From IMG/VR virus record IMGVR_UViG_3300043478_000008, positions 1-32,779 of that record: DNA of 32,779 bases. One strand, 5' to 3'. Position numbers and translations under genes: made by a program. Within the stretch, counting starts at the first letter, position 1. The number at the start of each line of letters is the position of its first letter. This stretch comes from a virus. Its lineage: Duplodnaviria; Caudoviricetes. The notes beneath the pieces are model-generated. The model was not told the DNA's origin. It saw nothing but the letters and a program-made list of their open reading frames with translations, and did no database searches. Shown one piece after another: positions 1 through 32,779 of this stretch.

Positions 1-1
1 T

Positions 2-151
2 TCCGATCTGACGACAGCTCTTTCGGTGAAGCTTACTGCCAATCAGGCAGCTGCTCAGGTCGATAGTGTTGCCACTACCGCCGCCGGAGCAGTCGTAGAC
101 CTCAACCTTCTTCTCGCCAAGCTCCGCGCTGCGGGAATTCTTCACGCATAA
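2..151 (+). CDS. Head fibre / decoration protein, C-terminal fragment (5' truncated)
   Basis: Frame 2 reads ...ANQAAAQVDSVATTAAGAVVDLNLLLAKLRAAGILHA-TAA, resembling the phi29 gp8.5-like head fibre C-terminal motif (AAAQADS...NxLLAKLRAAG). Not in the ORF track. Confidence 0.65.
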   Translation, partial: SDLTTALSVKLTANQAAAQVDSVATTAAGAVVDLNLLLAKLRAAGILHA

Positions 152-196
152 GGCTTTTAAAAGTAGTGCAAAACTACACTGAAAGGAGTTGGAACC

Positions 197-550
197 GTGG
201 CAGTAAGACGAGAAAGTGAACCAGAACCAAACGGTTCTCGTCGCCGTCCGGCAACAACTCCTGACGGTAGAGAGAAGCAATTGATCGCAATAGCGGTCGA
301 CCTAGCCGAGAAGCAGATCCTTGCTGGAACGGCATCGGCACAGGTGATCACGCATTACTTGAAGCTTGGTTCTTCACGAGAGCAGCTTGAGCAACAGCGC
401 ATTCGTCATGAGAACGATCTGATGGCCGTGAAGAGAGACGCGATCGCTAAGCAAGAGGACATCCAGCTTCTGTTCGCCGAAGCGACTCGTGCTATGACGT
501 TATACAAAGGCGAAGACGTTCCAGTAAAGGACGAGTACGATGACTTTTAG
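197..550 (+). CDS. Conserved helical protein, putative terminase small subunit
   Basis: SD AAAGGAG upstream of GTG; 117 aa, helical; sits directly before the HNH gene in the packaging region. Function is inferred from position. Confidence 0.5.
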   Translation: MAVRRESEPEPNGSRRRPATTPDGREKQLIAIAVDLAEKQILAGTASAQVITHYLKLGSSREQLEQQRIRHENDLMAVKRDAIAKQEDIQLLFAEATRAMTLYKGEDVPVKDEYDDF

Positions 551-950
551 AACCTACTCGGATCTTAGTCGTATTCACACTTTCGAGGGACGCTACCGCT
601 ATCTCTCTCTGACCGGAACTGTCGGCGAATCGACCTTCGGTTTCGATCGTTGGATCAATCAACGATTCTACAAGTCAAGAGAGTGGCGCCGTATTCGCGA
701 CATCGTAATCGTAAGAGATGATGGATGCGATCTAGGAATTCTAGGTCGAGAGATTCATGAGCCGATGTACATTCACCACATGACTCCGATGTCCGTAAAG
801 GATATTCGAGAAGGTGACGAGTCGATCATCGACCCAGACCATCTAATCACATGTACCCATACTACACACAATGCAATCCACTACGGCGACGAGTCAAAGC
901 TAGCGAAGCCTTTCGTCGAGCGTACAGCTGGTGACACAAAACTATGGTGA
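540..950 (+). CDS. HNH endonuclease (packaging-associated)
   Basis: FYKSREWRRIRDIVIVRDDGCDLG...IHHM...LITC...THNAIH motif; overlaps the upstream gene. Confidence 0.85.
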   Translation: MTFRTYSDLSRIHTFEGRYRYLSLTGTVGESTFGFDRWINQRFYKSREWRRIRDIVIVRDDGCDLGILGREIHEPMYIHHMTPMSVKDIREGDESIIDPDHLITCTHTTHNAIHYGDESKLAKPFVERTAGDTKLW

Positions 951-961
951 AGGAGACATTC

Positions 962-1219
962 ATGCTTAACGACACCGAAATCGCCAATCGCTTCGGGTTC
1001 CACAAGGCCACGGTCGAGGGTGAGAACGCAACGATTCCTCAGCACCGAGACCTTCGAATTGAGTTCCAGCGTCTGGCAAAGATTCTGGATGAGATCCTTC
1101 CCGATGGTCGAGCCAAGGCTGTAGCACTCACGGAGCTGGAAACCACTTCGATGTGGGCTCACAAGGCAGTTGCCGAGCAGGCTCCGGTCATCGACGAGTG
1201 GAAAGGTACTTCGGAATGA
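962..1219 (+). CDS. Acb2/Tad1-hairpin-like protein (possible nucleotide-signal sponge)
   Basis: SD AAGGAGA at 950-956, ATG 962. Motifs NRFGFH and LPDGRAKAVALTELETTSMWAHKAVA resemble the Tad1 C-terminal SRE..ALT..EEA.MW hairpin. Confidence 0.6.
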   Translation: MLNDTEIANRFGFHKATVEGENATIPQHRDLRIEFQRLAKILDEILPDGRAKAVALTELETTSMWAHKAVAEQAPVIDEWKGTSE

Positions 1220-2085
1220 GTTCTAACTACGATCAGTCAATGGAGTATTTCGCCAACGGCTTCATCGCCCTAGCGCCTAAGGACCTGGAGCTCGGCGGTA
1301 TCTACGCTGACAAGCCGGGTTACCACAATAAGCGAGTTGACCTTCCGAGTAACGACTACAGCGTTGCTGAGTTCGCAATCGATCGACAGGGTCCTTCCGG
1401 TAACGCTTCCGCGGTCGACATCACCAGCAAGTCGGCTCAGAATGGCGACTACGGGATCATCAACAAGTACAGCAAGCGTCTTCTCGCTGCGGGGGAAACG
1501 AAGGATCCTCGAACCACTGGTTGGCGAGAGTTCTTCGGCCAGACAGATGCTGATGGCGGAGTCGAGGGATGGGACTTCGCTAAGAACCATTCGTCGACCA
1601 GTTCCGACACGAGTCACAACTGGCATATTCACCTGTCGGAGCATCGAGGCTACACCACTAGCAAGGACAACAAGGACGCTTTGCTGTCCGTCCTAAGAGG
1701 CGAGACGCTGGATGCCTATAAGGCCCGCGGTGGTAAGTTCGCCGGGGAGTCCACGACTCCGCCCGCTCCGGGTAAGCTTGTAGTCGACGGGAAGCTCGGA
1801 CCGGCCACGGTTTCGGCTTGGCAGAAGATCATGAAGACTCCGGTCGACGGCGTAATCACGGTTCCTTTCAGCAACCTTGTCTATGCTGTCCAGAAGTATC
1901 TGGTCAAGGCGACCGGACGAAACATGCAGCTCGACGGATACGGAATCCTCCAGAACAACGAGCAGTACGAGACGGTGGCTGCGCTTCAGCGTTATCTTGG
2001 AGTGCTTGTCGATCATCGCCTTTCTGTTCCAGTCTCTGGCACCGTGATCGCCCTTCAGAAGCGTCTCAACACCGGTAAGTTCTAA
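1216..2085 (+). CDS. Endolysin: putative M15/hedgehog-like Zn peptidase plus peptidoglycan-binding repeats
   Basis: ATGA overlap with the previous stop. Candidate Zn ligands in GYHN, AVDI and SHNWHIHLS; Pro linker; C-terminal LVVDGKLGPATVSAWQ / VDGVI / LDG..TVAALQRYL repeats. Confidence 0.75.
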   Translation: MSSNYDQSMEYFANGFIALAPKDLELGGIYADKPGYHNKRVDLPSNDYSVAEFAIDRQGPSGNASAVDITSKSAQNGDYGIINKYSKRLLAAGETKDPRTTGWREFFGQTDADGGVEGWDFAKNHSSTSSDTSHNWHIHLSEHRGYTTSKDNKDALLSVLRGETLDAYKARGGKFAGESTTPPAPGKLVVDGKLGPATVSAWQKIMKTPVDGVITVPFSNLVYAVQKYLVKATGRNMQLDGYGILQNNEQYETVAALQRYLGVLVDHRLSVPVSGTVIALQKRLNTGKF

Positions 2086-2103
2086 CCGAGGGAGGTGTTC
2101 CAC

Positions 2104-2481
2104 GTGTCAACCAGCATTCTTACCGACGTCAAAAAGGTTCTCAACATAGCTGAGGAACTCACGGCCTTCGATGTCGATATTACGATGCACATCAACACGG
2201 TCTTCTCGACGCTCAACCAGTTGGGCATCGGCCCCGTCGACGGTTCTGGTGTCCTTCTCGGCTTCGAGATCGAAGATAAGACCACCACGTGGGACGCCTT
2301 CGTTACGGATCTTCGAATGAACAGCCTTAGGTCATTGATCTACCTTAAGGTTCGAATGCTCTTCGATCCGCCGACCACCGCGCACCACATCACAGCAATG
2401 GCGAACCAGATCGCGGAACTAGAATCCCGACTGAGCCTCCTGAGGGAGAGTGAATCATGGACACCGCCGGTCTCGGTATAG
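2104..2481 (+). CDS. Head-tail connector (gp6/gp15-like adaptor)
   Basis: SD GGAGG at 2091, GTG 2104; SIL..VKK.L...FD.DI.MHINTVFS.L.QLGIGP and YLKVR.LFDPP motifs typical of connectors in this phage group. Confidence 0.65.
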   Translation: MSTSILTDVKKVLNIAEELTAFDVDITMHINTVFSTLNQLGIGPVDGSGVLLGFEIEDKTTTWDAFVTDLRMNSLRSLIYLKVRMLFDPPTTAHHITAMANQIAELESRLSLLRESESWTPPVSV

Positions 2482-3020
2482 ACGACCTCCGACACTTCGG
2501 TGTCAAAGGTATGCGCTGGGGTCAGCACAAGTCTGGTAAGGGCCCTAAGGCTACGGCCAGCGAATCTTCCACCGCTGCACGAGTGATCGCAGAATCGGTC
2601 GGTAAGACTGCCAAAGCACTAGCAAAGAAGCACGGCCCTGATATTCAGACGGCCCGAGCGGGTTTCGCTAAGCCAACCCCAACTAAGCAGTCTCATGCCG
2701 AGAAGATCTCGGCTGCAGGAGGTCTTCACAAGATCTCCGACAAGGATCTCAAGGCTATGTTGTCTCGTCTTGACACTGAAAAGAAGTACAACGCGATCCT
2801 TAACGAGGACCGTCAGAAGAGAATCGACGGTGGGAAGGCGCTACTTAGGGTCCTCGGAGAGGTCGGTAAGTTTGCGATCCCGATCGTCCTTGGTGCAGTC
2901 GCTGCTAAGGGCGCGGCTAGTGGGTTCCGTGGAGAATCTCCGTTCAAGGCACCGATCTTCGATCCTAAGGTAATTTCAGGCGTTGCACGGTCGTTGAGTC
3001 GGTTCCCGCAAGGACACTAG
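2457..3020 (+). CDS. LxH-FGxKGMxWG-tagged protein 1, putative internal virion protein
   Basis: N-terminal DDLRHFGVKGMRWGQHK; basic; lies immediately before TerL. Confidence 0.75.
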   Translation: MDTAGLGIDDLRHFGVKGMRWGQHKSGKGPKATASESSTAARVIAESVGKTAKALAKKHGPDIQTARAGFAKPTPTKQSHAEKISAAGGLHKISDKDLKAMLSRLDTEKKYNAILNEDRQKRIDGGKALLRVLGEVGKFAIPIVLGAVAAKGAASGFRGESPFKAPIFDPKVISGVARSLSRFPQGH

Positions 3021-3035
3021 AAGGGAGGGTTGGCA

Positions 3036-4772
3036 ATGAGTTTGTCGAATACTGCGACTCCTGTCTATTACGGACAATTTCGTGACGCGGTACTTCGAGG
3101 GGATATTCCTGTTTGCCGGGAGATCTCAATGGAGATGAACCGCATCGACGCGCTCATCGCCAATCCGAACTACTGGTACGACGACAAGGCAATCGACGGT
3201 TTCATCCTTTACTGCGAGAACGAGCTTACTCTCACCGACGGTAGCGATTTCCACATGCTACCCTCATTCAAGCTGTGGGCCGAGCAGATCTTCGGATGGT
3301 ATCACTTCATCGAGCGTCAAGTTTGGGATCATCAGCAGGCAAGATTCGTCACCAAGATCATCAAGAAGCGTTTGATCGAGAAGCAGTATCTGATTGTTGC
3401 TCGTGGTGCGGCCAAGTCCATGTACGGTATGGCCATCCAAGCCTACTTCTTGAACGTGGACACGTCGACGACGCACCAGATCACTACAGCGCCGACGATG
3501 AAACAAGCTGACGAAGTAATGTCTCCCTTTAGGACGGCGATCACTCGCGCACGCGGGGCTCTGTTCAAGTTCCTGACCTACGGCTCCGCCCAGAACACGA
3601 CGGGCTCAAGGGCTCTGCGACAAAAACTTGTGTCCACCAAGAAGGGTATCGAGAACTTCCTGACTGGTTCTTTGCTCGAAGTTCGCCCAATGTCGATCGC
3701 CAAACTTCAGGGACTCAGACCCAAGGTCTCTACAGTTGACGAATGGCTGTCAGGAGATCTTCGGGAAGACGTTGTCGGCGCAATCGAGCAGGGTGCATCT
3801 AAGCTTGACGAATGGTTGATCGTCGCAATCAGCTCAGAAGGAACCGTCCGTAACGGTTCTGGCGATACAATCAAAATGGAGCTAATGTCCATTCTCCGTG
3901 GTGAGGGAACTCCCGCGGACAACATCTCGATCTTCCATTACAAGCTCGATGAACTGACTGAGGTAGCCGATCCGGCCATGTGGCCCAAGGCGCAACCCAA
4001 CATCGGGTTGACTGTGACATACGAGACCTACCAGCAGGACGTCGAGCGAGCTGAGCGTGCTCCAGCTTCTAGGAATGACATCCTAGCTAAGCGATTCGGG
4101 ATCCCGATGGAAGGTTTCACCTATTTCTTCACCTATGAAGAGACTAAGCCGCATAAGCTCAGGCCTCAGGCGTTCTGGAAGAATGCATGTGCCATGGGCG
4201 CGGACCTTTCTCAAGGCGATGACTTCTGCGCATTTACGTTCCTGTTTCCTCTAGGGATGGGTTTTGGAGTAAAGACCAGAAGTTACATTACCCGGTTGAC
4301 TCTGCACAAATTGTCTGGTGCTATGCGGGCTAAGTACGAAACGTTCATCGAAGAAGACAGTCTTCATGTTCTAGAGGGAACCGTCCTCGACATGATGGAA
4401 GTTTACGATGATCTCGAAGCCTTCATTGACCGCGAGCAGTATGACGTCCGAGCTTTCGGATTCGACCCGTACAATGCCAAGGAATTTGTGACTCGCTGGG
4501 AGACAGAGAACGGCGCCTTTGCTATCGAGAAGGTAATTCAGGGAGCACGAACTGAGAGTGTTCCTCTCGGTGAGTTGAAGATTCTGAGCGAAGAGCGCAT
4601 ATTGTTCTTCGATCAGCTTCTGATGCAGTTTGCAATGGGAAACGCTATCACCATCGAGGACACGAACGGTAATCGCAAGCTCCTCAAGAAACGAATTGAA
4701 GACAAAATCGACAACGTGTCGGCTCTTATGGATGCCTACGTCGCCTGGAAGCTACACAAGGAGATGTTCTAG
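3036..4772 (+). CDS. terL: Terminase large subunit
   Basis: About 578 aa; Walker A-like IVARGAAKS, Walker B STVDEW, nuclease motifs GADLSQGDD, FDPYNA and KIDNVSALMDA; SD GGGAGGG (alternative TTG start at 3030). Confidence 0.95.
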   Translation: MSLSNTATPVYYGQFRDAVLRGDIPVCREISMEMNRIDALIANPNYWYDDKAIDGFILYCENELTLTDGSDFHMLPSFKLWAEQIFGWYHFIERQVWDHQQARFVTKIIKKRLIEKQYLIVARGAAKSMYGMAIQAYFLNVDTSTTHQITTAPTMKQADEVMSPFRTAITRARGALFKFLTYGSAQNTTGSRALRQKLVSTKKGIENFLTGSLLEVRPMSIAKLQGLRPKVSTVDEWLSGDLREDVVGAIEQGASKLDEWLIVAISSEGTVRNGSGDTIKMELMSILRGEGTPADNISIFHYKLDELTEVADPAMWPKAQPNIGLTVTYETYQQDVERAERAPASRNDILAKRFGIPMEGFTYFFTYEETKPHKLRPQAFWKNACAMGADLSQGDDFCAFTFLFPLGMGFGVKTRSYITRLTLHKLSGAMRAKYETFIEEDSLHVLEGTVLDMMEVYDDLEAFIDREQYDVRAFGFDPYNAKEFVTRWETENGAFAIEKVIQGARTESVPLGELKILSEERILFFDQLLMQFAMGNAITIEDTNGNRKLLKKRIEDKIDNVSALMDAYVAWKLHKEMF

Positions 4773-5122
4773 TGAGTGAGATGACGCACGAAGAGGCTCT
4801 TGCGCACTTCGGTGTCAAGGGCATGCACTGGGGCTTTCGCAAGGGATCTGTGAAGACTCCACGTTCCAAGAAGGAAGTTGCTGCACGCGCTCAGAAGATC
4901 GATAAGGCAGTTCGGCTGACCGCAATTGGTGCCGCGGCACTTATTACCTTTGGTCCTGGCGTCATGCGTGCGACTCGTATCCTGTCCGCCCATGTCAACA
5001 ACGCCAAGATTGCCTCCGCTGGAGCCAGGGCAGCTGCGGCATTATTCTCCGACAGCAACGGAATCGGAAGTCACCGGATTATTGACCTCGGGTTCAGTGC
5101 CGCTTCGGGCGCATGGGGGTAA
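4772..5122 (+). CDS. LxH-FGxKGMxWG-tagged protein 2
   Basis: EEALAHFGVKGMHWGFRK then a hydrophobic segment; start 4772 (GTG) or 4781 (ATG). Confidence 0.75.
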   Translation: MSEMTHEEALAHFGVKGMHWGFRKGSVKTPRSKKEVAARAQKIDKAVRLTAIGAAALITFGPGVMRATRILSAHVNNAKIASAGARAAAALFSDSNGIGSHRIIDLGFSAASGAWG

Positions 5123-5123
5123 G

Positions 5124-5525
5124 ATGCCACATGAGATGACATATTCCGAGGCTCTTGCTCACTTCGGTATAAAGGGTATGCATTGGGGGACTCATAAGGC
5201 CCAGCCAGGTTCTCCAAAGATCAGCTCAACGAGGCCCACTTCGAAAAAGCCCCGTTTTACGGGGACGAAGCCTCCCTCGCGTCCGAGAGAAGCAACTAGC
5301 GACGCGGTCCGAGCAGATCAGATCGTCGCTAAGGCTTTGAACCGCGGCTATGATCGATCCGTTGGTGTGGCCATGGCGACACATATTCGTGACGTTCCCA
5401 GTCACTCTCATAGTTCCGATCCTGGAGTCAACGCTCTTCTGTCTAGGGTCTTGACTCAGTCCGTTAACCGAGTGGAAGAACAAGCCGGACGCCAGTTCAT
5501 GGCGAACCTTCCCACAGGTCGATAA
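5124..5525 (+). CDS. LxH-FGxKGMxWG-tagged protein 3
   Basis: ATG 5124 just after the previous stop; SEALAHFGIKGMHWGTHK; the 5' DNA resembles that of the preceding gene. Confidence 0.7.
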   Translation: MPHEMTYSEALAHFGIKGMHWGTHKAQPGSPKISSTRPTSKKPRFTGTKPPSRPREATSDAVRADQIVAKALNRGYDRSVGVAMATHIRDVPSHSHSSDPGVNALLSRVLTQSVNRVEEQAGRQFMANLPTGR

Positions 5526-5552
5526 TAATCGAGTGCCAGAAGGAGGTGACTC

Positions 5553-6863
5553 ATGGCAACACTGCGTTCCCGGTTTTCTAGAGCTATATCTTCTGGGCTG
5601 TCGCATGCGTGGAATGCGTTTACCTCTCAGAACCTAGCGTCTGATCCTCCAACGGCTACTGGAGGAGGCGTCTGGTATGGCGGGAGACAGGACCGGTCCA
5701 GATCGGTAACGAGTTTTAACGGAGAACGTACGATCGTCGCATCGATCTACAACAGATTGTCCATCGACGCCGCAGCAATGGAGATTCTCCAAGTTCGGCT
5801 CAACGACGACGGACAATTCGTCGATATTGTGGACAGTGGATTGAACAACTGCCTTACGGTCGAGGCTAACATAGACCAGGGTGGTCGACACTTTCGGCAG
5901 GACATCATATCTACGATGTTCCGAAAGGGTTGTGTCGCGATCGTTCCTGTGGACACCACAGTCAATCCTTCTCTGGGTAGTTTCGACATCAAGACGATGC
6001 GCGTCGGTGAGATTATCGAGTGGCGCTCCTATAAAGTGAGGGTTCGAGTCTACAACGAACGCTCAGGGATACAGGAAGACATCTGGCTTGATAAGAAGTT
6101 CGTAGCCATTGCGGAGAATCCGTTCTACGAGGTTATGAACGAGCCGAACTCGACTCTCAGACGTCTCATTGAGAAACTTGCGCTTCTGGACGCCATTGAC
6201 AAGCAGTCTGGATCTGGAAAGCTAGATCTTATCATCCAGCTTCCTTACGTGGTTAAGGGTGAAGTCCTTCGTGAGAGGGCGGCGCAACGCAAGACTGACA
6301 TAGAATTCCAGTTGGCGAATAGCCAGTATGGAATTGCATACATCGATGGCACTGAGAAGGTCACACAGCTTAACCGCCCAACGGAGAACAACCTTCTAAA
6401 GCAGGTTGAGTACCTAACCGCCATGCTGTACAACCAGTTGGGTCTCACGGTTGAGGTAATGAACGGCACTGCTGATGAAGCAGCCATGCTGAATTACTAC
6501 GCTCGTACAATTGACCCCATCGTCGCTGCGCCAGTCGAGGCTATGCGTAGAACTTTCCTGTCCAAGACGGCCCGGACACAGAAACAGACGATGATGGCCT
6601 TCCACGACCCGTTCAAGTTTGTCCCGCTCAGCCAGATTGCTGAGATCGCTGACAAGTTTACTCGGAGCAATGTCGCGGTCCCCAACGACATCCGGCCTAA
6701 GATCGGCCTGAAGCCGTTGAAGGATCCGTTGGCCAACACGCTCGGCAATCCAAACATGCCGAGCGACAAACAGCTCACGTCAGGGCCCCAGAAAGCGGTC
6801 GAGGCTCGGCCAAAGCAGCTACAACTAACTGGAAGTGGAGGAACAAGTCAAAATGGAGCCTAA
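5553..6863 (+). CDS. Portal protein
   Basis: 436 aa between TerL and capsid; SD AAGGAGG; NPFYEVMNEPNSTL and GKLDLIIQLPY motifs. Confidence 0.9.
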   Translation: MATLRSRFSRAISSGLSHAWNAFTSQNLASDPPTATGGGVWYGGRQDRSRSVTSFNGERTIVASIYNRLSIDAAAMEILQVRLNDDGQFVDIVDSGLNNCLTVEANIDQGGRHFRQDIISTMFRKGCVAIVPVDTTVNPSLGSFDIKTMRVGEIIEWRSYKVRVRVYNERSGIQEDIWLDKKFVAIAENPFYEVMNEPNSTLRRLIEKLALLDAIDKQSGSGKLDLIIQLPYVVKGEVLRERAAQRKTDIEFQLANSQYGIAYIDGTEKVTQLNRPTENNLLKQVEYLTAMLYNQLGLTVEVMNGTADEAAMLNYYARTIDPIVAAPVEAMRRTFLSKTARTQKQTMMAFHDPFKFVPLSQIAEIADKFTRSNVAVPNDIRPKIGLKPLKDPLANTLGNPNMPSDKQLTSGPQKAVEARPKQLQLTGSGGTSQNGA

Positions 6864-8874
6864 TTTCAGCGGCTGGGCTACTCGTCCAGACATTAAGTGC
6901 ACTGACGGCCGAACCATCAAGCCCGGCGCATTTGAACACATGGACGGCAAGAAGGTTCCGCTGGTGTGGTCTCACACCCACGACTCTCCCGAGCACGTTC
7001 TCGGTCATGTCCTGCTGGAGAAGAAGAACGGCGGGCTTCGCTGCCACGGGTTCTTCAACGAGACTCCGGCTGGCGTTGCTGCTCGTCTGATGGTCGAGCA
7101 CGGCGACGTTGATTCTCTGTCCATCTGGGCCAACCGGCTCACCGAGAAGGCTAAGCAGGTGTTCCACGGCTTCGTTCGAGAGGTCAGTCTGGTCCTTGCC
7201 GGTGCCAACGAAGGTGCGAAGATTGACAATGTGAATCTTCAGCATGGTGATGGTGAGTCGGAGATCCTGGATGACGAAGCGATCATCTTCACAGGTCTCG
7301 ATCTTGAGCTTCACGTGGCGCACGATGGTTCTGCGGACAAGACGGTTCAGGATGTCTATGACAGCTTCACCGACGAGCAGAAGAATGTCGTCAATTTCCT
7401 CATCGGTTCCGCCCTGTCTGCAAGCACGGGCGGCTCGATGGCGCAGTCGGACGAGGCCGACGAAGAAGACGAGGCCGTTGAAGACGGCAGCGAAGAGAAG
7501 ACCCCCGAGGACGCAAGCCTCACTCACCAGGAAGGATCCGACGACGTGACTGCGAACGTGTTTGACAACAAGAGCACGAATGAAGGTAGTTCGAAGGAGA
7601 AGCGCACTCTGTCTCACGCGGATCAGCAGGCGATTCTTAAGCTTGCCAAGCGTCCTGGGCAGACTCTGAAGACTGCTCTGGAGGACTGGTACGAGGACAA
7701 CCGCGCCGACATGCTGGCGCACGGTGTGGAGTCTTTGGAGACTCTGTTCCCGGATGCCAAGAACATCACGGGCAACCCGGACTTCATCAAGCGTCAGACC
7801 GACTGGGTTGTCGGTGTTCTGAACGGGGTCAGCAAGACTCCCTTCTCCCGCATCAAGACTCTTCTGGCTGACATCACCCAGGAAGAGGCTCGTGCCCTCG
7901 GCTACATCAAGGGTACGCTGAAGAAGGAAGAGTGGATCTCCGTCACGAAGCGGACCACTGCTCCGACGACCGTCTACAAGAAGCAGCGTCTTGACCGCGA
8001 TGATATCCTCGACATTGTCGATTTCGACGTCGTCATCTGGATCAAGGCCGAGATGCGCATCATGCTGGAAGAGGAGCTCGCTCGTGCGATCCTCATCGGC
8101 GATGGTCGTGACTCGGGCAGCGACGACAAGATCAAGGACCCGATGGGTGAGCGTGATGGTATCGGCATCCGATCCATCTCGAACGACAGCGCGATCTACA
8201 CGACCACGATCAACCACCAGTTCGATGCCGACACGCCGGATTACAACGCTCTGATCGAGCGGATCCTGCTGTCGCGTGACCAGATGAAGGGTTCTGGTAT
8301 CCCCACGTTCTACACCACGTGGAAGATCATGACCCGGATGCTTCTGGCCAAGGACGCGTTCAACCGTCGGCTGTACTTCACCAAGGCAGAGCTTGCCTCG
8401 GCGCTGATGGTTCAGGACATCGTCCCGGTCGAGGTCATGGAGTCTGACACGGCGACGATCGGTCTGCTCGTCAACCTCCAGGACTACAGCGTTGGTACGG
8501 ACAAGGGTGGCGAAGTCAACCTGTTTGACGACTTCGACATTGACTACAACCGCTTTGTGTACCTGATGGAGACCCGTATGTCGGGTGCCCTCACCAAGTA
8601 CAAGGCGGCCATGGTCATCCGCAACATCGACCCGACGTACACTCTGGTCACTCCGGCGGCGCCGACGTTTGTCAAGGCGACCGGCGTTGTCACGATCGTG
8701 GCGACGACCCACATCACCTACAAGAACGCTGACACGGGCGCTACCCTGTCGACGGGTGCTCAGACGGCCCTCGACCCGGGCGCGACCCTGAATGTTGTTG
8801 CGGTGCCGGCGGCCACCTACTTCGTCGACGACACCATGACGTCGACCTGGTCCTTCACGCGTCATCACGCGTAA
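6853..8874 (+). CDS. Prohead protease-scaffold-major capsid fusion with C-terminal Ig-like extension
   Basis: N-terminal HK97-type protease (VPLVWSH, LSIWAN, EVSLVLAGAN); acidic linker; capsid motifs (LEEELARAILIGDGR, FDDFDIDYN..YLMETRMSGAL); Thr-rich Ig-like tail. Confidence 0.9.
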   Translation: MEPNFSGWATRPDIKCTDGRTIKPGAFEHMDGKKVPLVWSHTHDSPEHVLGHVLLEKKNGGLRCHGFFNETPAGVAARLMVEHGDVDSLSIWANRLTEKAKQVFHGFVREVSLVLAGANEGAKIDNVNLQHGDGESEILDDEAIIFTGLDLELHVAHDGSADKTVQDVYDSFTDEQKNVVNFLIGSALSASTGGSMAQSDEADEEDEAVEDGSEEKTPEDASLTHQEGSDDVTANVFDNKSTNEGSSKEKRTLSHADQQAILKLAKRPGQTLKTALEDWYEDNRADMLAHGVESLETLFPDAKNITGNPDFIKRQTDWVVGVLNGVSKTPFSRIKTLLADITQEEARALGYIKGTLKKEEWISVTKRTTAPTTVYKKQRLDRDDILDIVDFDVVIWIKAEMRIMLEEELARAILIGDGRDSGSDDKIKDPMGERDGIGIRSISNDSAIYTTTINHQFDADTPDYNALIERILLSRDQMKGSGIPTFYTTWKIMTRMLLAKDAFNRRLYFTKAELASALMVQDIVPVEVMESDTATIGLLVNLQDYSVGTDKGGEVNLFDDFDIDYNRFVYLMETRMSGALTKYKAAMVIRNIDPTYTLVTPAAPTFVKATGVVTIVATTHITYKNADTGATLSTGAQTALDPGATLNVVAVPAATYFVDDTMTSTWSFTRHHA

Positions 8875-8889
8875 GGTATATCTCTCGCG

Positions 8890-9216
8890 ATGAGGTTCTC
8901 CGGACTCATCGGGTTCTCGGGAGTTATGGTTGAGGATCCCCCTGGAGCCTACGCTCCTACTACGATGACCGAAAGATTATATTTCGGCGATGTAATTAGG
9001 AATTCGAGAGGACTCCAGGGGGACCAGCGGGTGAATCCGAATGTCACTGTTGGAAACTCAATCAGTATTGTCGCGGACGCCCTTGCCAACGAAAACTTCA
9101 TGAACATTCGCTATATCGGATGGATGGGGTACTTGTGGACTGTCGAGAATGTCGACGTGCAGGCACCCCGTCTTATTCTCAGGCTGGGGGATGTATACAA
9201 TGGGCCGACGGCTTGA
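8890..9216 (+). CDS. Head-tail stopper/adaptor
   Basis: 108 aa directly after the capsid gene; beta-rich (ISIVAD, WTVENVDV..PRLIL.LG.VYNG). Confidence 0.65.
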   Translation: MRFSGLIGFSGVMVEDPPGAYAPTTMTERLYFGDVIRNSRGLQGDQRVNPNVTVGNSISIVADALANENFMNIRYIGWMGYLWTVENVDVQAPRLILRLGDVYNGPTA

Positions 9217-9508
9217 TTTTCATACGTTGCTACTTACGTGTGTTGGCGGTGGTCAAAAGGTATATTTCCAACCTCCTGAGGAATTGTCGATTGTTCATCC
9301 GTGTATTATCTACGCGAGAGACGCGGGCAACACAAGTTTCGCTGGCAACTTTCCGTACCTCTTCAAGCAGAGGTACGCGGTGACCATCCTTGATGCCAAC
9401 CCGGATTCGGCGATCATCGATAAAGTCGCAGCACTACCGCAATCCGTCTTTAACCGCCACTTCGCGGCAAACGGCCTAAACCATGACGTCTTCGTCATAT
9501 ACTTCTGA
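9200..9508 (+). CDS. Tail terminator / tail completion protein
   Basis: VYFQPP...PCIIY motif; lies immediately upstream of the major tail gene. Confidence 0.65.
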   Translation: MGRRLDFHTLLLTCVGGGQKVYFQPPEELSIVHPCIIYARDAGNTSFAGNFPYLFKQRYAVTILDANPDSAIIDKVAALPQSVFNRHFAANGLNHDVFVIYF

Positions 9509-9516
9509 GAGGGAAC

Positions 9517-10398
9517 ATGACTAAGCTTGCTTGGGATCAGACCACCAAGCGCACGTATGAGACGGGCGTCAGCAAGGGCGTTCTGTACGTGGCTGATGGT
9601 GGAACCTATCCCCTTGGTGTGGCTTGGAACGGCCTTACTACCGTTACCGAGTCTCCCACTGGCGCTGAGAGTAACAAGACCTACGCGGATAACATTCCGT
9701 ACCTGAACCTCCTGTCTCAGGAGATCTTCGGGGCTACCATCGAGGCTTACACCTTCCCGTCGGAGTTCGATGTCTGCGATGGCATTCGTTCTCCGGTCCC
9801 TGGTGCGTCGATCGCGCAGCAGCCGCGCAAGTCCTTCGGCTTCTGCTACCAGACCATCAAGGGCAATGACACGGAGGGTAACGAGTACGGCCACAAGACG
9901 CACATCGTTTACGGTGCTCTGGCTTCTCCTTCCGAGAAGGCTTACCAGACCGTAAACGAGACTCCGGCCCCGATCGACTTCAGCTGGGCGGTCTCCACGA
10001 CCCCGGTAGAGGTCGGAACGATCGACGGTGTTGACTACAAGCCGACGTCGCTTCTTGTCTTCGACTCAACGGTCGTCGACGCTGATGCTCTGGCGGCCCT
10101 GGAGGACATTCTCTACGGTACGGTCAGCGATGATCCGCGTCTGCCTCTTCCGGCCGAGATCATGGCTCTGTTCGTTGGCACCATCACCGAGGTCTTCCCG
10201 ACGGCTCCGACGTGGAGCAACGGGACCCACCTGGTGACGATCCCGGCGGTAACCGGAGTCGAGTACCGCGTCGACGGCGAGGTACTGACCGCTGGTACTC
10301 ATGCTGAGATTGCGGACTTCGTGGTCAACGCGTATCCGCTGCCGGGTTACATCTTCAGCCAGCCGTCGGATGACGACTGGTTCTTCGAATACGTCTAA
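9517..10398 (+). CDS. Major tail protein (phi13-like) with C-terminal Ig-like domain
   Basis: YETGVSKGVLY, AWNGLTTVTESPTGAE...YADNI.Y, GATIEAYTFP.EF, HIVYGA.ASPSE motifs. Confidence 0.88.
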   Translation: MTKLAWDQTTKRTYETGVSKGVLYVADGGTYPLGVAWNGLTTVTESPTGAESNKTYADNIPYLNLLSQEIFGATIEAYTFPSEFDVCDGIRSPVPGASIAQQPRKSFGFCYQTIKGNDTEGNEYGHKTHIVYGALASPSEKAYQTVNETPAPIDFSWAVSTTPVEVGTIDGVDYKPTSLLVFDSTVVDADALAALEDILYGTVSDDPRLPLPAEIMALFVGTITEVFPTAPTWSNGTHLVTIPAVTGVEYRVDGEVLTAGTHAEIADFVVNAYPLPGYIFSQPSDDDWFFEYV

Positions 10399-10425
10399 GA
10401 TCTCAAGTGAGAGGAGGATCAGAGA

Positions 10426-10977
10426 GTGCTTACTATTTCAGTTCCGTTGGACGCAAAAGAGCTGTATGACGAGAGTACGGAGACGTTCTTTACGTCAGCA
10501 ACCAAGTTTTACGAACTAGAGATGGAGCACTCTCTGGTCTCCCTTTCAAAATGGGAGTCTTTCTTCGAGAAATCTTTCATGGATACGGAGCAGAAAACTC
10601 AGGAAGAGATCTTTTGGTACGTAAAAGCAATGACTTTAACCCAAAATGTTCCTCCGGATGTTTTCGACAAGCTCTCTGATGAGAACGTTAACACTATTAA
10701 CGACTACGTGTCAGCAAAGATGACTGCGACGACATTTAGAGAAGCTAAGCCTGGGCGTAACTTAGAGACTGTCACAGCAGAGCTTATCTACTATTGGATG
10801 ATTGCTCTTAACATACCGTTCGAGTGTCAATTTTGGCATTTGAACCGACTGCTCACTTTAGTGAGGGTTTGTAATGTTAAGAACACTCCTCCTAAGAAAC
10901 TTAGCGCTGCCGAAGCTACCGCTCAGAGGAGAGCTGAGAATGAGCGTCGACGTGCAGAACTTGGATCTAGAGGCTGA
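10426..10977 (+). CDS. Tail assembly chaperone
   Basis: Follows the major tail gene; EHSLVSLSKWES and ELIYYWMI..IP.EC..WHLNRL motifs; SD GAGGAGG. Confidence 0.65.
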   Translation: MLTISVPLDAKELYDESTETFFTSATKFYELEMEHSLVSLSKWESFFEKSFMDTEQKTQEEIFWYVKAMTLTQNVPPDVFDKLSDENVNTINDYVSAKMTATTFREAKPGRNLETVTAELIYYWMIALNIPFECQFWHLNRLLTLVRVCNVKNTPPKKLSAAEATAQRRAENERRRAELGSRG

Positions 10978-10989
10978 GAGGAGGAATAG

Positions 10990-11778
10990 ATGGCCACACT
11001 TGTCTGGGGAGCAATTGGAACCCGCAAGTATGAAACCGGCCTCGACCGAGGTGTAGTTTACATCGACGAAGTAGGATTTTCCTGGAGCGGACTAGTTTCT
11101 GTTGACGAAAATCCCACTGGAGGAGAAGTCGAGTCCTATTACATCGATGGAGTTCTATACATGAACTCTCCGGGTATCGAGGATTTCGGGGCTTCTATTT
11201 CTGCTTTCTACAGTCCTGTAGAATTCGATGCTTGCGAGGGCGTAGGCGTCTCTCAGCCGGGGTTCCTTGCTGGCCAACAGCGTCGAAAGGCCTTTGGTCT
11301 TAGCTATAGGACTAGAATCGGCAACGATACTGAGGCTGCCAATTACGGTTACAAGATCCACTTGATCTACAACGCCGTGGTAGCACCACCCAAACGGGGC
11401 TACAAGACCCAAGGTGAGAAAATCGACCCATCACTCTTGAGCTGGGACTTTAGAGCTAAACCAGTTCCAATCCCAGGACTTATGCGAAGTGCTCATATCA
11501 TAATTGACAGCACGAGCGCTCCCGCATTCGGTTTGATCGAGCTCGAAAACATTCTCTACGGAACCTCCGAGATTGACCCACGTCTCCCGACTCCTGAAGA
11601 AATTTCAGCCATGTTCGAGGGGACCTCGGAATTCACAGTAACCGACCTCGGTGGAGGATCCTTCCGGATTTCTGGGTCTAGCATCGAAGTTGCTATTATC
11701 GACGAAGGTGTTTACCAGATCGATTCGGACGGCGTAACCCTAACTGGCCCAGATACATACGAAATCACAAGCCCATAA
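10990..11778 (+). CDS. Second major tail protein paralogue
   Basis: YETGLDRGVVY, WSGLVSVDENPTGGE, GYKIHLIYNA and DPRLPTP align by eye to 9517..10398. Confidence 0.8.
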   Translation: MATLVWGAIGTRKYETGLDRGVVYIDEVGFSWSGLVSVDENPTGGEVESYYIDGVLYMNSPGIEDFGASISAFYSPVEFDACEGVGVSQPGFLAGQQRRKAFGLSYRTRIGNDTEAANYGYKIHLIYNAVVAPPKRGYKTQGEKIDPSLLSWDFRAKPVPIPGLMRSAHIIIDSTSAPAFGLIELENILYGTSEIDPRLPTPEEISAMFEGTSEFTVTDLGGGSFRISGSSIEVAIIDEGVYQIDSDGVTLTGPDTYEITSP

Positions 11779-11795
11779 CCGAAGGAGGGTGACAT

Positions 11796-12518
11796 ATGGC
11801 TACCGGTGTATTTCTTGACGCGGAAGCGACTCAAGCGCTTTTTGGCGAAACTGTAGTAGGCGCATCCATCGACGGTACTGGGCGCCTTGTTCTTACCATG
11901 GGCGACGCTTCTACCGTCGTCATTGGTTACGTTCGTAACCACCACGAACTGCTGAACCTTGAAGACGATGATCACGAGCAATACGCTTTGGCAGATGGAA
12001 CGCGAGGTGATTTCGCCACGACAGACCAGGGTGATAAGGCTGATGCGGCTCGGGTGAATTTGGTAACTCTGAGTGATGTCGTGGAATTTCTTGGCGGATC
12101 AGGAACTGTCGCTGAAAATTTTCTAATCACAAACGACGATACAGACACGACCGATTGGCCTAATCGTTGGTCGATGCAATATCGCGATAACGATACGACA
12201 GCGACTCCTCGTAACGTGTTCGCTTTGAATGAGTACGGCGAAGCGCGTCTTGCCTCGGCTAAGCACAATACGGTCGCGCTTCGAGTGTTCAATGAAGAGA
12301 ACCCGCTGAATCACACTGGGGCTAGGTCAACCACAGTTCCGATCATTGAACTTATGGACAACCGAACGGATCGTAATCACTTGTGGGGGGTATATTCTGC
12401 AGGTCAGATTAAAATCCAGGCGGGCCAAATTCCAGTTGCATATACCATCGTGCTAGGCCCCTCAGATACAGTCCCTACCGGAACTCCTGCAGGTACGGTA
12501 ATCGTTAGGACAACGTAA
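11796..12518 (+). CDS. Minor tail / fibre-associated protein
   Basis: Within the tail module; SD GGAGG; ends in IVLGPSDTVPTGTPAGTVIVRT, a fibre-junction-like motif. Confidence 0.5.
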   Translation: MATGVFLDAEATQALFGETVVGASIDGTGRLVLTMGDASTVVIGYVRNHHELLNLEDDDHEQYALADGTRGDFATTDQGDKADAARVNLVTLSDVVEFLGGSGTVAENFLITNDDTDTTDWPNRWSMQYRDNDTTATPRNVFALNEYGEARLASAKHNTVALRVFNEENPLNHTGARSTTVPIIELMDNRTDRNHLWGVYSAGQIKIQAGQIPVAYTIVLGPSDTVPTGTPAGTVIVRTT

Positions 12519-13270
12519 TGACTACCACTACTATCACCTTCGACGGTGGATCAGTTGGTAGCAACATTGCGGCTGGTTCTAATGGTATTGACAGTGTCCC
12601 AGACGCTCTACTTCCGAAGTTCTCCACAGGTTTTCATGGCGCAGCTCAGGTTACTTCGGGCACGTCAAGTAATACCGCGGATTCAAGGTTTCGAGTTGAT
12701 CTAGGCTTGTCTGGTGATCACTTCGGCTCCATATATTTGAAGATGAATACCAATCACACGAGCTCTGGTAACTTCGTGACTTTCTTGAGCTGGGCAAACT
12801 CTGGAAACACCATCCTTGCTTCCCTTCGATGCGGCTCCTCACGGGAGTTCAACATTCGATCGGGAACGAGCACTGTTGTCCGAGCGGGTTCCTCGAATGA
12901 GATCCCAGCCGCGGGTTCTGAATGGCGATGCGACTGGCAGTACACAGGAACCACAGTCAACTGGCGGATATTTTACAACCCAGAAGCTCTGGTCGGAGAC
13001 ACTCCAGATCTTTCGGGTAGCTTCAGCGCAGCAGCTGGAACTGTGGCCAAATTGGTGCTCGGCGTTCAGTCGAGCCAGACGATCGTCAAGCACTGGTCTC
13101 ACGACACGGTGAGAGCTCGTAACACGGGTTCCTGGTGGGATCCGTTCAACCCGCCTCCGGTGGGCCCAACGTACAAGGTCTGGAACGGTTCCGCTGAGGT
13201 AGCAGCCACTGCCAAGGTCTGGAACGGTTCCGCTGAGGTAGCAATCGGTTCGTGGGACGTGTCCACCTAA
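12518..13270 (+). CDS. Putative lectin/beta-sandwich receptor-binding or decoration protein
   Basis: TAATG coupling to the previous gene; Ser/Gly/Thr/Trp-rich; Pro linker then duplicated KVWNGSAEVA. Confidence 0.5.
   Translation: MTTTTITFDGGSVGSNIAAGSNGIDSVPDALLPKFSTGFHGAAQVTSGTSSNTADSRFRVDLGLSGDHFGSIYLKMNTNHTSSGNFVTFLSWANSGNTILASLRCGSSREFNIRSGTSTVVRAGSSNEIPAAGSEWRCDWQYTGTTVNWRIFYNPEALVGDTPDLSGSFSAAAGTVAKLVLGVQSSQTIVKHWSHDTVRARNTGSWWDPFNPPPVGPTYKVWNGSAEVAATAKVWNGSAEVAIGSWDVST
13174..13243 (+). repeat. 31-bp perfect direct repeat, two copies with 39-bp period, in frame
   Basis: CAAGGTCTGGAACGGTTCCGCTGAGGTAGCA at 13174-13204 and 13213-13243. Confidence 0.95.
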
Positions 13271-13287
13271 CAGTCAAAGGAGCCAAC

Positions 13288-13671
13288 GTGATTTCGGTCA
13301 ACTCGTCTGGCTCGTTTGATAAGACGACGCGGTTCCTTCAATCCATGACTCATATTACTGAAACAGTCCTTCGGGCGATGCACGAGTGTGGTCAGCAGGG
13401 GGTCACGGCTCTCTCTGACCACACTCCAACGTCGACTGGGAGAACTGCTCACTCGTGGGGATACAAGGTCGAGGGCGATTCTAAGGGTTGCTCGATCACT
13501 TGGACAAATTCGGATATCGAGAACGGTTTCCCTGTGGCGATCATGCTTCAGTACGGATACGCAACCGGAACCGGCGGTTACGTCCAAGGTCGAGACTACA
13601 TTAACCCATCGGTCAAGCCCATATTTGACCAAATCTCGGACAAGATCTGGAAGGCGGTGACCTCAGCATGA
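13288..13671 (+). CDS. HK97 gp10-like neck/tail component
   Basis: SD AAAGGAG, GTG 13288; TP..TG..A.SW.Y and LQYGY.T..GGYV.GRDYINP motifs. Confidence 0.75.
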   Translation: MISVNSSGSFDKTTRFLQSMTHITETVLRAMHECGQQGVTALSDHTPTSTGRTAHSWGYKVEGDSKGCSITWTNSDIENGFPVAIMLQYGYATGTGGYVQGRDYINPSVKPIFDQISDKIWKAVTSA

Positions 13672-16600
13672 GCAGTGTGGACGATCGCGTCGTTAAAATG
13701 GAATTCGATAATGTACAATTCCAGAAAGGCGTCAAGGACACGCTTGCGTCCTTGGACCTGTTGAACAAGGGGCTTAAGCTCGAAGGAGCCGCCAAGGGAA
13801 TCAACGATATTTCTACAGCAGCATCGAGGTTTTCCCTCGCGAATATTGCTACTGGGGTAGAAAATATCGCCAATAAGTTCAAAACTCTCTCGATTGTTGG
13901 TGTTGCAGCACTAACGACACTCGTTTCGAAGGCTGTAAACTCCGGTCTGGCCATATCTAAGTCTCTCACTATATCCCCGATCCTTCAGGGGTACCAGGAG
14001 TATGAGACTCAACTAAACTCGATCCAGACGATTCTGGCTAACACTTCTGCTGAGGGAACTAAGCTTAAGAACGTCACAGACGCTCTTAATATTCTTAATA
14101 CTTACGCAGACAAGACGATCTATAACTTCTCCGAGATGACTCGGAACATCGGTACCTTCACTGCCGCGGGCGTGAGTCTCAATACATCCGTCGAGGCTAT
14201 CAAGGGTATCGCAAACCTTGCAGCTCTCTCGGGTTCCAATGCCGAACAAGCCTCGACAGCTATGTACCAGTTGTCTCAGGCCATTGCCGCCAACAAGGTA
14301 GGACTGCAGGACTGGAACTCCGTAGTCAATGCCGGTATGGGCGGTAAGGTCTTCCAAAAGGCCTTGTTTGACACTGCAAAAGTTATGGGTACAATCAAGA
14401 CAAATGCCCCAGATTTCGATCACTGGACCAAGGCTGGGAATTCCTTCCGTAACTCCCTTCAGGACGGATGGCTTACCGGTAAGGTTCTGACAGAGACTCT
14501 TAAGAAATTCACTGGCGACCTAACCGCCGCGCAACTCAAGGCGATGGGTTACAACGACCAGGAGATTCTCCAGATCCAGAAGATGGCTAAGACCGCCAAC
14601 GACGCTGCCACTAAGGTCAAGACGTTCTCTCAGCTCCTGGATACACTCAAGGAAGCCGTCGGATCTGGATGGGCTACTACTTGGCAGATCGTCTTCGGCG
14701 ACTTTGACGAAGCAAAGACTCTTTGGACCGGCGTCAGCAATGTCATGGGCGGCTTCATCGGCGCCTCGGCTAAGGCTCGTAACCAGGTACTATCCGACTG
14801 GAAAGCCCTTGGCGGCCGAGCTGTACTGATCGAGGCTATCGGAGAGATCTTTAGGAATCTCCTCAACATTCTGAAGCCGATCAAGGATGCTTTCCGAGAA
14901 ATCTTCCCGGCAACGACCGGTAAGGATCTCCTCAATCTGACTCTAGGCTTGGAGAACTTCGCTAAGAGTCTCCGGATCGGAGCGGACACCGCAGAGAAGA
15001 TCAAGCGGTCGTTCGCTGGTGTCTTTGCCGTGTTCCGTATCGGTTGGGACATAGTCAAGGGTGTTGCGTCGGTATTCGTTCGAGTGTTCAAGGAGCTCAC
15101 CAAGGGCTCTGGAACCATTCTCGACACAACTGCCAAAATGGGAGACCTTTTAGTCAAGCTTAAAGACTGGCTTGAGCATGGCGACCGTATTGGTAAGTTC
15201 TTCGACAAGATTGGCGACTATGTTGTCAAGCCTATCGAAGCTCTCAAGAAGTTCTTCTCGTGGATTACGGACGCCTGGAAGGGCGTTGACAAACTAGCCA
15301 AGCCAGCAGCCGAAGGTCTGCACAAGACCCTTGCTCCTATGGAGGGTCTCGGTAACAGACTGCTAAGTATCTGGACTGGTTTCAAGAACGTCCTAGTAGC
15401 CACAGGCCGATTCCTAAAGCCTATTGGCGTAGCGATCGGGAAGTTCTTCACAGGCGTTGTCGAAAAGATCAAATCCAGCTTTGGTGACATAAACTACGAT
15501 CACCTGTTCGATGGATTGAACGTAGGACTTCTAGGCACAATCGCGATCATCCTAAAGAAGATCCTGAGTGGAGGTCTTAAGCTCGACTTCACGGGTGGTC
15601 TATTCGATAAGATGAAGGAAGCGTTCGAGGGTCTCACAGGTACGCTCAAGACGATGCAGTTGCAGCTCAAGGCTAACGCTTTGATCAAGATTGCTGCTGC
15701 AATTGCACTTCTTACGGTGTCTGTGATCGCGCTTTCCCTGATTGACTCCAAGAAGTTGACCACGGCCACTGGTGCGCTTACAGTTATGTTTGCGGATCTT
15801 CTGGGTTCTCTTGCTATATTTGAGAAGATCACTAAGAATCAGGGCTTCGTCAAGATGCCTTTGGTCACGGCTTCTCTGATTGCGCTGGCCATCGCGCTTG
15901 ACTTGATGACTATCGCTGTCAAGAACATGTCAGAACTTAACTGGAACGAGCTGGCCCGTGGTCTGACCGGTCTTGCGGTTGTCATGGGCATCATGGTCGT
16001 GGCGACCACCCTGTTGCCGAAAGAGAGCCTTATTTCGACTGGCGTTGGTATGGTTATTCTGGGCGCGTCCCTGAAGATCATTGCCAGTGCTATGAAGGAT
16101 TTCGCTAGCGTATCGTGGTCAGACATGGCCAAGGGTCTTGCTGGCGTGGCTCTAGTTCTGGGAGCTCTGGTCTTAGTAAGTAAGACCATGGCCAAGAGCA
16201 AGGGTGGCATATTCGAAGACCTGGAATTCATCCTCCTTGCCGCATCGGTGAAGATCCTGGCAGTCGCTGTTGGAGACTTTGGAAAGTTGTCTTGGGGAAA
16301 TATTGCCAAGGGTCTAGTCGCAATGGCTGGTGCTCTGACCATCATGGTCACCGCGATCGACCTCATGCCTCCCACAGCAGCACTTAGCGCCGCGGGAATT
16401 TTGGTAGCATCTCTGGCTCTCGGCAAGATCGCCGACGCTCTAGGTACGATGGGTAAGATGTCATGGGGTGCGATCGGAAAGAGTCTCGTCGAGTTCTTCG
16501 GCGCGATGACGATCCTGACTCTGGCTTTGGATCTCATTGACCCGGCAGCGCCTCTTGCTGCGGTCGCTATCTATATTACTGCTCTTGCTCTGGACAAGGT

Positions 16601-18092
16601 AGCCACGGTACTTGACCACTTCGCCACGATGTCTTGGGGCGAGATTGGCAAGGCTATGGTGGTCCTCGCCGGCTCTCTAGGCATCATCGCAGTCGCGCTT
16701 GATTTCATGGTCGAAGCTCTTCCTGGAGCAGCGGCTCTGATAATCGTCACAGCGGCACTGGTTCTCCTAGCGCCAGTCCTCCTTCTGTTCGGCAAGATGA
16801 GCTGGGGTGAAATTGGTAAGGGACTTGTCTTGCTGGCCGGAGCGTTCGCGGCTATTGGCATTGGCGGTCTTCTTATTGCTCCTGCAGTGCCCTTCCTGTT
16901 CGCATTCGCGGCAGCCGTGGCACTCATCGGCGCCGGAGTCGCTCTGGCTGGCGCAGGAATGTTCCTGTTCGCGGCAGGTTTGGCGGCAGTAGCTGGCGCT
17001 GGGGCGATCGGAACTAAGGTACTAGGCGACATGGTCTCGACCTTGGCCGGTCTTATTCCTCTGGTTCTTAAGAAACTCGGCGAAGGCATCGTCTTATTTG
17101 CCAAGGTCATTGCTACTGCGGGCCCAGCATTCACGGAAGCAATCACGACGGTTCTTAACTCGTTCATGGACGCCATCATCAAGTTGACTCCCAAGATCGG
17201 TACCGTCTTCCAGGTTATTCTGACGCTGCTTCTTACCCTTGCGGTGAGAAACATCCCGAAGATGGTAGACGCTGGTCTAAAGATTCTACTTGGTTTCCTG
17301 AGTGGGATTAACGACAATATCGGTAAGGTCATTACCGTTGCGACTAGCATCATCGTTAATTTCCTGGACGGGATCTCTAAGAATTTGCCAAGAGTGATCG
17401 ATTCAGGGATAAAGTTGGTCATCGCATTTGTAAATGGATTAGCCAAGGGAATTCGCGATAACACGGCAGGCATGGAAGCTGCTGGAAGGAATTTGGCTGG
17501 CTCAATCATCGACGGTCTGACCGGCGGTTTGTTCAGTGGAATCGGCAGGGTAGTCAACTCGGCTAAGAACGTGGCTCAGAAGGCTCTAGACGCCATCGGT
17601 AATGTATTCGACATCGGTTCCCCATCCAAAGAAACGCATAAACTTGGTCAGTTCTTCAGTCAAGGCCTGGCCAACGGCGTCTCTGATTTCGCTCACGTTG
17701 TGGGCACTGCTTCAGAGAAGGTTGGCACCACGGCAATCGAGTCTCTGAAGAACTCTCTTACTGGGGTATCGTCTCTGGTTAATGACCACATGGATTTGCG
17801 TCCGGTTATTACACCGGTACTAGACCTTACTGACGTAAGGAAGAGTGCTGCTCAGCTCGGAGGCGTCCTGGCTATTACCCCGGTCTCAGTTAGGACCTCA
17901 GCGTCCAGTGCTGCTAACGGGTTCCAGGGCAACGTTGACACCCGCAATAGCAGACCGGATGATCCTCGTGATCCTCCAATGGAGGCTACGGTCTACAACC
18001 AGTACAACAATTCGCCGAAGGCTCTGTCTTCTGCGGAGATCTACCGTAATACAAGGAACCAGTTGTCGTCTACGAAGGGAGCGTTGCCTTAA
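13668..18092 (+). CDS. Tape measure protein
   Basis: 1474 aa, Ala/Leu/Gly-rich helical; tape-measure domain (YADKTIYNF.EMT.NIG.FTAAG); periodic SW.EIGK repeats; IGSPSK motif. Confidence 0.95.
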   Translation: MSSVDDRVVKMEFDNVQFQKGVKDTLASLDLLNKGLKLEGAAKGINDISTAASRFSLANIATGVENIANKFKTLSIVGVAALTTLVSKAVNSGLAISKSLTISPILQGYQEYETQLNSIQTILANTSAEGTKLKNVTDALNILNTYADKTIYNFSEMTRNIGTFTAAGVSLNTSVEAIKGIANLAALSGSNAEQASTAMYQLSQAIAANKVGLQDWNSVVNAGMGGKVFQKALFDTAKVMGTIKTNAPDFDHWTKAGNSFRNSLQDGWLTGKVLTETLKKFTGDLTAAQLKAMGYNDQEILQIQKMAKTANDAATKVKTFSQLLDTLKEAVGSGWATTWQIVFGDFDEAKTLWTGVSNVMGGFIGASAKARNQVLSDWKALGGRAVLIEAIGEIFRNLLNILKPIKDAFREIFPATTGKDLLNLTLGLENFAKSLRIGADTAEKIKRSFAGVFAVFRIGWDIVKGVASVFVRVFKELTKGSGTILDTTAKMGDLLVKLKDWLEHGDRIGKFFDKIGDYVVKPIEALKKFFSWITDAWKGVDKLAKPAAEGLHKTLAPMEGLGNRLLSIWTGFKNVLVATGRFLKPIGVAIGKFFTGVVEKIKSSFGDINYDHLFDGLNVGLLGTIAIILKKILSGGLKLDFTGGLFDKMKEAFEGLTGTLKTMQLQLKANALIKIAAAIALLTVSVIALSLIDSKKLTTATGALTVMFADLLGSLAIFEKITKNQGFVKMPLVTASLIALAIALDLMTIAVKNMSELNWNELARGLTGLAVVMGIMVVATTLLPKESLISTGVGMVILGASLKIIASAMKDFASVSWSDMAKGLAGVALVLGALVLVSKTMAKSKGGIFEDLEFILLAASVKILAVAVGDFGKLSWGNIAKGLVAMAGALTIMVTAIDLMPPTAALSAAGILVASLALGKIADALGTMGKMSWGAIGKSLVEFFGAMTILTLALDLIDPAAPLAAVAIYITALALDKVATVLDHFATMSWGEIGKAMVVLAGSLGIIAVALDFMVEALPGAAALIIVTAALVLLAPVLLLFGKMSWGEIGKGLVLLAGAFAAIGIGGLLIAPAVPFLFAFAAAVALIGAGVALAGAGMFLFAAGLAAVAGAGAIGTKVLGDMVSTLAGLIPLVLKKLGEGIVLFAKVIATAGPAFTEAITTVLNSFMDAIIKLTPKIGTVFQVILTLLLTLAVRNIPKMVDAGLKILLGFLSGINDNIGKVITVATSIIVNFLDGISKNLPRVIDSGIKLVIAFVNGLAKGIRDNTAGMEAAGRNLAGSIIDGLTGGLFSGIGRVVNSAKNVAQKALDAIGNVFDIGSPSKETHKLGQFFSQGLANGVSDFAHVVGTASEKVGTTAIESLKNSLTGVSSLVNDHMDLRPVITPVLDLTDVRKSAAQLGGVLAITPVSVRTSASSAANGFQGNVDTRNSRPDDPRDPPMEATVYNQYNNSPKALSSAEIYRNTRNQLSSTKGALP

Positions 18093-18907
18093 TGCTGAGT
18101 AAAGTTGAAGCAAGAAACCCGCAAGGCGACCTTCTTACGTTCCTACTGGAAGACGACTCGACAGGGTTCCTGGTCAAAGATATTGTGGGCCTAGATCCTG
18201 TCAATGCCACGCTGACCAAATCTGACTTCGCTCAACAGGACGGAACGCAGTTCAACGCTGCCCGTCGTGAGGATCGGAACATTGTCATTAAGTTGAAATT
18301 GGCTCCGGCGGACTCCGACACATCAGTTGGTGATCTTCGGGAGCAGCTATATTCCTTCTTCATGCCTAAAGTTCCGGTAGATCTTCGGTTCTACGACGGA
18401 TCTCGTGTGGTTAATTCCTCGGGTAGAGTGGAGTCCTGCGTGGCTCCACTCTTCACCAAGACCCCTGGAGCGGATATTTCGATCATATGTTTTGATCCGG
18501 ACTTTATCGGGTTGGAGGCGGTGGAGCTTGAGGGGTTCACCGTCTCCGACACCACGGAGACTTTGATCCCTTACGCTGGCACCAGTGATACTGGGGTTCT
18601 ATTCACGCTCAATCTGGATAGAACCGAGACGGACTTCACCATATTCCACAGGGCCCCGAGCGGAATCGTTACCCAAATGGCGTTTACAATCAGCCTTGTC
18701 TCAGGAGATGTGGTAACAGTCAGCACGATAACTGGGGATAAGTATGTGAAGTTGGTTCACAGCAGCGTCGAAACTGACGTTCTATACGCCCTTGACGGAT
18801 CCAATTGGGTTACCCTGGCAAAAGGTAACAACTATATTCGGGTATACGCCACCGGAGCTGAAATCCCGTACACTCTTTCGTACATTAACAGGTACGGAGG
18901 TTTGTAA
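18092..18907 (+). CDS. Distal tail protein (Dit)
   Basis: Coupled to the tape measure stop; GL.P...DG......RNIV...DP.F and L.KG.N motifs. Confidence 0.8.
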   Translation: MLSKVEARNPQGDLLTFLLEDDSTGFLVKDIVGLDPVNATLTKSDFAQQDGTQFNAARREDRNIVIKLKLAPADSDTSVGDLREQLYSFFMPKVPVDLRFYDGSRVVNSSGRVESCVAPLFTKTPGADISIICFDPDFIGLEAVELEGFTVSDTTETLIPYAGTSDTGVLFTLNLDRTETDFTIFHRAPSGIVTQMAFTISLVSGDVVTVSTITGDKYVKLVHSSVETDVLYALDGSNWVTLAKGNNYIRVYATGAEIPYTLSYINRYGGL

Positions 18908-20079
18908 TGGAGGTTTATATTCTAGACGAGCTAAATCGTCGAGTCAAGGTGGTGGATAGTTTCGCGTCGCTTATTTGGGCTGATCGTATGACCGACTTGA
19001 GCGATTTCGAGATGGAGATATTCTCTAGCGATAAAGCAAGAAAGATCATGCCGATTGGGGCTCAAATAGCACTAAACGGGTCTTATCGTGTCATGACTAT
19101 CGAGACCATCCAGGATACGACAAATGACGACGGAATCTCAGTCTTAAAACTCAAGGGTCGATCTCTTGAGAAAATTCTTGGTGATCGAGCGGCTTTGGCT
19201 TCCCTAGCAGATACCACGTCGACCCCCAAGTGGGTGATCACAGGACTTCCTGCTGCCATTGCTCGACAGATGTTCCATGATATTTGTGTGACAGGAACCA
19301 TCGATGCAGGCGATATCATACCTGATATTATTGAGGGTACGTTTCTCCCCACATCCATGATCCCTGAACCTGCAGATACCATTACCTACGAGATAGAGCC
19401 TTCTTCGCTATATTCAGCCCTCAAGACTTTGTGTGATCAGTATTTCATGGGCTTTCGGATCCTAAGAAACCCGGATACTGCTGATCTATATTTTGAGGTC
19501 TTCATGGGCAATGATCGTACTACGTCTCAGACAACGTTCCCCGCAGTTGTATTCAGCCCCAACATGGGGAACTTGGCAAACACGTCTGAGCTGACGTCCA
19601 TAGCTCTGTCCAAGAACGTGGCGTACGTAATCTCTCCAGTTGGAGCAGAGGTCGTCTATCCACTCGACGTCGACCCCAGCGTGAACGGATTCAAACGTAA
19701 TGCCCTTATCGTGAACGCCACTGACATCACCGAGACAGATCCGCCTACCGCAACAGCCTTGATGATCCAAAGAGGGCTGCAAGAGCTCTCCAAGAATCGA
19801 ACGGTATCTGCATTCGATGGTGAGCTGAGCGCGAGCAGTGGATACGTAGTCAATGAGGATTTCTATCTCGGCGATTTGGTCGAGTTCAGAAGTCCTACAG
19901 GATCTAAAGACGTTATGCAAGTAACAGAACTGATTCACGTCTCGGACAGGAACGGCGAACGTCACTATCCGACACTGAGTCTGTACAGTTTCTTCAATGC
20001 AGAGTCTTGGAATGCTCAGCCGGCTGCTCTTACGTGGAATACGGTTGACCCTGATGTTACTTGGAATGCCTACACATAA
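18907..20079 (+). CDS. Minor tail / baseplate hub protein (ReqiPepy6 Gp37-like)
   Basis: SLIW.DR....DFE, GRSLE.IL..R and DFYLGDLVE motifs; follows Dit. Confidence 0.8.
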   Translation: MEVYILDELNRRVKVVDSFASLIWADRMTDLSDFEMEIFSSDKARKIMPIGAQIALNGSYRVMTIETIQDTTNDDGISVLKLKGRSLEKILGDRAALASLADTTSTPKWVITGLPAAIARQMFHDICVTGTIDAGDIIPDIIEGTFLPTSMIPEPADTITYEIEPSSLYSALKTLCDQYFMGFRILRNPDTADLYFEVFMGNDRTTSQTTFPAVVFSPNMGNLANTSELTSIALSKNVAYVISPVGAEVVYPLDVDPSVNGFKRNALIVNATDITETDPPTATALMIQRGLQELSKNRTVSAFDGELSASSGYVVNEDFYLGDLVEFRSPTGSKDVMQVTELIHVSDRNGERHYPTLSLYSFFNAESWNAQPAALTWNTVDPDVTWNAYT

Positions 20080-20094
20080 CGAGGGAGGTTAGAC

Positions 20095-20334
20095 ATGGCA
20101 ATTGGCGACGATGCAGTTTTAGCCGGATATCCGCTTGTTGATGGAGATACGGACAAGGTCATCGACGGTGACCAGGAGATTAACCGAACCCGAGATTTCG
20201 TAGCGCAGGTCAAGTTCCAGATTCCGGTAGGTAAAACTGCATATCGAGGAGCTGTGGGAATTACTTCCGGGACCCTGGATCCTGACGACGACGATGGTAG
20301 CGATGGCGATATTTACTTCAAAGTAATTCTCTAG
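20095..20334 (+). CDS. Small tail-tip protein
   Basis: SD GGGAGG; 79 aa ending ITSGT.DP....G.DGDIYFKV. Confidence 0.65.
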   Translation: MAIGDDAVLAGYPLVDGDTDKVIDGDQEINRTRDFVAQVKFQIPVGKTAYRGAVGITSGTLDPDDDDGSDGDIYFKVIL

Positions 20335-20344
20335 GAGGTAGCCA

Positions 20345-21421
20345 ATGCCTCGAATTATGGGAAGCGCGAACAACGGCTCGTTCCTTTACATCGACTATAG
20401 TTACTCTCAGAATGTTGCGGGTAACTATACCGATGTGACTTGGACCGCCGGCGTTCACTGGGGTACATATTACTTCAACATCCACAACGCGATCGTCAAC
20501 ATGGCCACGACAACCGGGGCTAGTGTCAGCGGCACAGTAACTACGGGCACCTACAACTCAGGATGGCCGATATCTGGCTCTGGCCCAAATCGCGATCACT
20601 CATTCAAGACAGGTACGACTCGGGTAAACCACAACGCATCAACCGGCGTTGGTAATATTCGCTTCTCAGGAAGCGCCTTCTGGGATACTCCGAGTAACTT
20701 CACGTCGACTATGTCGGCAATAGTTACCCTGCCGACGATCCCGAGAGCCAAGCCAGCTCCGAGTCGACCCGTCCTTTCTGCTATCACGTCTTCGTCTATA
20801 TTTGCGACGTTTACCGACGGAAGTGGTGGAGCTCCCACTGATGCTCGACAGTTGGCCTATAACACGACCAACTCCACTACTGGGGCTACCATCATATCTT
20901 CTGATGGCTCTACGACCATCTCAGGGCTCGCACCGGGTACTGCATACTGGGTCTTCGCGCGTACTCACAACTCGGTTGGATACAGCGCATGGAGTCCCTC
21001 GGCGACGGCTACTACACTCAGGACACCTACTCCTCCAGCTCCACCGATCATATCCTCGATAACTCAGACTTCTGTCGTGCTGTTGTGGAACATCCCTGCA
21101 AATGGCGGATCTCCGATCACGGGGTATGAGGTCGGGTATGGTACGAGTTCGGTAACCCCGTCGACGATTGTTTCTGGGTCCTCGCCCAAGACAATTACGG
21201 GCCTTAATCCTGGGACTAAGTATTTCTTCTGGGTAAGGGCTTCGAACTCGATCGGGACAAGTGCCTGGTCTAATGTGAGTTCGGCTTCAACACTGTCAGC
21301 CGCTAGAATCAAATTTAGCGGCGTTTGGAAGAATGCGATTCCCTACGTTAAAGTTGCTGGGGTATGGAAGCAAGCTCGCCCTTGGGTTAAGATAGGCGGA
21401 GTTTGGAAGGAGGCTAGCTAA
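20345..21421 (+). CDS. Fibronectin type III-containing tail/receptor-binding protein
   Basis: Two FN3 domains (SGLAPGTAYWVFART.N.VG.S.WS and TGLNPGTKYFFWVRA.N.IG.S.WS) and three C-terminal K..GVWK repeats. Confidence 0.85.
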   Translation: MPRIMGSANNGSFLYIDYSYSQNVAGNYTDVTWTAGVHWGTYYFNIHNAIVNMATTTGASVSGTVTTGTYNSGWPISGSGPNRDHSFKTGTTRVNHNASTGVGNIRFSGSAFWDTPSNFTSTMSAIVTLPTIPRAKPAPSRPVLSAITSSSIFATFTDGSGGAPTDARQLAYNTTNSTTGATIISSDGSTTISGLAPGTAYWVFARTHNSVGYSAWSPSATATTLRTPTPPAPPIISSITQTSVVLLWNIPANGGSPITGYEVGYGTSSVTPSTIVSGSSPKTITGLNPGTKYFFWVRASNSIGTSAWSNVSSASTLSAARIKFSGVWKNAIPYVKVAGVWKQARPWVKIGGVWKEAS

Positions 21422-21423
21422 TC

Positions 21424-21777
21424 ATGCTGGACGGCATCCCTGTTGACAAGTTATCTGCGCCATTCTTGCTACTTCTTGCCGTCCTCATGATTCTACTTGG
21501 TCTTCTGGTGCCTAGATGGCTGTATAAAGCTAAAGAGAAGGAAGCCGAAAACTGGCGGCTCGCATACGAAGCTGAGAGAAAGGCTCGTTTGACATCTGAC
21601 GCTCAGACGGCCGAACTTCTTGAGCTCGCCAAAACATCCAATAACGTCCTTCAAGCAATGTTCGGCACTTCCGGACTTGGTAAGAGGACGGGAGGTAACC
21701 AGTGGGAATCTGGAGGCGTAACAAGAAGGCCCTTGAGGAGTCGGAGAACGCTCTGGCAAACACTCAGAGGGACTTAG
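21424..21777 (+). CDS. Membrane protein (lysis region)
   Basis: N-terminal TM segment FLLLLAVLMILLGLLVP followed by a coiled coil. Confidence 0.7.
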   Translation: MLDGIPVDKLSAPFLLLLAVLMILLGLLVPRWLYKAKEKEAENWRLAYEAERKARLTSDAQTAELLELAKTSNNVLQAMFGTSGLGKRTGGNQWESGGVTRRPLRSRRTLWQTLRGT

Positions 21778-21896
21778 AAGACATAGTGGCAAGAGGACCA
21801 GAGGTAAGCTCGATTTCGAACTCCTTGCGGGCTCTCCGAGAACGAAATCATTTTGGTCAACAGTTAGACAACATAATCAGACATGGAGGGCCCTGA
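21702..21896 (+). CDS. Small coiled-coil protein (lysis region)
   Basis: SD GGGAGG before GTG; LRERNHFG motif; overlaps the upstream ORF. Confidence 0.65.
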   Translation: MGIWRRNKKALEESENALANTQRDLEDIVARGPEVSSISNSLRALRERNHFGQQLDNIIRHGGP

Positions 21897-21897
21897 A

Positions 21898-22218
21898 ATG
21901 TCACATGACGTCGAGACCCTGCGCAGGTGGCTTTTCATCGTTGTGGTAATTGCTGGCGTGGGCGCCACGTCAGTCCCACTTCTATATTCGTTCACTGGAT
22001 GGCGAAAGAGTCGGCTTGGAAAGCTGTTTATGTTCAAGTCTCTTGCGTTCGCCACTCTAGTGAATCTTTTCGTTCTGTTCAAATTCTGGAAACCGAGCAT
22101 CGTAGTCATAGTTCTGTTTTATGCCATTGTTTTTACGGCCATTGCCACATTTTCGATTGGGATGTCAATCTACATATTTAGAGTGAATTGGCTTGGTCGA
22201 AAGGAGAGATCTCGATGA
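21898..22218 (+). CDS. Three-TM membrane protein, putative holin-like
   Basis: SD GGAGG before ATG 21898; three hydrophobic segments; W..S.LGK motif. Confidence 0.7.
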   Translation: MSHDVETLRRWLFIVVVIAGVGATSVPLLYSFTGWRKSRLGKLFMFKSLAFATLVNLFVLFKFWKPSIVVIVLFYAIVFTAIATFSIGMSIYIFRVNWLGRKERSR

Positions 22219-22571
22219 ATAGCAAGACGTACGATAGGCTCAAGCAGGTGGCTCAGATCTGGCTACCTGGTCTCGGTACCCTATATTTCACGATGGCCAA
22301 CCTCTGGAATCTACCGGCCTCCGAAGAGATCGTAGGTTCGATCGTAGCCATTGATGCATTTCTAGGTCTCGTGCTCCACATCAGCACGCAAGGCTACAAC
22401 GCAATTGGTCAGTACGACGGGACCTGCCACGTAATGACGTCTGAGGACGGAACCAAGAAAACGTTCCAGCTTGTGATGAACGACGACCCATCTGGAGAGG
22501 GTTTCGAGAACAAACCCTCCATATCCTTCAAGATCAGTAATCAGGCTCCTAACGAGGGTGTCGCAGGCTAA
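22215..22571 (+). CDS. Holin (Dp-1-like)
   Basis: KTYDRLKQVAQIWLPGLGTLY...W.LP...IVG.I.AID.FLG.VL.IST..Y; ATGA overlap; SD AAGGAG. Confidence 0.8.
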   Translation: MNSKTYDRLKQVAQIWLPGLGTLYFTMANLWNLPASEEIVGSIVAIDAFLGLVLHISTQGYNAIGQYDGTCHVMTSEDGTKKTFQLVMNDDPSGEGFENKPSISFKISNQAPNEGVAG

Positions 22572-22592
22572 ACACGGCCTATAATGAGACCC
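22561..22592 (+). promoter_or_regulatory. Conserved promoter-like repeat, copy 1
   Basis: TCGC aggct AAACA cggcc TATAAT GAGACCC, followed by SD TAAGGAGA. Confidence 0.85.
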
Positions 22593-22607
22593 TACCTAAG
22601 GAGAACT

Positions 22608-22898
22608 ATGTTCCACTTCCGGAAAGATTCCGAACCGTCCCAGCTCAAAGCGCTGATCGACGTGCACACCCGCGAACTAATCAACAATAACTACGACTCC
22701 GATGAATACGCGCGCCGTGTTGACCAGCTGTCCAAGCTCTGCAAGATGCAGGAGACCATATCTCCTACGCGTCGTGTTAGTGCGGACACCCTGGCCATCA
22801 TCGGTGCGAACCTCCTCGGCATCTTGGTCATCGTTGGATACGAGCACATGCACACGATCACCTCCAAGGCCATCGGCTTCGTCGTCAAGCCGAAGTAA
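22608..22898 (+). CDS. Cassette 1 small membrane protein (96 aa)
   Basis: SD then ATG 22608; TM segment TLAIIGANLLGILVIVGY. Confidence 0.8.
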   Translation: MFHFRKDSEPSQLKALIDVHTRELINNNYDSDEYARRVDQLSKLCKMQETISPTRRVSADTLAIIGANLLGILVIVGYEHMHTITSKAIGFVVKPK

Positions 22899-22920
22899 CA
22901 CAGAACCCAAAGAAGATTTC

Positions 22921-22963
22921 GCGTATACGCCGTCAGGAAACCCCTGCGCGGCGTATACGTTTT
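22921..22963 (+). terminator. Intrinsic terminator after cassette 1
   Basis: GCGTATACGCCG / CGGCGTATACGT arms with inner CAGG/CCTG, then a short T run. Confidence 0.65.
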
Positions 22964-22983
22964 ACACGGCTTATATTTTTGTC

Positions 22984-23015
22984 TCGCGTAGAATACAGGG
23001 CCTATAATGAGACCC
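22984..23015 (+). promoter_or_regulatory. Conserved promoter-like repeat, copy 2
   Basis: TCGC gtaga ATACA gggcc TATAAT GAGACCC. Confidence 0.85.
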
Positions 23016-23035
23016 ACTACTTAAGGAGACCCGAA

Positions 23036-23263
23036 ATGTTCGGACGCCGACTTGCCGTGACCCTCGTCCCCTCTTCCAAGAAAACCCCCACCAACCCCGA
23101 GACTGCCGTCAAGGAGCCCATCGACATCGAGAACCTCGTTCTCACCCTCGAAGGCTCCGCCATGCGCGTGATCACCTGTGTTGCGTACGCGGGCGTCTTG
23201 GTAATAGCGGCGAGGACCATGGGCAGCATCTGCGATACCGTCGTCAAATCCGTCTACAAGTAG
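23036..23263 (+). CDS. Cassette 2 small hydrophobic protein (75 aa)
   Basis: SD TAAGGAGA, ATG 23036; hydrophobic VITCVAYAGVLVIAA. Confidence 0.75.
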   Translation: MFGRRLAVTLVPSSKKTPTNPETAVKEPIDIENLVLTLEGSAMRVITCVAYAGVLVIAARTMGSICDTVVKSVYK

Positions 23264-23268
23264 ATCTG

Positions 23269-23300
23269 AAGCCTATATCCTTACAAGGGATTTAGGTTTT
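23269..23300 (+). terminator. Intrinsic terminator after cassette 2
   Basis: AAGCCTATATCC...GGATTTAGGTTTT. Confidence 0.75.
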
Positions 23301-23340
23301 CCGACCAAAAATTTCCCGGGTGGGATTTTTGGTAGAAAGG

Positions 23341-23372
23341 TCGCAGAGAAAACATGCCCTATAATGAGACCC
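23341..23372 (+). promoter_or_regulatory. Conserved promoter-like repeat, copy 3
   Basis: TCGC agaga AAACA N5 TATAAT GAGACCC. Confidence 0.85.
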
Positions 23373-23390
23373 CTACCTAAGGAGATTCCA

Positions 23391-23558
23391 ATGATCAAGG
23401 CCCTTGCCCCCGTCAAGAACTTCGTTTCGAAGCACCGCGTTGCGGTTGCGGTCGTCGCCACCTCCTCGGTGTTCGTCGCCCTCAACCTCCGCAACGCCAA
23501 GCTGCTGAACGAGTTCCTCACGGAGCACAACCTAGTCGAAGAATACTACTCGGAGTGA
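23391..23558 (+). CDS. Cassette 3 small membrane protein (55 aa)
   Basis: SD TAAGGAGA, ATG 23391; TM segment VAVAVVATSSVFVAL. Confidence 0.8.
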   Translation: MIKALAPVKNFVSKHRVAVAVVATSSVFVALNLRNAKLLNEFLTEHNLVEEYYSE

Positions 23559-23563
23559 ATCAC

Positions 23564-23594
23564 AAACCTAGTCCCAACACGGGATTTAGGTTTT
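23564..23594 (+). terminator. Intrinsic terminator after cassette 3
   Basis: AAACCTAGTCCC aacac GGGATTTAGGTTTT. Confidence 0.8.
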
Positions 23595-23596
23595 CC

Positions 23597-23628
23597 TCGC
23601 GTAGAAAACAGGGCCTATAATGAGACCC
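23597..23628 (+). promoter_or_regulatory. Conserved promoter-like repeat, copy 4
   Basis: TCGC gtaga AAACA gggcc TATAAT GAGACCC. Confidence 0.85.
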
Positions 23629-23645
23629 CTACGAAAGGATCAGCC

Positions 23646-23816
23646 ATGATTAACTTCGAAAACCTCCACAAGAACCACAAGCTCGCCTACATCGACGGAC
23701 TCCTCTGTGGCATCGTCGGCACCGTAATTGCCGTGCAGATGCTCCAGGAGTACCGCGACAACCGCGAACTTCGACTCTTGATGAAGGAAAACAAGAAGCT
23801 CAAGCCGACCAAGTAG
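23646..23816 (+). CDS. Cassette 4 small membrane protein (56 aa, not in ORF track)
   Basis: SD AAAGGA; MINFENLHKNHKLAYIDGLLCGIVGTVIAVQMLQEYRDNRELRLLMKENKKLKPTK-TAG. Confidence 0.8.
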   Translation: MINFENLHKNHKLAYIDGLLCGIVGTVIAVQMLQEYRDNRELRLLMKENKKLKPTK

Positions 23817-23821
23817 ATCTG

Positions 23822-23851
23822 AGACCTAGCCACCCATGTGGTATAGGTTTT
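23822..23851 (+). terminator. Intrinsic terminator after cassette 4
   Basis: AGACCTAGCCAC ccat GTGGTATAGGTTTT. Confidence 0.75.
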
Positions 23852-23855
23852 ATAT

Positions 23856-23887
23856 TCGCAGAATAAACATGGGCTATAATGAGACCC
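23856..23887 (+). promoter_or_regulatory. Conserved promoter-like repeat, copy 5
   Basis: TCGC agaat AAACA tgggc TATAAT GAGACCC. Confidence 0.85.
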
Positions 23888-23905
23888 CTCACTAAGGAGA
23901 ACCCC

Positions 23906-24076
23906 ATGAACCAGTTCCTCGCCAACCTCAAGCGTTCCGCTATTGAGAACCCCGTCCCCACCATCGCCGTCATCGCCGTTGCAGTTACCGCTGCAGCCAA
24001 GCTGATCGACGCCGCTGGTCACGCCCGTGGTTCCAACGCGTACGCCAAGCAGGTTAACGCCAAACTGAAGAAGTAA
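23906..24076 (+). CDS. Cassette 5 small membrane protein (56 aa)
   Basis: SD TAAGGAGA, ATG 23906; TM segment PVPTIAVIAVAVTAAAKLI. Confidence 0.8.
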   Translation: MNQFLANLKRSAIENPVPTIAVIAVAVTAAAKLIDAAGHARGSNAYAKQVNAKLKK

Positions 24077-24092
24077 CTCCCATCCAGACCTC

Positions 24093-24127
24093 AAAACCTA
24101 AACCCCTTACCCAGGGCTATAGGTTTT
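24093..24127 (+). terminator. Intrinsic terminator after cassette 5
   Basis: AAAACCTAAACCC...GGGCTATAGGTTTT. Confidence 0.75.
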
Positions 24128-24130
24128 GTC

Positions 24131-24156
24131 TCGCGAGGAAAACATGCCTTATAATG
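24131..24156 (+). promoter_or_regulatory. Conserved promoter-like repeat, copy 6 (lacks GAGACCC and SD)
   Basis: TCGC gagga AAACA tgcct TATAAT G. Confidence 0.8.
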
Positions 24157-24324
24157 GAAGAACAGGTAAACTGCTACGAGAATTTCGATATTCTCCCCGA
24201 AAGGGAAAGGAGTGTAGCCACTAGTAATAGTGCTGATTCTTCCAGAAAAGGTACCACTCATTGGTAGCTGGTTCAAAGAGTGATTCGACAAGAAGATCGA
24301 CATTGAAGCTCGCCTTTTCATTTT
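24156..24324 (+). ncRNA. Candidate structured ncRNA occupying cassette slot 6
   Basis: No SD or credible ORF. Stems GGAAGAA/TTCTTCC, GCTAC/GTAGC, GAGAAT/ATTCTC, CCC-GAAA-GGG and CACTA-GTAA-TAGTG; second domain closed by GAAAAGGT/GCCTTTTC, then a T tract. Confidence 0.7.
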
Positions 24325-24327
24325 GCC

Positions 24328-24359
24328 TCGCAGAATAAACATGCCCTATAATGAGACCC
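24328..24359 (+). promoter_or_regulatory. Conserved promoter-like repeat, copy 7
   Basis: TCGC agaat AAACA tgccc TATAAT GAGACCC. Confidence 0.85.
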
Positions 24360-24377
24360 CTAACTAAGGAGAATACA

Positions 24378-24548
24378 ATGGACCAGAACGCCACCCTTCC
24401 CGAGATCACCGGTTCCACCACCATGCACTACATCAAGGTAGCCGTCCGCGCATTCGCGCCGGTCGCGGTCACCCTTGGCGTCGGCGTGGCGTGCGGGATC
24501 CTAATCGAGAAGATGAAGAACAAGTCCGGCGACAACACCGAAGCCTGA
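24378..24548 (+). CDS. Cassette 7 small membrane protein (56 aa)
   Basis: SD TAAGGAGA, ATG 24378; TM segment AFAPVAVTLGVGVACGILI. Confidence 0.8.
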   Translation: MDQNATLPEITGSTTMHYIKVAVRAFAPVAVTLGVGVACGILIEKMKNKSGDNTEA

Positions 24549-24555
24549 ACATCTC

Positions 24556-24595
24556 AGCCCATAAGGCCCTAACCCGGCTTATGGGTTTTGTTTTT
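24556..24595 (+). terminator. Intrinsic terminator after cassette 7
   Basis: AGCCCATAAG...CTTATGGGTT followed by TTGTTTTT. Confidence 0.85.
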
Positions 24596-24645
24596 ATGCT
24601 CCGAGAGAACGCGTCTCTCGGTTGAAAGGAAGAAGGTACGCCGCA

Positions 24646-25068
24646 ATGCGCAAGAAGGTCGTCGCTCTATTCGCGGTAATCGCCCTGGCACTTGGTATGG
24701 TGGCCGCTACGGCGGCGCCAGCCATGGCTTCGGGTTGTCGGATCCAGTCTCTGTCCTGGGCGGGGCACACAACCCACAGTGGCAGTCTGGTGTGGGGTTA
24801 CAGCCCCATCTACACCAAGCCCGCTCCGGGATGCAACGACATCCAGGTTCGCAACATGCACGATCTCTCGGGTGGCTCCACCTGGACGACCGTGCAGATC
24901 GAGTGGCTGACCCCCAGCGGTGCCCACACGGGCTGGGGTACGGCCTACAATGTGATCCTCGATCAGTCGCCCTGGAAGATCGTAGCCACCGGCGTGATCG
25001 CCGGCACCAAGTACCGAGTCTGGAACCAGGACGACGGGTATCTGTACTCCGGCCAGGTAATGGACTAA
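24646..25068 (+). CDS. Secreted protein with Sec signal peptide (140 aa)
   Basis: MRKKVVALFAVIALALGMVAATAAPAMA then a Trp-rich beta-type mature region with two Cys; visibly GC-richer codons than its neighbours. Confidence 0.8.
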   Translation: MRKKVVALFAVIALALGMVAATAAPAMASGCRIQSLSWAGHTTHSGSLVWGYSPIYTKPAPGCNDIQVRNMHDLSGGSTWTTVQIEWLTPSGAHTGWGTAYNVILDQSPWKIVATGVIAGTKYRVWNQDDGYLYSGQVMD

Positions 25069-25074
25069 CCTGAG

Positions 25075-25156
25075 AGATCCCACTCCGGATCGAACGCCGT
25101 GCTAGTTGCTGTCATTAGGCGGTGGTTGGCACGCAGCAAGATCCGGAGTGGGATCT
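25075..25156 (+). other. Long RNA hairpin: 17-bp perfect stem, 6x6 internal loop, 16-bp G:U-rich stem
   Basis: AGATCCCACTCCGGATC (25075-25091) / GATCCGGAGTGGGATCT (25140-25156); inner 25098-25113 pairs with 25118-25133. Confidence 0.8.
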
Positions 25157-25195
25157 GTACGGTTATATCCAAGCTTCGCATAGAAAGGAAGACCA

Positions 25196-25426
25196 ATGAA
25201 GATTCTTCGTAGGTTCCGGGAAATGCGTGTCAGTTTCAATATCGTTTTGATCGAGTGGAAGTGGAACCGCTCCCTCGACAAGCGCGCCATCCGCAAGGCT
25301 GACCGAGAGGCCTTGCGTGAGCAGGAGAACCGAGGAGGCGACAGCTTCTTCAGTAAGATGGTTAAGGAAGCCAAGGAGGAAGCCAAGGGTTTCGGTTTTG
25401 AGAAGCTTTACTGGAACGTCGCCTAG
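25196..25426 (+). CDS. Hypothetical protein (76 aa)
   Basis: SD GAAAGGAAG; basic and helical. Confidence 0.65.
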   Translation: MKILRRFREMRVSFNIVLIEWKWNRSLDKRAIRKADREALREQENRGGDSFFSKMVKEAKEEAKGFGFEKLYWNVA

Positions 25427-25443
25427 CGCAGAAGGATTGTCGA

Positions 25444-26199
25444 ATGAATCTGTCATCCATCATGAGTCGACTGGCTCGATTCACATCTAACAACTCTCCG
25501 GCAATCCTAACCGGGGTCGGCGTCGCCGGCGTACTCACCACCGCGTTCCTCACTGCTAAGGCGAGCTTTAAGGTAGGGGCTAAGATCGCCTACGTCGAAG
25601 CCGAGTACTTGCAGCACATGTCCTGGCAGCAGAAGAAGGACTTCTTCATCAAGGAGAAGTTGTGGAAGCTCTTTATCCCACCAGCCGCGGTCTGCTTCGC
25701 CACAGTTACGGCCATCATATTCTCCAATCGGATCGAGTACCGGCGAGCAGCTGCGGTAGCAACTGCGTTCGCCATATCTGAGCGAGGGTGGGAGGAATAC
25801 AAGACCAAGATCGTCGAGAAGCTCGGGCCGAAGAAGGAACAGCAGGCTCGCGACGAGGTAGCTCAGGACGAAGTGAATCGCAAGCCTCCGACCATGCAAA
25901 CTGTGATCCTTGGAGAAGGCGATTCTCTTTGCATGGACCGATGGAGCGGAAGATATTTCCGCAGCACGATGGAGCGAGTGAAGACCGCGATGGTCGAAAC
26001 CAACGCTAAGATCTATCGAGAGGACTGGGCATCTCTCACCAGTTTCTACGATGAACTGGGGCTAGAGCCCACGCAGGAATCCGACAACATCGGATGGAAC
26101 AAAGACCATCCTTGCGAGCTGGAGTTCTCCTTCGCAGGGGATTCGGCCGGTCAACCGGTCATGTGTTTCGCGTTCCGGGCAATCCCACACGAGTACTAA
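25444..26199 (+). CDS. Conserved membrane-associated protein (DUF6353-like), paralogue A
   Basis: NSPAILTGVGVAGVLTTA N-terminus; D.WSGRYF.S; FYDELGLEPT...IGW. Confidence 0.75.
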   Translation: MNLSSIMSRLARFTSNNSPAILTGVGVAGVLTTAFLTAKASFKVGAKIAYVEAEYLQHMSWQQKKDFFIKEKLWKLFIPPAAVCFATVTAIIFSNRIEYRRAAAVATAFAISERGWEEYKTKIVEKLGPKKEQQARDEVAQDEVNRKPPTMQTVILGEGDSLCMDRWSGRYFRSTMERVKTAMVETNAKIYREDWASLTSFYDELGLEPTQESDNIGWNKDHPCELEFSFAGDSAGQPVMCFAFRAIPHEY

Positions 26200-26218
26200 C
26201 CAAGACGAAAGGCACGAA

Positions 26219-26443
26219 ATGAACCTGAAGAAGATCCTGCGAGTAGCAATTCCCGTTGTTACGGGTCTGGTGTTCGCTGGCATCTCGATGCTGATCACCC
26301 GTCCCACCGAGCCGGTGGAGCCGGGCTACGATGTCCCGACCGAGGATCCTGACCTGATCAGCACTTCCTGGGTCGCTCCGGAGCCCCCGGTCGAGGTCGT
26401 CACGAAGTCCACCCCCAAGCAGCGTCAGTCCAAGGAGCAGTAG
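26219..26443 (+). CDS. Small membrane protein (74 aa)
   Basis: SD GAAAGG; N-terminal TM segment; Pro/Glu-rich tail. Confidence 0.75.
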   Translation: MNLKKILRVAIPVVTGLVFAGISMLITRPTEPVEPGYDVPTEDPDLISTSWVAPEPPVEVVTKSTPKQRQSKEQ

Positions 26444-26444
26444 A

Positions 26445-27143
26445 ATGCTGAAGAAGATTATTCAGTATAGCGACCTCGACGGAAACCAGGTCGTTGACGA
26501 GTTCTGGTTCCATCTGTCGATCGCCGAAGTTCTGGAGATGGAGAAGGAGGTCGAGGGAGGACTTAGCACTCGTGTGAGGAAAATGATCGATAGTAAGGAC
26601 GAGACCAAGGTCCTTTCGACTTTGCGGGGTATCGTCTCCCGAGCGGTCGGAGCCAAGGCCGCAGACGGTCGACGGTTCATGAAAGGCCCAGAAGACAAGT
26701 CTCCCTTGCTGGATTCAGACGCTTACTCCAAGCTGCTAATCGAGCTCATGACTGTCGACGGAGCGGCCGTGGAGTTTGTAAACGGAATCGTGCCGAAGGA
26801 TCTGAAGGAGCAGGCTCAGGCGGCTGAGGAACTCCAGTCTAAGACGGCGTCCACCTCGACGATGACCAGCATTCCTGAATCTCCCCTGTCGGCGAAGGAA
26901 TTCAACTTCCCGGGGCTCTCGCCTGAGGACAACCAGTCTCTGGCATCGACCCCTGCTCAGGACGAACGTGACTACACGGATTGGCGGACATACACCAAGT
27001 CCGAGTTGACCGAGATGGACAGTGACACGTTCGAAATGGTCAGCGGACTCGTAGGGGGCAAGTTCAAGCCCTCCACCGACAAGGTCCTTCTGAACATCGC
27101 GATTCAGCGTAAGATGCGTTCCGGCGCTCAGGGAGGAGCCTAG
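26445..27143 (+). CDS. Conserved hypothetical protein (232 aa)
   Basis: MLKK.I.Y.D.DG.....F.FHLS..E and G.K..DGRRF.K...S.AYS.L..EL....EFVNGIVP motifs. Confidence 0.8.
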   Translation: MLKKIIQYSDLDGNQVVDEFWFHLSIAEVLEMEKEVEGGLSTRVRKMIDSKDETKVLSTLRGIVSRAVGAKAADGRRFMKGPEDKSPLLDSDAYSKLLIELMTVDGAAVEFVNGIVPKDLKEQAQAAEELQSKTASTSTMTSIPESPLSAKEFNFPGLSPEDNQSLASTPAQDERDYTDWRTYTKSELTEMDSDTFEMVSGLVGGKFKPSTDKVLLNIAIQRKMRSGAQGGA

Positions 27144-27248
27144 ACCAACTACGGTCTCGGTCATTTCCTGCTCGACGTCTTTCTGACGTGTCTCACCGGA
27201 GGATTCTGGGTTCTGTGGATCTTCGTCCGTGAGATGCGTCGTCGGTAA
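27144..27248 (+). other. Start-less 34-codon membrane peptide, in frame after a TAG (readthrough extension or decayed gene)
   Basis: TNYGLGHFLLDVFLTCLTGGFWVLWIFVREMRRR-TAA; SD-like GGAGGAG just upstream of the TAG at 27141-27143. Confidence 0.55.
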
Positions 27249-27257
27249 GTAAGAAGT

Positions 27258-27373
27258 GATATTTGGGGAGTCAGCGAGGTGGTGGCGTGGGAGGGGTCTC
27301 CGCCTAGCCTATTCAGGACGCTCGACTTTTAAAACGACCCGCACCTACGGCGAAACAGGGCGCCCCTTATATC
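27258..27373 (+). ncRNA. Candidate pseudoknotted structured RNA
   Basis: Intergenic. GATAT..GGGG / CCCC..ATATC, AGTC-AGCG / CGCT-GACT, GGCG/CGCC, CCT/AGG, CCC/GGG, plus cross-pairing AGGTG/CACCT. Confidence 0.5.
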
Positions 27374-27398
27374 CAACCAATCTAAGAAAAGAGAACTC

Positions 27399-27560
27399 AT
27401 GAAGTATCCGCAGGGAAGACTAACCTTCGATCAACTCATAGCATTGACTATTATTCAGCGCTGTGAAGAGTGCGGATACGACCATGCTGTCGTGAGGACT
27501 TGCCAAGAGGCTCGCGAAGCAAACACCCCCTATAATGAGACCCCTGAAAAAGGGCTCTAA
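27399..27560 (+). CDS. Small putative Zn-finger protein (53 aa, not in ORF track)
   Basis: MKYPQGRLTFDQLIALTIIQRCEECGYDHAVVRTCQEAREANTPYNETPEKGL; CxxC-x3-H-x5-C; only a weak purine-rich SD. Confidence 0.45.
   Translation: MKYPQGRLTFDQLIALTIIQRCEECGYDHAVVRTCQEAREANTPYNETPEKGL
27512..27543 (+). promoter_or_regulatory. Conserved promoter-like repeat, copy 8 (isolated)
   Basis: TCGC gaagc AAACA ccccc TATAAT GAGACCC. Confidence 0.85.
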
Positions 27561-27583
27561 TTATCGTCGATATAAGGAGTAAC

Positions 27584-27805
27584 ATGACCAAGCGTGATAT
27601 TACCAAGGAAGTTGTCAAGATCCTTGTCGGGACTGCAGTGGGTGCCATCATCGACAAAACGATCGTGACTCTGCTTCCGTCCGCCGGAAAGTACAAGGCG
27701 GCAGAAATGGCCGGCATGTTCACGGGATGGTACGTGACGAACACGTATCAGGAGAAGATTGAGAGCCTCGTGGACCGTTTCTACGACAAGCGAGAGGCTC
27801 GTTAA
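27584..27805 (+). CDS. Cassette 8 small hydrophobic protein (73 aa)
   Basis: SD TAAGGAG; hydrophobic VVKILVGTAVGAII. Confidence 0.8.
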   Translation: MTKRDITKEVVKILVGTAVGAIIDKTIVTLLPSAGKYKAAEMAGMFTGWYVTNTYQEKIESLVDRFYDKREAR

Positions 27806-27823
27806 TCCACAAGTACATCCAAG

Positions 27824-27857
27824 AAACTAATTGGCTGAAACTCGCCTTTTAGTTTTT
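27824..27857 (+). terminator. Terminator-like hairpin after cassette 8
   Basis: AAACTAA tt GGC tgaaactc GCC tt TTAGTTT TT. Confidence 0.55.
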
Positions 27858-27876
27858 GTATCTTAAGCGAGGGTAA

Positions 27877-28521
27877 ATGCCGGAGTATCCATCAAACAGC
27901 TACGCCTCCAAGAATCCCAAGCCGGCCGAGGAGAAGCCCAAGGTCGAAAAGGTCATTGTGGGTGGTGTAACCCGCCGGAAGCAGTCTCTAGGAGCTAAAT
28001 TCAAGCAGACTTTCATCGGGGGAGACGCTAATAGTGTCGTGAACTATATTCTTACCGATATCGTCATCCCAACATTCAAGGCTTTGATCCTGGACGTTGG
28101 TAGCCAGGGTCTTGAGCGTACTCTTTACGGGGATACCAGACCTAATGCGCATCGCTCGGCCATGACTCGTCTCGGCGCGACGGCTTACACGGCGTATCAT
28201 CGGGCTTCTCAACAGAACCAGGCACCTCGTCCAGATCCTCGCGCGGTGGCCAATCGAGCGCATACCAAGTCCTACATGGCTTGGGAAGATATTGTGCTCG
28301 ACACTAGAGTAGAGGCTGAGGCTGTCATCGATAAGCTTGTTGAGCTTATCGGTAAGTACGAACAAGCTTCTGTAACCGAGTTGTACGACATGATCGACAT
28401 AAAGGCCGAATACACGGACAACCTGTGGGGGTGGCGGGATATTCGCGGGATGGGTGTCCAGTACATCCGCGGTGGATATTTGCTTCAGCTCCCGCCGCCG
28501 GAAGTGCTCAAGGAGGCGTAA
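27877..28521 (+). CDS. Conserved hypothetical protein (214 aa)
   Basis: YPSNS N-terminus; C-terminal ASVTELYD.......TD..WGW...GGYLLQLP. Confidence 0.8.
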   Translation: MPEYPSNSYASKNPKPAEEKPKVEKVIVGGVTRRKQSLGAKFKQTFIGGDANSVVNYILTDIVIPTFKALILDVGSQGLERTLYGDTRPNAHRSAMTRLGATAYTAYHRASQQNQAPRPDPRAVANRAHTKSYMAWEDIVLDTRVEAEAVIDKLVELIGKYEQASVTELYDMIDIKAEYTDNLWGWRDIRGMGVQYIRGGYLLQLPPPEVLKEA

Positions 28522-28673
28522 TGCCAACTAGCGAGTATCAGGCAGCCGAAGCAATCAAGGGTCTATATCCTGACTCCAGAGCTTGGCAGGGTAAAGTAGA
28601 TCGCATGAAGCCTGCACAGGTACTAGCCATATACCTCAAATTCAAAGCTCGCGGAATACTTAAGGAGTCTTAG
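28521..28673 (+). CDS. Small conserved protein (50 aa)
   Basis: SD AGGAGG; TAATG coupling; YP...W..KVDRM...QV.AIY. Confidence 0.75.
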   Translation: MPTSEYQAAEAIKGLYPDSRAWQGKVDRMKPAQVLAIYLKFKARGILKES

Positions 28674-28675
28674 AC

Positions 28676-29590
28676 ATGAAGATCCGTCTTACGAAGATCA
28701 GTAATGCAATCACAAGTCGAATGGGCAACAAGCTACTGGCTGTCCAGAGCAAGTCTCCCACCATCCTGTTCGCCGCCGGCGTTGTCGGCGTGGTTACCGC
28801 AACCGTTCTGGCTTGTCGGGCTACCCTCAAGCTGGACGAGATCCTCGACGCGCACCAGGAGACCGCTGACAAGATCAATGCTCTTCCTGAAATGGTAGTG
28901 GAATACACCGAACACGACGCCAAGAAGGACCGTCTGCGTCTGCTGATCCGTACCTCGGGTCGAATCGCGAAGCTGTATGCGCCGGGGGTGGCGGTTGGTC
29001 TGGCGGCAATCTGTGCCCTTACCGGATCGCACTTCATCCTAAGTCGCCGCAATGTCAGTCTGGTCGCTTCGTATGCAGCGCTCGACAAGGGCTTCCGGGA
29101 CTACCGTAACCGGGTCGTGGACGAACTGGGCAAGGACAAGGACGACGAGTACCGCTACGGCCAGATCGAGCGTGAGATTGCGGAAGACACCAAAACTGGA
29201 GTGGTCGTCAAGACCATCAAGACGTTCGATCCGAACAAGGTGTCCGTTTACGCGAAGATCTTCGATGAGAGCTGCCCGACGTACGAGCGTAACTCGGAAT
29301 CCAATCGGACGTTCCTCCAGTGTCAGCAGAACTTCTGGAATCACCGGCTGCATGCCAGGGGTCACGTATTCCTGAACGAGGTCTACAAGGGTTTGGGCTT
29401 CGAGCCTACTCAGGCTGGTCAGGCAGTTGGGTGGACCCTCGGCAAGGATCGAGACAATTATATCTCGTTCGGCATCTTCGAGAACCTCGATAACGAACGA
29501 GTTCGTGCATTCGTGAACGGCAACGAGCGTTCCATCCTGCTCGACTTCAACGTCGATGGGCCCATTCTCAATATGCTTGAGGAGCTCTAG
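28676..29590 (+). CDS. Conserved membrane-associated protein (DUF6353-like), paralogue B
   Basis: KSPTILFAAGVVGVVTATVLACRAT N-terminus; GHVFLNEVY..LG...T.AG..VGW; LDFNVDG.I. Confidence 0.8.
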   Translation: MKIRLTKISNAITSRMGNKLLAVQSKSPTILFAAGVVGVVTATVLACRATLKLDEILDAHQETADKINALPEMVVEYTEHDAKKDRLRLLIRTSGRIAKLYAPGVAVGLAAICALTGSHFILSRRNVSLVASYAALDKGFRDYRNRVVDELGKDKDDEYRYGQIEREIAEDTKTGVVVKTIKTFDPNKVSVYAKIFDESCPTYERNSESNRTFLQCQQNFWNHRLHARGHVFLNEVYKGLGFEPTQAGQAVGWTLGKDRDNYISFGIFENLDNERVRAFVNGNERSILLDFNVDGPILNMLEEL

Positions 29591-29591
29591 C

Positions 29592-30473
29592 ATGAATTAC
29601 AAGACTTTGCTGATCGCCGGCGGAGCAGTTCTCGCATCGGGTGCTGCTGGCGTCGCGGTCGGTTTCCGACTCGCATATCGCAAGGCTGCTTTCCAGTTTG
29701 ACGAAGAACTCAAGAAGCAGATCGAAGCGGCGGAGCAACTTTTCAAGATGAAGTACAAGGTGGGGATGTACCGGAGCCCCGTCGAGATGGTGGAGAGCGT
29801 TGTGGCATCTTCAGGTCAGACCAAGGTTCAAATGGACGCTCACAAGGCTGCGTACGACACTCGCACCACGTCGAGTGATCCTGAGACACTTCGACGGATC
29901 ATCTCTGGCCTGCGCAAGGACGAGGTAGGCATGCCTCCGGGTCACCCGATCAGCGGTCCTCCGACGAACGGTCATATTCCCCACGTAGAGGTTGAGGAAA
30001 ACCCCTCTATTCTTGGTCTAACTGAAGACCTTGAGGAAGCCACCGACGAGGTTAATCACAACCTGTTCGGCGACGGGGACTCGGAATGGCCGAATTACTC
30101 GGAGTATATTGAGGAAAACCCACGGACCCGGGAGGCTCCGTATGTCATCACCGTTCTGGAGTACAGCACGGGCGAGGAGAATTACGACCAGGCTACCTTG
30201 GTCTGGTATGACGAGGATGAAGTCGAGGGTTTGGGCGTCCTGGCGGATCTGGCGGATCTTCCCATCGAGGATGTCGACATGGTCGTCGGTGAAGAAAACA
30301 TGAAGAAGTTCGGTCAGTGGTCGGGCTCGTCCAACACGGTGTATATCCGTAACGAGCGCATCCGTACTGATTTCGAGGTCGCTCGTACCCGAGGGAGCTA
30401 CGCTGAGGCGGTGGGTCTTAAGAATCGACCCAAGACCAAGCGTAAGGCTGCTCGACGGGGCGCAGATGAGTGA
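29592..30473 (+). CDS. Membrane-anchored acidic hypothetical protein
   Basis: N-terminal TM segment; PYVI...E, L.WY...VLAD and FG..S....VYIRNE....DFEV motifs. Confidence 0.75.
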   Translation: MNYKTLLIAGGAVLASGAAGVAVGFRLAYRKAAFQFDEELKKQIEAAEQLFKMKYKVGMYRSPVEMVESVVASSGQTKVQMDAHKAAYDTRTTSSDPETLRRIISGLRKDEVGMPPGHPISGPPTNGHIPHVEVEENPSILGLTEDLEEATDEVNHNLFGDGDSEWPNYSEYIEENPRTREAPYVITVLEYSTGEENYDQATLVWYDEDEVEGLGVLADLADLPIEDVDMVVGEENMKKFGQWSGSSNTVYIRNERIRTDFEVARTRGSYAEAVGLKNRPKTKRKAARRGADE

Positions 30474-31009
30474 ATCCCCCGCTTGACGAGTCATATTTCA
30501 GGTGGCTCTATTCACAAGTCTGCGACGTGGAGGAGATTAGGCCTTCCAGAACATATTGGGGACTTCTGAGACAACTCTACGTCACTGAGTTTGTCTGGAT
30601 TATCCCCAACGACGATAACCGCGCGGATGACGGGAAGGATCTTAGAGCCTTCTTTGCCAAAGAGATGGGTCTCTATGATTACGCTGGAATCATAGACCCT
30701 GTCTGGGAATCACTTGGCTGCTCCATGCTGGAGCTTCTTATTGGACTGTCGCGGAGGCTCTCCTTCCAAGCTGAGGGAGAGCCCCGCGTCTGGTTCTGGC
30801 GTCTAATCAAGAATGCCAACCTACTCCTCGATTGCGATCTCAGAAAATTTCCGCGAGCGGAGATTTCCGAGAAACTCGATAGGATAATCTGGAGGAAATA
30901 TGAGTATAATGGACATGGTGGACTGTTCCCCCTAAGAGATTCCTATGCTGACCAGAGAGAAGTAGAGCTCTGGTACCAGATGCAAGCATATGTGATCCAG
31001 AACTGTTGA
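30470..31009 (+). CDS. Conserved hypothetical protein (179 aa)
   Basis: GTGA overlap; YF.WL, NDDNRA.DG..LR, CSMLE.L..L and G.GGLFPL.....DQR.VELWYQM motifs. Confidence 0.8.
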   Translation: MNPPLDESYFRWLYSQVCDVEEIRPSRTYWGLLRQLYVTEFVWIIPNDDNRADDGKDLRAFFAKEMGLYDYAGIIDPVWESLGCSMLELLIGLSRRLSFQAEGEPRVWFWRLIKNANLLLDCDLRKFPRAEISEKLDRIIWRKYEYNGHGGLFPLRDSYADQREVELWYQMQAYVIQNC

Positions 31010-31024
31010 GCGGAGGGAGGTTAG

Positions 31025-32779
31025 ATGGATTTCTTCTACATAGGCACACGTGACGTCAAGGGATCAGTGGAGATATTTCCAGATTTCGTGGTTGGACGAT
31101 CTAAAGACCTGATGGTCCAAGGTAAATCGTTCTACGCTATCTGGGACGAGAAGCGAAATCTATGGTCTACGGACGAATACGACGTTCAGCGTCTTGTCGA
31201 CGAAGAACTCAGTGCCTATGCCGAGGGACAGAAACTCCTCGGCTTGGAATGCAAAATTAAATACCTCCGTTCTTTCAGTAATGGTGGATGGAAGCAATTT
31301 CGGAATTTCTTGACGAACGTCAGTGATAACCATCATCAGCTTGACGAGACACTGACGTTTGCGAATAGTGAAACTAAGAAAACCGATTACGTCTCCCGGA
31401 AGCTGCCCTATTCGATGGAGAAAAAGCCCTGTCCTGCCTGGGATGAGGTGATTGGGACTCTGTACGATCCCGACGAACGTGCCAAGCTGGAGTGGGCGAT
31501 CGGGGCAGTTATATCGGGGGACTCCAAGAAGATCCAGAAGTTCCTCGTGCTGTACGGCAGTGGTGGGACCGGCAAGGGCACGGCTCTAAGCGTAATCAAG
31601 AAGTTGTTCGAGGGGTACACGTCGACGTTTGATGCGAAATCCCTGACCAGCAATGGTAGTAACTTCGCCATGGAGATATTCAAGAACCACCCTCTGGTGG
31701 CGATCCAGTTTGACGGGGACTTGTCGAAGATCGAGGACAACACCAAGCTGAACTCGATCGTATCTCACGAGCCCATGACGATGAACGAGAAGTACAAGCC
31801 CACCTACACTTCTCATCTCAACGCGTTTCTGTTCATGGGTACGAACAAGCCTGTCAGGATTACGGATGCCAAGTCGGGTCTTATTCGTCGACTGATCGAC
31901 GTCCATCCGTCGAAGCGTCTTATTCCGGCGAATCACTACAATACTCTCATTTCACAGATCGACTTCGAGTTGGGGGCAATCGCGAACCACTGCCTCGAAG
32001 TATATCGTGATCTGGGTAAGAACTATTACAACAACTACAAGCCGCTTGAGATGCAGCTCCAGACGGATGTCTTTTTCAATTTCATCGAGGCTCACTTTGA
32101 CATATTCAAGGAGCAGGATGGCACGTCCCTTAAACAGGCGTACGCGCTTTACAAGACTTACGTACAAGAGAGTGGGCTTGAATTCTCTCTTGCTCAGCAC
32201 AAATTCCGGGAAGAACTTCGTAATTACTTCGACACGTTTGAGGATCGCTTTGTGGTCGGGGGCGTTACGATGTTCAGTTATTACAAAGGTTTTAACGCGC
32301 AGGCGTTCAAGACTGTTGTAGGCAAGGATGCGAGTGTTTTCTCCTTGGTGATGGACGAGACCACGTCTATATTCGATCTAGAGTTCGCAGATCAACCCGC
32401 TCAGCTAGCCAAGGAAGATGGCACTCCATCTACGAGATGGTCCTTGGTCAAGACTACGCTCGCGGTGGTCGATACCTCAGAATTGCATTACGTCAAGGTT
32501 CCAGAGAATCATATTGTGATCGACTTCGATCTCAAGGACGACAATGGAGACAAATCTCTCGAACGAAATCTCGCAGCAGCTAGCGAATGGCCTGCTACAT
32601 ATGGAGAACTTAGCAGAAGTGGAGCCGGGGTCCATCTGCATTATATCTACGACGGATCTGTCGACCAACTCGCTACGATATACGATGACGGGATTGAAGT
32701 CAAAGTATTTTCAGGGAATGCTTCCTTGCGAAGGCGACTGTCTAAGTGCAATCATGTGCCGGTTGCGACCCTGAGTACA
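31025..32779 (+). CDS. DNA helicase (SF3/D5-like) / primase-polymerase fusion, 3' truncated
   Basis: SD GGAGGGAGG, ATG 31025, open to the window end (absent from the ORF track). Walker A LYGSGGTGKGT, FLFMGTN, and AEP-like IVIDFD and SRSGAGVHLHY, all in one frame. Confidence 0.88.
   Translation, partial: MDFFYIGTRDVKGSVEIFPDFVVGRSKDLMVQGKSFYAIWDEKRNLWSTDEYDVQRLVDEELSAYAEGQKLLGLECKIKYLRSFSNGGWKQFRNFLTNVSDNHHQLDETLTFANSETKKTDYVSRKLPYSMEKKPCPAWDEVIGTLYDPDERAKLEWAIGAVISGDSKKIQKFLVLYGSGGTGKGTALSVIKKLFEGYTSTFDAKSLTSNGSNFAMEIFKNHPLVAIQFDGDLSKIEDNTKLNSIVSHEPMTMNEKYKPTYTSHLNAFLFMGTNKPVRITDAKSGLIRRLIDVHPSKRLIPANHYNTLISQIDFELGAIANHCLEVYRDLGKNYYNNYKPLEMQLQTDVFFNFIEAHFDIFKEQDGTSLKQAYALYKTYVQESGLEFSLAQHKFREELRNYFDTFEDRFVVGGVTMFSYYKGFNAQAFKTVVGKDASVFSLVMDETTSIFDLEFADQPAQLAKEDGTPSTRWSLVKTTLAVVDTSELHYVKVPENHIVIDFDLKDDNGDKSLERNLAAASEWPATYGELSRSGAGVHLHYIYDGSVDQLATIYDDGIEVKVFSGNASLRRRLSKCNHVPVATLST

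Follow-up and report, generated by a model that had tools for sequence, protein, structure and literature searches.

A gene-less promoter cassette in a soil phage: an apparently undescribed structured RNA, possibly a tRNA-elbow-like decoy

The window, i.e., the whole stretch of 32,779 nucleotides analyzed here, comes from a soil phage (virus record 56% complete) and contains a promoter-led cassette without a gene, whose own promoter likely drives transcription of an RNA of about 170 nt. Judging from the sequence, this slot very probably gives a folded non-coding RNA. Its first part, domain 1, is apparently a real and undescribed structured RNA family, in which the covariation among homologues also appears to be real. 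Together with a weakly supported domain 2, it would form an RNA that we tentatively regard as a possible tRNA-elbow-like decoy for a host protein.

The ORF-less slot and its setting

The gene order of the window runs through terminase, portal, head, tail and holin genes to an array of small cassettes, in which the slot and its parts are arranged as follows.

22560..24590, + strand: promoter-led cassette array, seven cassettes behind the holin gene (six small ORFs and one RNA slot)
24126..24155, + strand: promoter repeat copy 6 (TCGC..ACA..TATAAT; repeat family D1), one of eight in the window, with a sigma-70-like score and an 18-nt spacer
24156..24243, + strand: domain 1, a conserved structured RNA, new family of six sequences (fold, alignment and covariation)
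24245..24319, + strand: domain 2, closed by GAAAAGGU/GCCUUUUC (one homologue, L192)
24315..24324, + strand: T-rich tail, likely the 3' end, read from the sequence; it overlaps the next promoter copy and is kept in L192

All words and stems named in the earlier note were present where it had placed them. A DNA sequencing run from which the window may derive agrees with its sequence. Copy 6 had been singled out as the one promoter copy without the GAGACCC leader, in agreement with the presence of TATAAT-GAGACCC in seven of the eight copies and its absence from the copy at 24130-24172. The claim that no credible ORF follows copy 6 also held, there being none with a ribosome-binding site and no conserved frame. 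The sole frame starts at an ATG inside the TATAATG hexamer and has 37 codons in the window; frames at the same position in five homologues have 4, 9, 10, 20 and 17 codons and fall into three different frames. Because the frame at the hexamer end (ATG/GTG) varies so widely in length and register, a conserved peptide is unlikely.

The minimum-energy structure of the slot showed both domains as they had been drawn (-49.4 kcal/mol), and it was more stable than shuffled controls (z = -3.19; none of 200 shuffles was equally stable), as expected for a structured RNA in the earlier note. The first 169 nt of three of the seven protein-coding cassettes rendered z values of -3.1 to -3.9, so the folding score is not diagnostic by itself. 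When folded separately, domain 1 reached a z value of -3.55 (0/300 shuffles) and domain 2 one of -1.28 (34/300 shuffles). From promoter to T tract, the unit is gene-less and likely yields a structured RNA. A scan for hairpins followed by T runs omits the tail at 24315..24324, because the region enclosed is long.

The slot had not been recognized as any known family, and the searches were in concordance with this: no Rfam match reached the gathering score over the window, and ARAGORN reported no genes. Rfam returned four chance matches (E values of 1 to 8) over 24050-24400 and nothing for the RNA slots examined at six related loci; no tRNA or tmRNA cloverleaf was detected by either program. No description of these slot RNAs was found in the open literature searched. 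In seven of the files that supplement Fremin et al. 2023 (PMC10690425), the motif words of domain 1 did not occur.

The promoter repeat of the window matches those of Gordonia, Streptomyces, Rhodococcus and Arthrobacter phages. Koert et al. (10.1101/842583) link the same group of actinobacteriophages to Lactococcus and Faecalibacterium phages and attribute a putative RNA polymerase to this supercluster; the words "promoter," "repeat" and "terminator" are absent from the main text of that preprint. The putative polymerase was found in four of the five records tested, the window ending before the corresponding region, and gave a weak RdRP match, below the cut-off, against Pfam. In the GenBank members of the supercluster, these slots are unannotated, bar one labeled "tRNA-OTHER."

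The array consists of repeated promoter and hairpin units with exchangeable cargo. As described by Arbiol et al. 2010 (PMC2839356), the PeSL cassettes of T4-type phages are likewise repeated promoter/stem-loop units framing swappable non-essential genes. These belong to a different phage group; their described cargo is protein, and their promoters are sigma-70-like. In the present array, by contrast, RNA occupies some of the slots, and the start likely abuts the hexamer. In the closest relative, L223 (94% terminase identity), the flanking cassettes are kept and the RNA slot is missing, which fits the expectation for an accessory host-interaction gene.

Three further features of the region were observed. 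An extra palindrome, AAAAATTTCCCGGGTGGGATTTTT, lies between cassettes 2 and 3 (23305-23335), is kept in L223 and is possibly an operator or origin element. An ORF at 24646-25068, with a signal-peptide-like N terminus and without a PHROG or Pfam match, is present in L192 and not at the corresponding place in L223. Two DUF6353 (phrog_2152) paralogues, at 25444-26199 and 28676-29590, flank the region behind the array.

Structure and covariation of domains 1 and 2

The domain-1 family comprises six sequences from four lineages, with 51-67% identity between lineages: those of the window, the cultured Arthrobacter phage Qui, and the loci L094, L191, L192 and L231. The Qui copy lies in an unannotated gap and has the same fold behind the same promoter; the copy in Paella is identical. 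The lead to Qui was a weak blastn match (E = 3) obtained with a longer query, and it was accepted only on structure. L094 was the one real member among at least 119 loci matching the domain-1 pattern, L191 and L192 were the two real ones among 23 metagenome pattern loci, and L231 was added from related loci (the best 80 of 330 were examined).

Other searches added nothing to these six. The 169-nt query gave 15 short chance matches by blastn against 50,697 phage records, and relaxed scans recovered known members only (one of at least 100 loci and two of 35). None of the 18 pattern matches in the genome collection was real, so no bacterial or archaeal member was obtained from it. Model R1, run over 50 and 36 records, many of them fragments, found its three training members only; G003 and G004 (20.6 bits with this model) were dropped, as they had neither the invariant words nor the promoter.

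The tape-measure proteins of the carriers are 40-48% identical to that of the window, and their G+C contents range from 42% to 53%. Domain 1 lies directly behind the promoter repeat in all six copies, four of which (Qui, L191, L094 and L231) stand alone, with a T tract right after P1. Among the records compared, which are incomplete, no partner gene or protein was exclusive to domain-1 carriers. On these comparisons, the family is rare, accessory and patchily present in distant phages. The elements of domain 1 are listed below.

24156..24165, + strand: 5' strand of P1, pairing with 24233-24243 (A24236 bulged); 8 of 10 pairs change on both sides
24164..24173, + strand: invariant AG-GUAAACU-G, identical in six of six; the unpaired J1/2 is 24166-24172; also a search word
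24173..24218, + strand: P2 (24173-24177 with 24214-24218), the closing helix of the three-way junction that includes P3 and P4
24178..24195, + strand: P3, six positions in six of six; 35 of 36 cells paired, 5 of 6 pairs changing on both sides
24196..24205, + strand: P4 hairpin with a variable loop (GAAA, GCAA, or 5 nt in the Qui lineage)
24206..24213, + strand: J4/2, (A/U)AAGGAG(U/A), with AAGGAG in six of six; also a search word
24219..24232, + strand: P5 hairpin, dispensable (absent in L231, extended in L094)

Covariation in homologues, named in the earlier note as a check, was found for domain 1. In an alignment fitted to the proposed structure and representing four independent lineages only, 21 of the 29 pairs changed on both sides, and 92.8% of 166 cells were paired, compared with 31-49% in slid controls. 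None of 500 shuffles scored as high on four of five measures, and the fifth (further pair types) was equalled by 86 of 500. P4 of the Qui lineage is misaligned in this alignment. With an unfitted alignment, RNAalifold recovered P1, P3, P4 and P5, and 17 of its 31 predicted pairs changed on both sides. It replaced P2 with pairs between J1/2 and J4/2, none of which changed on both sides. A stable J1/2-J4/2 helix (ACU/AGU) was rejected, since it shows no two-sided changes and is broken in L231; it would also probably be unable to coexist with P2 without linkers. In P2, two-sided changes were observed in three of five pairs, and every scored cell was paired.

The length of P3, which is capped by the invariant T-loop-like UUCGAU (24184-24189), is constant, whereas P4 and P5 vary freely among the six members. 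Invariant columns were concentrated in unpaired positions (20 of 28, versus 10 of 54 paired ones) and form the words AG-GUAAACU-G, UUCGAU and AAGGAG. All three doubled as search patterns, and their invariance is therefore partly selected. We take the GGUAA within 24164..24173 to be a D-loop-like word. The AAGGAG of J4/2 resembles a ribosome-binding site, with no usable start codon behind it.

For its part, domain 2 was present in two of the six members, the window and L192, and its inner elements are compared between these two sequences.

24255-24259/24278-24282 and 24285-24300, + strand: inner stem and hairpin of domain 2 (one homologue, L192)
24266-24276 with 24303-24310, + strand: possible pseudoknot of domain 2 (one homologue, L192)

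No third member was obtained with model R2 (0/50 and 0/36 records, with no positive control among them) or with an exact-pattern scan (0/30 loci real). Of the two-domain RNA first proposed, the folding of both domains stood and their unity did not: because four of the six domain-1 copies end in a T tract without domain 2, the domains are separable modules. L192 retains GGUAGCUG, AAAGAGUGAU and UUGAAGCUCGCC; its domain 2 has a closing stem shortened by one base per strand and, in the hairpin, a single replacement of U-A by C-G. The pseudoknot suggested earlier is possible in a longer form (AGCU/AGCU plus UYAA/UUGA), which fits both sequences. Compensatory changes affect 2 of 25 pairs, one of them via the change in P1 length, and with the pseudoknot model 114 of 500 shuffles of the two sequences scored as high, a result not distinguishable from chance.

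Two other proposals were not sustained by L192, the sole homologue. The tRNA-like words of domain 2, TTGGTAG and GGTTCAAA, read CAGGTAG and GTATTAAA there; as the supposed D- and T-loop words differ in L192, any resemblance to tRNA lies in domain 1. An antisense match to cassette 7 had been based on TATTCTCC, which in the window is the reverse complement of GGAGAATA (24368-24375); L192 keeps TATTCTCC, but the next gene there reads GGAGACCG. The letters of TATTCTCC are those of the covarying 3' strand of P3.

The ends of domain 2 resemble those of stand-alone slot RNAs in Gordon (GAAAGGU..GCCUUUC) and L094, which suggests a fusion of two slot RNAs: domain 2 would be a once-separate slot RNA, later fused behind domain 1. 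A terminator-like hairpin behind the gene of the eighth promoter (27811-27856) has TGAARCTCGCCTTTT in common with the 3' end of domain 2 (86%, 21 nt).

Candidate functions

As a tentative explanation, we propose that an early RNA acts as a tRNA-elbow decoy for a host protein. P2, P3 and P4 are joined without linkers and an 8-nt strand leads from P4 to P2, an arrangement in which P3 and P4 would be expected to stack, with P2 beside P3. The UUCGAU loop, 6 bp out, would then neighbor the GGUAA junction, 4-5 bp out, and would dock on it as a T-loop, creating a surface like the D-loop/T-loop elbow of tRNA. On this structural model, we consider the docking itself somewhat more probable than its absence. 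UUCGA and GGUA are the T-loop and D-loop words of tRNA. In the family, UUCGAU and GGUAA are both invariant and stand at a near-constant spacing of 10-12 nt; as both proposed partners are invariant, covariation gives no test of their contact. If abundant early in infection, such an RNA would tie up a host protein that reads tRNA shape, the most likely target being a tRNA-attacking toxin or a defense enzyme. A host defense would thereby be disarmed by a minimal tRNA-elbow mimic that is no tRNA. The unannotated copies of domain 1 in the cultured phages Qui and Paella make the proposal directly testable on a laboratory strain of Arthrobacter.

Domain 1 is no tRNA, tmRNA, YrlA, known ribozyme or riboswitch. 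Its T-loop has 6 nt on a six-position stem in all six members and is closed by U-A or C-G; the T-loop of tRNA has 7 nt on a G-C-closed 5-bp stem, and tRNA also has an anticodon arm and a 3' CCA. Domain 1 shows neither a D stem nor an anticodon arm, nor is a CCA end conserved: the one at 24242-24244 is not kept in homologues. T-loops are general docking modules, so that a mimic of a ribosome-binding site, a ligand sponge, a ribozyme or another protein-binding fold also has to be weighed. A role in the phage's own machinery (RNA polymerase, packaging or replication), or the binding of another host protein by a compact fold unlike tRNA, is somewhat less probable than the decoy: all members belong to one phage group sharing a putative RNA polymerase, and the genome-collection matches (18) included no bacterial member, but neither the closest relative nor 83 further related records (fragments in many cases) contain the slot, which argues against core machinery. 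It is unlikely that the unpaired AAGGAG mimics a ribosome-binding site and binds the 3' end of 16S rRNA or a GGAG-reading protein, such as a translational repressor or an endoribonuclease, with the result that translation would be shifted or phage messages protected. The word is unpaired in six of six members (as AAAGGAG or UAAGGAG) with no start codon that could be used behind it, and the range of G+C contents among carriers suggests a target common to different hosts. However, a purine-rich 8-nt strand is, as is generally known, also needed by the three-way junction itself, the T-loop and GUAAACU are left unexplained by this mimicry, and AAGGAG served as a search pattern.

Invariant junctions on freely covarying stems, as are generally typical of ligand-binding RNAs, would suit a free aptamer soaking up a small molecule, for example a nucleotide immune signal, in a pocket formed by the junctions, and nothing downstream would be left for it to regulate, since the following cassette is led by a promoter of its own. 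We nevertheless find this improbable, as no Rfam riboswitch matched even at E values up to 10 and no ligand is indicated; we also know of no natural free-RNA small-molecule sponge of this kind. A riboswitch or cis-regulatory leader was rejected because a separate promoter precedes the following cassette in the window, L192, Qui, L191 and L094; in Qui, L191 and L094 that cassette is another ORF-less slot. The compact fold and the same junctions might also be those of a new small ribozyme in one or both domains, cutting the domains apart, for instance, and by eye the strand order of domain 2 would be that of HDV-like ribozymes if the pseudoknot forms. This is very improbable, given that no Rfam ribozyme (hammerhead, twister, pistol, hatchet or HDV-like) matched and that four of six members are already bounded by promoter and T tract. 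A twister-like or HDV-like identity failed on consensus features; of those that mark HDV-like ribozymes, domain 2 has neither the P3/L3 hairpin nor the word at the catalytic junction. Finally, the cassette might give no functional RNA and be a leaderless peptide gene, a DNA-level element or a decayed cassette. An ATG or GTG does overlap the hexamer end, and a short frame, EVNC, is common to four of six members; yet the peptides span 4-37 codons in three frames, only 85 of the 299 coding slots (see below) have the hexamer-end codon in register with their ORF, and compensatory stems with G-U pairs and GNRA loops persist across 51-67% identity, all of which makes such an origin improbable too.

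The tRNA-elbow decoy would not be without parallels. YrlA-type bacterial Y RNAs, as described by Chen et al. 2014 (PMC4201824), are like domain 1 non-coding, have a tRNA-like T-loop and also occur in phages; YrlA adjoins the Ro60 gene and has D and T arms, whereas domain 1 has no D arm and no Rfam match. No Ro60 (TROVE) gene was found in the five domain-1 records searched (Qui complete, four incomplete), the controls being positive in 2 of 14 genomes. To our knowledge, only a few phage RNAs act against host defense. Examples are the pseudo-ToxI of phage PhiTE, RNA anti-CRISPRs and phage tRNAs replacing cleaved host tRNAs. In these, a small phage RNA neutralizes a defense by mimicry, the mode proposed here; unlike them, domain 1 has no tandem pseudoknot repeats, shows no evident likeness to a CRISPR repeat and is no tRNA. 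The species 1 and 2 RNAs of T4 (rnaC and rnaD) are stable RNAs of unknown function that lie within the tRNA cluster and have partial tRNA likeness, in which respect domain 1 would be similar by description.

ORF-less slots in related phages

To place the slot among its counterparts, the promoter slots of 90 loci and of the window's own array, 391 in all, were sorted with a rough classifier, which mis-sorts some coding slots with weak ribosome-binding sites; 299 were classed as coding and 92 as ORF-less. The phage group thus likely carries a library of unannotated small RNAs. T-arm words were found in 4 of the 92 ORF-less slots; the reuse of tRNA parts by neighboring slots in relatives was counted as support for the elbow-mimic reading. 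The broader view, in which the library is swappable and domain 1 is a protein-free counter-defense RNA (an elbow mimic or an immune-signal sponge), is likewise offered tentatively.

A helix of at least six pairs that starts 1-2 nt past the hexamer and is complete ahead of TTT was present in 42 of the 92 ORF-less slots versus 12 of the 299 coding slots. The host sigma-70 polymerase starts about 7 nt behind the -10 hexamer, and from such a start most of these hexamer-adjacent stems would be lost. Three promoter copies of the window score 10 of 12 as sigma-70-like, with an 18-nt spacer, and the -35 position is not conserved over the 391 slots. From the helices abutting the hexamer and the lack of a conserved -35 position, we infer a start right behind TATAAT, probably by a phage enzyme; transcription would begin within about 2 nt of TATAAT, the phage's own RNA polymerase being the probable agent. 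Pairing right behind the hexamer thus predicts, in a form open to test, where an uncharacterized phage RNA polymerase would start. The ORF-less slots, about a quarter of the total, often have a closed RNA stem, including those of the cultured phages Gordon, Sporto, ReqiPoco6 and ReqiPepy6.

The same slots also contain another uncatalogued RNA class, which is commoner than domain 1 and has a AGACACGAA junction and a covarying hairpin, in which four of five pairs change on both sides (12 sequences). The hairpin loop swaps between two T-loop types, UGAAAGA and UUCAAAU/C, and, as judged by eye, a loop-loop contact that covaries joins it to a UUCGUUGG loop further downstream. No Rfam match was obtained for this class. 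It occurs in L288:2476-2583, L282:9545-9655, L293, L259, L268, L296, L278, L255, L257 and L298 and, among named phages, in Sporto (L308:5026-5152), Gordon (L307:5122-5206), ReqiPoco6 (L008:1856-1995) and Qui (L009:1664-1780). Since many cultured phages carry it, this class is probably a better target than domain 1.

Other slots contain tRNA-like RNAs whose acceptor stems are broken or extended and whose anticodon arms are unusual (ReqiPoco6, L008:1430-1510; L094:1192-1268; Gordon, L307:5028-5088; and L309:4451-4535); one from ReqiPoco6, annotated tRNA-OTHER and with a broken acceptor stem, matched the Rfam tRNA model at 37.4 bits. In a further group (Qui, L009:244-410; L191, minus strand; L280, L281, L298, L237, L245 and L305:8328), two or three tandem words of 15-30 nt lie inside a long closing stem; they might serve as seeds for antisense pairing, as decoys for proteins or as mimics of repeats.
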